In this document: one piece after another, positions 1 through 64,000 of the stretch
How positions within the stretch are numbered: position 1 is the first letter of the stretch
Layout of the letters: the number at the start of each line of letters is the position of its first letter
Assembly (NCBI GenBank): GCA_040219255.1
Contig: JAVJSW010000012.1
Span: 1 to 64,000, forward strand
Direction of reading: 5' to 3'
From: Sumerlaeia bacterium
GTDB taxonomy: Bacteria; Sumerlaeota; Sumerlaeia; SLMS01; JAHLLQ01
DNA length: 64,000 bases
The notes under the pieces: model-generated
Database searches by the model: none
What the model saw: only the letters and a program-made list of their open reading frames with translations
What the model was told of the DNA's origin: nothing
Translations under genes and position numbers: made by a program

Positions 1-140
1 ATCCTGGCTGCGTTGGCGAGCGTAACTCCCGCGGTGTCAACGTGCTGACGCTCTCGCCGACGCTCCGCATTTACCTCTGCTCGGCGCCGACGGATATGCG
101 CCGGGGCTTTGATCGCCTGGCCGCGGAGGCCCGCGCGGTG
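1..140 (+). mobile_element. Truncated IS66-family copy (3' end of tnpA plus 5' part of tnpB), inverted relative to the copy at 141-831
   Basis: GTG at 42 opens LTLSPTLRIYLCSAPTDMRRGFDRL (TnpB 'DMRxGFDGL'-like motif); 1-140 is the reverse complement of ~212-351 with about 4 mismatches. Confidence 0.8.
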
Positions 141-310
141 AGGACTTTCAAGCGATCGCCGAGCTTATTGCGAAAGACGAAAAGGTGCCCCGAAAGCGGG
201 TCCTCGTCCACCACCGCGCGGGCCTCCGCGGCCAGGCGATCAAAGCCCCGGCGCATGTCCGTCGGCGCCGAGCAGAGGTAAATGCGGAGCGTTGGCGAGA
301 GCGTCAGCAC
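141..310 (-). pseudogene. tnpB: IS66 accessory protein TnpB, C-terminally truncated
   Basis: IYLCSAPTDMRRGFDRL...DPLSGHLFVFRNKLGDRLKVL, then homology breaks at the inversion junction. Confidence 0.85.
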
Positions 311-747
311 GTTGACACCGCCGGAGTTACGCTCGCCAACGCAGCCAGGAGCCGGCACAAATCGCGCTCGTCGAACGCCGGCGGCACGCGCACCGTCGCC
401 GGACCGATCACGACCTCCAGCCAGGCGCCGCGTTCTTGATCGTTCTGGCCCAGCGCTTGACTATCGGTTTTATCGATTTTATCTTCACCAACCTGCGAAA
501 CACGCACCTCGCGGAAGCTGATCGCCCGCGACTCCGAAGCGGTCCGGCCGCCTTGCCGATCGTGTTCCACATCGCCCCGCCCTTCGGTGGCAAAGCGCTT
601 GCGCCAAGAGATAAACGACTGATAGCTCAAGCCTTGCTCGCGGCAGAAGGCGGCGGCCGAGAGTCCGCTAAGCTCCTGCTGGGCGACAGCTGCCTGCCAG
701 TGCGTTCGCTTTGCGCCGGATGTGAAGCCGGGGGTGTTGTATTCCAT
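304..747 (-). CDS. tnpA: IS66 accessory protein TnpA (HTH)
   Basis: W...QELSGLSAAAFCREQGLSYQSFISWRKRF motif; C-terminal LEVVIG..TVRV; stop overlaps tnpB start (GTGCTGA). Confidence 0.88.
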   Translation of the reverse strand: MEYNTPGFTSGAKRTHWQAAVAQQELSGLSAAAFCREQGLSYQSFISWRKRFATEGRGDVEHDRQGGRTASESRAISFREVRVSQVGEDKIDKTDSQALGQNDQERGAWLEVVIGPATVRVPPAFDERDLCRLLAALASVTPAVSTC

Positions 748-890
748 GACCTGCTCTCCGTGTATAAAATGAGGAGGCAGAATCGCACAGAGCCCCGGCG
801 ATGGTCAAGATGGGGCTCGTAGGACGTTTACCGACACGGCGCGAAAGCCGGGGTTGAAACGCCAGGGCGGGTTGTGCAGGGTGATTCATG

Positions 891-956
891 GTCAGGCCTG
901 GTTGAAATGAGCTTCAATGGTTGGCGCTAATGAAGTTAACAACAACCGGGCCTGAC
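891..956. repeat. 14-bp inverted repeat (GTCAGGCCTGGTTG / CAACCGGGCCTGAC), possible hairpin downstream of the immunity gene
   Basis: Arms at 891-904 and 943-956, one mismatch. Confidence 0.5.
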
Positions 957-1041
957 TTGTGTTTTTGGGGTGTGAGAAATTGGGGCTAGAGATTACAAAG
1001 CTGAAGGCAATATCTAGGAAAATCTCAATCGCACCGACAAT

Positions 1042-1524
1042 TTATTTAGGCCTTAGGAATATCAAGCCTTCGCCTAAGTCTGAAAGCCAAGAAGAAGCTC
1101 TCTCTAGTATTTGACTATCCATAATTATCTCTTCGAAGGTGCTTTGTATACTAAGATCCAAAACCCCCTCTATAACAAAAAAATTTTCTTCGTCACTTAC
1201 TTCCAGGGAGCCCAACAGCACATTGTTGCAATATGCATACATGCCGCATATCTTCCAATCAACATCAAACACGGGAGCCTTAAAAAAACGTCGAGCAAAA
1301 CTCTTGTCTTCTATTTTTAGCCAAAATGCATAGTACCCAGGCTCAGACAAAGATTCATCTCTAGAAAAGTTAGGAACATCCAAAAAAGCACTGTTTCCAG
1401 AGTACAATAATAAACTGTCACTGACATCTAAAATCCAATCCAATAGGATATCCCAGTACTCAATTAGAAAAGCTCCATTATCGCCTAACTCGCCCAAATA
1501 TACAAGATTTTTCATAAAATTCAT
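1042..1524 (-). CDS. Putative immunity protein for the upstream polymorphic toxin
   Basis: AT-rich ORF (~160 aa, acidic/aromatic) starting 4 nt after the toxin stop; typical toxin-immunity layout. Confidence 0.7.
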   Translation of the reverse strand: MNFMKNLVYLGELGDNGAFLIEYWDILLDWILDVSDSLLLYSGNSAFLDVPNFSRDESLSEPGYYAFWLKIEDKSFARRFFKAPVFDVDWKICGMYAYCNNVLLGSLEVSDEENFFVIEGVLDLSIQSTFEEIIMDSQILERASSWLSDLGEGLIFLRPK

Positions 1525-1528
1525 CAAC

Positions 1529-2497
1529 CTAGTTATTTGTTGTTGGAAGATTATCTCCTGGGGCAAATGTTCCGCCGCCGGGCTGTGCTGGCGTATTGGG
1601 ATCGTGATTCTTCAACCTAAAATAATCCGGAACAGTCTTCCCAGGCTTTGGTTGCTCTGCTTGCTTCTTAACATGATAGTGGTCACCATCAAAGTGTTCT
1701 GTACCGCCATGATCAGGGTGGTATTCCACTTTATAATTCTTCCCCCCTGCTTCAACATCATAGACTATTTTCCCATCCGGCTTCACAGTCTTTGTCATAC
1801 CAGGATAGTTTTCTGGAAAGAGTTCAGTTGGATTTTCTGGAAAGACGCTTTTCTTCGGCCCCTTATTATGCACCAAAATCCCCTGCTCGCCCACCCGGTA
1901 TACGTGGGCCCGGTGCACCTCCAGGTTATACACCTTGTGCAGTCCCGGCACCTCGCGCCGTTCGAGCAATTTCGCCCGGCCCCCGTCGGCCGTTTGCACC
2001 TCCTCGCCGATGGCCAGAGCCCCCGCCTCCACCCAGTCCGAGCGCGTCTCGGACCAGAACGGATGGCTTGCCGTCACCCCGATGGGTTCGCCCTCGCTGC
2101 CCGAGAACACCAGCTCCTGCACCTGCGCCCCGTCGTGCACGAACTTGCCGATGACCGTCTCCGACCCGGGCCGCTTCGGCTTGATGGGAGGGCAGGGGCC
2201 CAGCGAAACGACCTTCGCCGGGCCGACCGCGCCCATCTCCGCCAGGTCCAGGTGGATGACGTCGCCCGCTTCGTCGATTTGCCGCTCCTCGAGCCACCAC
2301 GCCGGCCTCAGGAGGCCGACCTCGACCCGGTGGCCGCCTTCCTTGTCCATGACGAACTGCACCTGGAGCCAAGTCGCCGGATCGACCGGTTCGTCGTCGT
2401 AGGAGCGGCCAGAGGCCTCGGTGGAAGCGACGGCGAGGAGAAAGAGTGCCGTTAGCAGTAGCGCCCATAGGGCTCGGGGAATGGAGAACCTGTTCAT
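1529..2497 (-). CDS. Polymorphic toxin: signal peptide, pretoxin Hint domain (N-terminal block missing), C-terminal His-rich toxin domain
   Basis: Hint motifs GVTASHPFW, WVEAGAL..GE, VYNLEV..AHVYRVG..GILVHN; GC drops sharply after HN (~1864); hydrophobic N-terminus. Confidence 0.85.
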   Translation of the reverse strand: MNRFSIPRALWALLLTALFLLAVASTEASGRSYDDEPVDPATWLQVQFVMDKEGGHRVEVGLLRPAWWLEERQIDEAGDVIHLDLAEMGAVGPAKVVSLGPCPPIKPKRPGSETVIGKFVHDGAQVQELVFSGSEGEPIGVTASHPFWSETRSDWVEAGALAIGEEVQTADGGRAKLLERREVPGLHKVYNLEVHRAHVYRVGEQGILVHNKGPKKSVFPENPTELFPENYPGMTKTVKPDGKIVYDVEAGGKNYKVEYHPDHGGTEHFDGDHYHVKKQAEQPKPGKTVPDYFRLKNHDPNTPAQPGGGTFAPGDNLPTTNN

Positions 2498-2529
2498 CGG
2501 GAGAGCTTCTAACATCGGGGTCTTGTCCT

Positions 2530-2898
2530 TTACCAATCCGCTTGCACAGCGATGCGTGTGGCGCCGGCGGGGAATTCGTAGTCGAGGGTTACCTGACGAG
2601 GGTCCGAGCCGCTCGGGACAGAGGTGGTCACTTCATCCCAAGCTCCGGTCTCGGCGGTGAAAAGGCAGCGAAGTGTGGCGCTGGTGGGGACTCCATTCGT
2701 TTCAATAACCACGGGTAGCAGCCCTGTCGAGCCCAGAGAGGCATCGGGGGTGTAGTAGCCAGGAGTAGGGCCCCCAACAGCCACACTTCGCGCCGCAAGC
2801 CTGCGAAACATCGCTGGACTCTCTTGCGGGGGGTCGGTCATAGGCTGATGGGTCAGGGTTTTCGCGGGATGCGGGGTGGCCCTCGGACCTTTTTTCAT
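2530..2898 (-). CDS. Hypothetical protein or gene fragment (beta-rich C-terminal part)
   Basis: ORF co-oriented directly upstream of the toxin; second half looks protein-like, start uncertain. Confidence 0.3.
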   Translation of the reverse strand: MKKGPRATPHPAKTLTHQPMTDPPQESPAMFRRLAARSVAVGGPTPGYYTPDASLGSTGLLPVVIETNGVPTSATLRCLFTAETGAWDEVTTSVPSGSDPRQVTLDYEFPAGATRIAVQADW

Positions 2899-2924
2899 TC
2901 CTGATTCAAAGGACTCGCCTGCCG

Positions 2925-4517
2925 ATGGCCAGAGCCGACAACGATCTCGATGGCGCCCGATGTGTGGTGATTGGGGCTGGAATGGGGGGGCTGTGCGCGG
3001 CGATCGCGCTGGCGGCGCGGGGGGCGAAGGTGCGGGTGCTGGAGCGGGCGCCCCAACCCGGCGGCCGGGCGCAGCGCATCGCGTTGGGCGGTTACTCCTT
3101 CGACATTGGCGAGCCGTACATTCTGATGCCTCAGTTCCTGGGCCAGGTGTTTTCGGCGGCGGGGCTGCGGCTGAACGATTTTTTGGATTTGCAGCCGTTG
3201 GCGACGCCGACGCGGGTGGTGATGCCTGTGGCGGCGGAGGGCGAGGAGCCGGCGCGGGTGGATCTGCATCGCGAGCAGGAGGCGCTGGAGGCGGAGTTCG
3301 CGCGGTTTTCGGAGATCGACGCGGGGCGGGTGGCGCCGTTTCTGCGCCGGGCGGCGAAGTTGCAGCGGGCTTCCGAGCTGAAGCATCATTTGCTGCCGGG
3401 GGGGCGGCTGTCGGCGAGCCCGCGGCGCGGGGCGGACACGATGTTGTGGCGGGGGCGGGGGCTGGATCCGCGCAGTTACGAGGCGATGCTGCGGCGGGCG
3501 TTCCGCCACGAGACGGTGCGGCGGGCGATGGGGGCGTTGACGCACCGGCTGGGGCTTTCGCCGCATCAGACGAGCGCCGTGGCGATGGTGCGGGGGGCTT
3601 TGGCGCCGCGCAAGGGGGCGTGGGTTCCGGTGGGCGGCATGGGGGCGATCGTGCCGGCGCTGCTGCGGGTGGCGGGGGAATTGGGGGTGCAGATCGCCTG
3701 TGGCCGGGAAGTCGAGCGCATCGAACTGGAAGGCGGGCGCGTGCGGGCCGTGATCGGCATTGGGCCCGATGGCAAGCCGATGAAGGCTCTGCGGGCGGAC
3801 GTGGTGGTTTCGACGCTGGATCCGGTGGCGACGATGAAGCGCATGATGCCCCAGACGCGGAACGTGCAGCGTGAGTTGAGCCATCGGCAGCGGGCGCGGC
3901 TGGGCCGCAGCGGGTTCCTGTGGATGGTGGGCGTGCGGGAAGTGCCCGCTCTCTTCGAGCATCCAGAGACGATTTTCCTGCCGGAGAACGAAGCGGAGAC
4001 GGCGCGCCAGATGGACCAATGGCGCGTGCCGGCGCATCGCCCGCCGCTGTTCGTGTGGAACGGCAGCGCGGCCACGCCGGGGCTGGCGCCCGAGAGCGGC
4101 GGGGCCCTGCAATTCTTCCTGCCCATGCCGGCTCACGACGCGAGCCGTTGGCGGTGGGACGACGCCGCCGCCGACCGCACCCGCGAGGAGTTGCTGGAGC
4201 GGCTGGAAGGTTTGGGGCTGGAGGGTTTCGAGGACTTGATCGAGGAAGAGCGGATGGTCACCCCCGGGGAATTCGCGACCGATCCCTGGCGGACCGGCGG
4301 GGTGCTGTTTGGGCGGCGGAGCTGCGGCTTCGGGCTGGGCGAGGGGCGCCTCGCGGGCAATGGGGCTTCGCGTGTGCCGGGGCTGTTCTTTGCGGGGGCG
4401 TGGGCGCCGCCGGGGCCGATTCTGCCGCTGATCGCGGCGGGGGCGATGCGGGCGGCGGACGGGGCGGCGGACGACTTCCGAACCACGCGGGCGGTGCGTC
4501 AGGCGATGGCGCGGTAG
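2925..4517 (+). CDS. Phytoene desaturase (CrtI)-family FAD-dependent oxidoreductase, divergent
   Basis: VIGAGMGGL...VLER...PGGR...GYSFDIG FAD-binding start; PVGGMGAI; C-terminal VPGLFFAGA. Confidence 0.8.
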   Translation: MARADNDLDGARCVVIGAGMGGLCAAIALAARGAKVRVLERAPQPGGRAQRIALGGYSFDIGEPYILMPQFLGQVFSAAGLRLNDFLDLQPLATPTRVVMPVAAEGEEPARVDLHREQEALEAEFARFSEIDAGRVAPFLRRAAKLQRASELKHHLLPGGRLSASPRRGADTMLWRGRGLDPRSYEAMLRRAFRHETVRRAMGALTHRLGLSPHQTSAVAMVRGALAPRKGAWVPVGGMGAIVPALLRVAGELGVQIACGREVERIELEGGRVRAVIGIGPDGKPMKALRADVVVSTLDPVATMKRMMPQTRNVQRELSHRQRARLGRSGFLWMVGVREVPALFEHPETIFLPENEAETARQMDQWRVPAHRPPLFVWNGSAATPGLAPESGGALQFFLPMPAHDASRWRWDDAAADRTREELLERLEGLGLEGFEDLIEEERMVTPGEFATDPWRTGGVLFGRRSCGFGLGEGRLAGNGASRVPGLFFAGAWAPPGPILPLIAAGAMRAADGAADDFRTTRAVRQAMAR

Positions 4518-4549
4518 AACCGTGGCCGATAGGATTTCTGGGCAGAAGA

Positions 4550-4609
4550 TGTGATGTATCCGCACACGGGTCTTGACTGCACCGAGCAAGTCTGTGACAT
4601 TTCCGCACA
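4550..4609 (+). promoter_or_regulatory. Putative sigma70 promoter flanked by two operator copies (TGTGA..T.TCCGCACA) upstream of the TA pair
   Basis: TGTGATGTATCCGCACA 4550-4566 and TGTGACATTTCCGCACA 4593-4609; TTGACT at 4573 with 17 bp spacing to GACATT (extended TG). Confidence 0.6.
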
Positions 4610-4624
4610 GGATGGCTGCAAACG

Positions 4625-4972
4625 GTGGCAGAGGAACCGGAAGAAAAAGCAGTTCCCAAGCAGCGCAGCCCGTGGGCGATCCGGCATGCTCGGGCGAGCA
4701 TTGAAATCGGTACTTTTTTCATTCACGGCCATGCCAGGGATCGCATGAGAACGCGTGGCATAACTCGTGACGAAGTCATCGCTGTTATTCGCACCGCCGA
4801 GACCCACGCCGAAGAACGATTTCTTAAGCATGCCAGCCCCCCGAACTGGTATTACACTCTGGAGAGCGTCGTCGAAGGCCGGTTCTTGAGAGTCGTTCTT
4901 TACCTGACCGAGATCGAAGGACAAGACGGTAAGAGAACAACCGTTTACACCGTAATCGACCTCGACGGTTGA
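4625..4972 (+). CDS. DUF4258-like putative type II toxin
   Basis: HARDRMRTRGITRDEVIAVI motif; LRVV...TTVYTVI C-terminus; upstream of an HTH gene. Confidence 0.75.
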   Translation: MAEEPEEKAVPKQRSPWAIRHARASIEIGTFFIHGHARDRMRTRGITRDEVIAVIRTAETHAEERFLKHASPPNWYYTLESVVEGRFLRVVLYLTEIEGQDGKRTTVYTVIDLDG

Positions 4973-5020
4973 GCCCCCTCTCAGCCCCTTGCTCATCCAA
5001 CTCATCCAAGGACCCAACCC

Positions 5021-5623
5021 ATGAATCGTGAAGAAGCCGACGAAGAACTGACCCGCGAATTGGAGAACTTCGTTCCCGAATCCCCCCGCATCTTTGAATT
5101 GCGGGAAGGCGAAAGCGTGGATTTCTCGGAAATTGGCGTCCGTGGCTTCCGGCTGGCGGGCAAAGGTCTGAAGGTGGCGGAATGGTCTGACGGCAGCCGC
5201 AGCGTGATGGGCCCCGCCCAAGCAGTTGTCGAGGTCATCGAGAAGTGGGCTTTTGTCCTGCTCGTCGGCTCGGCCTCGCCGCGCCATCTCGATGGCCGGG
5301 AGATCGCCCTGCTGCGCCGCCAGGCCGGGTTGACGCAGGAAACGCTGGCGAGCGCTCTTGGCGTGGCCCGCGAGCACCTCAGCCGGATGGAGCGCTGCCG
5401 CGAGCCAGTGACGAAGACGATGTCGCTGGCGGTTCTTCGGGTGATGGAATCGCACCTTCCCGCCGTCGTGAACGCTCTACCCGCGGACACGCGCCAAGCC
5501 AACGCGGCCGTGCTCGCCGCGGTTCAGGATCGGTTGACCGCCGCGTTCGCTGGCGAATATCCCGCAACGCACCTTCCGGGCGGCACGACCGCCACGCTGA
5601 CCGCTCTCCCGGCGGAGGCCTGA
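5021..5623 (+). CDS. XRE/MqsA-like HTH antitoxin or regulator
   Basis: LDGREIALLRRQAGLTQETLASALGVAREHLSRMER HTH_3 pattern. Confidence 0.8.
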   Translation: MNREEADEELTRELENFVPESPRIFELREGESVDFSEIGVRGFRLAGKGLKVAEWSDGSRSVMGPAQAVVEVIEKWAFVLLVGSASPRHLDGREIALLRRQAGLTQETLASALGVAREHLSRMERCREPVTKTMSLAVLRVMESHLPAVVNALPADTRQANAAVLAAVQDRLTAAFAGEYPATHLPGGTTATLTALPAEA

Positions 5624-5796
5624 GAGTTGCCGCTGGGTTGCGTTCGATTAAGAGTCAGGCTCTTGAGCGGCGGGAAGAATAATCCGCCACGTCGCGCGTA
5701 GGAGAGACAAAGACTTGCCCGGTTCGCGCCGGGGTGGTTCTTTTTCTTCAGCCCCAGAGTGCGAACGCCAGGAAGCGACGTCCCTCCCTCCGCCCC

Positions 5797-6867
5797 ATGA
5801 GCCAGCAACGCCAATTTCCCTGCCCGTCCTGTGGCGCCAAGTTCGAGTTCGATCCCGGCGCGGCGACGTTGCGTTGCCCCTACTGCGAGCACGTGGAGGA
5901 AATCCCCCAGTCCGCCGAGCAAGTGCGCGAGATGGATTTCCACCGCTACTTCGCGGCCGCCGAAGTCACCCAGGAAGTGATCGCCGGGTCCGCCTGCGAG
6001 GTCGATTGCGTGGCGTGCGGGGCCAGCGTGGACCTGCCGGCGAACGTCTCGGCGGACGAGTGCCCCTTCTGCGGGACGCATCTGTCGAACCCCGCGCACC
6101 AGCCCAAGTCGGTCATGAAACCCCAGGCGATTCTGCCCTTCGCGATCGAGAAGCGGCAGGCGCTGGAGTCCCTGCGCAACTGGATCAAGGGCCGATGGTT
6201 CGCGCCCAACGATTTCAAGAAGCTGGCCCGTGAGGGCAAAATGGAGGGTATGTACGTCCCCTACTGGACCTACGATTCGTACACGATTTCGTACTACTCG
6301 GGCGAGCGCGGCGACGCCTACTGGGTGACGGTGAAGGACAGCCAGGGCAACAACCGGCGCGAACGCCGCGTGCGATGGAGCCACAAGCGCGGCCGGGTCG
6401 ATCATTTCTTCGACGACGTGCTGGTCTGCGCCAGCCAGGGCCTGCCGCCCAAGTACATCGACAAGCTCGAACCGTGGGATCTGCCCAATCTGGTCGATGC
6501 GCGCGAGGACTACCTGGCCGGGTTCCGGGCCGAGCGCTATCAGGTCGATGCGAAGGAGGGGTTCGCCCATGCCCGCGTCAAAATGGACTCGTCGATCCGC
6601 GGCCTCGTTCGGCGCGACATCGGCGGCGACGAGCAGCGTATCCACAGCATCCGCACCCAGCACGAGGCCGTGACCTTCAAGCACGTCCTGCTGCCCATCT
6701 GGCTGACGGCTTACCGCTACCGCAACGAGCCCTACCGCGTTCTGATCAATGCCCGAACCGGCGAAGTGCAGGGCGAGCGGCCCTGGAGCTGGATCAAGAT
6801 CACGCTGGCGGTGCTGGCGGCGCTTGCCGTGGCGGGCATCGTCGCGGCTGTCAGCCAGATGAAATAG
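5797..6867 (+). CDS. Zinc-ribbon membrane-anchored protein (family often mislabelled primosomal protein N')
   Basis: CPSCGA, CPYC, CVACGA, CPFCG knuckles; YVPYWTYD; LLPIW...INARTGEVQGERP; C-terminal TM helix. Confidence 0.8.
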   Translation: MSQQRQFPCPSCGAKFEFDPGAATLRCPYCEHVEEIPQSAEQVREMDFHRYFAAAEVTQEVIAGSACEVDCVACGASVDLPANVSADECPFCGTHLSNPAHQPKSVMKPQAILPFAIEKRQALESLRNWIKGRWFAPNDFKKLAREGKMEGMYVPYWTYDSYTISYYSGERGDAYWVTVKDSQGNNRRERRVRWSHKRGRVDHFFDDVLVCASQGLPPKYIDKLEPWDLPNLVDAREDYLAGFRAERYQVDAKEGFAHARVKMDSSIRGLVRRDIGGDEQRIHSIRTQHEAVTFKHVLLPIWLTAYRYRNEPYRVLINARTGEVQGERPWSWIKITLAVLAALAVAGIVAAVSQMK

Positions 6868-6992
6868 GCTCGCGTCCCGATCCGTCGTAAATTCGCCCAG
6901 CGGCACGCTGTCCGATCGTTTGCCCATTTGATAGCATTGAGGATAGCGAACGTCATCCGGTGGCGCTCTCGCAATCTCGGTGAAAACACCGT

Positions 6993-7015
6993 CCTCGGTG
7001 GTACTCGGTGGGAAA
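6993..7015 (-). repeat. Degenerate solo arm of the dispersed CACGGAG/CACCGAG repeat family
   Basis: Reverse complement TTTCCCACCGAGTACCACCGAGG resembles the arm at 24872. Confidence 0.4.
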
Positions 7016-7120
7016 GGATCGGGGAGAATCACGCCTTCGGGCACTTCGCCCTTGAAGTCGTGGGGTCAAAGTGGGGGATGATCCCGCCGTAAGCCCACGC
7101 GCGGGAAGCAGGCCGTCCCC

Positions 7121-7939
7121 TTGGAAACGATCGTCTCCATCATCAAGCTCATCAAGTCGTTGTTCTCCAACATGGAGATCCGCGATGGCCTCGACATTCT
7201 CATGGTCGGGACGGTCTTTTTCCTGCTGTTCGTGCTGCTGCGGCATTCGCGAAATCAGGTCGCGCTGCGGGGGCTGATCGTCATTCTGGTGTCGTCCTTC
7301 GTGGTGTACCTGCTGACGATTTTCGGCGAGTTGAGCGCCTCGCGCACGCTGCTCGAGCGACTCTGGATTTTCATCGCTCTCGTGTTCCTCATCTCGTTCC
7401 AGAACGAATTCCGGCGTGCCCTGACGGACTTCGGACGCCTGCCGCTGTTCCGCGTGCTCTTCCGGCAGGAAACGGAAGCCATCGAGGAAATCATCAAGGC
7501 CGTCGCCCGCCTTTCCGAGAAGCGCGTCGGCGCGTTGATTTGCCTCGAACGGCGCTCGGACCTGCGCTCGGCGGTGGACAAGGGAACGGACCTGGACGCG
7601 CAGATCAGCAGCGAACTGATCCGCACGATTTTCGCCATGTACACGCCGCTGCACGATGGCGCGGTCATCATCCGCAACAACCGGATCGTGGCGGCGGGGT
7701 GCCTGCTGCCGCTGTCGCGCCAGGATCTGCCCAAGGACCTCGGCACGCGACACCGGGCGGCGCTTGGCCTCGCCGAAGAAACCGACGGTGTCGTGATTGT
7801 CGTCAGCGAAGAGACGGGTACGATTTCGCTGACTTACGACTCGCAGATCGACCGGCCCGAAACCCCCGAATCGCTGAGGACCAAGCTCTTCCGCCTGTTC
7901 GAGATCGAAGAAGAGGACGGCAATGAAGAAGCCGCCTAG
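7121..7939 (+). CDS. cdaA: Diadenylate cyclase CdaA (c-di-AMP synthase)
   Basis: 3 TM helices, FQNEFRRAL, catalytic LHDGA and LGTRHRAA motifs, VSEETG. Confidence 0.95.
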   Translation: METIVSIIKLIKSLFSNMEIRDGLDILMVGTVFFLLFVLLRHSRNQVALRGLIVILVSSFVVYLLTIFGELSASRTLLERLWIFIALVFLISFQNEFRRALTDFGRLPLFRVLFRQETEAIEEIIKAVARLSEKRVGALICLERRSDLRSAVDKGTDLDAQISSELIRTIFAMYTPLHDGAVIIRNNRIVAAGCLLPLSRQDLPKDLGTRHRAALGLAEETDGVVIVVSEETGTISLTYDSQIDRPETPESLRTKLFRLFEIEEEDGNEEAA

Positions 7940-9023
7940 TGTCAGTCAACGCCCCACGAGCCTCTGGGTCCTGGCGCTCGTCTCGATTTTCCTGGCGGCG
8001 ACGATCTGGATTATCGTCAAGCAGCAGGAAACGGAAACGCGCACCTTCCGCATTCCGGTCGAGATCGAAAATGTTCCCGCCGTGGTCGAGCTGCAATCAC
8101 GCTTCGACCCCGCGCCCATCGAAGCCCGCTTCACCTTTCCCAAGACCCGCGAACGGGATGCCGACGAGACGAACTTCCGCGTGGTGGTGGATGCCAAGTT
8201 CCTGAAGGACCGCTTTCGCCCCGGCGATTTCACCACCATCACGGAGCAAATCCAGCCGAGCCAGATCGTCACGCCGGAGGATTTCCGCTTCCTGGAATTC
8301 CTGCCCGGCTCCTCCACCATCGAACTCAGCGGCCGCCTGCGCACCGCCATGGGTTCGGTGCAGCCGACGATCGTGGGCGAACCGGCGGAGGGCTTCTTCG
8401 TCGACCGGGAACGGATCCTGATCGAGCCCCGCCAGATCGAAGTCGCCGTCAGCCAGCCCGTGTTCCTGGAATCACAGGAAAAGGGCCTGACGCTGCCCAC
8501 CGTGCCCATTCCCGTGGGGGGTCAAAGCGGGGTCGTCTCGGGCAACTACGAGCTGGACTGGAACCTGATGCCAGGCGTGGAACGGATCCCCCGGCGCGAA
8601 TACAGCGCCGTGGAAATCATCGTCCCCCTGCCGGAACGCACCATCACCCGCACCTTCGAGGAAGTGCCGATGACCTACGACCCGGTTCGCGCGGACATCT
8701 ACGCCGTGGTCGAGCCGTCGGTCCTGGGTGTGAAAGTCACCGGTCCGCAGAGCCTTCTGAACCGCCTGACGCCCGGCATGCTGAACCTGGAGACGCGGCG
8801 GTTCATCGACGAAACCCCCGGCAACAAGGTGGAGACGCTGGTCGAGGTGCGCTTCGAAACGGAAAACCCGGCCATGAACCGCCGCATCGAAGACGAAGTT
8901 CGCGTCGAGCTGGACCAGAACACGGTGACGATCCAGTTGTTCTCGCTCGACGAGACGGAACCAGAGGACGACGCCGGGGAAACCACCGGGACCTTGCAGG
9001 CGACGCCCACAGCGGGGCCCTAA
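7923..9023 (+). CDS. cdaR: CdaR/YbbR-like regulator
   Basis: Overlaps cdaA; N-terminal TM (LALVSIFLAATIW); YbbR-like repeats (GEPAEGF, VEPSVLGVKVTGPQS). Confidence 0.8.
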   Translation: MKKPPSVSQRPTSLWVLALVSIFLAATIWIIVKQQETETRTFRIPVEIENVPAVVELQSRFDPAPIEARFTFPKTRERDADETNFRVVVDAKFLKDRFRPGDFTTITEQIQPSQIVTPEDFRFLEFLPGSSTIELSGRLRTAMGSVQPTIVGEPAEGFFVDRERILIEPRQIEVAVSQPVFLESQEKGLTLPTVPIPVGGQSGVVSGNYELDWNLMPGVERIPRREYSAVEIIVPLPERTITRTFEEVPMTYDPVRADIYAVVEPSVLGVKVTGPQSLLNRLTPGMLNLETRRFIDETPGNKVETLVEVRFETENPAMNRRIEDEVRVELDQNTVTIQLFSLDETEPEDDAGETTGTLQATPTAGP

Positions 9024-9035
9024 GGGGAGCGATAC

Positions 9036-10205
9036 GTGCGCATTCTGACGATTTGCGGAGATCACGGCGTGCCCGTTTTCGGCCGCAAGGGCGCCTCGAC
9101 GCATCTGCGCGAGATGATCGCCGCCCTTCGCCGCGCCGGCCACGACGTCGCCCTCGCCGCCGCCGACCTCTCCGGCGACCGCCGCGAGGACGAGGACTTC
9201 CGCACCTTTAAACTCCCCCGCCCCACGGCGAAAATTCTGGGCTTCGATGGGCGCTACATCATCGCCGATCGCTTCTCGGATTCCGTCTTGCGCGAGGCCG
9301 CCGCGCGTTTTCGCCCCGACGCCATCTACGAACGCAGCGCCCTCTACTTCCAAGCCGGCGCCCGCATGGCCCGCGCGTGGAAGCTGCCCCGCATCCTGGA
9401 GGTCAACACGCTCCTGGCCGAGGAAATGAGCACGCGGCTGAAGTTCCCGCGTTTGGCGGCGAAGACCGAAGACCGCCTCCTCCGCGAAGCCCCCGGCATC
9501 GCGGCCATTTCGGGCGTCATGGCCCGGCGTTTGACAGAGGAAAAGGGCGTCGCGGCGGACCGGATCAAGGTCCTGACGATGGCCGTGGACCCGCAGCGAT
9601 TCCAGAATCGAGGTCGGCGGGGCGTGCTCCGGGCCAAGCTGGGCGTCGAGTTCGACACGCCGCTGATCGGCTACATCGGGTCGATGAACCACTATCATCA
9701 ACCGGCCCGGTTCCTGGAACTGGCCCAAGGCGCGCGCGAGGCCGAACGACCCGCCATGTTCGCCATGGTGGGCGGTTCGGGCGCCAAGGTGGAGCGCTAT
9801 CGCGAGGAAGCCGCGGCCTTTACCGGCGCCACCCGTTTTCATGTGGAGGGCCCGGTGCCGCAAGAGGACCTACGCGACTGGATCGAGGCCCTGGACCTCG
9901 TCGTGATTCCCGGCGCGGCGCCCCAATCGACGCCGACGAAAATCTTTGAAGTGGCCGCCATTGGCACGCCCATGCTACTGCCGGAAACCGAGCCCATCCG
10001 CGAGCTTTGCGCCGGAGCGGCGGAGGCGTGCGTCGTGGGCGAGAGCGAGCTGCCCGCCGCACTGGAGCGCTGGTTCGCCGACCGCGCCTGTCTCGCCGAA
10101 CCGGCCCGGCGCCTGGGCGAGCGTGTCCGCGCCGACTATACCTGGGATCATCACGCGCGGGTCGTGGGCGATTGGTTCGCGGCCATGAAGGCGGGCGAGT
10201 CGTGA
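9036..10205 (+). CDS. Glycosyltransferase family 4
   Basis: MRILTI...GASTH...AGHDV; IYER; LEVN; PTKIFEVAAIGTP; YTWD. Confidence 0.88.
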   Translation: MRILTICGDHGVPVFGRKGASTHLREMIAALRRAGHDVALAAADLSGDRREDEDFRTFKLPRPTAKILGFDGRYIIADRFSDSVLREAAARFRPDAIYERSALYFQAGARMARAWKLPRILEVNTLLAEEMSTRLKFPRLAAKTEDRLLREAPGIAAISGVMARRLTEEKGVAADRIKVLTMAVDPQRFQNRGRRGVLRAKLGVEFDTPLIGYIGSMNHYHQPARFLELAQGAREAERPAMFAMVGGSGAKVERYREEAAAFTGATRFHVEGPVPQEDLRDWIEALDLVVIPGAAPQSTPTKIFEVAAIGTPMLLPETEPIRELCAGAAEACVVGESELPAALERWFADRACLAEPARRLGERVRADYTWDHHARVVGDWFAAMKAGES

Positions 10206-11173
10206 TGCAGGGCCAATCACGCCACCGCGTGCTGCTCGCCCTCGTGTTCGCCCTGCTGTGCCTCGTGGGAGGCGCCGCGTCCCAATCCCCCCGGACCGCC
10301 AGCGAACCGGCCCGGGGCGGCCAGGAAATCCGCCCGCTGCGGATTGGTTTCCTAAGGGATGGCGACTTGCCCGAGAGCGCCTTCGCCCGCCTGAAAGCCG
10401 ACTGGTCCGCCGCGGATGGCGAGTTGGCGGAAGCTCTGGCGGCCGACGGCTACGAAGGCATCGCGCTCCTGCCCGTCGATGGGCGGCGCGATTTGCTGCT
10501 GCGGCTGCAAGCCCGCGAGTTCGACGTCGCCTTTGTCCCCGCGCGCACCTGGGCCGAGCAAAGCGCTGGTTACGTGCCCGTGCTCCAGCTCCGCCGGCCC
10601 GGCGATTTCACCAATTCACGCACCGGCGAGGCTTTTCAGCAGGGCGTCGTCCTGCGCCGCCGCGATGCCCCGGGCGCAGACCTGGAGGGCCTGGCGGAGC
10701 TTCGCTGGGCCGTGCTCAACTCCGGCAGCCTCGCTGGCTACGTTCTGCCCATGGCGCGCCTTGGCGGGGAAGGCATCGCTCCGCCGCCCGATGGGTTCCT
10801 GTTCTTCGACTCGAGCGAAGAAGTCACCAAAGCCGTCCTGACCGGACTGGCCGACGTGGGGATTTGTGAGCTGGGCGGTTACCGCGAAACGCTGGTGGCC
10901 GGCGGCTGGAAGCCGGACGCGGTGGATTTGCCTGTCGAGGAAGTGTTGACCACGAACCCGGTGCCCACGGACCCGGTGGTGTTCCATTCCCGGTTGGCCC
11001 CGGGTCGGTCCGAACTGGGGCGGTTGCTGCGGCGCGAGTTGCGCGATTTCGCCGCCCGCGATGGCTTCGGAGCCGTCGGCCTCGTGCCCGCCGATCCGGC
11101 TTCCTACTCCCGGACGACGGGTATTCTGGCGCGTTTCGACGATCCCCTGGCGCAGAGCCCCGCCGAACCATGA
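10205..11173 (+). CDS. PhnD-like periplasmic substrate-binding protein
   Basis: Signal peptide; FDVAF, SGSLAGYVLP, AVLTGLADVG, PVPTDPVV motifs of the phosphonate-binding family. Confidence 0.75.
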   Translation: MQGQSRHRVLLALVFALLCLVGGAASQSPRTASEPARGGQEIRPLRIGFLRDGDLPESAFARLKADWSAADGELAEALAADGYEGIALLPVDGRRDLLLRLQAREFDVAFVPARTWAEQSAGYVPVLQLRRPGDFTNSRTGEAFQQGVVLRRRDAPGADLEGLAELRWAVLNSGSLAGYVLPMARLGGEGIAPPPDGFLFFDSSEEVTKAVLTGLADVGICELGGYRETLVAGGWKPDAVDLPVEEVLTTNPVPTDPVVFHSRLAPGRSELGRLLRRELRDFAARDGFGAVGLVPADPASYSRTTGILARFDDPLAQSPAEP

Positions 11174-12426
11174 GACCCCGCCCCGCCGTCTGGCCCATCG
11201 TGCTCGCCATCGCCATCAGCCTCGCCGCCGTGGGGCTGCTGTGGTGGGTGCGGCTGCGGCTCGTGGCCCAGGAAGAGCGCGCCGTCGAAGCCGCCGTCCG
11301 CGTCTTCGAGCGCACCGGCGCCCTCCTGACTCCGGAGGACGATGCCATCCGGTTCGCCACGGTGGAGTCCCTCGCCGCCAGCATCGTCGACGGGGCCCTC
11401 ATCAACGGCCTCTACGTCACGAAGAACTCGCAGGCGCGGGGCGAGGTCCTGATCGTGCCCTGGGCCTTATCCGCACGGAATTCCGATTGGCGTGCCGACC
11501 TGGCCGATTGGGAGAAACTGCCCGTCGGCGGCGCCGGCGCGCCCGCCGGGTGGCTTTACCTGCGCCTCGACCCCAGCGGGCGCCGCGCCGTGGATGGCGC
11601 CATCGCGGGGTTCGTGCTGCTGCTGGTGGGGAGCTTGACGGCCCTGGTGCTGCGCCAGCGGACCAAGGAGCGCGAGTTGCACTCGGTGACCCTGGAGCTG
11701 GCCACGAGCCAGGACCAGATCATTGGCCTGGAACGGCTTGCCCTGGCGGGTCAGCTCTCGGCGAACATCTTCCACGATATCAAGAAGCCGGTCCTGAACA
11801 TCCGCCACGAAGCCCAGGACGCCATGGAGGACGGCCGCGGCGACGGCGAAATTCTGGGCGCGATCAAGGAGCAGGCCGACGTTTTCATGACGCTGCTGCG
11901 CGATCTTGGCATCGAGAGCTTCGCCAGCCCCCACAGCGACGACGCCGAATTCTGCGACCCGCGCGACATCGCCGAGCGCTCGCTGCGGCTCGTGCGCTAC
12001 GAACGGGAAGCGGTCGAGGTGGACATCGCCGAGGACTTGACGATGCCGCCGCCGCTGATCCTCGCCCCCCCGGTGATGCTGATCCAGGTGCTGAGCAACC
12101 TGTTCCTGAACGCCTTTCAGGCCATGGGCGGCCAGGGCCGCGTGCAAGTCACCATTTCCCAGACCGGCGGCATGGTCGCGTTTCGCGTCGCCGACTCTGG
12201 TCCCGGCATCTCCAGCGCCATCGCCCCCCGCATTTTCGAGCCCTTTCAAACAAGCAAGGGCGACACCGGCGGCTCCGGCCTCGGCCTCGCCATCGGAGCC
12301 CTGATCGCCGAACGGCTCGGCGGCCGGCTGGAACTCGCCGCCGCCAAGGGAAGTCTGGGTGGCGCCGAGTTCCTTCTGAGCCTGCCCGTGGCGGAGCCGG
12401 AGACGGGTGACGTGAGAGAGAATTAA
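11170..12426 (+). CDS. Membrane sensor histidine kinase
   Basis: 2 TM helices; H-box IFHDIKKP; N-box QVLSNLFLNA; DSGPGI, IFEPF, GSGLGL. Confidence 0.93.
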   Translation: MRPRPAVWPIVLAIAISLAAVGLLWWVRLRLVAQEERAVEAAVRVFERTGALLTPEDDAIRFATVESLAASIVDGALINGLYVTKNSQARGEVLIVPWALSARNSDWRADLADWEKLPVGGAGAPAGWLYLRLDPSGRRAVDGAIAGFVLLLVGSLTALVLRQRTKERELHSVTLELATSQDQIIGLERLALAGQLSANIFHDIKKPVLNIRHEAQDAMEDGRGDGEILGAIKEQADVFMTLLRDLGIESFASPHSDDAEFCDPRDIAERSLRLVRYEREAVEVDIAEDLTMPPPLILAPPVMLIQVLSNLFLNAFQAMGGQGRVQVTISQTGGMVAFRVADSGPGISSAIAPRIFEPFQTSKGDTGGSGLGLAIGALIAERLGGRLELAAAKGSLGGAEFLLSLPVAEPETGDVREN

Positions 12427-12427
12427 T

Positions 12428-12660
12428 ATCACCGCTGAGACGCGGGGGACGCAGAGGAAGGGAAACGGTTGTGGGTGCTTGCCTTCGAGGCTTTCTTTGT
12501 TCGGCCGCCATGATTTCAGGGCCCTACTGGACTGATGCTGCTGAAGTTGGGGACTCGCAAGAACCCGAGGGATTCCCTTCATTCCGCCATCGGACTATGC
12601 TTCTCAGTTCAACCTCCCGATTCAGAATCCTCTGCGCCCTCCGCGCCCTCCGCGGTGAAA
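12428..12660. repeat. Inverted pair of repeat arms enclosing a ~170 bp unique spacer
   Basis: ATCACCGCTGAGACGCGGGGGACGCAGAGG (~12428-12457) and CCTCTGCGCCCTCCGCGCCCTCCGCGGTGAAA (12629-12660). Confidence 0.75.
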
Positions 12661-12683
12661 TCCCGGATCGCCAGCCACTCCAC

Positions 12684-13757
12684 TCAATACGGGGGCGCCA
12701 TTCTCCGAAACGCATGGGCCATGACAATGGTCATGAAAACGATGTTTCTCGGCAACAGCCCCGGCCAGGCCAAAGGCATCGGCTCGGCCTCCCCGCCCTG
12801 CGCCTTCGCCTCCAGCCGCTCCCCCAGTTCTCGAATCCAGACCACGGTGCGGGGATATTCCAGGACTCCCGAGAGCCACTCCGCCGGGATGCCCTCGGGA
12901 CCGAGCCGTGCCCCCGAGAGAGCCCCGGCGATGGCCGCGACGGTATCGCAGTCTCCACCGAGCGCACAGCAGCGCCGCATGACGTCGCGGAAATCGTCCG
13001 GCGCTCCGGTAAAGGCCCAGACGGCGGCGGGAACGGTGTGGAACATGTAGCCGGTTGGGCCATGGGGGCAGCCAAGTTCCTCCAGGAAAAACTCGGCGGG
13101 TTCGCATCGCTGAGACACTGCCCTCATCAACGGCTCGACGAACCCCTCGCTCTCATTGGCGAAGCGCGACCCGAGATGCTTCACAAATCGAATGGGATGA
13201 AACTTCGTCTCGGTTTCCCGGCAAAGATACCGCACCCCATCCGCCACCGCCAAGGCGCCCAGTTCAGCCTTGCGATCGGTATGGGTCAGGCGGGTGGATG
13301 CGAGAACGTACTCGCCAAAGGTCTCCCGCCCCGCATTCGCCAAGGCCGCTCCCAGAAGCGCCGCGCGCATGGCGGGACCGTTTCCCGCGCTGCAAACCCC
13401 GGACTTGTGCGGAGGAAATCCGAGCCACAACTTCAGGCAAGCTTTCAACGTGGCTTTGCCCAAACCCGCCGGCAGGCCGGCGAACCACCATCGCAGCCCC
13501 CAGGCGAGGCTCCGGGCGAAGGCCTCCGGATCCTCAAGCCCCGACCGCAGCAGCGCCTGGCCGACCAGGCATGCGTGCTCCGTGTCGTCACTCATCATTC
13601 CCCGGCCAAAGACGAAGGTCAGCCGAGGCTCGGGGCCGAACAGCTTTGCCGCGCGCCGGGGCGAAAGGCCTTCCCGCGGGAGGCCAATACAATCGCCCAC
13701 AAGTTGACCCAAGAGGGCTCCGGTCAGGCGGCCAGGAATGGGTGCGGTCGGAAACAT
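12684..13757 (-). CDS. ADP-ribosylglycohydrolase (DraG/ARH family)
   Basis: GALLG..VGDCIG, MSDDTE, SAGNGPAMR, GGDCDTVAAIAGAL. Confidence 0.93.
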   Translation of the reverse strand: MFPTAPIPGRLTGALLGQLVGDCIGLPREGLSPRRAAKLFGPEPRLTFVFGRGMMSDDTEHACLVGQALLRSGLEDPEAFARSLAWGLRWWFAGLPAGLGKATLKACLKLWLGFPPHKSGVCSAGNGPAMRAALLGAALANAGRETFGEYVLASTRLTHTDRKAELGALAVADGVRYLCRETETKFHPIRFVKHLGSRFANESEGFVEPLMRAVSQRCEPAEFFLEELGCPHGPTGYMFHTVPAAVWAFTGAPDDFRDVMRRCCALGGDCDTVAAIAGALSGARLGPEGIPAEWLSGVLEYPRTVVWIRELGERLEAKAQGGEAEPMPLAWPGLLPRNIVFMTIVMAHAFRRMAPPY

Positions 13758-13875
13758 GGAAAGCGCCCTCTTTCATAGTGTTACTCCCACACTACAAGTC
13801 ACTTGTCAAGCCGCGAGCTGGCTCCACCCGGTCAGCCTGGCCGTCAAGTCACCCCCTCCTCTGCAAATCCGCCCT

Positions 13876-13906
13876 CCTCAGCGCCCTCCGCGCCTCCGCG
13901 TTGAAA
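13876..13906 (-). repeat. Solo repeat arm in the same orientation as 12629-12660
   Basis: CCTCAGCGCCCTCCGCGCCTCCGCGTTGAAA. Confidence 0.7.
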
Positions 13907-13981
13907 TTCCAGATCACCCGCCACCCCCACTCTCGGCTTGTGGGCTTCGCCGCTCTCCCCGATGACTGGCCCCAGCAACGC

Positions 13982-15211
13982 ATGACGCCGGGAGATTCAA
14001 CGCGCCGGGTGCCCAAACGACACTTTCTGTTCTGTAACTACGAGTACCCGCCCATCGGCGGCGGCGGCAGCACCATGTGCCAGCACATGGCCAAGACCCT
14101 TGTGGGCCTTGGACATACGGTCGAGGTCGTGACCGCCGCGTTCAGCGATCTGCCCCGCTTCGAAGACCACGGCGCCCTGACCATCCGCCGCGTTCCGGCG
14201 CTGCGCAAACTGGCGGGACAATCGAATCCGAAGGAAATGCTGAGCTACGCCTTCTCCGCCGCGCCGAGACTCCTGTTTCGCAAGGGGCCCCTCGCCGACA
14301 TCATCGTGTCGTTTCACTCCATCCCGTCGGGCCTGGTGGGTTGGCCGGTGTCGCGGCTGCGCGGCATTCCGCACATTGTGCGCTTTGGCGGAGGCGACGT
14401 CCCCGGCTGGCTGCCCGGCGATCTCGAGCGCATGCACCGGCTGACCCTGCCCATCAACCGCGCCGTGGTCTACTCCGCCGACGCCGCCATCGCCAACAGC
14501 GACGGCCTCCGGAGCCTCGCCCAGAAAGCCTTTCCGAAGAAGGAAATCGAGACGACCTACAACGCCGTCGATACGGGCTTCTACCGCCCCGCGCAGGGCC
14601 CCCGCCCGGACGGCCCGGTGCGGCTGTTCTTCGCCGGACGGATGACATCGCAGAAGGGCATGGACACGTTGCTGGACGCCCTTAACTTCCTGAAAAACCG
14701 CGACTTGCCCGAATGGCGCCTGGACGCCGCGGGCGAGGGACCGATGCTCGAATCCTTCGAAACCCGCGCCCGCGACCACGGCCTCGCGGACCGCGTCGCG
14801 TTTCCCCGCTTCCTCTCGCGCGACAAGGTGCTGGAGGGCTACCAGCGCGCCGACCTGTTCGCCTTTCCGTCGCGCTACGAAGGCATGCCCTGCGTCGTTC
14901 TGGAAGCCATGGCCTGTGGCCTGCCCATCGTCGGCACGCGGATCATGGGCACGGAGCAACTTGTCGCCGACAACGAGAACGGCTTCCTCGTCCCGCCCGA
15001 CCGGCCCGAGGAGTTGGCGGACGTCCTGGCGAAGGTCATCGCCGACAGCGCCCTGCGAGCCCGCCTCGGCCAAAAATCCCGCGAACTCGCCGAAGCCGAA
15101 TGGTCCTGGACCCGGCGCGCGGTGGATTTGTCGGAGTTGGCGGAGCGGGTCATCGAGCGGCATGCGCGGAAGAGAAATCACCACGGAGGCACGGAGGCAC
15201 GGAGGAAGTAG
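13982..15211 (+). CDS. Glycosyltransferase family 4
   Basis: NYEYPPIGGG, FAGRMTSQKG, PSRYEGMPCVVLEAMACGLP. Confidence 0.92.
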   Translation: MTPGDSTRRVPKRHFLFCNYEYPPIGGGGSTMCQHMAKTLVGLGHTVEVVTAAFSDLPRFEDHGALTIRRVPALRKLAGQSNPKEMLSYAFSAAPRLLFRKGPLADIIVSFHSIPSGLVGWPVSRLRGIPHIVRFGGGDVPGWLPGDLERMHRLTLPINRAVVYSADAAIANSDGLRSLAQKAFPKKEIETTYNAVDTGFYRPAQGPRPDGPVRLFFAGRMTSQKGMDTLLDALNFLKNRDLPEWRLDAAGEGPMLESFETRARDHGLADRVAFPRFLSRDKVLEGYQRADLFAFPSRYEGMPCVVLEAMACGLPIVGTRIMGTEQLVADNENGFLVPPDRPEELADVLAKVIADSALRARLGQKSRELAEAEWSWTRRAVDLSELAERVIERHARKRNHHGGTEARRK

Positions 15212-15402
15212 GCGAGAGGCTTTACTGGAGTCGGAACGCCGAACTTTGAACAGTGCATTGTTTTTATTTCAATTTTTATTCCATCTCAGAGTCGTCCGGC
15301 ATATTCTCGGCAACTTGTCGTCTCTGTACGCCTGCTTCCTTCAACCTCACGTAACGTCTTTCCCTTCAACGCTCTCTCCGTGTCTCCGTGCCTCCGTGGT
15401 GA
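15178..15402. repeat. 27-bp near-perfect inverted repeat enclosing a ~170 bp AT-richer spacer
   Basis: TCACCACGGAGGCACGGAGGCACGGAG (15178-15204) versus reverse complement of 15376-15402, one mismatch. Confidence 0.9.
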
Positions 15403-16741
15403 ATTTCATCCCCTGAAAGCGCCCCGCCACGAACCCCCGCGCCTCCTCCGCACTCCGCAGCTCCCCCTCCAGTTGCCGTTCCTGCACCGCCTCCAGGATC
15501 TCCCGGAAGATCGGCCCGGGCTGGAAGCCCATAGCTTTCAGGTCCTGGCCCGTCAGGAGGGGAGGCGGGATGGGGTTTTCCTGTTTTTCGCGCAGCGCCG
15601 CCAGCTCGCCCCGCACCAGGTCGTAGGCGTGCAGCATGCCGTGACTCGACCGGCAGTCGCTCTTGTGGATCGCCAGGTCTTCCTCGATGGTGTCGGCGGC
15701 GAGGAATTTGCGCATCGTCGAGCGGTTCCAGTCCGACGCGTGCATGAAGCGCATGTGGCGCGCCACGACGTCGCTGATCTTGCGGATGTCGTCGTTGCTC
15801 ATGCGCAGGCGCCGGCCGATGTCCTCGGCCATTTCGGCGCCGACGCGTTCGTGGCCGTAGAAGCTGATCTTGCCCGTTTCTAGATCGCGCTCGGCGGTGG
15901 GGGGCTTGCCGACGTCATGCAGCAGCATCGCCCACACGGTGACCGGCGTGCGGACCTCTAAGTTGTCCAGGCACAGCAGCGTATGCACGAACACGTCGCC
16001 TTCGGGATGAAAGCGCCGGCCTTGCTCGACGCCCTTCATGGCGGCGATTTCCGGCAGGAGGCGTTCGAGGAGCCCGCTTTCGTCCATGAGGCGCAAAGCC
16101 CGCGACGGTGTGTCGTCCATCAGGATGCGTGTCAATTCGTCGCGGTGGCGCTCGGGGCTGACGTGCCGGATGTCGGGCGCCATCTCGCGGAGGGCCTCCC
16201 AGGTTTCGGCTTCGATTTCGAAATCGAGCCGCGCGGCGAAGCGAATGGCCCGCAGGAGGCGCAGAGCGTCTTCGGAGAAGCGCTGGCGCGGGTCGCCGAC
16301 GGTGCGCAGCCGCCCCGCCCGTAGGTCGTCCATGCCGCCCACGAGGTCGAGGACTTCGCCGGTCTCCGGGTCCTGGAACAGGGCGTTGATGGTGAAATCG
16401 CGGCGGTGGGCGTCCTGCTCGGCGGTGCCGTAGGTCACCGAGTCGGGGCGGCGGTGATCGGTGTAACTGCCGTCCTGACGAAACGTAGCGACTTCGTAAA
16501 CGTGTTCGCCTTGACGGACGATACACACGCCGAAGGCGGCGCCGACAAGTTTTGTCTTTTCGAAGAGGTGGGCGATGTCTTGGGGGCGGGCATCGGTGGC
16601 GATGTCGATATCTTTCAGCGGCCGCCCCAGCAGCCGATCGCGGACGCAGCCCCCAACCCAGTAGGCCTGGAAGCCTTGACTTTTCATTGTTTGGCAGACG
16701 AGGCGGGCGCCGTCTTCGAGGGCTTGCGGAGTGTCAGACAT
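15347..16741 (-). CDS. cca: CCA-adding tRNA nucleotidyltransferase with HD domain
   Basis: VGGCVRD..LG...KDIDIAT, EVATFR, DAHRRDFTINA, FSEDALRLLRAIRF, HPEGDVFVH, LLHDVGK. Confidence 0.9.
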   Translation of the reverse strand: MSDTPQALEDGARLVCQTMKSQGFQAYWVGGCVRDRLLGRPLKDIDIATDARPQDIAHLFEKTKLVGAAFGVCIVRQGEHVYEVATFRQDGSYTDHRRPDSVTYGTAEQDAHRRDFTINALFQDPETGEVLDLVGGMDDLRAGRLRTVGDPRQRFSEDALRLLRAIRFAARLDFEIEAETWEALREMAPDIRHVSPERHRDELTRILMDDTPSRALRLMDESGLLERLLPEIAAMKGVEQGRRFHPEGDVFVHTLLCLDNLEVRTPVTVWAMLLHDVGKPPTAERDLETGKISFYGHERVGAEMAEDIGRRLRMSNDDIRKISDVVARHMRFMHASDWNRSTMRKFLAADTIEEDLAIHKSDCRSSHGMLHAYDLVRGELAALREKQENPIPPPLLTGQDLKAMGFQPGPIFREILEAVQERQLEGELRSAEEARGFVAGRFQGMKFTTEARRHGESVEGKDVT

Positions 16742-17089
16742 GGAGAACGAACGGGGAAGCCGGAGGTGGAGTCGAGAACATTGGCACAAGGTTTGAGCAG
16801 AGTTTGGGCCGGTTCGGGAAATTGGCCCGCAATCGTGGCGAAACGGCTCACTTTGCCACTGAAGTGTTTTCCGTGGCAAGTCCGGTGGCGTTCATGTTGG
16901 CCTTGCCTCGCCATGGGCGAGCGGCCAAATTCCCCACCCGCTCGCTGGGCGGCCAGCCTTCTTCGCCGAAGGCTGACGATTTGCCATCCGGGGCCGCCGC
17001 CGCCCCCAAGGTTCGTGTGAAGAGTGCGCCCCACCAAAGGGCCCTTCTTGCGCGTGCCACGCACCACACGAGGTTTCGAGACGCGTTTC

Positions 17090-18970
17090 ATGTCCAACGA
17101 ACAACGCTGGGTCCTGTTCTTCCTGATCTTTATCACCGGCTTCTTTTTCTTCAGCAGCCGCAGTGCGGAACGCGCTCGCGAGCGCCGCGCTGCCTGGGAG
17201 GCGGAGCAGGCCGCGGCTCAGGAAATGGCCGGTCCGCAAGACGAACCGGACGCCATCGCGGCCCCGGCGCCGCCCGACGGCGCCATCGACTCCCCCGCGT
17301 CCACGGAAACCCCGGCGGACAGCGGCCAGACCGCGGGCGCGCGCTTTCCCGGCAGCCCCCTCGACGCCCCGCGCGTCAATGTGACCACAGATTACATGGA
17401 AGTCAGCCTCTCCACCAAGGGCGCCGTGCCCGTGTCGTGGGAGATCCTGCCTTCGGACTGGGTCGCGGCGGTCGAGAACACCGATACCGGCACGACCGGT
17501 GTGGCGAGCCTGATCCCGGTTCTGCGCGATCCGGGCGATCACGAGTTTCCCCTCCAGTTGGAGGGCTACACCGCCGAAGAATTCAACAATGTGCTCTTTG
17601 AAGTGGAACGGGAAGACCGCGGCGACGCCACCGTTCTGCGGTTCACATCGCCGCCGCTGGGCGGGGTTCAGGTCACCAAGACTTACACCATCCCCAAGGA
17701 CAGCTACATGGTTGGCCTGCGGGTCGAGGTAGCCAATGGCGAGTCACGCACGCGGCTGGGCCGCCCCAGCGAAGGCTGGGGCCTGGGCTGGCAGGGCGGC
17801 TTCATGCAGCCCGAGGAAGAAAACCGGCTGACGGGCCAGGTGCGGGCGGTGGCCTCGGTGAACAACGACCTGCGCGAGAAGCGCCTGGACCTGAACGATC
17901 CGCCGGTGGAGTACACGAAAGACGTGGCGTGGGCGGGTCTGGAACGCAAATACTTCGCGGCGCTTCTGGTGCCCTCGCCTGAGAACGCGGCCGAACGGCT
18001 GAAGATGGAAGTGCGCGAGCGCGACATCGCCAGCGAGTACCGCCAGAAGGGCGTCGCCGCCCCCATGACCGTAGTGCTCACCCACGAGGCCATCGACCTG
18101 GAGCCGGGGCAGCGGGTGGCGCTGGATTACAGCGTTTTCGCCGGGCCGAAAAGCCACGACCTGCTGATGGAGGCGGATGTGCCGATGATCGCGGCGGGTA
18201 TCGATCTGGAACGGCTGACCTTCAGCCAGGTGCCTCTGGGGCAGAACTGGATCCGCCCCATCGCGCTCGGTTTGCTCGAAGCCCTCAAGTGGTTCCACAA
18301 TCTGGTGGGCAACTGGGGCCTGGCGATCATCGTGCTCGTGCTGGTGGTCAAGATCGTCCTCTATCCGCTGTCGCACTGGGCCATCAAAAACCAAGCGAAG
18401 ACGATGGCGGAGCAACAGCGCATCCGCCCCGAACTGGATGAAATCAACAGGAAGTACAAGAACGACCCACAGAAGAAGAGCCAGGAGATGATGCGGCTCT
18501 ATCGCGAGCACAACATCAATCCGCTGGGCGCGGTGCGTGGCTGCTTCCCGATGCTGCTCCAGATGCCGATTTTCTTCGGGCTCTACATTTTGCTCGAGGG
18601 CGCGGTGGAGCTGCGGGGCCAGAGTTTCCTGTGGATCGACGATCTGGCCCAGCCCGACCGCCTGATTCCCTTCGGATTCGCGATCCCGCTGCTGGGCTGG
18701 ACCGCCTTCAACATTCTGCCGCTCCTGATGGCCGGCTCCCAGTACTTCGTTTCGCGTCTGATGTCGGCGAACATTTCCGACCCGATGCAGCGGCAGGTGA
18801 TGGTGATGATGCCTTTGGTCTTCGTCATTTTCCTCTACAACCTGCCCTCGGGCCTGATGCTCTACTGGGTGGTGCAGAACATCTGGCAGATCGGGCACAC
18901 AATCTTGACGAAGCGAGCGGTCGAGGCGCACAGCGGTCCTCCGCCGTCAGCGGCCGCGGCACCGGCCTGA
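17090..18970 (+). CDS. yidC: Membrane protein insertase YidC
   Basis: Large periplasmic domain; NWGLAII, YREHNINPLG..GCFPMLLQMPIF, FLWIDDL, LPSGLMLYW. Confidence 0.96.
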   Translation: MSNEQRWVLFFLIFITGFFFFSSRSAERARERRAAWEAEQAAAQEMAGPQDEPDAIAAPAPPDGAIDSPASTETPADSGQTAGARFPGSPLDAPRVNVTTDYMEVSLSTKGAVPVSWEILPSDWVAAVENTDTGTTGVASLIPVLRDPGDHEFPLQLEGYTAEEFNNVLFEVEREDRGDATVLRFTSPPLGGVQVTKTYTIPKDSYMVGLRVEVANGESRTRLGRPSEGWGLGWQGGFMQPEEENRLTGQVRAVASVNNDLREKRLDLNDPPVEYTKDVAWAGLERKYFAALLVPSPENAAERLKMEVRERDIASEYRQKGVAAPMTVVLTHEAIDLEPGQRVALDYSVFAGPKSHDLLMEADVPMIAAGIDLERLTFSQVPLGQNWIRPIALGLLEALKWFHNLVGNWGLAIIVLVLVVKIVLYPLSHWAIKNQAKTMAEQQRIRPELDEINRKYKNDPQKKSQEMMRLYREHNINPLGAVRGCFPMLLQMPIFFGLYILLEGAVELRGQSFLWIDDLAQPDRLIPFGFAIPLLGWTAFNILPLLMAGSQYFVSRLMSANISDPMQRQVMVMMPLVFVIFLYNLPSGLMLYWVVQNIWQIGHTILTKRAVEAHSGPPPSAAAAPA

Positions 18971-19099
18971 CGCCGGACCACGGGGGGGGCCAACCGGCCC
19001 CCGCCACATCGTGATCGCTCGCTTCGGCGCCACCCGAATCCTCTCGGTCCGATTCGGTGGCGTGCGCATCTTTAACGCCAGCAAGGACCCACAGCCATC

Positions 19100-20059
19100 A
19101 TGAAAGAAATTGAAATCATCGCCCGCTCAGAGGAAGAAGCCCTCGGCAAAGCCGCCGAGCGGCTTGGGGCCAGCCCCGGCGACATCCACATCGTCGAAGA
19201 ATACGAACCGGACGACGACGACCTGGCGGTCCTCGACCGCGAAGAGGCGGGCCAGGACATCGCCGACGACGCTCCCGAACCCGTTCTCTACGTCTTGCGG
19301 GTGGGCATGGGGCCTTATCTGCGGGCGGCGGAGGAATTCGGCAACGGCCTCGTCGGGAAATTCCAGCCCGGCGCCACCTGCGAAGCCATCCCCCGCGGCG
19401 ATCACCTCCGCCTCTACATCCACGCCGTCGAACCGTCCATCCTCATCGGGCGCGACGGCGCCACGCTCAATGCTCTCCAGCACATCTGCAACCGGGCGCT
19501 GCCACGATGGAACCAGTCCGATGGTAAGGAAGACCGCGATTTCCCGCTGGTCCTGCTCGATATCGAGGACTACCTCGACCGCAAGCACGAGCGCCTGGAG
19601 CGCATCGCCGACCGCGCCGTGGGCAAGGCGAAGAAAACGCGCCGCAAGGTTTCCCTGAAGCCCATGACGAGCATGGACCGCAAGTACGTCCACAACTACC
19701 TCAAAGAGCAAGGCGGCATCGAAACCTACAGCGAGGGCCGCGATCCCTACCGCTACATCGTCATCGAGCCGAAAGGGGGCCGCCGCGGCGGCGGACGCAG
19801 CGAAGCACCTCCCAGATCGGGCGCCAAGAAGGGTCCCAAGAACGGCAATCTTCTCACCCCGGAGGAGGCGGAGGAAAGGCGCCGCCGCGAGGAGTTCTTC
19901 ACGCCGCCGACGGACGACCTCTACGAGGAGGAAACGGACGACGAAGAGAACTTCGACGACGTGGAAATCGAGGAGCACGAAAGCCGTCTGCCTCCTTATC
20001 AGGAGCCGGAAGACGACAAGCGCGACCGGCCCCTGGTGGACGAACTGGAATTCGAATGA
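19100..20059 (+). CDS. jag: Jag/KhpB RNA-binding protein (Jag_N, KH, R3H) with acidic tail
   Basis: Follows yidC; LIGRDGATLNALQ (KH); LKPMTSMDRKYVH, TYSEG.DPYR (R3H). Confidence 0.93.
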   Translation: MKEIEIIARSEEEALGKAAERLGASPGDIHIVEEYEPDDDDLAVLDREEAGQDIADDAPEPVLYVLRVGMGPYLRAAEEFGNGLVGKFQPGATCEAIPRGDHLRLYIHAVEPSILIGRDGATLNALQHICNRALPRWNQSDGKEDRDFPLVLLDIEDYLDRKHERLERIADRAVGKAKKTRRKVSLKPMTSMDRKYVHNYLKEQGGIETYSEGRDPYRYIVIEPKGGRRGGGRSEAPPRSGAKKGPKNGNLLTPEEAEERRRREEFFTPPTDDLYEEETDDEENFDDVEIEEHESRLPPYQEPEDDKRDRPLVDELEFE

Positions 20060-20154
20060 GGGGAGCGCTGGCTTTTTGGTCCAGTGCGCCTTGACGCTCC
20101 GGTCTGTCTTTTGCTGCCATAGGGGCCGTAAATCGCCACTAAAGGTCCCTGGGC

Positions 20155-21117
<963 letters not shown>

Positions 21118-21120
21118 GAA

Positions 21121-21328
21121 AACACGGAGGGCACGGAGGGAGGAGTTCCGCGGATTTTTTTTGGAGCCGCGGATGAATTGGATATTTGTTTTTGTCTGAT
21201 CGGCAGTGGGCAGTTCTTCAGCCCACGGAGTTCTTCCCTTCTCTCGGCCCTATTCGCATTTCTTCCCATCCATCCGCAGCCAATCCCTCCTTTGTGACTC
21301 CTCTGTCCTCCGTGCCCTCTGTGGTGAA
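21121..21328. repeat. Inverted pair of repeat arms between cysK and recF
   Basis: AACACGGAGGGCACGGAGGG (21121-) and CTCTGTCCTCCGTGCCCTCTGTGGTGAA (21301-21328). Confidence 0.8.
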
Positions 21329-21336
21329 TTTTCCCT

Positions 21337-22503
21337 GTGCGCATCAGCCACCTTTCCATTGAACGCTTCCGGCTGCTGTCGCGCGAGTCTCTCGATCTCG
21401 CGCCGGGGGTGAATCTGCTGACGGGGGCGAACGCGCAGGGCAAGACGTCCGTGCTCGAGGCCGTCGCGTATCTGTCCACAGGGCGGAGTTTTCGCGCCAG
21501 CCGCGACCGCGAGACAATCGCCAGCTCGTCCCCCCCGGAAACGCCATTCGCCGCCATCGAAGCCACCTTCGAAAGCGAAGCCTCGGGCGCTCATGACCTG
21601 CGACTGGCCATCGAGCGGGGCAAGAAAACCGTCTGGCTCGACGGGAAAACTCTGCGCACCTTGACTGACCTTTGGGGGCATTTGCGCACCGTGCTCTTCG
21701 TGCCGTCGGACTTGCAGGTGGTCCAGGGCGCCCCGGCGCTGCGGCGCTCGGTGATGGACGGGCTGCTGGGTCAAACGGACCCGGCGCACCTGCGAACGCT
21801 GGCGGCGGCGGCAAAGGCCTTGCAGAACCGCAACGCACTGCTCAAGCGCCGGGCTTCCCTCAAGGATCCCCAGTTCGAGGCGTTCGAGGAAACGCTGGCG
21901 GAAGCGGCGGCCCGCGTTCTGATCGGGCGGGCGCGGATGGCGCGCGATCTCTCCGCGGACGTGGAAGGACCGGTGGCGGAGCTGACCGGCGGCGGCGAGC
22001 GCGTTCGGCTGGCCTACGAACCGGGTTTCGCCAGCGGGGCGGGCGTGAAGGCGGAGGAACTGCCCACCGCCAGTCCCCGCGAACTGGCCGAGCGCCTGCG
22101 GGCCTGGTGGGCGCAGGCGCGGGCGGGCGACGCGGAACGCTTCGTGACGCGCGACGGCCCCCACCGGGACGACCTGCGGTTCGAGATCAATGGCTCGGAC
22201 GCCAGGACTTACGCCAGCCAGGGCCAGACCCGCAGTTGCGTTCTGGCGCTGCGGCTGGCAGAGGTCCACCTGCTCTGGCGGGAAGGGGGCGAGGCTCCGA
22301 TCCTGCTGCTCGACGACATTCTGGGGGAGTTGGACCGGCAGCGCTCCCTGAAGTTTCTGCATCTGGTTGCTGACATTGGAGTGCAAACACTGATCACGGC
22401 GACGGATGCCTCGATGCTGGAAGGGATTTTGCCGGTGGAACGGCGATTCGTGGCGAGCGGCGGGAAAGTGGCGGGATTTGAGAGTAGCGGACCAGCCGTG
22501 TAA
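21337..22503 (+). CDS. recF: DNA replication/repair protein RecF
   Basis: GANAQGKT Walker A, GPHRDDL, ASQGQ, PILLLDDILGELD. Confidence 0.96.
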   Translation: MRISHLSIERFRLLSRESLDLAPGVNLLTGANAQGKTSVLEAVAYLSTGRSFRASRDRETIASSSPPETPFAAIEATFESEASGAHDLRLAIERGKKTVWLDGKTLRTLTDLWGHLRTVLFVPSDLQVVQGAPALRRSVMDGLLGQTDPAHLRTLAAAAKALQNRNALLKRRASLKDPQFEAFEETLAEAAARVLIGRARMARDLSADVEGPVAELTGGGERVRLAYEPGFASGAGVKAEELPTASPRELAERLRAWWAQARAGDAERFVTRDGPHRDDLRFEINGSDARTYASQGQTRSCVLALRLAEVHLLWREGGEAPILLLDDILGELDRQRSLKFLHLVADIGVQTLITATDASMLEGILPVERRFVASGGKVAGFESSGPAV

Positions 22504-22661
22504 GAATTTGCTCAAAAAACGCTTTAGTCGGCGTCCACGCCCAATTCACGGGCTGGAAGGCTCGGTCTGAGGACAGAATTTTCTTGCTTGCTGGCGAGGT
22601 TCCAGGCGAAAGAGTTGTGTAGTGCGACCGCACTTTTCCACGAGAAGAGGATTTTCGAGCC

Positions 22662-24848
22662 GTGAGCCCAAAAAGCCCGACGTCCGCGCCTGCCGAACCC
22701 GTTGTTGCGACATCTTCCAGCGACTCCGCCATTCCCCGCCTCACGGCGGACAAGCACTCCAACCGCCTGCATCCGGTGCAGGTGGAATACAGCTATCCGC
22801 TCGGTTCCTGGACCGACATGGAGGAGCCGCTGCCCGGCGATCTGCTGGAAACCGATCCCGAGGCACTGCTGGACCGGTTCTCCTCGCCGGTGCAGTACAT
22901 CGAGCGCATCGCCCCCGTGTCGGCTCAGCTGGACGGAGACAAGCTGAGCGGCAAGAACCCGACGGAACTTCAGGTAAAATTCATCCGCCGGCTGGCCAAG
23001 CGCCTCGATACGGTGGCCCAGGTTCTCGAGCGCGCCAACATCGAGAACTTCGGCGAAAAGGGCCCGGTGGCCTTTATGGGCCTGTGCCTCGACCCCGACA
23101 CCATCACGCGCATTATCGAACTCGATTACGAGACGGCGGACAACGTGTACAGCCGCATCGCCGCGCTCTGGGACAAGGGCCACATCAGCCCTGTCATCAC
23201 GACGCCCTTCCACACGATGCTGCCGCTGTATCAGAACGACTTCGACGTCCGCCTGCTGGTGCGCATCGGCCTGGAATTCTACTGGCCGATGCTGAAGAAG
23301 TACAACGCCACGGTGCGCAGCAAGCTGGGCGAGGAGAAGTTCACGGCGACGGTGGCTCTGCCGGAAGGGGCGTTTTCGTCGAAGGTCTTGCAGATTTTCC
23401 ACGAGGTCTTCCTCAAGCGCTGCGAAGAGGAGGGAATCGCCGAACCGCACCTGATCTTCCTGCTGGACTGCGAACAATCGCGGGAGCGCGAGACGGACCT
23501 CTTGATGAAGCGATGGAACACGCTGCGGCCGTCGCCCCTGACCCGCGACATCGTGACGATCATCTATCGCGAGCGGCTCTTCAGCGATTGGGTGGTGACG
23601 GGCCATCCCTCGACGAAGAAGCAGCTCGACCGCACCATCGCGAAGGTGGACGCGGTGCTGCGCGATCAGGGCGTGGATCACCTGTGGAGCCATTGGGAGC
23701 GTCTGATGACGCTGCTCTCGACCTTCAAAACCTGCACGAATTTCGAGCAGAAGCTCATCAAGCTGGCGGAGTTGGGCTACCAGCCCTGTGGCCCGGATGT
23801 TTTCGCACGCCGCAAGATCCTGAAAAAGCTCGGAATGGCCGAGGACGACGATCCCCGGCGCACGTCCCTGCGCGAACTGACCTGCTGGAATTCCTACGAG
23901 GACGCCCCCGGCTCGATGGTCCGTTTCACCGGCGTGGAAGACCACGGCAACCAATTCAATACCAAGCTGGTGCTGGGCAAGGATCGCCCCTACGACCGCG
24001 TCGCGCCCGATGGGACGGTGAAGAAAATGCGGGGCAACCCGTGCTGGAAACACGCGCTGCTGCGGGCTCTCCAGACGGTGCACCGGGCCATCGTGGGCGA
24101 ACCCAAGACCCTGATGGGCGGGATGCTCGGGCTGCTGCGCGACACCGTACCGATCCGCCGCGTGCCGCTTCTGCGTCAGAACATCGAGGACTTCCTGGTG
24201 GTGCATGCCCGCATCCACTGGAAGGAACACTTCATCCACCACATTTACAGCGAAGCAGACATCCGGGTCGAGGAATTCGCGCGCGAGTACCTGCTGCAGA
24301 ATCTGCCGGAGGACGCCGAGCGCGACACCCTGGACGACGAGGAAATCGCCATCTGCGCCGCCGCGGCGGAAGCCATCTATCACGCCCATATGGGCCTGAG
24401 TTCGACGGCCTTCGCCTTTGAGAATATGGATCAGCGGGCCACCTATCAGAACGTGTCGATGATGACGCTGGCGGTCGTTCACGCGGTGTACGCGTTCCAT
24501 TGGGCGGAACGGCCCGAGGACGCCAAGGCGCTCCTCGACGTGTTCGAGCGCGAGTTGCTCAACTTCTCGGAAGCCTTCACCCGCCACGGCATCGACAAGT
24601 TGGGGGTGCCAGAGAAGCTCTGGCGTGCGACCATCAAGAGCCACGTGGCCGACAGTGACCTGAACGTGGTCGAGCGCGCCGCGCGCCGCGTGGCGGCGAT
24701 CCACCTGCGGCCCCTGGGTTACCGCAAGGAATTCGATCGCAAGGACGAGTACATCAGCTCGAACGTCGGCCATATCTGGACTTACGAAATCCAACATTCG
24801 AACCTGGAATGGGAAAACGAAACCTTCTGCGGCTTGCAGGAGGAGTAA
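22662..24848 (+). CDS. Divergent GH57/DUF3536-like protein
   Basis: TPFHTMLPL and ALPEGA resemble GH57 regions 2 and 3; WKHALLRAL and LSSTAFAFEN parallel WRQPLREAL and YTSCGWFFDE in the 40418-42865 protein. Confidence 0.6.
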   Translation: MSPKSPTSAPAEPVVATSSSDSAIPRLTADKHSNRLHPVQVEYSYPLGSWTDMEEPLPGDLLETDPEALLDRFSSPVQYIERIAPVSAQLDGDKLSGKNPTELQVKFIRRLAKRLDTVAQVLERANIENFGEKGPVAFMGLCLDPDTITRIIELDYETADNVYSRIAALWDKGHISPVITTPFHTMLPLYQNDFDVRLLVRIGLEFYWPMLKKYNATVRSKLGEEKFTATVALPEGAFSSKVLQIFHEVFLKRCEEEGIAEPHLIFLLDCEQSRERETDLLMKRWNTLRPSPLTRDIVTIIYRERLFSDWVVTGHPSTKKQLDRTIAKVDAVLRDQGVDHLWSHWERLMTLLSTFKTCTNFEQKLIKLAELGYQPCGPDVFARRKILKKLGMAEDDDPRRTSLRELTCWNSYEDAPGSMVRFTGVEDHGNQFNTKLVLGKDRPYDRVAPDGTVKKMRGNPCWKHALLRALQTVHRAIVGEPKTLMGGMLGLLRDTVPIRRVPLLRQNIEDFLVVHARIHWKEHFIHHIYSEADIRVEEFAREYLLQNLPEDAERDTLDDEEIAICAAAAEAIYHAHMGLSSTAFAFENMDQRATYQNVSMMTLAVVHAVYAFHWAERPEDAKALLDVFERELLNFSEAFTRHGIDKLGVPEKLWRATIKSHVADSDLNVVERAARRVAAIHLRPLGYRKEFDRKDEYISSNVGHIWTYEIQHSNLEWENETFCGLQEE

Positions 24849-24871
24849 AGCGCCACCTGTTCCTTCAGGTA

Positions 24872-24900
24872 TTCACCACCGAGCCACCGAGCACACAGAG
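24872..24900 (+). repeat. Solo repeat arm
   Basis: TTCACCACCGAGCCACCGAGCACACAGAG, 23 nt after the GH57-like stop codon. Confidence 0.65.
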
Positions 24901-25274
24901 AAACTTGTTTTTGTTGAAGCTAGGCGGTGGAATCTTGAGGTGCGAACGCGTGTGCGGATCACTCCTGAAACCACAGCCTCTCGTTCGGCGAGGTGGCCGA
25001 AGGTCGATGGGCAGGGCTAAGCATCGGCAGGTTTGTCGTCTCTGAGAGAAAAAAATTCGGGCGACTGGAGGCGGCCAATAATCAGTTCGTTACTCCTTCT
25101 TGTTTTGCCGGGACCCTTCCGCCAGAGATTTGGGGGATCGCCGAGGAAACCCGGTCCACTATGGTGAAGAATTGGAGAAAGCGCCCCGCCGGGCGAACCC
25201 GTCCTTGCCATCGGCTCAGCCCTCCCCCACCATGGAGAAAGGTCCAAAATTCCTTTCCCCCATGGTTTTTCTTT

Positions 25275-26660
25275 ATGCTCCGTCGTTTCTCTCCCGCAGT
25301 CCTCGCCCTTTGCCTGACCCTTCCCTTCGGAGCCGCTCTGGCTCAGGCTCCGGCCGATCCGGACAAGGCGGTCTCCGATCAGGCGGTCGCTCTGCTCAAG
25401 CGCGAGGACCTGCCCATCGAGAGCCGCATCGCCGAGCTGGACAAATTGATCCGTCAATCGCCGGACAACGCGCTGGCGTGGGCGGCGCTGGGCGAACTGC
25501 GCGAGCGAACGGGCCAGGATGAGGCCGCCCTCGCGGCCTTCGAACGGGCCGTCGCCAAGAACCCGACGCTGTCGACGCCATGGCACTGGATCGGCGTTTT
25601 GAAGAAGCGCCACCGGCGCGATCTGCCGGGGGCCAGGAACGCCTTTGAACAGGCGCTGGCGAACGACCCGCCGAACCGCGCCGTGGAACTGAACGAACTG
25701 GCCGTGACGCTGGCCATGATGGGGGAAATGGCGCCGGCTCTTTCGCGCTGGCGCGAAGCCATCGCCGAAGATCCAGAGTGGGGCGTGCTTTACGCGAACG
25801 CGGCGAAGGCGGCGCTCGCTCTGAATCAGGAAGACACGGCCCGCCAATTGGTGGAGCAGGGGCTGGACGCGGATCGCTTCGAGGACATCCTGGTTTTCCA
25901 TTGGGCCCAGCACCTGCTTCGCGAGGGCGAAGACGAGGAAGCCATCGCCGTTCTGCGCAAGGCCCTCGCCCGCCAGCCCGAGAACCTGGAAATTCGCTTT
26001 CGCCTCAGCGAAGCGCTGGGAGCCGGCGGCCAGGACGAGGCCGCCCAGGAGGAACTGCGCCGCATCGTGCGCGAGGCCAAGGCGAGCGGAAACAGCGCCG
26101 CCGCTCAATCGGCCAGCTTCCGCCTCTTCGAAATGAACGACGGCCGCAACGCCGACCGGTTCCAGAAGGCCGTGAACCTGGTGCTGAAGGAGCCGGACCT
26201 GTCCGATCCGAAGGACCTGCGCAGGGACACGATCAAGGCCATCAAGTACCTCGACGAAGTGCTCGAAGATCATCCGGACCTGTGGAACGCGCTCTTCGTG
26301 CGCGGCGTGGCGCACCGGCGGATCGGCCAGTACGACCGGTCGGAGCAGGACCTGAAGGCCGTTCTGGCGCTCTATCCGAACGAACCGAACACAACGATCA
26401 ACATGGCGCTGCTGCGGCGTGAGCAGGGCAAGCCGGCGGAGGCCGCCGACTACGCCCGCAAAGCCGCTGAACTGGCCAACCGCGACCCCGCCGTTCTCAT
26501 GAACGCCGCCTTCGTGATGCTCTACGCGGAGGAATGCGAGGCGGCGCGGGCCTATTACGACCGGGCGCGAATGCTGGTTCCCGTGGAAGTGCTCGACGGC
26601 GCGGCGGACCCGCTCGAGCCCCTGGCGGAGGAAATCGCCGCCGCCTGCAAGGGGGGCTGA
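25275..26660 (+). CDS. Secreted tetratricopeptide repeat protein
   Basis: Signal peptide; several TPR units (PDNALAWAALGE, A..AFERAVAKNP, ALFVRGVA). Confidence 0.88.
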   Translation: MLRRFSPAVLALCLTLPFGAALAQAPADPDKAVSDQAVALLKREDLPIESRIAELDKLIRQSPDNALAWAALGELRERTGQDEAALAAFERAVAKNPTLSTPWHWIGVLKKRHRRDLPGARNAFEQALANDPPNRAVELNELAVTLAMMGEMAPALSRWREAIAEDPEWGVLYANAAKAALALNQEDTARQLVEQGLDADRFEDILVFHWAQHLLREGEDEEAIAVLRKALARQPENLEIRFRLSEALGAGGQDEAAQEELRRIVREAKASGNSAAAQSASFRLFEMNDGRNADRFQKAVNLVLKEPDLSDPKDLRRDTIKAIKYLDEVLEDHPDLWNALFVRGVAHRRIGQYDRSEQDLKAVLALYPNEPNTTINMALLRREQGKPAEAADYARKAAELANRDPAVLMNAAFVMLYAEECEAARAYYDRARMLVPVEVLDGAADPLEPLAEEIAAACKGG

Positions 26661-26797
26661 TTGCTGGGGTGCCGGATAACGGGGGCGCCTGACCCGCGCC
26701 AATTGCCTCGATCGGTGAAGAATTGCCCGGCCATCGGGCCGCTCGCGAACGGGTTTCGCTTTGGCAGAGGCCGATTACCGAGGAGGCAAACTCTGCC

Positions 26798-27604
26798 ATG
26801 AAACGCAAAACACTGATCGGATGGGCGGCTGTGGGAGCCGCGCTGTCCGCGATGCTGCCACTGGCGGCGGCTTTGGCCCAGACACCCGCATCCCGGCCAA
26901 GCCAGACTCCCCACGGCGCCACGCCCGCTCCCACGCCCGTCCTGGTGGAACTCTTCACCAGCCAGGGATGCTCGTCGTGCCCTCCGGCGGACCGGCTCTT
27001 GAACGAATTGATCGCGGAGCGATCGGTGAACGGCGCCGAAGTCATCGGTCTGGCCTGGCATGTGGATTACTGGGATGGCCTGGGTTGGCCCGATCCGTTC
27101 GCAAGCGCGGAGGCCACCGCCCGGCAACGCTGGTACAGCGGTCACTTTGACGGCCGCGTTTACACGCCCATGATGATGGTCAATGGTGGCGAAGCCTTCG
27201 TCGGCAGTTGGGCCAAACAGGCGCAGCAGAGTATCGCTTCGGCGGCAAAGTCAGAGCCGGTGGCGTTGGGCCTGACCGTCGCTGCACCGGACGAGGGGGG
27301 CGCATTGCCGGTGGAAGTGAGGCTGGCTCGGTCCTTGGGGGCGACCGGCGATGGGCTGGCGCTGGTGGTTCTGCTGGTCGAGGACGACGTGTGGACCGAG
27401 GTGCGGCGGGGGGAGAACAGGGGGCGGACCCTGACCGAATCGGGCATCGTGCGCAGCACGTTGCGAGGGCGCGAGGCGAAGAGTCAGACGGTGACGCTGA
27501 TCGTGCCGCGCGAGGTCGAACGGGAGAACGCGCGGGTTGTGGCATTTCTTCAGAACGAGCGGAGTGGCCGGGTGTTGGGGGCGGCGCAGGCGCGCTTGCC
27601 TTAG
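26798..27604 (+). CDS. DUF1223 secreted thioredoxin-like protein
   Basis: VLVELFTSQGCSSCPPAD, HVDYWD.LGW.DPF, YTP...VNG, RGEN.GR.L. Confidence 0.92.
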   Translation: MKRKTLIGWAAVGAALSAMLPLAAALAQTPASRPSQTPHGATPAPTPVLVELFTSQGCSSCPPADRLLNELIAERSVNGAEVIGLAWHVDYWDGLGWPDPFASAEATARQRWYSGHFDGRVYTPMMMVNGGEAFVGSWAKQAQQSIASAAKSEPVALGLTVAAPDEGGALPVEVRLARSLGATGDGLALVVLLVEDDVWTEVRRGENRGRTLTESGIVRSTLRGREAKSQTVTLIVPREVERENARVVAFLQNERSGRVLGAAQARLP

Positions 27605-29262
27605 TCCTTCAGCACATCGCCGAGGAGCACTTTCAGCTCCTGGCGCGAGATGGCGCCTTCGCGAAGGAGTTCGAAGCGTTCGCCGAGAGCGCTCAGGACC
27701 GTGCTGGCGCTTCCGAACTGGGTGCATTCACCGCCGTCGAGAACGCAGTGGATGCTGCCCTTGAAGTGCTCGATCAATGGCTCGGCGGTGGTGACGGGGG
27801 CATCGTCGGCCTGGACGCTGGCGTTGCGCATGGCGATAGGCCGGCCCACGCGACCGATGATGTCCAGGCAGAGCCGATTGTTGGGAATGCGAATGCCGAT
27901 TCGGTCGCTCGACGTGATGCCGTTGAGGGTTCCGGGGGCCTTTGGCAGGATCACCGTCAGGGCTCCGGGCCAGAACTTTTCGATCACTTTTTCCAGCGCG
28001 GGGGGGACTTCCCGCACGAGGGAGTCGAGCATCTCCGGACTGTGGATCAGGACGCCGAGCGTCTTCTTGTAGTCTTTGCCCTTCAGGCGGTAGAGCTGTT
28101 CGATGGCGTTGCGGTTGGTGGCGTCGGCGGCGAGACCGTAGACGGTGTCGGTGGGCAGTCCGACGATGTTGCCTTCGAGAAGGACCATCATGGCGTGCTC
28201 GACGATGTCCTCGTTGGGCTCCGCGCAGTTCACCTTGAAGACTTTGGTTTGAATGGTTTCCGTGCGGTCCTCCGGTTCGTCCTCCTCGGGTTCGGGAGAG
28301 ATGGAGAGATTGGCCTCCGGGGGAGCGGCGGCGGCGGAGCCCTTCGCCACGTCACGGTTGATCTGTGCCTCGAGGGATTCGGAGGATTCGACGGTGATGA
28401 GGGCGCGGGGCATATCGCGGGGGGTGGGGTCGATCACGGCGTCGGGTTCTGGCACGCGGTCGATTCCTCGGTGGCTGGGCGGATGGGCGAAGGCCGGTTC
28501 CTGGGGCACGGGGGTTTGCACCATCTCGCGCTTGAATGGCGGCAGCTTGGCGGGAGAGTGGGAAGCTGGAGCCCCGTTGCCGTTTCCGGCGGGTGGCCGC
28601 TCGGGAGGCCGCACGTCGGGGGAAGGCGACACCGCCCCGGGGCGGATGGGGGCCGCCTGGCTGGAGGGTTCGGGGGTGGCGGATTCGCTGGTGATGTCGC
28701 TTTCCGTCTCGTTTTCCGAATCGACGAGGACGGTATCCGAGATGGTTTTCTCCGGCAGGCAAAGCTCGGGGTATTCGTTGCCGAGTTCGCTGCGGATGCC
28801 TTCGAGACGCTGGACGCTGGCGATGCGGCGGTGGTTGAGAACGGTGCGGAATTGCGGGTGCTTGAGCGCCAGAATCTGCGCCGCTAGCACCGCCGCGTTC
28901 TCCGAGTTGTTGATGCCGACGGTGGCGATGGGGACACCCGGGGGCGTCTGAATCATGCTGTAGAGCGCGTCCTGGCCCCGCAGGGGGGAAGCGTCCACGG
29001 GGACGCCGATCACCGGCAGGTTCGTGTAGGCGGCGATCTGGGTGGCGATGTTGGAGGAACCGCCGCTGGCCGCGATGATGATTTCGATGCCGTGCTCGCT
29101 GGCGCTGAGCGCGAACTCCGAAACCCGGTCCGGCGTCCGGAAGGGCGAGATGAACTCGAAAATGTAGGGCACGCCCATGACGCGCAGGGTCTCCAGACCC
29201 CGGCGCATCACGTTGAAATCGGAACGGCTGCCAATGACGACACCCACTAATGCGGAAGGCAT
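27601..29262 (-). CDS. PurE-like / TsaC(Sua5/YrdC)-like fusion protein, both domains motif-degenerate
   Basis: N-terminal GSRSD, LPVIGVP, GQDALYS..Q.PPGVPIATV, NAA.LAAQIL (PurE); C-terminal PTDTVYGL, WPGALT, IRIP, LREGAI (YrdC); ~175 aa Pro/Glu/Ser-rich linker. Confidence 0.9.
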   Translation of the reverse strand: MPSALVGVVIGSRSDFNVMRRGLETLRVMGVPYIFEFISPFRTPDRVSEFALSASEHGIEIIIAASGGSSNIATQIAAYTNLPVIGVPVDASPLRGQDALYSMIQTPPGVPIATVGINNSENAAVLAAQILALKHPQFRTVLNHRRIASVQRLEGIRSELGNEYPELCLPEKTISDTVLVDSENETESDITSESATPEPSSQAAPIRPGAVSPSPDVRPPERPPAGNGNGAPASHSPAKLPPFKREMVQTPVPQEPAFAHPPSHRGIDRVPEPDAVIDPTPRDMPRALITVESSESLEAQINRDVAKGSAAAAPPEANLSISPEPEEDEPEDRTETIQTKVFKVNCAEPNEDIVEHAMMVLLEGNIVGLPTDTVYGLAADATNRNAIEQLYRLKGKDYKKTLGVLIHSPEMLDSLVREVPPALEKVIEKFWPGALTVILPKAPGTLNGITSSDRIGIRIPNNRLCLDIIGRVGRPIAMRNASVQADDAPVTTAEPLIEHFKGSIHCVLDGGECTQFGSASTVLSALGERFELLREGAISRQELKVLLGDVLKD

Positions 29263-29371
29263 GAAAGAGGTGTTCCTTCCTGGAGGCGCGGTCTCGCCCC
29301 GGATTGCCCCATCGGGTTTTTCACTCTACCGTCCCCGCGAAGTCTGGACCAAGGAAAAACAGCAGGGCGTT

Positions 29372-29989
29372 TTACTTTGGTGGTGTGGCTCCCGCGACCT
29401 GCCCCTCGATCTGCTCTTCCGCGCCCATCCAATTCGTGACGAGCCATTCGTCACCCTGCTGGCGCAGGAGGACCCGGTTGGTGGAGCTTCCGGTCAGAAC
29501 CATGACCTCGGCGTTGATGCCATCTTCCAGGATCCGCTTGCTCTGAACCATGCCGGCGCCGCGGAGGGCGCCGTGGCGCAACAGGTACTTCATGGCCTCG
29601 GCGTCGTGCCGGGCGGGGGTGAAATCCTTCCAGGCCTGGGGGTCGTTCTGGTTCGGGATCCAGGAGAGGGCCTTGACGTTTTCCTCGAACCAGCTGCGCG
29701 AGGCGCTGTCGAAGAACTCCAGCCATTCCTCCACATCCACCTGGGTCGGCGAGATGTTCGAGGGGGGCACGAAGCGCTGGACCCGATTGGTGTAGGAGCG
29801 CACGGTGTCCTCTGGCGACGACCGGAGATTGGGGGCGGCGCCGGGGCCCCTGCCGCTGAGCAGAGCCCAGGCCGCCACGGCCACAATGGCCACGGGAATG
29901 AGCCAGGTCAGGGTGATCCAGATGCCCCTCGAGGTTTTTTTCGCCGCGACTTTCGCGCGTGTGCCAGCCGTCTGCTTATCGTCCGCCAT
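29372..29989 (-). CDS. Hypothetical membrane-anchored protein
   Basis: Single N-terminal TM helix; ends in an NTF2-like LRQQGDEWLV pattern. Confidence 0.7.
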   Translation of the reverse strand: MADDKQTAGTRAKVAAKKTSRGIWITLTWLIPVAIVAVAAWALLSGRGPGAAPNLRSSPEDTVRSYTNRVQRFVPPSNISPTQVDVEEWLEFFDSASRSWFEENVKALSWIPNQNDPQAWKDFTPARHDAEAMKYLLRHGALRGAGMVQSKRILEDGINAEVMVLTGSSTNRVLLRQQGDEWLVTNWMGAEEQIEGQVAGATPPK

Positions 29990-30039
29990 GGGAAAGGTCC
30001 TCTGCTTGGATGTTTGTAACGCCCGGGTCCCGGAGGGCC

Positions 30040-31752
30040 TCAGGGATTCAGGGTGGCGGGGGGATGATCCGGCGGAATCGCCAGCCCCGGGCCCCTCAAA
30101 TTCTTACCGGCTAAAGCATCGGCCAAAGTGGTGCCTTTGCCAAGGCCGAGAATGTATTCGTTCACCTGCGCCATCGCCTTGGCGACCGATGAGCCTTCCG
30201 AGTAGCGGGCGTCCGAGCCGAGCACGGCGGCGGGCCGGCTGCCCAGGTCCAGGATGCTTTCGAGGGAAATGCGATGCGCCGGGCGCGCCAGCGTGAACTG
30301 TCCGTCCGCGTTGATCATCACCACGTGATTGTCCTTCAACGTGCCGAGAACGTCTTCCACTTCGCGGTATCGGGCCCCCAGCCGGTGAACGATGTCCACG
30401 GCGTTGATTCCGCCGCGGCCTTCATCGAACGCGTCGCCGACGATCATCGCCACGCCGAGGAGCAGCCGGCAATCGAGGGGGCAGTAGGCACCGGTGAGGA
30501 AGTACTGGCGGAAGAGGCGCTTGGAGTTCTGGGCTACGTAAGTGATTTCATTCCCCAACAAGAATACAACCCATGTAAAATAGATCCATATCAAAAAGAT
30601 CGGCACCGCTCCCAGGCTCTTGATGAGTTCCTGGTTCGTGGACGACAGCATGACGTAGTAGAAGAAGCCGACCTTGGCTCCTTCCCACAGAAAGCCAGCG
30701 GCGAGGCCGCCCATCAGGGCGTACTTGAGTTTCACGTTCGTCGGCGGAATCAGCATGTAGGCCAGGGCGAGGGCCAGGGCGTTGAAAAGTGGCGTGATGA
30801 ACCCGAGGAGAAGCCCGGCGATGCCGCTGACGTCCTCGCCGGTGCCGTTGGGGTAACCGGGGTAACCGGGGGGCCGGTCAGACGGGGGCTCCGCCATTGG
30901 GGTCGGCGGCGCGGGCGCGATGTTGTCCGTAAGGGTGTCGGTCGTGGGCCGGAGGACGCCGGAGGTCATGCGGTCGAGGGAGGTGATGTCGGAGACGGCG
31001 GATCTCATGACCGATTCCGGAACTGGCAGCAAGCTCCTGGCGGGCGATTCGGCGAGATCCTCGACCGCCTCCCCCGGGTCTCCATCGGAAAACAGGGAGA
31101 CGGCGTAGGTCGACACGCTGATGGAGACGCCGGCGAAGAGGATGATAAAGAAGACAAAGAGGGTGAAACCTGTCACAGTTCGCGAAAAGTTTTGTTTGTG
31201 GCCGGTTTGCCAACTGGCTTCGAAGCCGTCCTCGATGGAGCGATAGAGAAAGGCGGCGGCCAGCAGAACACCCATGAAGCCGACGAAGCCGAGGCCGGTG
31301 GCTTTTTCCCGATAGGTTTTCGAGGCGGCCCGGACTGTTTCGGCGAGGGTGAAGAATTCCTCGCGATCGGAGTCGGACGTATGAATCGGCAGACCATCGT
31401 TGAGCATCACCGGGGTGGTGGGGGGCAGGAGACGCTGTTCGAGCCAGTCGATGAACTGGTCTTCCTGCTCATTGCCGTAGAAGGCGGCGCCGACGCCGGT
31501 GACGAAGGCCAGGAGGGGGAAAATGGACAGGATGGTGGTGTAGGTCAGCGAGGCGGCGCGCTGGAACATCTGGTCCTTGTTGATCTCGCGCCAAAGGACG
31601 AGGAGAAAGCGGGGGATGGCCAGAAAGAGCTGGTACTTACGGCTTCCCGGAAGGGAGTCCAGCTTCTCCGTCTGAATGTGGCTTCCGAGGCGGAGAACGC
31701 GATCTTTGGCGTGGGCGAGGTTTTCCAGGGTGAAAAAATTCTTCAAGGACAA
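30040..31752 (-). CDS. YihY/BrkB-family inner membrane protein with C-terminal winged helix (start uncertain)
   Basis: RAASLTYTTILSIFP, ALMGGL.AG.LWE.AK.GF, LGAVPIFLIWIY.TW...LLGNE, LARPAHRISL. Confidence 0.88.
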   Translation of the reverse strand: MSLKNFFTLENLAHAKDRVLRLGSHIQTEKLDSLPGSRKYQLFLAIPRFLLVLWREINKDQMFQRAASLTYTTILSIFPLLAFVTGVGAAFYGNEQEDQFIDWLEQRLLPPTTPVMLNDGLPIHTSDSDREEFFTLAETVRAASKTYREKATGLGFVGFMGVLLAAAFLYRSIEDGFEASWQTGHKQNFSRTVTGFTLFVFFIILFAGVSISVSTYAVSLFSDGDPGEAVEDLAESPARSLLPVPESVMRSAVSDITSLDRMTSGVLRPTTDTLTDNIAPAPPTPMAEPPSDRPPGYPGYPNGTGEDVSGIAGLLLGFITPLFNALALALAYMLIPPTNVKLKYALMGGLAAGFLWEGAKVGFFYYVMLSSTNQELIKSLGAVPIFLIWIYFTWVVFLLGNEITYVAQNSKRLFRQYFLTGAYCPLDCRLLLGVAMIVGDAFDEGRGGINAVDIVHRLGARYREVEDVLGTLKDNHVVMINADGQFTLARPAHRISLESILDLGSRPAAVLGSDARYSEGSSVAKAMAQVNEYILGLGKGTTLADALAGKNLRGPGLAIPPDHPPATLNP

Positions 31753-31921
31753 GGCCCTTCGCGCGCCAGGAGTGGACTGTACTAAGGAGGGCGGATTCGG
31801 CAACGGCAAGGGGAAAGCCCTTGTGTCGAGGTGGCCGCGCTGGTGCATTCGCGGCATACACGTTGCGTGCCGGATCACCCGCGAAGGACCCGGTATTCGC
31901 CGCAAGGAGCGCGTTTCCCCC

Positions 31922-32392
31922 ATGCCGTTGGAAAACTTCTCGTTCGTTGTCGAAGGCCTCTTGGCGGGTTGTGCGCACCCGGCGTACTTCAGCCGCGATC
32001 TGCGGGGCGGTTTGCTGGAATTGGCGGAGCACGGCATCGGCGCCATCGTGAGCCTGACGGAGGACCGGCTGCCGGCCGGGGCCTTGCAGGAGGCGGGAAT
32101 CCGCTATCTGCACCTGCCGATTCGCGATTTCACGCCGCCCTCGCAGGAGCAGATCGACCGCTTCGTGGAGTTCGTGGAGGCGGTGGAGGAGGCCAAGGCG
32201 GGCGCCGTGGTGGTGCATTGCTTCGCGGGCCAGGGCCGGACGGGGACGATGCTGGCGGCTTGGCTGGTGTACAAGGGTGCGCGGGCGGCGGAGGCGGTGG
32301 AGAAGGTGCGGGAACTGCGCCCGGGCAGCATCGAAACGGAGAAGCAGGTGGCCGCGGTGGCGGAGTACGAGAAAAGGCTGCGGGGTTTTTAG
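31922..32392 (+). CDS. Dual-specificity protein phosphatase
   Basis: VVVHCFAGQGRTGT (CX5R), LPIRDF.PP, RPGSIET.KQ. Confidence 0.93.
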   Translation: MPLENFSFVVEGLLAGCAHPAYFSRDLRGGLLELAEHGIGAIVSLTEDRLPAGALQEAGIRYLHLPIRDFTPPSQEQIDRFVEFVEAVEEAKAGAVVVHCFAGQGRTGTMLAAWLVYKGARAAEAVEKVRELRPGSIETEKQVAAVAEYEKRLRGF

Positions 32393-32503
32393 GATTCGAC
32401 TTGCATTGCGGAGGTGGGGTCCTCCAAAGTCCCGGGCCTTTCGCGCTGGGCGTGGCCATAGGCCAGTCTGCCCAGCGCCTGTATTCATCAGGAGTTTCGT
32501 ACC

Positions 32504-32686
32504 ATGGCCAAGAAAGGTAACCGCATCCAGGTTATTCTCGAGTGCACCGAACAGCGTGATTCCGGCGTGCCCGGCATGTCGCGCTATGTGACGACCAAGA
32601 ACCGCAAGAACACCACGCAGCGCGTTGAGCTTCGTAAGTACAATAAGTTCATGAAGAAAGTCACTCTTCACAAAGAGATCAAGTAA
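32504..32686 (+). CDS. rpmG: 50S ribosomal protein L33 (non-zinc-ribbon type)
   Basis: ILECTE...[20 protein letters not shown]....VTLHKEIK. Confidence 0.97.
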
Positions 32687-32713
32687 GCAGCTCGCTCTCT
32701 TGGGACTTCTTTC

Positions 32714-33670
32714 ATGACTTGCTTTACCCTTCGCCGCCACCGGGTCCTCCCGGTCGCGGCGTTTTTGCGCTTCCTGAGTCTGACTCTTTGCCTGGCGACG
32801 CTGGCTGTAGCCTGCCGCGCCACGCAGCCCACGGAGCCCGATTCCCAGGCCAGCGAGGACGACGACGTCTCCTTTGTCGTCACCAGCAACGGAGCGCTTT
32901 CCGACTGGGCACGCATTCTCCTGCGCGGCACGCCGCAACGGGTTTCGTTGCTGCAGGCGCGCGACATTCCCCCAGAGAAGGGGCCGACGCCGGTTCAGCT
33001 CGCGCTGCTCAAGAAAGCGCAGGCCATGGCGATCTGGCCGGACCCCTCGACGGACCGGCTGGAGGACGCCTGGCGTCAGGCCCGGCCGGACGAAACCCGG
33101 CTAATTCGCATCGAACCGCAGGCCGCCGCCGCCGGGGAAGGCTGGCTCGACCCGATCGCCGCCGCGAAGGGCGTTTCCACGCTGGCGGCGGAGTTGAGGA
33201 CTCTCTTTCCCGCCGACGCCCCCACCATCACCAAGAACGAGGCGGCTTACTTGCTGACGCTGTCGGGTCTGGACGCGCGCATCCGCACGCTTCTGCCGCC
33301 GGACATGCCTCCCCTGGTGATCGAGCACGCCTGCTGGCTGCCGTTCTTCGAGCGCTACGGCCTGGAAGTGAAGGCGTCGCTGGTGCCTTGCGGCAAGGCG
33401 GACCCGAACTTCGCCGAGGCCCGTTCCTTTTCCAGCGCGCTGGAAGAGATGGCGGACGGGCTCTATGTGGGCGACCGGCGCACGGCGCGCGGGGAGTCCG
33501 AACCGCTCAAGCTTCCGGTGGCGGCGTTCGATGCCTTGGAGTACACGGAAGCGGGCGACAACTCCTACCTGGCTGCGATGGAGCGCAATGCGCTGAACCT
33601 GGCGCTGGCGTCGCGGGTGGCGGTGTTGCAGCGGGCCGAGGGTGCGGACGAGGACTCGGCTTCGAACTGA
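32714..33670 (+). CDS. ZnuA/TroA-like metal-binding lipoprotein, degenerate
   Basis: Lipobox LAVAC; WLDP, FP.DA.....N...Y...L..LD, F.ERYGL, SYLAAMERN. Confidence 0.72.
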   Translation: MTCFTLRRHRVLPVAAFLRFLSLTLCLATLAVACRATQPTEPDSQASEDDDVSFVVTSNGALSDWARILLRGTPQRVSLLQARDIPPEKGPTPVQLALLKKAQAMAIWPDPSTDRLEDAWRQARPDETRLIRIEPQAAAAGEGWLDPIAAAKGVSTLAAELRTLFPADAPTITKNEAAYLLTLSGLDARIRTLLPPDMPPLVIEHACWLPFFERYGLEVKASLVPCGKADPNFAEARSFSSALEEMADGLYVGDRRTARGESEPLKLPVAAFDALEYTEAGDNSYLAAMERNALNLALASRVAVLQRAEGADEDSASN

Positions 33671-33747
33671 GGCTGAGTGGATCTTCTCATAGAGAAACCT
33701 GATGCGACGGATCCGCTTCGCCCGGAGGCGGGGGTGGGGCCTTGGCC

Positions 33748-36441
33748 TTATCCCAGTTCGTCGCCGGGGCCGCCTTCTTTGGCGGCTTGCGGATCGAGGA
33801 GAGCCAGCACCGCCGGCAAGATCGCCAGCGCCGCGATGAGGGTATAGACCACACCCAGAATCGACAGCACGCCCAATTCCCGGATTCCACGGAAGTCGGC
33901 AAAAACCAGCGATCCGAAACCGAAAATCGTGGTCAGGCTGGTAATCACCACGGCGCGGCCGGTGCGTTGCACGGTGGCTTTCAGGTCGCGTTCGCCCTCT
34001 TCATAGAAGCGCTGGAGCATGTGGATGCCCGAGTCCACTCCGATCCCGACGATCATGGGCAGCGCGATGATGTTGAGGTAATGCAGCTTCATGCCCGCCA
34101 AGTGCATCGTCCCCAGCGTGCAGAGCAGCGCGATGAGCACCGGCAGCATGGCGATGATCGCCCGGTCGAGACGGCGGAAGGCCCAAGTCAACACGATCAG
34201 AATCACGATGAGCACCACCAGAACGGTAAGCGCCAGGTCTTTCATCACGAGGTCCCGGAGTTCTTCCTGGATGACGGCCGTGCCGACGATTTCCGGTGGA
34301 TTGGCGAGGCCTTCGGCGAGCCGCTCCTTGAATTCGTCCGGCACGCTGGACACCCAGACGTCCTGCGGGGGATAGATTTGCGTCACGGTGCGCCACAAAC
34401 CCTTCTCGGTCTTGAACATATAGCTTTGGACGACGTCGATGAGGGCTTGGTTGTCGGTTTCGCTGAGGCTTTCGAGGCTGATGGGCGCGCCGGGCGATTG
34501 AAGGCCGCGGATGGAGGTGGCCTGAAAGTCCTCGAGCCGGCCGAGGAAGCGGTCGAAGATTTTCGGCGCGAGACGGTTTTCCACGGCCAGTTCCGCCAGG
34601 CGCTCCTCGAAGGCTACCAGGTCTAGATTGGCCATGCGCTGGAGGCTGGCTCGCTGGGTTTTCTGCGACGGGTAGAAAAATCGCAGGCTGTCCTTGGCGA
34701 TGAGGGGCTGACCGCCATAGCGCTCGTACTCGTAAATGTTACGGAAGAGGCGGTCGTTGGCTTCCAGGACCTCCTGCTCGGTTTCCGCTTCCACAATGGC
34801 GAGGACCTGGTTGCTGGGGACTTCGAAGGAGCTGACGAGACGTTCGCGCAGGTCGAGGTATTCCTTGCTCGGTTCGCGAAGCAGGCGGAAGTCGTCCTCG
34901 AAGCCGACCAGCCGGGCATGATAACCCAAGAAAACACAGATGATCAGCCCAGCCACGATGGTGGCTCGGGGATAGGCAATGGCCAGAAAGTGAAAGCGCC
35001 GCAAACCGAAGGTGGCCATGGGACGCTGGGTGAAGGCTCCCACCGGTCCGCGCCCGAAAATCGACAGCATGGGAGGCAGCACCAGAATGACCGCCAGAAG
35101 GCAGAAGACCGTGCCCATGCCGACCACCAGACCCAGCTCCTGGAATCCGACGAAGCGGGTCAGGCGCATGCCGAAGAACGCGAAGGTCGTGGTCAGGGCT
35201 CCGTAGAAGAGGCCGGGTCCGGTGGCGATGACGGCCCGCCGCAATGCGTCGTTGTTCTCGCGGCCGTTGCGGATTTCCTCCAGATAGCGATTGTAGATGT
35301 GGACCGAGAAGTCGATGCCCAATCCGATCAGGATGGCGGCGAAGGCCATGGTGACCTGGGTCAGGCGCCCCGGATAGAGGCTGACGGCGCCGAGAGTCCA
35401 GCAAACGCCGAGGGCCAACGGCATGCCAACGAAGACGAGGGCTTCGGGCCGGCGGAAGGCGAAGAAGAAGAGAGCGAGCACCGCGATGAAGGAGGCGATG
35501 GAGGTCTTGTAGAGATCCGAGCGGACGATGCGGGAGTCGACGATGGCTTCGTAGTGGGGGCCGTAGAAGCGGATGTTGAAGTATCGGCCTTCGGGGCGGT
35601 CGGGGAAGGACCACTGGGGATTGCGGAGGAAAACGCCGGCGCGGGTTTCCTCGAGGAAGTCCTGAAACTCGCGGGCAAAGGCCAGGTCGGTTGCGGGGGC
35701 TACAGGCCAGAGGAGGAGCAGAAGCGTCTTGCCATCGGCGGACATGAAGTAGTTGTCGCGCAGATTGACCTTGAGGGGGCCGCTCTTGATTTCGAGGCGC
35801 TCAATGAGGACCTGGTGGAAATTGAGCGGGTCGCGCAGGAGCTTGTCGCGCTGGTAGCGCGGGATCGGAGCGTTGAGCAGGCCGCTCAGGCGCCGGATGT
35901 CCTGCTGCAGGCTGTAGGTGGTCAGTTTGTCTTCAAGCCTTTGCCAGTCCGCTTCCGTCAGAAGGGCCACGGCGCGGGCATCGCCTTCCGGCGTGCCGAT
36001 TTCCAGGGACTCGGGTTCGAGCGTGTAGGTGACGTCGCGGATGAAGCGGCGGTCGCTCAGCGCGTAGGCCAGTTCCTCCGCCGCGTCCTTGAGCATCGCC
36101 TCCTTGCCCTCCTCGTCGGTGGCGATGACAGCGAGCATGAAATCGAAAGAGCCGAAGTCCTGGAGAACGGTGCGGGCGCGGCGGGAAACTTCAGACTCCT
36201 CGGGCAGGAGAGCCGCCACGTCCATTTCGATGTCGAGGTATTCGCGGATGGCCAGGATGGCCCCGGCGGTCATGACAGCGCCCAGGAGGAAGCAAAGAAA
36301 GGGGTGGACCGAGACGAAGCGCGCGAGGGTGCGGACCGTGATGCGGTCGGCGCGGGGCGAACCGGTGCCATGCTCGCCCGATTCCCAGCGGGCGAAGAAA
36401 TCGTCGTCTTCCGGCGGCGTGTTCTTCTGATCCGGCCTCAC
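33748..36441 (-). CDS. MMPL/RND-family transporter (HpnN-like)
   Basis: Two repeats of GLGIDFSVH / GIGVDSGIH, ~12 TM helices, LTTTFAF and LTTIFGF; GTG start overlaps upstream stop. Confidence 0.92.
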   Translation of the reverse strand: MRPDQKNTPPEDDDFFARWESGEHGTGSPRADRITVRTLARFVSVHPFLCFLLGAVMTAGAILAIREYLDIEMDVAALLPEESEVSRRARTVLQDFGSFDFMLAVIATDEEGKEAMLKDAAEELAYALSDRRFIRDVTYTLEPESLEIGTPEGDARAVALLTEADWQRLEDKLTTYSLQQDIRRLSGLLNAPIPRYQRDKLLRDPLNFHQVLIERLEIKSGPLKVNLRDNYFMSADGKTLLLLLWPVAPATDLAFAREFQDFLEETRAGVFLRNPQWSFPDRPEGRYFNIRFYGPHYEAIVDSRIVRSDLYKTSIASFIAVLALFFFAFRRPEALVFVGMPLALGVCWTLGAVSLYPGRLTQVTMAFAAILIGLGIDFSVHIYNRYLEEIRNGRENNDALRRAVIATGPGLFYGALTTTFAFFGMRLTRFVGFQELGLVVGMGTVFCLLAVILVLPPMLSIFGRGPVGAFTQRPMATFGLRRFHFLAIAYPRATIVAGLIICVFLGYHARLVGFEDDFRLLREPSKEYLDLRERLVSSFEVPSNQVLAIVEAETEQEVLEANDRLFRNIYEYERYGGQPLIAKDSLRFFYPSQKTQRASLQRMANLDLVAFEERLAELAVENRLAPKIFDRFLGRLEDFQATSIRGLQSPGAPISLESLSETDNQALIDVVQSYMFKTEKGLWRTVTQIYPPQDVWVSSVPDEFKERLAEGLANPPEIVGTAVIQEELRDLVMKDLALTVLVVLIVILIVLTWAFRRLDRAIIAMLPVLIALLCTLGTMHLAGMKLHYLNIIALPMIVGIGVDSGIHMLQRFYEEGERDLKATVQRTGRAVVITSLTTIFGFGSLVFADFRGIRELGVLSILGVVYTLIAALAILPAVLALLDPQAAKEGGPGDELG

Positions 36442-37379
36442 GGAGCCGCGGGCGCCCCCTCGTCGGTGTAATTCGCATCGGGTTCGAGGGCCTGGCGATT
36501 GGCCAGTTCCTCCAGCGGATAAATCGCCTCCGCTTTCCCGTCGGGGCACTGGAACACCGCGTCCACCAGGGGCGGGTCCATGCGGTACTTGCTCAATTTC
36601 ACGCTGACCTTGGCGGCGCTCTGCGGCAACAGCACGGTCAGCTCCATGGGCATCAGTTCGCCGGCGTCGATGAATTCGTAGTCCTCGTACTCAACGACTA
36701 GGTCCGGGACGCCGTTGGGCTGTTGGATGGCGACGCTGGTGACGGCGGCGTCTTCACGGCGGATGGTCCAGGACATGACGCGCTCGCTGCCGGGGATTTC
36801 CTGGCTCAGGAGCATCGTTTCCTCGTTCACGCCGAACATCCATTCGCTGCGGACTTCGAGGCGGCGCTTGAGGTCGTGGTTGATGAGGAGGGCACTGAGC
36901 ATCTGGCGCGGCGTCAGGAGGCCCGTGACGCCGCCGAGTTCCTGCAATTCCTGCAGGGTGCCGACGAAGAGTTCCTTCTCGCGATTGAGGTACACGCAGG
37001 CCGAGTCCTGGAGCGTCAGTACTTCGAAGATGGTGCCAACGGGAACGCGGGAGCCGCGCAGACGGATGTCGTCCGGGGTGCGATGGAGCAGATTGGCGTC
37101 GAACCAGATTTTGCCGTCCATGCCCTCCTGCTCCATCACGATGCGGCCGACGGCCTGCATGGTCTGGTGCGAGCGGGTGCGCTGATCGAGGACGGCTTTC
37201 AATTCATCGAGGGTGCCTTCCGCCAGCAGGTAGTCGGGCCGGGGGGGCAGGACGCTGTCGGGGCCGGTCTCGGCGGGCTTCTTGCGGCCGAAAACCCCAC
37301 AGCCAGCCGTCAGCGCGAGCATGGCGACGAGTGCGAGGAATGGGAAGAAGCGGGAGCGGAAGGGCAACAGGGACGGCAT
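36438..37379 (-). CDS. Lipoprotein with LolA/LolB-like (DUF4292-type) fold
   Basis: Lipobox LTAGC; PDDIRLRG, VEYEDY...MP.EL; coupled to the MMPL gene. Confidence 0.65.
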   Translation of the reverse strand: MPSLLPFRSRFFPFLALVAMLALTAGCGVFGRKKPAETGPDSVLPPRPDYLLAEGTLDELKAVLDQRTRSHQTMQAVGRIVMEQEGMDGKIWFDANLLHRTPDDIRLRGSRVPVGTIFEVLTLQDSACVYLNREKELFVGTLQELQELGGVTGLLTPRQMLSALLINHDLKRRLEVRSEWMFGVNEETMLLSQEIPGSERVMSWTIRREDAAVTSVAIQQPNGVPDLVVEYEDYEFIDAGELMPMELTVLLPQSAAKVSVKLSKYRMDPPLVDAVFQCPDGKAEAIYPLEELANRQALEPDANYTDEGAPAAP

Positions 37380-37496
37380 GCAAGAGAGACAGCCCCGGAG
37401 AGTCGGGGCACGGAGAATTGAGCGAGCCTGAGGCGGCGGGGCTCTTGGTGTCAATGGACGCCGCAGACCCGCCGAGAGTTTGGCCTGCAGCGAGAA

Positions 37497-40421
37497 TCAG
37501 GGTTCGCTCTTGGCCGTCAGCAACGCCACCGGCAGGTGTTCGAGCAGGAGGCCGGCCTCGGCCGTGGGTCCGGCGAGGGTGCGTTCCGAGCCGAGCAGCG
37601 CATCGGTCCAGAGCGTGGGGGCGCCCTCTGGCAGGGCGACTTCCGTGTCCGCCCAGATTTCCGGCCCGAGCGGCAACTGATCGGTGTGGACGACGCGTGT
37701 GAGGAGCCGGGGGGCGACCGCGATGGCCCACTCCGAGCCGGAGCGGCGGGCGAAGGCGACGACGCTCTTGGCGAAGCGGCCCTTGACCTCCAGCGGAATG
37801 TAGGCGCCTTCGCGAAAGAGCGAAGGCGAAGCCTTGCGCGCAAGCAGCCCGCGATGCGTCAGGAACATCTTGATGCGCCCGTCGATGCGGCTGTCGAGCA
37901 GTTCGGCGGCCAAGCCGGTGGGGCTTTCCTTCATGCGCCACTCGATGAAATCGAGGGTGTCTTTGCGGTGCTGGAAATTGACGGGCCGGCGATTGTCCGG
38001 GTCCACGAGGCTGAGGTCCCACATTTCGCAGCCCTGATAGAAGTCGGGCACGCCGGGCGAGGCGAGTTTGAGGAGCACTTGGCTCAGCGAATTGAAGAGG
38101 CCGTAGTGTTCGACCTTGGCGAGAAGGCGGCGGAACTCGGGAAGGAACTCGTTGTCCTCTCCGTCGCGCAGGATGGCCTGCACAAAGCGGTCATACTCGC
38201 GTTCGTACTCGTCGTCGGGCTTGATCCAGGCGGTGTGGATTTTGGCTTCGCGGACGGCCTTCTGGGCGTATTCGCGGATACGCTGGACAAAGGTGTCGTC
38301 GATTCTGCCGCCAAAAGGGGCGCAACCGAGTATGGTCTGATAGAGGAAGTACTCGTCGTTGCTGTCAGGGATGTCGCGGGTGAGGCTCGGGTCGCGGAGC
38401 GCATCGTTGATTTCGCGGAACGTATCGAGGTACCCCTGCCAGTCGTCGGGAATTTCCGAGAGCACGCTGATGCGGGCGCGGACGTCCTCGCCGCGCTTCG
38501 TGTCGTGCGTCGAAGTGGTCGTCATTTCGTGCGGCCAGGTTTCCGCACGGCGCTGATTGAAGGCATGGAAGGCGGGAGCGGACATCCCGAAATGACTCGG
38601 ATCGCCGCCGACTTCATTGAGCGAAATGAGCCGGTTGTAAATGTAGAACACCGTGTCCTCGACGCCCTTGGCCATCAGGGGCCCGGTGAACTGCTGGAGC
38701 TTCATGGTGAAGTGGGCGATCTGCTTGCGCTCGTCCTCGGACAACTGTTCCTCGCCCTCGCGCAGGACGAGGCGCTGGATGAAGTCCAGCTCTTTGCTGC
38801 GTTCCGGCAGCGTTTCCTTGCAGCGGTCGATCACGCTGCGGAACAGAACGACGTCCGGGCCGCTGAGGTGATGGGCGTTGAAGTAGGTGCGGTAAACGGG
38901 GAAGAGGGCGAGAATCTCGACCATGGACCGCCGCAGCGAGTACAGCGTCAGATCGTTGCCATAGCGGAATCGCCCGGCGACGCGCTTGAGGATGTGGGCC
39001 AGGTTGTCGATGTCGCCGGCCATGTGCTGGCCGATGATGAGGCGCTTTTTCTGAAGCACCAGTTCGTCGTAGGGACGCGTGAAATCGGTGAAGGCGACGT
39101 AGGCGCGGGTGAAGTCCTCGGCCTTCGAATCGTCCACCAGGACTCCCGCCACGGCGTTCAGGAAGCCGTAGCCGGTGGTGCCCTGAATGGGCCACTCGTT
39201 GGGCAGGTCCTCGTGGCCTTCGAGGATTTTCTCGACCACGATATAGGATTTCGGCGCCGCGTCGCGCAGCCGCCGCAGGTACGATGTCGGGTCGTAAAGC
39301 CCGTCGATGTGATCGAGCCGGATGCCGGAGAAGCGCCCCTCCTTGAGCAACCGCAGCGTCAACCGGTGCGTCGAACGGAAGACTTTTGGGTCCTCCATCC
39401 TCAGCGAAATCAGATCGTTGACGGTGAAGAAGCGGCGGTAGTTGAGTTCTTCGGTCCCGGCGCGCCAGTACGACAGGCGGAAAAACTGCTGGTCCAGCAG
39501 GTGGTCCAGATCGTTGAAGCTTTCGCGGTCGCCGGGCTTGCCGTTGTAGGATTCGACCGCTTCGTCGATCGCGTCGCGGATGGTGGGGTCGTTGCTGTAG
39601 AGCTCCCACAACATGGCCTTGATAAAGGCGATCAGGGCGCGGCGCTCGCTGGTGTGCTGCTCCTCGGGCAGATTGCGGATAAAGGCGATAATGCCGAGGA
39701 ACTTGACGAAGTCGGGATGTTTCGAACCCAGCGTCTGGCGCAGTTTGGGCAGTTTGCGCGAGAGCACGTCCGGGTAGGACTCGATCTTGAGCGGATAGCG
39801 ATGATCGTAGTAGGAGACGAAGAGGCCGCCCATGTTGTAGTTCAGCTTGATCTCGCCGTTTTCCAGGATATCGCCGTAGAACGAGCCGAGGAAGGGTGCG
39901 AGGAGCTTGCCCCGGATGCTCTCGTAGGGGTGGTCCCATTCGATGTCGAAGAACTGATAATAGGGCGATTCGGGGCCGTTCTCCAGAATGTCCATGAGGT
40001 AGGAATTCTGGGCATCGAAGGCCATGTGGTTGGGGACGAAGTCCTGGATCCAGCCGAGGCCGAGATCGCGGAGCTTGTCGCTGAGGACGAAGAAATCGTC
40101 TTCGCCGCCCAGTTCGCTGTTGATCGTGTTCGGATCCACCACGTCGTAGCCGTGATTGCTGCCGCGGCGGGCCTGGAAAATGGGCGAAGCGTAGAGATCC
40201 GAGACGCCGAGGCGGGCCATGTAGTCGGCGATTTCGAGCCCGGCCTTGAAGGGGAACCCGGCGTGGAACTGCACGCGATAGGTGGCGGTGGGCAGATGGA
40301 CCGGGCGTCTGCGCGAAGCCGCGCCGGGATGGCCGGCGGGCGACTGGTGGGGCCGGGAACGGCTGCCGGTATCGGTGATGATTTCATCGTCCGCGGTGGA
40401 GGGGGCGGGTACGTCCATCAT
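37497..40421 (-). CDS. treY: Malto-oligosyltrehalose synthase
   Basis: PTATYRVQF, GSNHGYDVVD, DFVPNHM, NYRRFF, RLDHIDGL, VVEKIL, STHDTKRGEDVR, SLVDPDNRRPV. Confidence 0.96.
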   Translation of the reverse strand: MMDVPAPSTADDEIITDTGSRSRPHQSPAGHPGAASRRRPVHLPTATYRVQFHAGFPFKAGLEIADYMARLGVSDLYASPIFQARRGSNHGYDVVDPNTINSELGGEDDFFVLSDKLRDLGLGWIQDFVPNHMAFDAQNSYLMDILENGPESPYYQFFDIEWDHPYESIRGKLLAPFLGSFYGDILENGEIKLNYNMGGLFVSYYDHRYPLKIESYPDVLSRKLPKLRQTLGSKHPDFVKFLGIIAFIRNLPEEQHTSERRALIAFIKAMLWELYSNDPTIRDAIDEAVESYNGKPGDRESFNDLDHLLDQQFFRLSYWRAGTEELNYRRFFTVNDLISLRMEDPKVFRSTHRLTLRLLKEGRFSGIRLDHIDGLYDPTSYLRRLRDAAPKSYIVVEKILEGHEDLPNEWPIQGTTGYGFLNAVAGVLVDDSKAEDFTRAYVAFTDFTRPYDELVLQKKRLIIGQHMAGDIDNLAHILKRVAGRFRYGNDLTLYSLRRSMVEILALFPVYRTYFNAHHLSGPDVVLFRSVIDRCKETLPERSKELDFIQRLVLREGEEQLSEDERKQIAHFTMKLQQFTGPLMAKGVEDTVFYIYNRLISLNEVGGDPSHFGMSAPAFHAFNQRRAETWPHEMTTTSTHDTKRGEDVRARISVLSEIPDDWQGYLDTFREINDALRDPSLTRDIPDSNDEYFLYQTILGCAPFGGRIDDTFVQRIREYAQKAVREAKIHTAWIKPDDEYEREYDRFVQAILRDGEDNEFLPEFRRLLAKVEHYGLFNSLSQVLLKLASPGVPDFYQGCEMWDLSLVDPDNRRPVNFQHRKDTLDFIEWRMKESPTGLAAELLDSRIDGRIKMFLTHRGLLARKASPSLFREGAYIPLEVKGRFAKSVVAFARRSGSEWAIAVAPRLLTRVVHTDQLPLGPEIWADTEVALPEGAPTLWTDALLGSERTLAGPTAEAGLLLEHLPVALLTAKSEP

Positions 40422-42865
40422 TGCACTTTCACTCCGAGGGATTCGCCGAGGGCGACGAGCTTCTCGCGACAACCGTCCTTGGGCTTGGGCGCGGAGGCGG
40501 CGCCGTCCGGTTTCTTGGCCAAGAGTTCCTTCGCCATGCGGAAAAAGCGGTTTTGGGAAGTCCACAAATCGAGGGTCACCTTGGCGCTGCGAGCCACGGA
40601 GAGGAGGTTGAGTGCCTGCTCGATAGCATGCAGATCGTTCGGTTTTTCTTCGAGGTGCTTCATCAGCGCCTCGACTCGATCCGTGATGACCAATAGCAAT
40701 TCCGCCTCGGAGGGCTGCACGTTCCACGCGCGCATTTCGTTGAGCAAGTTGTGGATACGGCTCATGTCCAGCTCCTCGGCTTCGAGGAGGTGCCTCAGAT
40801 CGGCGTTGAGAACGAATTCGGTGGTTGCGGCCAGGACCTTGGGAATGGGCTGGCGGGTTTGCTTGAGCACGTTGAGCATCGGGTAGGAGCGGTCGTAGAG
40901 ATGGCGCAGAGCGACTTCCGAGTCTTCGAGCGTGGGCTGGAAGACTTCCTCGATGATGCGGCGCTGCTCGTCGTGGAACAGGTGCCAAAGCGAATAGTTG
41001 TGATTTTCGTAGTGGGTGTCGATGAGGCGGATGACTTCCGGCACGGCATTGCGGCGGAAGGCCTCGCGGATCTGATCGCGCATTTCGCCAAAGGATTCTC
41101 CGCCCATGAATTCGCGCACGCCGCCGATCAGGTTCTGATCGCCCAGGTGCAGCACGGCGAAGCTGATTTCCGTTTCATCGTAGGTGATGCTGGAGCGGAT
41201 GCGGGTCCGGCCCACAACCAGGCGCGAGCGGCCCATCTCGAGGTAGTCGCGGTCGAGGGACACGCCCCGGTAACAGTACAGGTCGAAGCGCTCTCCGCAT
41301 TCATCGAAGAGCGACGTCACGGCGTGGTGGGCGCCGACGCGCAGAAGGCTGATGGCGGCGGGCTTGACGAAGTTCTCGTACACCCAGGCGCCGTTTTCGT
41401 ACTCGGCGATGTTGCTGGGGGCGTCGCGGAGTTTTTCCGTGAAGTCCGCATCCAGGTCGGGACCGCCGATTTCCTTGGCGAGTTGGATCGCCCGGGCGGC
41501 GTACTGGAGGATCTGGGTCGTTTCGATGCCCGAAATTTCGTCGAAGAACCACCCGCAACTCGTGTACATCAGGAGCGCGTGGCGCTGGATTTCCATGTGC
41601 TTGAGGATCTTCCCTCGAACGGTTGCCGGATCGGCGCCAGGGCCCGCCTTCGCGTGCTTCTTCAGGAAAGCGTCCACGCTCTCGGGCGAACGATCCATGA
41701 TGACGCTGACGTAAGCGTCGCGGGCTTTCCAGGGGTCGCGCAGCAACTTGCCGCCCTCCTTCTCGAAGAAGATGGCCAGTTCGTCGCGCAGCCAGTCGAG
41801 GGCCTCGCGCAGGGGCTGGCGCCATTCCTGGCTCCAGGAACCGTGCATGCCGCTGTTGCAGCCGCAGTTCGAGCGCCAGCGCTCGACCCCATGGACGCAG
41901 GACCAGGAGGAATTGTCCCAGATGCGGGCTTCCCATTTCGGCGGATGCTTTTCCAGGAACTCGCCGTAGATCGAGACCTTGGCGATGCCCTCGGACTCCA
42001 AATGGTGGAGGCAGTAGGAGAGGGCCATGTCGCCCTTGCCGTGGTGGTGGCCATAGGTCTCGCCGTCGGTGGCGATGTGAACCATGTGAGGCCAGTTGCC
42101 CTCCGTATCGAGGGCCCCGGCGAGGCGCCCGGCGAGGGCTTCGCCGTTGTTCAGCAACTTCTCGAAGGCGAGGGCCTGACTGATGGGGCCGTCGTAGAAG
42201 AACAGCGCGATGGATTTGCCGCTGGGCAGGCGGCAGAGGTATGGACGCCGCGGATCGACTTTGCCGTCGGAGGCGTCCTGCCAGGGTTCCTGGTCGCCGG
42301 CCTCCGTGATGGGGCGGGCCTGGGCCGCCTGGCGCGGGGCCAGGATTGTGTAGGCGATGCCGTGGTCGGCGAGCAGTTCCAGCGTGGGCGTGTCCACGGC
42401 TGTTTCGGCGAGCCAGATGCCCTCGGGCTTGCGGCCGAAGCGGGCTTCGAAGTCGGCCACCCCCCACACGATCTGGGTGACTTTATCGCGCTTGTTGGCC
42501 AGCGGCATGATGATGTGATTGTAGACTTGGGCGATGGCGCTGCCGTGACCGCCAAAGCGCTTCTGGCTCAGGGCGTCCGCCTCCAGAATGGCTTTGTACA
42601 CGGCCGGTTCGTGCTTCTCCATCCAGGAGAGCAAGGTCGGGCCGAAGTTGAAGCTGATGCGCGAGTAGTTGTTGATGATATCCACGATGTGGCCGTCGCC
42701 GTCGAGGATGCGCGAGGCCGTGTTGGGGCCGTAGCATTCGGCGGTGATGCGTTCGTTCCAGTCGTGATAGGGGAACGCGCTGCCTTGGGCTTCCACGTCT
42801 TCCAGCCACGCGTTTTCACGCGGGGGCTGGTAGAAATGGCCGTGGATGCAGATGTGTCGATTCAT
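40418..42865 (-). CDS. GH57 glycoside hydrolase with DUF3536
   Basis: IHGHFYQPPRE, NFGPTL, HIIMPL, WLAETA, ATDGETYGHH, SWSC.HGVERW, YTSCGWFFDE. Confidence 0.95.
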   Translation of the reverse strand: MNRHICIHGHFYQPPRENAWLEDVEAQGSAFPYHDWNERITAECYGPNTASRILDGDGHIVDIINNYSRISFNFGPTLLSWMEKHEPAVYKAILEADALSQKRFGGHGSAIAQVYNHIIMPLANKRDKVTQIVWGVADFEARFGRKPEGIWLAETAVDTPTLELLADHGIAYTILAPRQAAQARPITEAGDQEPWQDASDGKVDPRRPYLCRLPSGKSIALFFYDGPISQALAFEKLLNNGEALAGRLAGALDTEGNWPHMVHIATDGETYGHHHGKGDMALSYCLHHLESEGIAKVSIYGEFLEKHPPKWEARIWDNSSWSCVHGVERWRSNCGCNSGMHGSWSQEWRQPLREALDWLRDELAIFFEKEGGKLLRDPWKARDAYVSVIMDRSPESVDAFLKKHAKAGPGADPATVRGKILKHMEIQRHALLMYTSCGWFFDEISGIETTQILQYAARAIQLAKEIGGPDLDADFTEKLRDAPSNIAEYENGAWVYENFVKPAAISLLRVGAHHAVTSLFDECGERFDLYCYRGVSLDRDYLEMGRSRLVVGRTRIRSSITYDETEISFAVLHLGDQNLIGGVREFMGGESFGEMRDQIREAFRRNAVPEVIRLIDTHYENHNYSLWHLFHDEQRRIIEEVFQPTLEDSEVALRHLYDRSYPMLNVLKQTRQPIPKVLAATTEFVLNADLRHLLEAEELDMSRIHNLLNEMRAWNVQPSEAELLLVITDRVEALMKHLEEKPNDLHAIEQALNLLSVARSAKVTLDLWTSQNRFFRMAKELLAKKPDGAASAPKPKDGCREKLVALGESLGVKVQ

Positions 42866-42896
42866 AAGGGATCCTAATTGCTTTCGGTTCGATCGG

Positions 42897-44723
42897 TCAG
42901 GGCATCACAAAGGATGCGGCCTCGGTACTGCGGGGGGCGCCGGTGCGCCGATAGAGGTGGAAGCTGCGGCGCGAGAGCCGCTGGTCGTCCTCGTCGCGGT
43001 CGCCGCCAAAGAACGGCGACGCCGAATCCAGCACCAGGTCGAATTGCATGCCGGTCAAGGCGGGCTGGTCTTCCTGGCCAATATTGAAGGCGGCGAGGAA
43101 TTCGGCCTCGCCCGCGTGGCGCGACATGAGGAAGACATCGCCGTCGCGGCGGACTTCGATGGCGGACTTCGAGGCCGGAATGCCGAGGGCCGCTTCGCCC
43201 CGGCGCAGGCTGATGAGCGCCTTGTAGAGCGCCAGCATCTGGCCGTGGCGGCCGTTTTCGCGCTTGTCCCAATCGAGCTTCGAGCGCTCGAAAGTCGCTT
43301 CGCTCTGCGGGTCCGGCACGTCGCCGCCCCAGTCGAAGCTGGCGAATTCCTCGCGCCGCCCCTTGCGCACGGCCTCGACGAGCCAGTCGTCGCCGTGGCT
43401 GGTGAAGAACTGGAACGGATTCGTTTCGCCCCATTCCTCGCCCATGAACAGCATGGGCATCCAGGGACTGAGTAGCAATAATCCCGCCGCCAGCTTCTGC
43501 GATTCGAAATCCATCAGCGCGCTCTGGCGCTCGCCCAGGCCGCGGTTGCCGACCTGGTCGTGGTTCTGGATGCAGACACACATCTGGCGCGGCGCCAGCG
43601 CCGTCGGCGGCATGCCGTGAGTGCGCTTGCGGAAGGGGCTCCAGCGCCCGTCGAAAACGTAGGCCTGCGTCAGCACCGTCTGTAACTGATCGGGAGAGCC
43701 ATAATCGCAGTAGTAGCCCTCGTTTTCGCTCGTCAACACCGTGTGCACAACGTGGTGGAAGTCATCGACCCATTGGCCGCTGAGGCCGTAGCCGCCGGCC
43801 TTGGCGGGCGAGCAGAGTTTCGGATCGTTGGCGTCGCTCTCGGCGATCAGGTGGCGCGTCCAGCCCGTCGCTTGCGACAGCTCGCGCACCGCCTCGGCCA
43901 ACTGGCGCAGGAACGGGCGGGCGCTCGTGTCGTAGATGGCGTGCGTCGCGTCGAGCCGCAGCCCGTCCACGTGGTAATCGCGCAGCCACATCAGGGCGTT
44001 CTCGATAAAGAACGTGCGAACCGGGTCGCTGTCCTCGCCGTCGAAGTTCATGGCCGCGCCCCAAGGCGTCTTGTACTTTTCCGCCGAGTAGGGGGCAAAA
44101 AGTCCGGTGTAGTTACCCTCGGGCCCGAAGTGATTGTACACCACGTCCAGATAAACCGCGATGCCGCGCCGGTGACAGGCATCCACCAGCCGCTTCAGAC
44201 CATCCGGCCCGCCATAGCTGTTCTGCGGCGCGTAGGGATAGGTGCCATCGTAACCCCAGTTGCGGGAACCGGGGAACTGGGCGACGGGCATGATCTCGAT
44301 GGCGTTCACGCCGATATCCGTCAAGTGATCGAGCTTGGCGATGGCGGCGTCGAAGGTGCCCTCCGCCGTGAAGGTCCCGATGTGGAGTTCGTAGAGCACG
44401 GTCTGCTCCATCGGCAGGCCGCTCCAGCCCGCGTCGGTCCAGTCAAAGGCGCCGTGGGCGACGACTTCGCTGGGGCCGTGGGGGCCTTCAGGCTGAAAGC
44501 GCGACGCCGGATCGGGGCGGTCGTCGCCGTCGTCGGTCTGAAAGAAATAGCGCGCGCCGGGGCCGATGCCCTCGACGGCGGCTTCCCAGTAGCCGTGGGC
44601 GGCGGGCGTCATCTCGACGATCCGATCCTCGGGTGCGACGAGGTGCAACCGGGGCCGCCGGAGTTTCGGCGCCCAGAGGAGGAAGCGGGTTTGGTGGGAA
44701 AGCGGATGGGCGCCAGGAATCAT
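42897..44723 (-). CDS. treZ: Malto-oligosyltrehalose trehalohydrolase
   Basis: DPASRFQPEG.HG, YELHIGTFT, NWGYDG, DVVYNH, RLDATH, QNHDQVGNR, FMGEEWG. Confidence 0.96.
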   Translation of the reverse strand: MIPGAHPLSHQTRFLLWAPKLRRPRLHLVAPEDRIVEMTPAAHGYWEAAVEGIGPGARYFFQTDDGDDRPDPASRFQPEGPHGPSEVVAHGAFDWTDAGWSGLPMEQTVLYELHIGTFTAEGTFDAAIAKLDHLTDIGVNAIEIMPVAQFPGSRNWGYDGTYPYAPQNSYGGPDGLKRLVDACHRRGIAVYLDVVYNHFGPEGNYTGLFAPYSAEKYKTPWGAAMNFDGEDSDPVRTFFIENALMWLRDYHVDGLRLDATHAIYDTSARPFLRQLAEAVRELSQATGWTRHLIAESDANDPKLCSPAKAGGYGLSGQWVDDFHHVVHTVLTSENEGYYCDYGSPDQLQTVLTQAYVFDGRWSPFRKRTHGMPPTALAPRQMCVCIQNHDQVGNRGLGERQSALMDFESQKLAAGLLLLSPWMPMLFMGEEWGETNPFQFFTSHGDDWLVEAVRKGRREEFASFDWGGDVPDPQSEATFERSKLDWDKRENGRHGQMLALYKALISLRRGEAALGIPASKSAIEVRRDGDVFLMSRHAGEAEFLAAFNIGQEDQPALTGMQFDLVLDSASPFFGGDRDEDDQRLSRRSFHLYRRTGAPRSTEAASFVMP

Positions 44724-44920
44724 GGACGGGACGAGGAACTCCTGAGAAGGTTGCCCGTAGTAGAGCAACGCGGAGGCCGCGCGTCGCGACTTGTCTGTGT
44801 CCTTAGCGAAAAAGACCCCCCGGAGGCCGGGCGGAGGGGCCTTGTAACGGGGAAGTAAAATGTTTTAGCAAAGATTTGGAGAAGGTGTCCAGATTTTGCG
44901 CTCATGGCGAGCGCGCTGGG

Positions 44921-46612
44921 TTATTCAGATACAGCCATGGCGATCGGTTTACCACCCTCGCTCCCCGACCACCCCGGCCCATAAACCACCCGCCCCGGCT
45001 TCGCGCCCGTCGCTTCGTCGTCCTGGACGACGATCTCGCCGTTCACGATGACCAGCTTGAACCCCGTCGAGTACGCGTGCGGCTCCACAAAGGTGGCGTT
45101 GTCGGTGACCGTTTCCGGGTCGAAAAGCACCAGGTCGGCGGCTTTGCCTTCGGCGATCACGCCCCGGTCGTGGAAGTCAAAGGCGGTGGCGGGCAGCGAG
45201 GTCATCTTGCGGATGGCGTCCTCGAGCCGCAGCGCCCCCAGTTCCCGCACGTACCGCCCCAGAACCCGGGCGTTCGAGCCGTAGCCACGCGGGTGTGGCT
45301 TGCCGGCGCCGTACTCGCGGATGCCGCTGTCCGAGCAAATCGCCACCAGCGGGTGCTGCATGATGTTGACGACTTGCTCCTCGGGCAGGGTGTGGAAAAC
45401 GCCCGACGCGCCGCCCGCCTGATAGATCCGCCGCACCGCTTCATACTGGTCCTTCATGGTCACGGTGGGCCACTCTTCGCGGGGGATGGCTTTCCAGTCC
45501 ACGTCCTCGCCGTTCGCGTCCTGAAGGGCGAAAATCTGGGCCATCTCTTGCAGGTTCAATCCCTGGTATTCCGGATTCCAGCGGCAGTAGGCCACCACCG
45601 CGAAGCTCAGGTCTTTGCGCAGGCGATTGCCCTCGTGGTGGTCCGCCATGTCCTTGTAGTACTTCACCAGCACTTCCGCGTCCTCGAGCATATCCTTGGC
45701 CTTGTCGTGGCCCTGTTCGAGGACCCACTCGGGAAAGAGCACGCTCATCGACGTGCTCGATGCCGTGTACGGGTACTGATCGATCCAGACTTCCATGCCT
45801 TCGGCGCGGGCCTGCTCGACCTTGGCCAGAGTGGTGTCGCTGCCGCCGATGCGCTCGACCATGTCGCGGGGCATTTTGAAGTGGCTGATCTGGACACGGC
45901 TGTTGGCGCCTCGGCCGACGTCGAGGGCTTCATCGATGGCGGCCAGGATTTCCAGGCTTTCGCTGCGCATGTGCGAGGCGTAGATGCCGCCATGCTGGGC
46001 CGCGACGCTCTGCATGGCGACGATTTCGTCCAGCGGGCTGTAGGTGCCGGGGGTGTAGATGAGGCCGGTGCTCATGCCCACGGCGCCGTCGCGCATGGCT
46101 TTCTCGACCATGGCTTTGGCTTCGGCGAGTTGGTCCTCGGTCAGTTCGCCGGCCACGTTGCCCTTCACGTTACGCAGGATCGTGTTGTGGCCGATCAGCG
46201 AGGCGATGTTAATCGCCATGCCCTGGGTCGTCATGTTGTCGAAGTACTCGGCCATGTCCTTCTCGGAATAGCCGCAGTTGCCGGTGACCGCGGTGGTGAC
46301 GCCATTGCGGGTGAAGTTCTCGGCCAGCGGGCGGTCGTACACGTCGCTGTCGATGTGGGTGTGGACGTCGATAAAGCCGGGGGCGAGGACGAGGGTCTTA
46401 CCGGCGTGGACCACGGTGTCGGCGGTGGCGGAATCGGGCACGTCGCCCACGGCGGCGATTGTGTCGCCGAGCACGGCCACATCGCCGTACTGCCAGGGAT
46501 TGCCGGTGCCATCGACGATCTTGGCGTCGCGAATGATCAGATCGTATTGGCCGAACGCCGCCGAAGCGGCGAGCAGCGGCAGGAACGCGAGCGGTCGCAG
46601 AGTGGAAAGCAT
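44921..46612 (-). CDS. N-acyl-D-amino-acid deacylase (amidohydrolase), probably secreted
   Basis: PGFIDVHTH, GNCG, STGLIYTPG, SHMRSE, SHFK, DQYPY, HPRGYG; N-terminal signal peptide. Confidence 0.92.
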   Translation of the reverse strand: MLSTLRPLAFLPLLAASAAFGQYDLIIRDAKIVDGTGNPWQYGDVAVLGDTIAAVGDVPDSATADTVVHAGKTLVLAPGFIDVHTHIDSDVYDRPLAENFTRNGVTTAVTGNCGYSEKDMAEYFDNMTTQGMAINIASLIGHNTILRNVKGNVAGELTEDQLAEAKAMVEKAMRDGAVGMSTGLIYTPGTYSPLDEIVAMQSVAAQHGGIYASHMRSESLEILAAIDEALDVGRGANSRVQISHFKMPRDMVERIGGSDTTLAKVEQARAEGMEVWIDQYPYTASSTSMSVLFPEWVLEQGHDKAKDMLEDAEVLVKYYKDMADHHEGNRLRKDLSFAVVAYCRWNPEYQGLNLQEMAQIFALQDANGEDVDWKAIPREEWPTVTMKDQYEAVRRIYQAGGASGVFHTLPEEQVVNIMQHPLVAICSDSGIREYGAGKPHPRGYGSNARVLGRYVRELGALRLEDAIRKMTSLPATAFDFHDRGVIAEGKAADLVLFDPETVTDNATFVEPHAYSTGFKLVIVNGEIVVQDDEATGAKPGRVVYGPGWSGSEGGKPIAMAVSE

Positions 46613-46690
46613 GGAAGGTCCTTTTGGATGCAACTGATTGCACGAGAGAAGCGGACGGCGGGAGATTGCGCAAGGGAAGAGGCGGGAGGT

Positions 46691-46728
46691 TTTTAACGCG
46701 GAGCAGCAAAGGAGCAGAGGCGCAAAGG
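46691..46728 (+). repeat. Solo repeat arm upstream of the nuclease-helicase gene
   Basis: TTTTAACGCGGAGCAGCAAAGGAGCAGAGGCGCAAAGG; matches the TTYAACGCGGAG end of the 13876-13906 arm. Confidence 0.55.
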
Positions 46729-46812
46729 AGGGAGGCGGGCGGGGAGACTTGGGGTTTTCCCTTGGGCCGAACCACGAGGGGCTCCAAGGTGTCGGCGTTC
46801 CCTTGATGGAAA

Positions 46813-48741
46813 GTGAGCCCCCTCCCCCGCCCCATGCCCGCCAGCCTCCACCTCCTCGGCGAACCGAATCTGCCGGAATTTCGCATGGCGGAGCGTTTCG
46901 GCCATCGGCTTTGCGAAGCGCTGAACGCCCATCCGGGCTGCGCGGCGAGCGAGATCGAGGTGTATTCGGTGCCGAGCCTTCAATGCTTCGGCCAGCGGAT
47001 TCAGGACGTGGACCAATTGGTCTTGCTGAGGGCGCGGCCGGGGCTGGAGCTGACGTGGCGGGAAACGCGCCTGCGGATCGAGTCGCTGTGTTTCGCGATG
47101 GAGCACAAGGCCCATGGCGCGGGCGAGCTGGTGCTGCGCGATCAGCATCTGTTCGTGCGCTACGAGGGCCGCGAGGGCCTGCACAACGCCTCGCGCCAGG
47201 CCGAGGTGGAGGCGATGAGCGCGCGCGCGTACCTGAGGGATTTGGCGGGCGGGCGGCCTTTTGTCGGGCACGGGATTTTTCTCTCGGCGGTGGACCGCGA
47301 GGCCCTGCCCGACGGGGTTCCGCACCTGCTAGGGTCGAATTTCACGGCGGAGGATTTTCTGCGGTTCCTGACGCTGTCGCGGTGCGGACGGGATGTGATG
47401 GGGCGGCTGACCTTCCGCCAGGACTTCGATTTCGAAGAGGGCATCGCGGCCCTGGAACGCGCCCGCCGGCCAGTGGAAATCAGCGCCTTGAACAAGGTCC
47501 GCCTCGACCGCATCACTCGCCGATACCTGACATCGCAGAACTTCCAGGATCACATCGGCAACCGGCTGTTCATTTATCACGGCCGGGCGGGAACGGGGAA
47601 AACGACCTTTCTCCTGCGGATGGCGAACGATCTGGCTCTGGACGGGCACCGGCCGCTGTTCCTGACGTATAACCACGCGCTGCGGCTGGACCTGGCGACG
47701 ATGCTCCAGAGCAGCGCGGCGGCGGCGAAACGGCGCTCGGTTCAAATCCCGACCGACGGCCTGAACAGCTTCATGCACGATGTGTTCGTGGCGCTGGGCC
47801 TGCAACCGACGCGCCACATCCCGAACCCTTACGAAGCGAATTACGCGGGGCGGCTGGCCGAGTCGCTCGACACTCTGACGCCCGAGCGCGTGGCTGCCCT
47901 GCGCGCGGACCCGCAGTTCGATTTCGACTTCGTCTTCATCGATGAAGCACAGGACATCCTGGAGGTGGAGCGCCAGGTTCTGGGCCGCATTTACGGCGAG
48001 CGTAATCTGATTATCAGCAACGGCTTCGATCAGGTGATGCGCGATCAGAAGTGCGATTGGACGCGGGGGCTGGTCAAGGACCAGGACTACTACCTGCACC
48101 GCTACGGACGGTCGTTGCGGATGCGCGAACGCATTGTGACCTTTGCCAACGCGCTGGCGCAGGAACTGGGCACCGAGGAGTGGTCGGTGCAATCGAACCC
48201 GGACCTGCCCGGCGGGCGCGTGGTGGTGCGCGTCGGGCCTTACAACCCGCAGCTTCACGATGTGATTTTGGAGGACCTGAAGGCCGCCGAATGCGAGTGG
48301 GGGGATTTGCTGTTCGGATGGAATCAACCGAGGCGAACGGTGGCGGCGCTGAAGGATCAACTCGAACGCGCCGGCTACCACATCTGGGACGGCACGGATC
48401 ATCAGGCCCGCCGGAATCGGCGGACGATGCTCGAACCCGATGAAATCCGGTTCTACGACTACCAGAGCGTCCGCGGGCTGGAGTGCTGGACCTTTGTGGC
48501 GATGCTGCTGGACGAGTATTTCGACCGGGAATACAAGCGCGAGTTGGCGCACCTGAGCGGCGAGGATCTGGCGGCGTCCGTCTCCGCCTCGCAGGCGGCC
48601 GCCTACCGGATTCTGATGGCCTGCACGCGGCCGATCAATACGCTGGCGATTACGCTGAAAAACCCGGACAGCCCGCTCGGCCGCGCGATCGCGGCGGTGG
48701 CGCGGGCCAACCCGGGACTGATCGAGGGGGATGTGCCATGA
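46813..48741 (+). CDS. NERD/PD-(D/E)xK-like nuclease fused to an SF1 (UvrD-like) helicase
   Basis: DVDQLVLL...MEHK; GRAGTGKT, FLTYN..L, FIDEAQD, SVRGLE, MACTRP. Confidence 0.82.
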   Translation: MSPLPRPMPASLHLLGEPNLPEFRMAERFGHRLCEALNAHPGCAASEIEVYSVPSLQCFGQRIQDVDQLVLLRARPGLELTWRETRLRIESLCFAMEHKAHGAGELVLRDQHLFVRYEGREGLHNASRQAEVEAMSARAYLRDLAGGRPFVGHGIFLSAVDREALPDGVPHLLGSNFTAEDFLRFLTLSRCGRDVMGRLTFRQDFDFEEGIAALERARRPVEISALNKVRLDRITRRYLTSQNFQDHIGNRLFIYHGRAGTGKTTFLLRMANDLALDGHRPLFLTYNHALRLDLATMLQSSAAAAKRRSVQIPTDGLNSFMHDVFVALGLQPTRHIPNPYEANYAGRLAESLDTLTPERVAALRADPQFDFDFVFIDEAQDILEVERQVLGRIYGERNLIISNGFDQVMRDQKCDWTRGLVKDQDYYLHRYGRSLRMRERIVTFANALAQELGTEEWSVQSNPDLPGGRVVVRVGPYNPQLHDVILEDLKAAECEWGDLLFGWNQPRRTVAALKDQLERAGYHIWDGTDHQARRNRRTMLEPDEIRFYDYQSVRGLECWTFVAMLLDEYFDREYKRELAHLSGEDLAASVSASQAAAYRILMACTRPINTLAITLKNPDSPLGRAIAAVARANPGLIEGDVP

Positions 48742-48756
48742 GCCCGAACGGGTCCC

Positions 48757-50316
48757 TCATCCGGCGTCCAGGCTCCGGCGCACTTCGCGGACAAGGCGGC
48801 GGGGGCTGAAGGGTTTGTTGATGAGCCGCATGTTGCCCACGATCAAGCCCTGGCGCAGGAGGACGTCGTCGGTATAACCGCAGATGTAGAGGACTTTGAG
48901 ATCGGGGCGTTTTTCGCGAAGACGCTCGCCGAGAACGCGCCCGTTCATCTTGGGCAGGTTGACGTCTGAGACGAGCAGATCGAACGTCATGCTGTGAAGC
49001 TCGGCGAGTTCAAGGGCTTCCATACCGTTTCGCGCGGCGAGGACCCGATAGCCGAAGTTGTCCAGGGTGCGTTCGAGGAGGGACAGGACCGAGGGGTCGT
49101 CCTCTACGAGAAGGATGGTTTCCGAGCCATCGCCGATGGGCTCTTCGTCGGTTTCGTTGGGGGCGGGGGTGGTGCGCTCGGTGCTGGGCAGATAGACGCG
49201 GAAGAGGGCGCCATGGCCGGGCCGGCTCTCGACCTCGATCATGCCGCTCCATTGGTGGACGATGCCTTTGACGGTGGAAAGTCCGAGACCGGTGCCGGAG
49301 CCATTTTCTTTGGTGGTGAAGAAGGGGTCGAAGATTTTCTCGCGCAGTTCCTCCGCGATGCCGCAGCCGGTGTCGCGGACTTCGATGACGCCGTAGGGTC
49401 CGGGAGTGGTGGAGCGCGCGTCCGAGCGCACCGTCTCGACGGTGGTGGTGCCGATGGTCAGCGTGCCCCCCTGGGGCATGGCGTCGCGGGCGTTGACCGC
49501 CAGGTTGATGATGATCTGTTCGACGTGGTTGGGGTCGGCGAGAACGAGGGGCGTGTCTTGCAGATCGACACACAGGTCGATGTCTTCGCCGATGAGCCGG
49601 CGCAGCAGGGGCAGGAGGTTGTCGACCAGTTCTTCGAGGCGGATGGCGGAGGGCTGGAGGATTTGCTTGCGGGAGAAGGCGAGCAATTGGCCCGTGAGGG
49701 CGGTGGCGCGGTCGCTGGCGCCGATGATCTCGTCGAGGTCGGAGCAGAGGGCGGCGTTCTCCTCGTGGTCGTCGCGGACCAGGCGGGCCATACCCCCGAT
49801 GGTGGTCAGGATGTTGTTGAAGTCGTGGGCCACGCTGCCAGCGAGGGTTCCGAGGACTTCGAGGCGCTGGGCGTGGTGGAAACGCTGGTTGATTTCCTGG
49901 CGCTTGATGCGCTCCTGGACTCGTTTGTGAAGAAGCCCCAGGTGACGTTCCAATCGATCGGTTTCGTGCGGAAAGAGAAAATCGTCGGCCCCGGCGTCGA
50001 GGAACCGGTCGAGGTCTTCGGCCGCCACGCCCGCATCGGCGAAAAGCAGCACCCCGAGGCAGAGCCCCTGGCGGGGAATGGCTTCGAGGAGTTCGACCAC
50101 CGCGCCGGCGGGCCGGCCGACACCGTCGACAACGACGAGGCAGCCTTTGGTCAAGTGCTCCAGGACGACGGGAAAGTCGGAGTGGATCATGACGCCGCCG
50201 GCGCCTCCGCCCAGGGGTCGGAGCAGGCGCATGCGGTCCGGCGCGGAGAAGTGCTCGCCCAGGAGGAACAGGAGGGGAATTTGGGCGAAGATCGTCTTGG
50301 CGAGATTGATCGTCAT
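48757..50316 (-). CDS. Hybrid sensor kinase/response regulator (CckA-like)
   Basis: AHDFNNIL, NLAVNARDAM, DTGCGI, FDPFFTTK, GTGLGL; C-terminal REC domain (LVEDD, LVSDV, KPF). Confidence 0.93.
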   Translation of the reverse strand: MTINLAKTIFAQIPLLFLLGEHFSAPDRMRLLRPLGGGAGGVMIHSDFPVVLEHLTKGCLVVVDGVGRPAGAVVELLEAIPRQGLCLGVLLFADAGVAAEDLDRFLDAGADDFLFPHETDRLERHLGLLHKRVQERIKRQEINQRFHHAQRLEVLGTLAGSVAHDFNNILTTIGGMARLVRDDHEENAALCSDLDEIIGASDRATALTGQLLAFSRKQILQPSAIRLEELVDNLLPLLRRLIGEDIDLCVDLQDTPLVLADPNHVEQIIINLAVNARDAMPQGGTLTIGTTTVETVRSDARSTTPGPYGVIEVRDTGCGIAEELREKIFDPFFTTKENGSGTGLGLSTVKGIVHQWSGMIEVESRPGHGALFRVYLPSTERTTPAPNETDEEPIGDGSETILLVEDDPSVLSLLERTLDNFGYRVLAARNGMEALELAELHSMTFDLLVSDVNLPKMNGRVLGERLREKRPDLKVLYICGYTDDVLLRQGLIVGNMRLINKPFSPRRLVREVRRSLDAG

Positions 50317-50404
50317 GGAAAACCGCGCATGGCCGAGGGTTCGACGCCATCTGAGGGCTTGAGCCGATTCTCGAGGGGTTGACTCGGATGGAGCAAAAAC
50401 GGGG

Positions 50405-52339
50405 CTAGTGAGTCCTCTTGAAGGATCGATCCAGTTCGTGCCGGCTGAGACAAATAATTGTCGGTCTTCCATGGGGACAAGTGAAGGATAGCCGCTCCGA
50501 CCTCATTTGGAGCAGTAATTCGTCCATTTCCTCGCGTGTCAGGCGCTGTCCGGCGCGGATCGAGCTATGACACGCGGCGCGAATCATCCATTTCTCCCGC
50601 AGGGCCTCCAGGTGGTCCGGCCCCAGCCGCGACGGATCCCCCGGCAGGTCGTCGTCCTCGAGCAAGTCCTGGATGACCTCGACCGCCTGGGAGGCGCTCA
50701 GGTCCCCCGGTACGGCATTGATGGCCCAGGTGGCGCCGCCGAAGGGTTCGAGTGCGAAGCCTGCGGGGGCGAGGGCTTGCGCCAGGGCCTCCATCGCCGC
50801 CGCCCGGTCCGGCGGCACGTCCAGCGTGGCGGGCACCAGGAGCGCCTGGGCGTGGCTGTCGTGCTCGACGCGCTGGAGTTGCAGATAGCGCAGGCGCTCG
50901 TGGGCGGCGTGCTGATCGACCAGGACGAGATCGGGCCCGTAGCGGACGACGAGAAAGGTTTCGTCGATCTGGCCGAGCGGTTCGGGGGCGTAGGGCCGGT
51001 CCCAGAAGCCGGTGGCTTCGGGTTGTTCGCCGGGGGCGGCGGCGGTGGGGGCGATGCGTTCGCGGCGCTGGCGGTCCTGCTCCGCCATTTTCCATTCCGA
51101 CTTGGCCAACTCAACGGTCAGGTCCGTTTGCACATCGCGGGCGCGCTTGCGGTCGAAGGCTTTGGCCACGAGCGCTTCCGGGGACTGGAAGAAGGCGGGC
51201 TGGTAAGAAGGGCCCGGCGGCGCCGGGCGGGGCGCGGTAGAGTTCGGCGGCGGGGATTCGGGCGACTGGCCTTCGGGTTGGGGGGCGGCCGGAGCGGGGG
51301 CGGAGGCGCCGCTCCGGCCGGCCAGGTGCATTTCCGGCACGAAGCCCGCGCCCTCCAGCGCGATGCGGGCGGCGTGATAGGCGGCGCTGGCCACCGCGCG
51401 CTCGTTTCGGAAACGCACTTCTTCCTTGGTCGGATGGACGTTGATGTCCACTTCGGCAGGGTCGAGTTCGATGAAGAGGCAGAAGATCGGAAAGCGGCCG
51501 ATCATAATGAAGCCCCGGCATGCCTGCTCGATGGCGGCCGTGATGGGGCGGGACGAAAAGGGACGGCCGTTGACGAAAAGGTACTCGCAGCGGCGGTCGT
51601 GACGGCTGCTGAGGGGTTGGGCGAGATAGCCGAAGACGTGCTGACCGCCGCGGTCCCGGTCCTGAAGGTAGTCGAGTTCCAGAAGTCCGTGCTCGATGCG
51701 CGATCCCATCAGGGCGAGGAATCGATCGGCCAGCGACTGGCCGCTCGGGAAGTCCATGTCCACCCGGTCGTTGCGGAGGAATTTGATCCCCACCGGCCAG
51801 GCGGCGAGAGCCTGGCGGGTCAGCATGGTGGCGACGGCGTTGGCTTCGCCGGTGGAGGATTTGAGGAACTTCTTGCGCGCCGGGGTGTTGAAGAACAGAT
51901 CGCGGATGGCGATGCGGGTTCCGGCGGGACAGCCCACGCTCTCCATGCGGTCGATGAGGCCGCCCTCGACGGCGACAAGGCTGCCGGAGAGGTCCTCGCG
52001 GCGACGGGTGCGGATTTCCATGCGGCTGACGGCGGCGATGGAGGCCAGCGCCTCTCCGCGAAAGCCCCGCGTCATCAGGTGGAAGAGGTCGTCGGTGGTG
52101 CGGATTTTCGAGGTCGCGTGGCGCTGGAGACAGAGTTCCGCGTCCTCGCGATCCATACCGCAGCCGTCGTCGCTGACGACCAGGTCCAGGGCGTCGCCGC
52201 TCAACTCGACGGTGATGTTGCGGGCACCGGCGTCGATGGCGTTCTCGACCAATTCCTTGACGACGCTGGCCATGTTGACCACGACTTCGCCAGCGGCAAT
52301 CTGATTGATCAGCGTTTGCGGCAGGACTTGAATAGGCAT
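50405..52339 (-). CDS. mutL: DNA mismatch repair protein MutL (endonuclease type)
   Basis: IAAGEVV, KELVENAIDA, GFRGEAL, DINVHPTK.EVRF, DQHAAHER, CPHGRP. Confidence 0.97.
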   Translation of the reverse strand: MPIQVLPQTLINQIAAGEVVVNMASVVKELVENAIDAGARNITVELSGDALDLVVSDDGCGMDREDAELCLQRHATSKIRTTDDLFHLMTRGFRGEALASIAAVSRMEIRTRRREDLSGSLVAVEGGLIDRMESVGCPAGTRIAIRDLFFNTPARKKFLKSSTGEANAVATMLTRQALAAWPVGIKFLRNDRVDMDFPSGQSLADRFLALMGSRIEHGLLELDYLQDRDRGGQHVFGYLAQPLSSRHDRRCEYLFVNGRPFSSRPITAAIEQACRGFIMIGRFPIFCLFIELDPAEVDINVHPTKEEVRFRNERAVASAAYHAARIALEGAGFVPEMHLAGRSGASAPAPAAPQPEGQSPESPPPNSTAPRPAPPGPSYQPAFFQSPEALVAKAFDRKRARDVQTDLTVELAKSEWKMAEQDRQRRERIAPTAAAPGEQPEATGFWDRPYAPEPLGQIDETFLVVRYGPDLVLVDQHAAHERLRYLQLQRVEHDSHAQALLVPATLDVPPDRAAAMEALAQALAPAGFALEPFGGATWAINAVPGDLSASQAVEVIQDLLEDDDLPGDPSRLGPDHLEALREKWMIRAACHSSIRAGQRLTREEMDELLLQMRSERLSFTCPHGRPTIICLSRHELDRSFKRTH

Positions 52340-52419
52340 GGTTCTGGCGCTTTCCGCTCCGTATAGATTCCGTTCCCCGGGCGGCTGAACGTCCGACCGA
52401 TTCCCTTCGGCAGGCAAGC

Positions 52420-52953
52420 ATGAAACGCGCTCTTATCCTGTTTCTCTTCGTTCCCTTCATCCTCCTCGGTTCGTTGCCCATGGGCGGCTGCGCCGAAGGC
52501 CAGGTCATCCTTCCCGACCCGGCGGGCAGTCCCTTCGCCCCCGGCGTGGCGGCGGAGGACGCCCCCACCACGGTGGTGCTGGCAAGGAAAGCTCTGATCA
52601 CCGCCCCCGACCTTCATGAACTGATGGAGGAGGTCAACAAGGCTCACAAAGCGGCCAGCGGCAAAGACCGCTTCCGGGCGCGAGAAGCCATCGATAAACT
52701 GGAAGCCTACGCCCACGTGGCCAGCCTCGACGCCTACGTGGCCAACGCCCGGGAGTACGCCCCGGAAGGCATGAGCGAGGCCGACTTCGCCGAGCGCTAT
52801 GCCGAGCTGAACCACGCCATGCTGCGGGCAGTGGTGCGCACGCGGCAGGCCTTCGACAGCGATGCCAGCCGGCGCGACATCATGCTCGCTCTTCGCGAGC
52901 AGAACAAGACCTGCATCACGTGCCACAAGGAACTGAGGGTCGAGGAGCACTGA
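52420..52953 (+). CDS. Exported cytochrome c'-like four-helix protein
   Basis: Signal peptide; single C-terminal CITCH heme motif. Confidence 0.72.
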   Translation: MKRALILFLFVPFILLGSLPMGGCAEGQVILPDPAGSPFAPGVAAEDAPTTVVLARKALITAPDLHELMEEVNKAHKAASGKDRFRAREAIDKLEAYAHVASLDAYVANAREYAPEGMSEADFAERYAELNHAMLRAVVRTRQAFDSDASRRDIMLALREQNKTCITCHKELRVEEH

Positions 52954-53016
52954 AGCCCGGGTATGGCACTGAAGCCCAGCTTGACCGATTTCCCGTCCTT
53001 CACCTAAGGTTTTTCG

Positions 53017-53292
53017 ATGAAACGCATGGCCCGCGATCCCCTCATGTCCTGGAAAGGCTACCTGCTGGCCAACGCCGCCGTGTGGGTGCTGACGATCGCG
53101 GTGTATGCGATGGTCAGCCGGGGAATGCTGAGCAGCGTGGGGCCGCACATCGACCGGCTCGGTTCCCGGGGGATGCTGCTGTTCATTCCGGCGGCGTTCC
53201 TGTTCGCCTCGGTCTTCGATTACCTGTTCGACCGCCTGGCGGTGCGAAAGAAGAGCGATCCGGACAAGCCCTCCGCCGCCCATGATGGATGA
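53017..53292 (+). CDS. Small two-TM membrane protein
   Basis: Two hydrophobic segments; overlaps the following kinase. Confidence 0.6.
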   Translation: MKRMARDPLMSWKGYLLANAAVWVLTIAVYAMVSRGMLSSVGPHIDRLGSRGMLLFIPAAFLFASVFDYLFDRLAVRKKSDPDKPSAAHDG

Positions 53293-54973
53293 TATTCCCC
53301 GTTTTCCCCAGGCCCCGCCCGAAGACCAGGACCGGACCACCCGGGAAGAATTGCGGCGCATCAAGCGCGTCGAGAGCCGGGAAGTCCGGCTGATCGTTTC
53401 CATCCCGGCGCTGCTGTTCTTGATGACTTTGACCGGGTCGATCGTCAGCCACATTTATTTTCTGCGCATCTCGGAGCATTTCCCTTCCGCCGAAGCGCGC
53501 GAGTTCTTCGAGCAACAGGCCACCGTGGTGCTGTTGATCGGCGGCACCTTTTCCATCATCTCGGGGATCGTGGGGGTGGCGCTGGCCTGGACGATCGTGC
53601 ATCCGCTGCGCGACATGATCCGCACCATGACGCGGGCGGCGCAGGGCGAACTGGCCCCGATCCGCAACGTTCCGCGCACGGGCGAACTGTTCGCCCTCGG
53701 CTCGACTTTCAACCGAATGATCCACCAGTTGCAGGACCTTTTCGAAGAGCGCGACCGCCAGATGCGCGAATCGGCCAAAGGCACCATCCTGTCGCTCAAC
53801 AGCACCGGTGCGGTCATGGCCGCCGATTCTTCCCTGCGGCGGGTCCTCGGCCTCGCGAGCGCCGATCTGCTGGGCAAACCGCTTGTGGAGATGCTGGAGA
53901 AGCAGTCCTCCTCGCGTCTGAACAACGTCTTTCTGCGGGAGCTTGCGAAGTGCATCACCGCCGCCCTGGACGGCCGCACCGCCACCTGTTCGTCGGAATT
54001 CTGGCGCGGCAAGGAAGACGAACCGGTGCTCCTCTCGATCAGCGCCATGCCGCTGGAGTGCAGTTCGCCGTCGGACCCGGTGTGCCTGCTGGACGTGCGG
54101 GACCTGTCGGGCATGCGCAGCTTTCATGAGCAAATGCAGCGGGCCGACCGGCTGGCGGCGGTCGGTACGCTGGCCACGGGAATCGCGCACGAAATCCGCA
54201 ATCCGCTGGCGTCCATCCGCGGCATGGCACAACTGATGGCGCTCGACATTCCGAAAGCGGAACCGGGCGAGGAAGACAAGACCCCCCCGCCCGGCAGCCC
54301 CAGCGCCGATTACCTGGATCGCATCCAGAAGGAGGTGGACCGGTTGGAGAAGCTCGTCGCGAGCATTATGGATTTCGCCCATCCAGAGGGTGTGGACCTC
54401 CATCCGGTGGACCTGAACCGCCTCCTGCGAGAGGCTTTCGAAGCAGCCTTTCATCGCGTGGCGATCCCGCACCATATCGAACTCGACATCGACTGGGACC
54501 TGGACGAGGACCTGCCCGAGTGCGTGGTGGAGGAATCGCGTCTCCATCAGGCCTTGCTGAATCTGGCGGTCAACGCGCTGGAAGCGATCCGCGACCACGG
54601 GGGCGTGATCCGGCTGTGCAGCCGGGTGGCGAAGTCGGGTACGCGGCCCGTTTGCCTGAGCATCAGCAATACCGGCTGGCCCATCCCGCGGGAAACGCGC
54701 GAGCGCCTCTTCGAACCTTTCTTCACGACCAAGCCGGAGGGCACGGGCCTCGGCCTGCCCATCGCCTATCAGATCGTCGTGGCGAACAATGGGCTTCTGG
54801 AACTGTCTTGCGAAGAGGGCATGGTGACCTTTCAAATCCGGTTTCCCATTCAAGGCCGGTTGGCCACCGGCCTCGTCGGCAGGCCTTCCTTCGACCCGCC
54901 GCCGTCCGGCCTCGCGAGGGCCTCGACGGGAGGGATCGCCCGCCCCGCACCGGGGGACCCCCCGGCCAATTAG
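53282..54973 (+). CDS. HAMP-PAS sensor histidine kinase (NtrB/PilS-like)
   Basis: 2 TM helices, HAMP (PLRDM...ELFALG.TFNRM), AHEIRNPL, NLAVNA, FEPFFTTK, GTGLGL. Confidence 0.93.
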   Translation: MMDDIPRFPQAPPEDQDRTTREELRRIKRVESREVRLIVSIPALLFLMTLTGSIVSHIYFLRISEHFPSAEAREFFEQQATVVLLIGGTFSIISGIVGVALAWTIVHPLRDMIRTMTRAAQGELAPIRNVPRTGELFALGSTFNRMIHQLQDLFEERDRQMRESAKGTILSLNSTGAVMAADSSLRRVLGLASADLLGKPLVEMLEKQSSSRLNNVFLRELAKCITAALDGRTATCSSEFWRGKEDEPVLLSISAMPLECSSPSDPVCLLDVRDLSGMRSFHEQMQRADRLAAVGTLATGIAHEIRNPLASIRGMAQLMALDIPKAEPGEEDKTPPPGSPSADYLDRIQKEVDRLEKLVASIMDFAHPEGVDLHPVDLNRLLREAFEAAFHRVAIPHHIELDIDWDLDEDLPECVVEESRLHQALLNLAVNALEAIRDHGGVIRLCSRVAKSGTRPVCLSISNTGWPIPRETRERLFEPFFTTKPEGTGLGLPIAYQIVVANNGLLELSCEEGMVTFQIRFPIQGRLATGLVGRPSFDPPPSGLARASTGGIARPAPGDPPAN

Positions 54974-55065
54974 GATTGGACCCCACCGTTTTTCCCCCTC
55001 TTCGACGCATCATTGGTCCTTGACCTACTTCCTGGGATCTCGGCCCATGCTATTTCGATTTCTGA

Positions 55066-55857
55066 ATGGACGAGCCGGAATCCGTGTCGCCACCCGCCGA
55101 GAGCCCATCGCTGCCGCTATCGACTCGCCCGCGCCCCTGCGGCGCTGGGCGGGCTCGCGTGGCGGTGCTGGGCCGGGACGCGGGCATCGAGAAAGGCCGG
55201 CCTTTGGCTCCCCAGTTGGCCGCCGCCCTGGCCCCCGCCTGTCCAAAACACATCGCACTTCTGAAACAGGTTCACGGCACAGCGCTTCATGACGCGGCCA
55301 ACGCCCTCGCCGCGGGCGAGAAGCTCCTGGAGGGCGATGGCCTCGTGACGCGCGAAGCCGGCGCGGCGGTCTGTGTGCGCACGGCCGATTGCGTGCCGTT
55401 GATCCTGACTTCGACAAAAGCGCCCTTTCTGGCGGCGATCCATTCCGGCTGGCGCGGAACGCTGGCGGCAATTCTGCCGCGCGCCATCGCGCTGGCGGGC
55501 GCCGCCGGCCACAGCCCGTCGGACCTCCACCTCTGGATCGGGCCCTGCATCCGGGGCGATGTGTACGAAGTCTCCGAGGACCTGGCGGCCGAGTTTACGG
55601 CGCGTTTTGGCGCGGACTCGGGCGTCGTGCGCGGGCGGTTGCTCAACCTGGCGCGGGCGAATCGCCTCTGGGCCGAGCGCGGCGGCCTCCCGGCGAACCA
55701 GGTCGAGGACTGTGGGCTCTGTACCTACAAGGATCATCGGAGCTGGCCGTCGTTCCGCCGGGACGGAGCGACGGGCGAATCGATTTACACCGTGGCCTGG
55801 ATCGAGCGGCAAGCCTTCGCTTCTGGTCTTGACCGCACCCGGCGGATCGGCGGCTGA
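55066..55857 (+). CDS. pgeF: PgeF/YfiH purine nucleoside phosphorylase (laccase-domain protein)
   Basis: QVHG, DGLVT, TADCVP, HSGWRG, IGPCI, YEV, CT, SFRR. Confidence 0.9.
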   Translation: MDEPESVSPPAESPSLPLSTRPRPCGAGRARVAVLGRDAGIEKGRPLAPQLAAALAPACPKHIALLKQVHGTALHDAANALAAGEKLLEGDGLVTREAGAAVCVRTADCVPLILTSTKAPFLAAIHSGWRGTLAAILPRAIALAGAAGHSPSDLHLWIGPCIRGDVYEVSEDLAAEFTARFGADSGVVRGRLLNLARANRLWAERGGLPANQVEDCGLCTYKDHRSWPSFRRDGATGESIYTVAWIERQAFASGLDRTRRIGG

Positions 55858-55863
55858 TAGCTT

Positions 55864-57183
55864 ATGAATCCGGTCAGTTCCACAACGCCCGTCCAGGCCA
55901 TTGGCCGCTACGACACCAGCCAGCCGATCACGGCGGTGTCGATGGATGGCAACACGGTGGCGGCCGCGGTGGTTTCCCTGGATCAGGATGGAACGCCCCG
56001 GATCCACGCGGTGAAAATCTATGAGCACCGGCGTCTCCTCCAGAAAATCCAGCGCGTCGTCCATCCCATCTTCATGGACATTTCGGCGCTGGAATACGGG
56101 TCGGAGGAGGAAGTCGCCGACGCGCTGGGCCATGTGCTCGGCGAACCCGCCTTTCATCATCCCCTGGTGGGGGTCTTCCCGCACGAGATGGTGATGCACG
56201 TGCACTCCCGCGGCGGGGATTTCAGTAGCGGCGAAGTCAAACTCTTCGAGTCCACCGCCAAGTTTCTGGAGGGCGTCCTGCCGGGCGCCCCGCCCAATTA
56301 TCCGCGGCTCCTGTCCTACGGCAACGACCACGGGAGGCGGGGATATCCGGGGTGGCTGTGGAGCGCCAACCTGGACGATCTGCTGGATACGATGGACTGC
56401 TTCGTGCGCAATCCGATCCAGGAACCGCTCTTTGGCGTGATCACCAGCGACCGCGCCATGGCCGAGGTTTACCCCTGGATCGTCCCCGAGACTACGGATC
56501 GGATCGTGACCCTGGCGGATGTGGGCAAGTTGCGCACGATCTACTGCAGCAGCCTGACCCCAAGCCCCATGCACGCCTGGCAAAACCTGTACTGCCACAC
56601 CATCCCGGTCGGTCTGGCCCGCGATGGGGCCTACTATTACGGCACCTTCCTGCCCATCATGGAAGACCTGGAGGACCTCTCGCACCAGAGCGGGACCCTG
56701 CTTTTCCCGCCGGACGTGACGCCCTCGCCCATTTTCAACCCGACGATTTCCACACCCCAGACCGACTGCACCCGCTTCGCCATGCAGGTCTCCCGCTATG
56801 CCTGGCGCCTGATTGAGTCATCGGGCTTCGGCGAATCGGCCCCCGATTCGATCTGGATTTACCTGACCGGTCTGGCGCGCCATCTGCCGGGCCTGGCCCG
56901 CTATGTGGAGGGCAAGACAGGGGTGACGGTGCGAACGCTGGAGGAAGCCTCGGAGACAAGTCGCTTGCGGCTCGACGAGGGCGTCACCTGGCGCTCCGTC
57001 GCGGACGCCCTTCCCGCCGTGGGGGCGGGCATCGCTTTCCATCGCCGGGGAACTTCGCGCTATGGGGCTTTCCTGCGCGACATGCCGCTAAGGCGGCTGG
57101 GCTCGGTACCGATCGGAACGGCCTTCGAAACGCCGGCGGCCTACATCGTGGATCAACCGCTGGAAAGTTTGGAAGAAGCCTGA
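55864..57183 (+). CDS. PilM/FtsA-like actin-fold protein, divergent
   Basis: AVSMDG (phosphate 1), LADVG..RT (phosphate 2), IYLTGLARHLPGL..YVE..TGV, A.A.GA. Confidence 0.6.
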   Translation: MNPVSSTTPVQAIGRYDTSQPITAVSMDGNTVAAAVVSLDQDGTPRIHAVKIYEHRRLLQKIQRVVHPIFMDISALEYGSEEEVADALGHVLGEPAFHHPLVGVFPHEMVMHVHSRGGDFSSGEVKLFESTAKFLEGVLPGAPPNYPRLLSYGNDHGRRGYPGWLWSANLDDLLDTMDCFVRNPIQEPLFGVITSDRAMAEVYPWIVPETTDRIVTLADVGKLRTIYCSSLTPSPMHAWQNLYCHTIPVGLARDGAYYYGTFLPIMEDLEDLSHQSGTLLFPPDVTPSPIFNPTISTPQTDCTRFAMQVSRYAWRLIESSGFGESAPDSIWIYLTGLARHLPGLARYVEGKTGVTVRTLEEASETSRLRLDEGVTWRSVADALPAVGAGIAFHRRGTSRYGAFLRDMPLRRLGSVPIGTAFETPAAYIVDQPLESLEEA

Positions 57184-57420
57184 CGGCCCCCACTTTCTCC
57201 GGAATTTCGCCCCGCCCTTCGCCCCTTTCACCTTGACCTAACGCGCCTAAAATCGAGAGTTGGGAGGTAGAGCACGCCTCTCCTTCGAGCCCCGGCCATG
57301 GCCGAGCGTTCCGCGCTTGTCACGGCCCTTGCTTTCCATGAGAGGCACGAGAGGGATTCGAAGCGCTCCGGCGCCTTTGCACCGCTCTCAGACTCACTGG
57401 CAACGGGACGCCTCGATCGC

Positions 57421-59472
57421 ATGAACAGTATCAAATCCATCGCCCTCTGGGTCGTCATTTTCTTGGCGTGCATCCTCCTTGCCGTTAAGATGGTGGACCG
57501 CCGCAAGCCTTTGGAAATGAACATTACAGAGTTCCTCCAGGTGGCGGCGTTGAACGCCGAACAGGGAGATGACGGGCAGATCAAGGGCAACGCCGCCTTC
57601 AAGGGCGTCGTGACCGATAAGGGCGGCAAGATTCAAGGTACCCTCGCCAAGGGCGAAGGCGTGGTCTACCCCGCCTCTGTGCAGAATCGTCTCAGCGAAT
57701 ACGCCACCAACGGTGCGGAAACGCCGGAAGGCGTCTTTTTTGAGACCGAATACCACGACCTCCAGTCCGAGTTCATCCTGCAGAGAATGGCCGCGGCGGG
57801 AGTTTTCGACTACAAGGCGTCGCGCCAGTCGACCTTCGTGACCCAATTCCTGATCTCTCTCATGCTGCCGATCCTGCTCATCGTGGCGCTCTGGCTTTTC
57901 TTCCTGCGCCAGGTGCAGAGCAGCGGCAACAAGGCCATGTCCTTCGGCAAGTCCCGCGCCAAGCTCATCAGCGAAGGCCAGGTCAAAGTGACCTTCGACG
58001 ATGTGGCCGGTGTGGAAGAGGCCAAGGACGAACTGCGGGAAATCGTCGATTTCCTCAAAGACCCGAAGAAATACAGCCGTCTCGGCGGCCGCATTCCCAA
58101 GGGCGTTCTCCTCTACGGCCCTCCCGGAACCGGCAAGACGCTGCTGGCCAAGGCCGTGGCGGGCGAGGCGAACGTGCCGTTCTACTCGATTTCCGGCTCG
58201 GACTTTGTGGAAATGTTTGTCGGCGTGGGCGCCAGCCGCGTCCGCGATCTGTTCGAGCAAGCCAAGCGCAGTAAGCCCTGCCTGATCTTCATCGATGAAA
58301 TCGACGCCGTGGGCCGGAGCCGCTTCGCCGGGATCGGCGGCGGGCACGACGAGCGCGAGCAGACGCTGAACCAACTTCTAGTGGAAATGGATGGTTTTTC
58401 GACAAACGAAGGCGTGATCCTGGTGGCGGCGACGAACCGCCCCGACGTACTGGATCAGGCGCTGCTGCGCCCCGGCCGTTTCGACCGCCAGATCGCCGTC
58501 GATTTCCCCGATGTGCAAGGCCGCGAGAAGATCCTCAAGGTCCACGCGAAGAACGTGAAGTTGGGGGGCAAAGCCGACATCGCTAGCCTCGCCAAGGGCA
58601 CGCCGGGCTTTAGCGGCGCCGACCTCGCCAATATCGTCAACGAAGCGGCCCTGCTGGCCGCCCGCGCCAACAAGTCGGAAATCGAGCAGAAAGACCTGGA
58701 AGAAGCCAAGGACCGCGTGATGATGGGGCCCGAACGCCGCAGCATGCGCATCAGCGACGATGAAAAGCGCGCCACCGCGATCCACGAAGCGGGCCACGCC
58801 ATCTGCTCGCACTTCACCGAAGGCGCCGACCCGGTCCATAAAATCACCATCATCCCGCGCGGTCGCAGCCTGGGCCTGACCAGCTTTCTGCCGGTGGAGG
58901 AAAAGCACAGCCGGACGAAGAGCGACCTGAAGGCCATGATGGTCTCGGCGCTTGGCGGCCTCGCCTCGGAACGCATCGTCTTTGGCGAGAACGGCACAGG
59001 CGTCGGCAACGACCTGCAGCGCATCACGCAAGTCGCCCGCCGCATGGTCTGCGAGTTCGGCATGAGCGACCGCCTCGGCCCCCGCACCTTTGGGGAGACC
59101 CGCAGCCAACTCTTCGTCGGCCGCGACATGAACACCGACTCGCGCGACTACAGCGAGGAAATCGCCAAGGTCATCGACGACGAAGTGAAGGAATTGATCG
59201 ACGAAGCTTACGACCGGGCCATGGCGATCCTGACGGAGCGGCGCGAGTTGCTCGACCGGGTGACGGGTGCCCTGATGGAGCGCGAGACGATCGGCCAGGA
59301 CGAGTTCGAAGCCCTCGCCCGTGGCGAGGTGCTGGAGCCGCTGTTCACCGGCGACTCGGGCGATGGCGGCACGCCTGTGGACGCGGACAAGGAAGCGGAG
59401 CCGGAAAAGAAGCGGGTACGCCCGCCCCGTATCGGCGATCTGCTGGACAACCCCAGTCCGACCCAGGCCTGA
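57421..59472 (+). CDS. ftsH: ATP-dependent zinc metalloprotease FtsH
   Basis: 2 TM helices, [29 protein letters not shown]. Confidence 0.98.
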
Positions 59473-59491
59473 CCGGCCCGCGTAAGAAATC

Positions 59492-59527
59492 AAGCCCCGT
59501 CGGCCATTCGCTCTGACGGGGCTTTTG
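59492..59527 (+). terminator. Rho-independent terminator after ftsH
   Basis: AAGCCCCGTC...GACGGGGCTT stem followed by TT. Confidence 0.65.
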
Positions 59528-59588
59528 ATTTGCCCTCGAAGTTTTTCTCCCCCATCCTCCCGCGGACTTCCCCGACGAGACCTCTTCC

Positions 59589-60947
59589 ATGGCCGAGCAC
59601 CCGCCCAATGACAATGACTGGACCATCCCTCAGGGACCGATCAAGCCGTCTCAGCCAAAAGATGAGTCCAATGCGGACGCGTTGACGCCGCCCTCGGCGC
59701 GCAAATCCCGCCTGCACCTGCCCAAGGCCCAGCCCCAGACGCAGCAGGCGCCTCCGGTCCCGGCGGCCGCTCCCCACCCGGCCCAGGCCGCGCCCCGCCA
59801 GGCTCCGCCCTCCGCGCCCCCGGCCCAGCCCGCACCGCCAACCCAGCCGGCCCCGACGCAAGCCCAGCAACCGGAAGTCTCCGCTCCCCAGCCCCGGCGC
59901 ATCAGCCTCCGCCAACTCCTCCGGGAGGCGGTCGAGCGCGGCGCCAGCGACCTGCACCTGACCCGGGGCATCCCGCCGATGCTGCGGCTGGACGGCTATC
60001 TGGTGCCGCTCGACTACCCGGCGCTCCAGAAGGAGCACATCGAGAAGCTGGTGATGGGCGCGTTGACCGACATCCAAAAGGAAAAGTTCGAGAAGAATTG
60101 GGAGCTGGACCTGTCACTCGAATTTCCCGACGCCGGGCGGTTCCGCGTGAACATCCATCGCCAGCGCGGCGGCACGGAGGCGGCCTTTCGCGTGGTGAAC
60201 GAGGAAATCCAATCGATCCGGCGCCTCGGTCTGCCCGGCGTGGTCGAGGAAATCGCCCGGAAACATGTCGGTCTGAACATCGTCACGGGCCCGACCGGTT
60301 CGGGCAAGAGCACCTCCCTCGCGGCCATCGTCGATCAAATCAACAACGAGCGCCAGTGCATGGTGATCACCATCGAGGACCCGATCGAATACGTTCACAA
60401 GAACCGCCGCTCGATCATCAAGCAGCGCGAACTCAACAGCGACACCTTATCGTTCTCGAACGCGCTGCGGCACGTGCTGCGGCAAGACCCGGACGTCATC
60501 GTGGTGGGCGAAATGCGCGACCTGGAAACGATCCGCACGGCCTTGATGGCGGCTGAGACGGGGCACCTGGTCTTCACGACGCTGCACACGCCGGACGCGA
60601 CGCAGACGATGGACCGCATCATCGACGTGTTCCCGCCCAATCAGCAGGAACAAACCCGCATCCAGGTTTCGAGCACGCTGATTTCCGTGATGGCGCAACA
60701 GCTCATTCCCGTGCCGGGAAACCGCGGCCGGGTCGTGGCCTGCGAGATCCTGATCGCCAACAACGCGGTCCGCAAAATCATCCGCACGGGCAAGACCGAG
60801 CAGCTTTACACCGTGATGCAAACCTCGTGGGATCAGGGCATGATCACGATGGACAAGTCCTTGAAAACCCTCTATCAACAGGGTCTGATCAGCTACGAGG
60901 ATGCCATCACCCGCTGCAAATACCCCAGCGAGTTCGAGCAGATCTAG
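59589..60947 (+). CDS. pilT: Type IV pilus retraction ATPase PilT with Pro/Gln-rich N-terminal extension
   Basis: ASDLHL, RFRVN, GPTGSGKS, TIEDPIE, LRQDPD...GEMRD, AETGHLV.TLH. Confidence 0.93.
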   Translation: MAEHPPNDNDWTIPQGPIKPSQPKDESNADALTPPSARKSRLHLPKAQPQTQQAPPVPAAAPHPAQAAPRQAPPSAPPAQPAPPTQPAPTQAQQPEVSAPQPRRISLRQLLREAVERGASDLHLTRGIPPMLRLDGYLVPLDYPALQKEHIEKLVMGALTDIQKEKFEKNWELDLSLEFPDAGRFRVNIHRQRGGTEAAFRVVNEEIQSIRRLGLPGVVEEIARKHVGLNIVTGPTGSGKSTSLAAIVDQINNERQCMVITIEDPIEYVHKNRRSIIKQRELNSDTLSFSNALRHVLRQDPDVIVVGEMRDLETIRTALMAAETGHLVFTTLHTPDATQTMDRIIDVFPPNQQEQTRIQVSSTLISVMAQQLIPVPGNRGRVVACEILIANNAVRKIIRTGKTEQLYTVMQTSWDQGMITMDKSLKTLYQQGLISYEDAITRCKYPSEFEQI

Positions 60948-60986
60948 CCCGCACCGGCAGCGAAAGAACCTTGTCCTTCCAGAAAG

Positions 60987-61293
60987 TTCACCACGGAGAC
61001 GCGAAGGCACGGAGATGCTTGGCGGGAATGAGGTTACGCGAGATCACGATGAAAAGAAACTCCTTCTTCGGGCAACTGGGGGGAGCCGATCCCCTTCTCC
61101 AGATTGGTCAAAGAAGACCGCCAAACGCGTCACAGTTCCTCCCTTCATTTCTTCGTACCCGAGTAAAGCTGGCACACAATAACAACGCTGACTATTCGTA
61201 GATTTTTGATTTTATTGCGTCTAAACAGAAGTGGTCGACGAACTTTTATTCATTCCCTGTGAGACCTCTGTCCTCTGTGCCCTCTGCGGAGAA
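60987..61293. repeat. Inverted pair of repeat arms enclosing a ~240 bp AT-richer spacer
   Basis: TTCACCACGGAGACGCGAAGGCACGGAGA (60987-61015) and CCCTGTGAGACCTCTGTCCTCTGTGCCCTCTGCGGAGAA (61255-61293). Confidence 0.8.
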
Positions 61294-61334
61294 GGATTAG
61301 GGTTGATCGAATCCCCGAAAGGACATCGCGAACC

Positions 61335-62066
61335 GTGACCGACCAGGGGGCCTTCGGGCCCGCGAGTGAGAAAACGGCCCTTCTGGTGAACCTGGGTCGG
61401 ATGGATTATCAGGCCGCCTGGGACGTGCAGCAGCGCATCCAGGAGCGCCAGATCGCTGGCGAGTTGGGCCACGTGGTGCTGATGGTCGAGCACCCGCCGA
61501 CGATCACGCTGGGGCGCCGGGGAAAGACCGACGATCTGGTGGCGCCCGCTTCGGTGCTCGAACGGCGCGGCATCGCGGTGACGGAGACGGACCGCGGCGG
61601 CCAAGTCACCTACCATGGTCCGGGCCAATTGGTGGTTTATCCACAGGTGAACCTGCAACGGCTGGAGCTGGATTTACACGCGTACATGCGGGCGCTGGAG
61701 GAAAGCGTGATCGTCTACCTGGCGACGGTGGGCATCACGGGAACCCGCATCAAGGACTTCGTGGGCGTCTGGGTGACGGGCGAGAAGGTCTGCGCCATGG
61801 GCGTTCGCGTGCGCAAGTGGTGGACGATGCACGGGCTGGCGCTGAACGTGGCGACGGATCTCAACCATTTCGGCATGATCGTGCCCTGCGGCATCCGGAA
61901 CAAAGGCGTGACGAGCCTGGCCAAGATCCTGGGCCCCGACGCCCCGGCGTTTGAAACGGTGCGCTGCGAATTCCCCGCCCATCTCGCGAAAGCTCTCGGC
62001 CTCGCGGTCCAGGCCGTGGACTTTCAGGACTTCGAGAAACGCATTGGGGCTTCCGGAGCCTTGTAA
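61335..62066 (+). CDS. lipB: Lipoyl(octanoyl) transferase
   Basis: EHPPTITLG, RGGQVTYHGPGQLV.YP, K.CAMG, HGLALNV, IVPCG. Confidence 0.96.
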   Translation: MTDQGAFGPASEKTALLVNLGRMDYQAAWDVQQRIQERQIAGELGHVVLMVEHPPTITLGRRGKTDDLVAPASVLERRGIAVTETDRGGQVTYHGPGQLVVYPQVNLQRLELDLHAYMRALEESVIVYLATVGITGTRIKDFVGVWVTGEKVCAMGVRVRKWWTMHGLALNVATDLNHFGMIVPCGIRNKGVTSLAKILGPDAPAFETVRCEFPAHLAKALGLAVQAVDFQDFEKRIGASGAL

Positions 62067-62158
62067 GACTGGAGCAAAGGGAAAGCTCCAGACGCCTTCT
62101 TGGGCCCGGGGCTTTCCATGGAGAGGCTGGCGGAGAGGAGAGAAGTGCTCCTGCTGGA

Positions 62159-63937
62159 TCAGTACAGCGCCCAGCTCCGCACCGCCGTCGTGTTGTTGTA
62201 GGTGACCGACACGTCGGGCGACGGTGGCACGACTTCCGTGTTGCCGGCCGAATCGGTGCCGATGGTGTAGAATTCATAGGTGCCATCGCCGCCGTGCGCG
62301 GCGGTGTCGAAGGGGATGGGCGAGCTGGTGTAGGTTCCCGCGCTCTGGAAAACGACGCCCTTCGAGATGCTCTTGCTGAAGAACAGTTCCACGCTTTCCA
62401 ACTCCGAGAACACGTCGCTTCCGGCCCAGACGACGTCGATCACCGGGTCTTTCTGGTTCACCACGCCGGTGGGACTGACGACGGAGGTGACGGGGCCGCT
62501 GGTATCGAGGACGATGGTGGCGGAGGTGATATCGGACAGGGCCGAGTCTGTTCCGAGGCGGGCGTAAAGCGTCACCTGACCCTCGGCTTGCTCGGTGATG
62601 GTCGCCAGGGCGTTGGAGCAACTGGAGCAGGAGACGGTCGTCGAGGTGGCGAAGTTGTCTTCACTGACGTAAAGCGAGTCGCTGGGGCCGTCTTCCACGC
62701 CGGAGAGGGTGACTTTGACGGTGGTGCTGTTGGTGTAGGTGGTGACCTGGTCGCTCGAGTTCAGGTCCGCCAGGGTGATGCCGCCGAGAATGGGCGAGAG
62801 GTTTTCGTAGAACGAAACACGCCCGCCGCTATAGGAAGTGGAAAGGACCTCGGGATCGCCGTCACCGTCCAGGTCGGCGGCGGCGACGGATGTCACCTGG
62901 GTGCCATCGCCGGTGAAGTTGATGGTGTTGATCGGGCCGAAGTCGCCTTTGCCGTCGAGGTTCTCGAACCAGGCGACACGGTCGTCGAGGAAACTGGCGG
63001 TGACCAGGTCGAGGTCGCCGTCGTTGTCGATGTCGGCGAAGTCGAGATCTTGAGGGAACTGGGTGACGGTGGTGATGGTGATGGCGCCGGTGAAGGTTCC
63101 GTCGCCGTCGAGGTTTTCGTACCATTGGAAGCGATTGTCCGAGGCGGAGCCGGAGACGACATCCATGTCGCCGTCGCCATCGATGTCGCCGGCTCGTGCG
63201 ACCCAGGCGCCCGATGCGGTGGAGTTGAGGACTTGGGGGTTCCAGAACGAGCCGTCGCCGTTGACATTTTGGTAGATGACCACTTCATCGTCGGAGAAGC
63301 CGGTGGCGAGAACGTCGACGTCACCGTCGCCGTCGAAATCGGCCGCATCGACGTAGTTGGCGCCGCCAAGCGCGCCGTCGATCAGCGTACCTGGGGCGAA
63401 GTTACCGTTTCCGTCGGTGTTTTCGAACCACTTCACGTTGCTGTTGTCGCTCGAGGCGCCGACAATGTCCAAGTCGTTGTCTCCATCGATATCGGCGGCG
63501 GTAAATTTAAAGATCGCGTCGCCGGTCATGCCGATGGGTTTTGAAGTCGAGAAATCGGCCGCACCGGTCTGATTTTCGTACCACACGAAGAGATCGTTCA
63601 CGTCGGCGGCGGCCACAACGTCCAGGTCTCCGTCTCCGTCGATGTCGAAAGCGCCGGCCGCGTTGGCTCCCTCGGCCGTTCCGGAGATCGTCATTTTGCC
63701 GCTGAAGGTGCCCTGGCCATCCAGGTTTTCGAACCACACCACGAGGTCGTCTCCCGAGGCGGCGGACAGCACGTCGATGTCGCCGTCGCCGTCGAGATCG
63801 GCTCCCTCGACGGATCGACTGAAATCGGTGGTGGAGGAGATATCTTCACGAAGGGAGAAGGGTACGGAGGCGGTGGCGGGGAAATAGCCCGCCAGCACGG
63901 CGGCGGTGGCGGCGATGGTCAAATGGATACGATTCAT
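62159..63937 (-). CDS. Secreted FG-GAP/VCBS beta-propeller protein with Ig-like domains and a C-terminal W-x-L-Y tail
   Basis: Signal peptide; 7 repeats of D(L/I/F)DxDxDxD/E with W(F/Y)EN; DGTYEFY...D.AGN.E; ends TAVRSWALY. Confidence 0.9.
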   Translation of the reverse strand: MNRIHLTIAATAAVLAGYFPATASVPFSLREDISSTTDFSRSVEGADLDGDGDIDVLSAASGDDLVVWFENLDGQGTFSGKMTISGTAEGANAAGAFDIDGDGDLDVVAAADVNDLFVWYENQTGAADFSTSKPIGMTGDAIFKFTAADIDGDNDLDIVGASSDNSNVKWFENTDGNGNFAPGTLIDGALGGANYVDAADFDGDGDVDVLATGFSDDEVVIYQNVNGDGSFWNPQVLNSTASGAWVARAGDIDGDGDMDVVSGSASDNRFQWYENLDGDGTFTGAITITTVTQFPQDLDFADIDNDGDLDLVTASFLDDRVAWFENLDGKGDFGPINTINFTGDGTQVTSVAAADLDGDGDPEVLSTSYSGGRVSFYENLSPILGGITLADLNSSDQVTTYTNSTTVKVTLSGVEDGPSDSLYVSEDNFATSTTVSCSSCSNALATITEQAEGQVTLYARLGTDSALSDITSATIVLDTSGPVTSVVSPTGVVNQKDPVIDVVWAGSDVFSELESVELFFSKSISKGVVFQSAGTYTSSPIPFDTAAHGGDGTYEFYTIGTDSAGNTEVVPPSPDVSVTYNNTTAVRSWALY

Positions 63938-64000
63938 TATATTGCTCCTTACGGAATTTTACAGCATCAATACTGAAACTCGTAAGGAGCGAATGGCGGA

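Follow-up and report, generated by a model that had tools for sequence, protein, structure and literature searches.

Domain structure of the fusion gene

The window analysed here is the whole 64,000-nucleotide stretch of Sumerlaeia bacterium DNA (contig JAVJSW010000012.1, positions 1 to 64,000). Re-translation of the window revealed an open frame on the reverse strand, which starts with ATG and codes for a protein of 553 aa (Table 1). Pfam searches detected an AIRC domain (PF00731; aa 6-146; E 9.7e-47; 158.7 bits, cut-off 30) and a Sua5_yciO_yrdC domain (PF01300; aa 360-536; E 4.8e-43; 147.2 bits) in this protein, and neither a SUA5 domain nor a Kae1-like or further domain. The score for the NCBIfam purE model was barely above its cut-off (TIGR01162: 153.9 bits, cut-off 149.6), that for TIGR00057 was above (149.9 bits, cut-off 123.2) and that for the type-1 TsaC model below (NF007919: 53 bits, cut-off 175). 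The initial annotation had proposed a single 553-aa frame that joins a PurE-like to a YrdC/TsaC-like domain; re-translation, Pfam and NCBIfam bear this out.

The structure prediction suggested in that annotation was carried out with AlphaFold2 and gave both folds with high confidence (pLDDT >90), while the values fell below 55 across approximately aa 180-335. This linker consists to 58% of P, E, S, A and T (157 residues). It had been described as a Pro/Glu/Ser-rich linker of about 175 aa; its character was recognised correctly, its length was not, as the disordered stretch comprises about 155 aa.

Table 1. Positions of the gene, its domains and motifs in the window; coordinates of all motifs were re-translated from the window
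Feature	Position	Strand	Basis or conservation
Whole gene	27601..29262	-	553 codons plus stop; stop at 27601-27603
PurE-like domain with C-terminal helix (aa 1-178)	28729..29262	-	Pfam AIRC aa 6-146; AlphaFold2 pLDDT >90 to about aa 178; predicted self-association
P-loop GSRSD (aa 11-15)	29218..29232	-	Canonical in this protein; HMMER alignment and re-translation
40s loop SPFR (aa 39-42), Phe for catalytic His	29137..29148	-	HMMER alignment and re-translation
70s loop GGSSNIAT (aa 67-74) instead of GGAAHLPG	29041..29064	-	HMMER alignment and re-translation
Disordered Pro/Glu/Ala/Ser-rich linker (aa 179-335)	28258..28728	-	pLDDT <55; composition
Linker motif IRPGA (aa 206-210)	28633..28647	-	I, P, G, A each in 95-98% of 60 clade rows
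Linker motif MVQTPVPQEP (aa 247-256)	28495..28524	-	Clade consensus LVxTPxPQEP; T, P, P, E, P in 100% of clade rows
TsaC-like (YrdC-fold) domain (aa 336-553), no SUA5 domain	27604..28257	-	Pfam aa 360-536; alignment to Sua5 structures; pLDDT >90
KGK (aa 394-396) instead of KxR half of tetrad	28075..28083	-	Alignment to Sua5 structures and re-translation
NAS (aa 480-482) instead of SxN half of tetrad	27817..27825	-	Alignment to Sua5 structures and re-translation
Cys506 and Cys513 next to DGG loop	27724..27747	-	Kept in 60/60 and 55/60 clade rows

Active site residues of both domains

HMMER alignments to solved PurE structures showed SPFR in place of SAHR and GGSSNI in place of GGAAHL, with GSRSD and the arginine (R42), which bind the ribose phosphate in PurE, retained. 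Alignment of the TsaC-like domain to the Sua5 of P. abyssi (6f87/6f89) showed KGK for KGR and NAS for SAN, with PTDTVYG retained. Both sets of substitutions had been read in the same way in the initial annotation. Variants of A. aceti PurE at the catalytic His, the Phe variant included, are reportedly essentially inactive; the structure 2fw9, among the HMMER structure matches, is presumably that of the His-to-Phe variant.

Excerpts of the literature describe the active-site His of PurE as important for catalysis (PMC10484210) and the KxR/SxN tetrad as essential for ATP binding and activity (PMC6004061). Four of the five threonine-binding residues of the P. abyssi enzyme (T35, H67, R121, S181 and R195) align in the fusion; at the position of H67 almost every fusion has Leu, and the canonical fusions are no exception.

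Distribution of the fusion in Sumerlaeota

A homologue search for the same architecture, as proposed in the initial annotation, found both Pfam domains in 96 of the 120 homologue clusters listed. Organism names given for the two-domain clusters listed were all Sumerlaeota/BRC1 or unspecific, and one Atlas cluster with 82 members is assigned to the same taxon. The fusion was found across one class of the phylum Sumerlaeota. In the host order, 23 of 25 genomes carry the intact fused frame, with eroded catalytic sites; completeness is 83% and 75% for the two genomes that lack it. A variant of the fusion in family f15 bears Clp_N. All 25 genomes of the order carry a standalone purE and 23 of them a sua5.

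Phylogenetic trees of each domain were calculated with FastTree only, from MAFFT alignments at fast settings, and are read without an inferred root. The fusions are grouped together in both trees, and the TsaC-like domain nests within the Sumerlaeota fusions in the TsaC-domain tree. Both trees set off, by one branch (96 together with its sister; 99), the clade to which the protein in the window belongs and which is represented by 60 rows in the alignment. Standalone purE and sua5 each form a clade of their own (100) in these trees, which contain no outgroups from other phyla. The PurE-TsaC fusion is a real, intact and old architecture that is typical of the phylum.

At least 17 of 75 genomes have a fusion with canonical motifs as their sole PurE and TsaC. 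The fused PurE domains of the 17 genomes score 184-203 bits and the TsaC domains 170-186 bits, and no other full-strength match was detected in them. Among nine genomes that possess a standalone PurE alone, eight have a fusion in which only the PurE domain is degenerate (72-165 bits). One further genome (G074) encodes purE and tsaC as adjacent, unfused genes. A natural series can be traced within one phylum, from neighbouring purE and tsaC genes to the canonical sole-copy fusion, to a fusion with an eroded PurE half and to one with both halves eroded; erosion of the PurE half alone accompanies a separate purE gene, and double erosion accompanies both separate genes. The initial annotation had missed that the fusion is canonical and the only copy in other families, and that each domain is eroded where the standalone gene exists.

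The canonical Sumerlaeota fusions are annotated in databases; we found no paper on them.

Standalone purE and sua5 genes in the same genome

Canonical purE and tsaC genes, which the initial annotation had suggested looking for, are both present in the genome that carries the fusion. The standalone purE lies on another contig than the fusion, adjoins purK, scores 210.5 bits on PF00731 and has intact GSRSD, SAHRTP and GAGGAAHLPG motifs. The standalone sua5 (contig C60) scores 195.5 bits, has the size of Sua5 proteins and the full tetrad. A weaker PF00731 paralogue of 60.9 bits (contig C68) might, as a guess, be LarB-like.

Sequence conservation within the clade

The catalytic His of the PurE-like domain is retained in 38 of the 60 clade rows and was lost at least 11 times independently on the tree. 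Phe is found at this position in three of the 60, and the Phe of the protein analysed here is specific to its lineage. The second His position, in the 70s loop, varies in the clade without constraint, and the ribose-phosphate Ser (the second Ser of GSxSD) is kept in 17 rows and replaced by Ala in 33. Substrate binding of PurE is described as occurring chiefly via the protein backbone (PMC10484210, excerpt); since, in addition, the 38 rows keep the His, some clade members may still be mutases.

In the TsaC-like domain, none of the 60 rows has the canonical SxN, and in 55 of them the Asn is shifted to the first position (N480). Fourteen rows retain the KxR Arg, at whose position seven different residues occur and 21 changes fall on the tree; the equivalents of the pyrophosphate-binding S147 and G148 are kept in seven and three rows, respectively. 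The other fusions of the comparison set have SAN in 34 of 35 and the KxR Arg in 34 of 35 sequences. The initial annotation had proposed to test whether the exchanges H>F, H>N, R>K and SAN>NAS are conserved; they do not form a conserved signature, and only the loss of the SxN Asn is clade-wide.

The equivalents of the threonine pocket (T373, R458, S520 and R534, mapped from the P. abyssi Sua5 as described in an excerpt of PMC6004061) are each found in 60 of 60 rows. These residues may be retained for folding, since the same residues are invariant in active enzymes. The pair Cys506 and Cys513 is not unique to the clade, as 12 of 12 standalone Sua5 proteins likewise have Cys at the position of C513, and 17 of 35 other fusions have it at that of C506. 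Dozens of invariant residues are specific to the clade, among them R13, F16, R27, Y33, E36, E60, Q129, H356, M358, E363, C506 and C513; of these, R13, F16, R27, Y33, E60 and Q129 are putative interface residues. Conserved short motifs (Table 1) show that the linker is more than a plain spacer.

Comparison of four same-genus pairs showed 72-91% identical aa for the PurE-like domain (dN 0.05-0.20) and 76-90% for the TsaC-like domain (dN 0.054-0.165). The standalone PurE of the same four pairs is 68-84% identical (dN 0.105-0.30) and Sua5 60-72% (dN 0.19-0.40). Both domains of the fusion evolve as slowly as, or more slowly than, their housekeeping counterparts purE and sua5 in these genomes. In most pairs dS was saturated or nearly so (0.66 to >4; three values could not be computed), which makes dN/dS ratios rough, so the argument uses dN and identity relative to the paralogues. 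The fusion is under strong purifying selection.

Predicted self-association of the PurE-like domain

Modelling of four copies of aa 1-178, the only copy number used, gave a score of 0.86, compared with 0.01 for the best of three controls, although this score may reflect the model's memory of solved PurE octamers. Of 30 proteins with solved structures as same-chain pairs, 20 attained this mark, as did one of 23 solved as single chains. The four-copy runs agreed in at least 89% of contacts, with a partner pLDDT of at least 87.

Gene neighbourhood, public reads and annotation

The genes upstream of the fusion code for a 205-aa protein without Pfam match and a BrkB/YihY-type membrane protein; they are common to only two of 11 related loci (L007 and L008). 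The related loci do not share the convergent DUF1223 gene, and in the 11 loci no operon was found to be conserved outside the close family. The search in public reads listed no RNA run containing the gene, which has no bearing on its expression.

Literature searches, which reached neither subscription papers nor supplements, found no paper on a PurE-TsaC fusion, and the term PurE occurs zero times in PMC4615747, PMC10321239 and PMC9654439. Surveys of the TsaC/Sua5 family are described in an excerpt of PMC10321239 as having dropped sequences that are longer than 400 aa or lack the tetrad; because of this filter the fusion group is missing from published surveys. Database entries call such proteins threonylcarbamoyl-AMP synthase or N5-CAIR mutase, and these names are probably wrong for the clade.

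Possible roles of the fusion protein

The separate genes do both parental jobs and the key catalytic residues of the fusion are lost, yet the fusion is strongly conserved; it therefore probably has a role that differs from both. The reading we favour is that of a double pseudoenzyme that has been retained, or of an enzyme put to a new use, with an oligomeric core of the PurE type. Taken together, an intact and conserved fusion that lost its parent activities and is kept as a scaffold in another role appears to us a fairly probable explanation. The fusion would no longer catalyse the N5-CAIR mutase or the threonylcarbamoyl-AMP synthase reaction fast enough to be useful. In the most likely working model, an octamer-like PurE-type core would display TsaC-like domains on long flexible linkers. 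These domains would have kept their threonine pocket and lost the triphosphate/pyrophosphate site, and the conserved short motifs of the linkers may serve as docking sites. The protein would act as a ligand-binding or partner-recruiting scaffold and as an enzyme of neither parent pathway. In this protein the changes in the TsaC site are mild in chemical terms (Arg to Lys; Ser and Asn exchanged) and the threonine pocket, the P-loop and the PurE Arg are intact, so that the protein may have residual or altered catalysis.

Alternatively, and in our view unlikely, the fusion may be a neofunctionalised enzyme, whose TsaC-like domain, perhaps together with the PurE-like domain, would act on a threonine-like or carbamate-type substrate with His356, Glu363, Cys506, Cys513 and Asn480 in place of the tetrad. 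These residues, by sequence in or near the cavity region, are conserved in 60 (H356), 60 (E363), 60 (C506), 55 (C513) and 55 (N480) of the 60 rows, and the invariant threonine pocket and the strong purifying selection are consistent with such a function. HypF and TobZ are known examples of proteins whose YrdC-fold domains adenylate other carbamates (excerpts of PMC4615747 and PMC10321239). However, the positions that contact the ATP phosphates and pyrophosphate vary freely, as seen for the KxR Arg and the equivalents of S147 and G148, which argues against a conserved nucleotide-triphosphate site. In addition, the Cys pair occurs outside the clade and no neighbouring gene points to a pathway.

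A more specific proposal, which seems rather doubtful to us, is that of an octameric carrier or sensor of the t6A pathway, which would bind L-threonine or TC-AMP without making it, buffer it or hand it on, and dock a partner such as TsaBDE with its linker motifs, or that of a new carbamate-type reaction performed by the newly fixed His, Glu and Cys. A sensor or scaffold of this kind might link purine pools to t6A, as the initial annotation had suggested.

That the fusion is a bifunctional enzyme still working in one or both domains, redundant with the standalone genes, appears improbable. The HMM scores exceed both NCBIfam equivalog cut-offs, KGK and NAS are conservative exchanges, GSRSD and the Arg are retained, and canonical fusions of this family evidently function in the genomes that have no other copy. 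Against this stand the Phe at the catalytic His, the reported inactivity of the A. aceti variants, and the complete absence of the canonical SxN Asn from the clade. Across the clade the catalytic positions are free to drift, in contrast to the conserved remainder of the protein. The tetrad is called essential (PMC6004061, excerpt), and its absence excludes sequences from the TsaC/Sua5 family (PMC10321239, excerpt).

A functionless, decaying relic, redundant with the standalone genes, is very improbable. The catalytic motifs of both domains were lost after standalone copies appeared, and the linker is expanded and of low complexity, as might be expected of such a relic. It is contradicted by the intact frames in the host order, where the two genomes without the fusion are incomplete, by dN values of both domains below those of the housekeeping paralogues, and by the clade-specific invariant residues and conserved linker motifs. 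The initial annotation had likewise argued against simple decay, a view strengthened by the intact frames, the predicted folds and a conservation at least equal to that of the paralogues.

An assembly chimera of a purE and a tsaC gene, a misassembled join that the initial annotation had considered, can practically be dismissed: the genome is a draft of 83 contigs and the sole public run found, a DNA metagenome with 0.57 of the sampled words of the gene, gives only short contigs of which none bridges the whole linker, but dozens of genomes and metagenomes show the same single-frame architecture on independent contigs, and the trees of both domains agree on the clade. The seven short read-built contigs have no cover at 28289-28440 and 28745-29048, and have no bearing on the join.

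The series in Sumerlaeota offers a clean case for the transition from a bifunctional housekeeping enzyme to a conserved pseudoenzyme, and for asking what a dead PurE core with a dead TsaC domain is kept for.

Comparison with known systems

The canonical Sumerlaeota fusions (e.g. clusters P0070-P0096; 400-490 aa) belong to the same gene lineage and share domain order and PTDTVYG core with the protein described here. They differ in that they keep GSxSD, SAHR, KxR and SAN. Their linkers are short and lack IRPGA and TPxPQEP, and their genomes, unlike that of the fusion in the window, have no other PurE or TsaC.

Class I PurE proteins (T. maritima 1o4v, E. coli 1qcz/1d7a, A. aceti 1u11) have the same fold and P-loop (E 2.7e-39 to 1o4v), and the self-association predicted here resembles their solved octamers (octamer described in an excerpt of PMC10484210). 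In contrast to these enzymes, the fusion has Phe for His, a remodelled 70s loop and a fused second domain, and is not the purE of its genome. LarB was considered as a relative and rejected (NF033503: 29.2 bits, cut-off 175).

The TsaC-like domain shares the YrdC fold with TsaC/Sua5 proteins (P. abyssi 6f87/6f89, T. maritima 9d3h, S. tokodaii 2eqa; E 1e-33) and most of their threonine-binding residues. It differs from them in the loss of the KxR/SxN tetrad and the pyrophosphate-binding Ser-Gly and in the lack of a SUA5 domain, and a canonical Sua5 is encoded elsewhere in the genome. In this respect it is similar to YciO, a TsaC paralogue with YrdC fold that occurs alongside a true TsaC/Sua5 and does not take over its task in vivo. 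YciO is described as lacking the KRSN tetrad (PMC4615747, excerpt), and the E. coli protein as having very weak or trace TC-AMP synthesis in vitro (10.1101/2024.07.01.601547, excerpt). The domain does not belong to the YciO subfamily, as it matches YciO structures with E 1.3e-7, compared with 1e-33 for Sua5, and nests in the Sumerlaeota fusions. It is acidic in the clade (median pI 5.07) in contrast to the conserved basic patch described for YciO, a comparison in which the patch is judged from the pI only. A HypF/TobZ-type carbamoyltransferase was also rejected, since it needs a Kae1-like next to the YrdC-like domain and Pfam detected none.

The animal PAICS protein, composed of PurE and SAICAR synthetase, likewise has a central PurE octamer that bears a fused second domain (PMC10484210, excerpt). 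The two PAICS domains are both active, on successive steps of a single pathway, whereas in the fusion described here the partner domain derives from tRNA modification and both sites are eroded.

Domain organisation and predicted structure of the PurE-TsaC fusion

The fusion gene is uninterrupted and encodes a protein of 553 aa; every coordinate was checked by translating the window again. Pfam profiles matched AIRC (PurE; E 9.7e-47) and Sua5_yciO_yrdC (E 4.8e-43). The NCBIfam purE model scored the protein at 153.9 bits, barely above its cut-off of 149.6, and the TC-AMP synthase model TIGR00057 (NCBIfam) at 149.9 bits vs a cut-off of 123.2. A LarB identity was rejected, as the NCBIfam LarB model gave 29.2 bits with 175 required. 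Residue-level HMMER comparison with solved PurE structures showed that GSRSD is retained in the PurE half, SAHR is changed to SPFR and GGAAHLPG to GGSSNIAT. In the TsaC half, alignment to the P. abyssi Sua5 structure (Pa-Sua5) revealed a retained PTDTVYG, KGK in place of KGR and NAS in place of SAN. Profile matches, structure alignments and re-translation agree with the initial annotation, which had described the ORF, its domains and the altered motifs correctly.

An AlphaFold2 model (input alignment of 82 rows; pTM 0.50) has pLDDT values >90 at aa 1-~178 and ~335-553 and <55 between them. Four modelled copies of aa 1-178 scored 0.86 vs 0.01 for the best of three controls, a result that may only mirror likeness to known structures, because PurE octamers have already been solved. 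At least 89% of contacts agreed between these runs, with a partner pLDDT of at least 87. Among proteins solved as one-chain pairs, 20 of 30 attain the 0.86 mark, as does one of 23 solved as single chains.

Coordinates of the features in the window and in related genomes
Feature	Location	Strand	Description
Low-GC segment	window 1-2000		GC 53% vs 61-70% across the remaining window
DUF1223 gene	window 26723-27604	+	thioredoxin-like CxxC, signal-like N-terminus
Fusion gene	window 27601-29262	-	PurE-TsaC fusion
AIRC (PurE) domain	aa 6-146 of the fusion		Pfam
Sua5_yciO_yrdC domain	aa 360-536 of the fusion		Pfam
Upstream ORF	window 29372-29989	-	205 aa, no Pfam match
BrkB/YihY-family gene	window 30040-32046	-	membrane protein, 668 aa
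Phosphatase ORF	window 31676-32392	+	dual-specificity or PTP-type, PF22785/PF22784/PF00782
Weak PurE-family paralogue	G000:C68:255422-255805 (L003), source genome		60.9 bits on PF00731
Unfused purE and TsaC-type gene	C111:1573-2013 and 2195-2719, genome G074	same strand	neighbouring
f15 homologues (646-697 aa)	L053:560-2497	-
	L055:519-2609	-
	L056:595-2535	+

Genomic neighbourhood

The DUF1223 gene is convergent with the fusion gene, their 3' ends overlapping by 4 bases, and is not conserved in the related loci compared. Upstream of the fusion, on the same strand, lie the 205-aa ORF, which looks membrane-anchored by eye, and the BrkB/YihY-family gene, whose Pfam match is split in two by a long insert; both are common only to the two closest loci. 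The phosphatase ORF overlaps the 5' part of the BrkB-family ORF on the opposite strand, and perhaps only one of the two frames is real there. Comparison of the gene neighbourhoods of the fusion and related loci identified no telling neighbour, partner or ligand.

Distribution of the fusion and of standalone genes

The initial annotation had proposed a search for canonical purE and tsaC elsewhere in the source genome (83 contigs, 5.35 Mb, 92% complete), and both were found. A standalone PurE (contig C27; 210.5 bits) reads GSRSD, SAHRTP and GAGGAAHLPG and is immediately adjoined by purK (355 bits). A standalone Sua5-size gene (contig C60; 195.5 bits) has the complete tetrad of K and R (of KxR) and S and N (of SxN). 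The third, weak PurE-family paralogue, at a guess LarB-like, has similar counterparts in most Sumerlaeota genomes scanned.

A homologue search scored 8000 candidates, of which 314 had E <=0.001 and 120 were listed. The same architecture recurs: 96 of the 120 listed matches, the query included, contain both Pfam domains. Organism names given by the sources among the listed homologues are only Sumerlaeota/Sumerlaeia/BRC1, 'bacterium' or 'soil metagenome', and in the ESM Atlas both families occur together in a single cluster of 82 members, its commonest taxon being Sumerlaeota. After the fusions, the next listed matches (P0098-P0120) are PurE proteins of Methanobrevibacter of ~340 aa, a length that suggests a tandem PurE-PurE arrangement.

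A scan of 75 genomes in 18 family-level groups of the phylum identified the PurE-TsaC architecture as a lineage trait. The order holding the source genome (f1-f4, 25 genomes with the source genome counted) has the fused frame in 23 genomes, the two without it being 83% and 75% complete. Its fusions score 135-182 bits for PurE and 138-161 bits for TsaC; standalone PurE (188-219 bits) is present in all 25 genomes and a standalone Sua5-size gene (177-211 bits) in 23. In 17 genomes (f10, f12, f13, f14, f16) the fusion is the sole copy, its PurE domain reaching 184-203 bits and its TsaC domain 170-186 bits; their remaining PF00731 matches are weak (about 50-60 bits), and other PF01300 matches sit in frames of ~770-850 aa, taken as HypF-size. 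Nine further genomes (f7, f8, f10, f11) show degeneration of the PurE half only (72-165 bits), the fused TsaC domain still reaching 167-182 bits; eight of them have a standalone PurE (189-212 bits). Bit scores and gene content across the groups, in genomes that are kin and so do not count as independent trials, indicate that erosion of each domain accompanies a standalone copy of that enzyme.

Four f11 genomes (G013, G015, G016, G017) have, besides the fusion, an extra short PF01300 frame (~220-260 aa, 130-166 bits), which may be a further TsaC/YciO-type paralogue. G074 belongs to a different class of Sumerlaeota, and its unfused pair plausibly represents the arrangement from which the fusion arose.

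In the f15 homologues the N-terminus is a PurE-like remnant too weak for the Pfam threshold (two of the three proteins score 16.9 and 24 bits), and the linker contains a Clp_N domain, above cut-off in two of three. Two copies have a canonical C-terminal TsaC domain. The third, from G057, has apparently lost KxR and SxN, as read by eye, in a genome that also has a standalone Sua5, so erosion is again paired with a standalone copy. The f15 proteins also show that the N-terminal module is retained even where it is no longer recognisable as an enzyme.

Erosion of the catalytic motifs

Alignment of 97 family members revealed four groups: short forms (~400-490 aa) with all motifs canonical; proteins with ETxQD and SALK in the PurE half and retained KGR and SAN; a small group without the PurE His but with KGR and SAN; and a large long-linker group including the window protein. 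When each domain was given its own FastTree tree, a single branch separated the long-linker group (60 or 62 rows) from the other rows, with support of 99 in the TsaC tree and, jointly with a 6-row sister, 96 in the PurE tree. In each tree the order's standalone genes make up a separate clade (support 100). The window's fusion descends from a canonical bifunctional fusion, and its canonical catalytic positions are eroded precisely where standalone genes exist.

Within the 60-row clade the PurE catalytic position is His in 38, Tyr in 7, Gln in 4, Phe, Trp and Ser in 3 each, and Thr and Leu in 1 each, and the tree shows at least 11 switches between His and other residues; the phosphate-binding P-loop Ser is Ser in 17 and Ala in 33. 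The KxR Arg is kept in 14/60, with 21 changes. The loss of SAN held throughout, SxN being canonical in 0/60 with Asn at the first position in 55. The substitutions H>F, H>N and R>K, which the initial annotation proposed to check for conservation, are lineage-specific or variable (Phe 3/60, Arg 14/60). Among the noted substitutions, only loss of the SxN Asn defines the clade. The 35 other fusions have SAN in 34 and the KxR Arg in 34, and the tetrad is present in 12/12 standalone Sua5 examined.

[quoted passage not shown] Mapped by alignment, the Thr-pocket equivalents T373, R458, S520 and R534 are retained in the window protein and in 60/60 of the clade. In the window protein the positions of R58, N62, S143, N145, S147 and G148 are occupied by Lys, Lys, Asn, Ser, Gln and Ala. 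Ser147 and Gly148 equivalents are kept in 7/60 and 3/60 of the clade and in 25 and 32 of the 35 other fusions. The N62 (Lys or Arg) and H67 (Leu) equivalents are uninformative, because nearly all rows of every fusion group, canonical ones included, show the same residues.

Selection and newly fixed residues

Four same-genus genome pairs within the order were compared. Identities were 72-91% (dN 0.05-0.20) for the fused PurE-like domain, 76-90% (dN 0.054-0.165) for the TsaC-like domain and 54-70% for the linker, vs 68-84% (dN 0.105-0.30) for standalone PurE and 60-72% (dN 0.19-0.40) for standalone Sua5 of the same genomes. The computable dN/dS values of both fusion domains were below 1 (0.03-0.26); these ratios are rough because dS was mostly >=1 (not computable in three comparisons), and the comparison with the paralogues carries more weight. 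Neither eroded domain is drifting, and the fusion is a genuine gene, conserved and under selection.

Residues shared by 90% or more of the clade rows and unlike the consensus of canonical fusions are L5, R13, F16, R27, M29, Y33, E36, F50, E60 and Q129 in the PurE-like domain and T339, K340, F342, H356, M358, E363, N480, C506, C513 and E531 in the TsaC-like domain; C513 is also Cys in 12 standalone Sua5 and C506 in 17 of the 35 other fusions. Residues 13, 16, 27, 33, 60 and 129 are among the contact residues of the four-copy model. One idea is that the interface may have diverged so that dead subunits stay out of the active PurE octamer.

The 'disordered' linker of the clade contains conserved short motifs: EYPDLC, which closes the PurE helix, an acidic ETDPG patch, IRPGA, confined to the clade, and LVxTPxPQEP, shared with the sister group, whose TsaC is still canonical. 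ETDPG, IRPGA and LVxTPxPQEP were not found in the short canonical fusions.

Possible function and comparison with known systems

We infer that the window's fusion has lost its two parent activities, or performs them at a negligible level, and that it is retained for another role. In a working model, PurE-type domains would form an oligomeric core, flexible linkers would carry docking motifs, and TsaC-like domains would still bind a threonine-like ligand, not the triphosphate. Alternatively, the fusion may be a repurposed enzyme, or it may retain weak residual activity of its parents.

PurE is an octamer of 422 symmetry in which three protomers form each active site; a His in that site has an important part in catalysis, and the substrate is contacted mainly by the backbone, with one Ser and one Arg adding to this (PMC10484210). 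No paper on a PurE-TsaC fusion was found in the literature outside subscription journals and supplements, where a mention is possible; one TsaC/Sua5 family survey discarded sequences without the tetrad or >400 aa (PMC10321239). Orthology with YciO, LarB, HypF or TobZ was rejected. Class I PurE is defined by the catalytic His and the canonical 70s loop, and TsaC/Sua5 by the tetrad; none of these is intact in the window's fusion. The closest functional precedent for its TsaC side is YciO, and the closest architectural precedent is PAICS, a PurE core bearing a fused domain.
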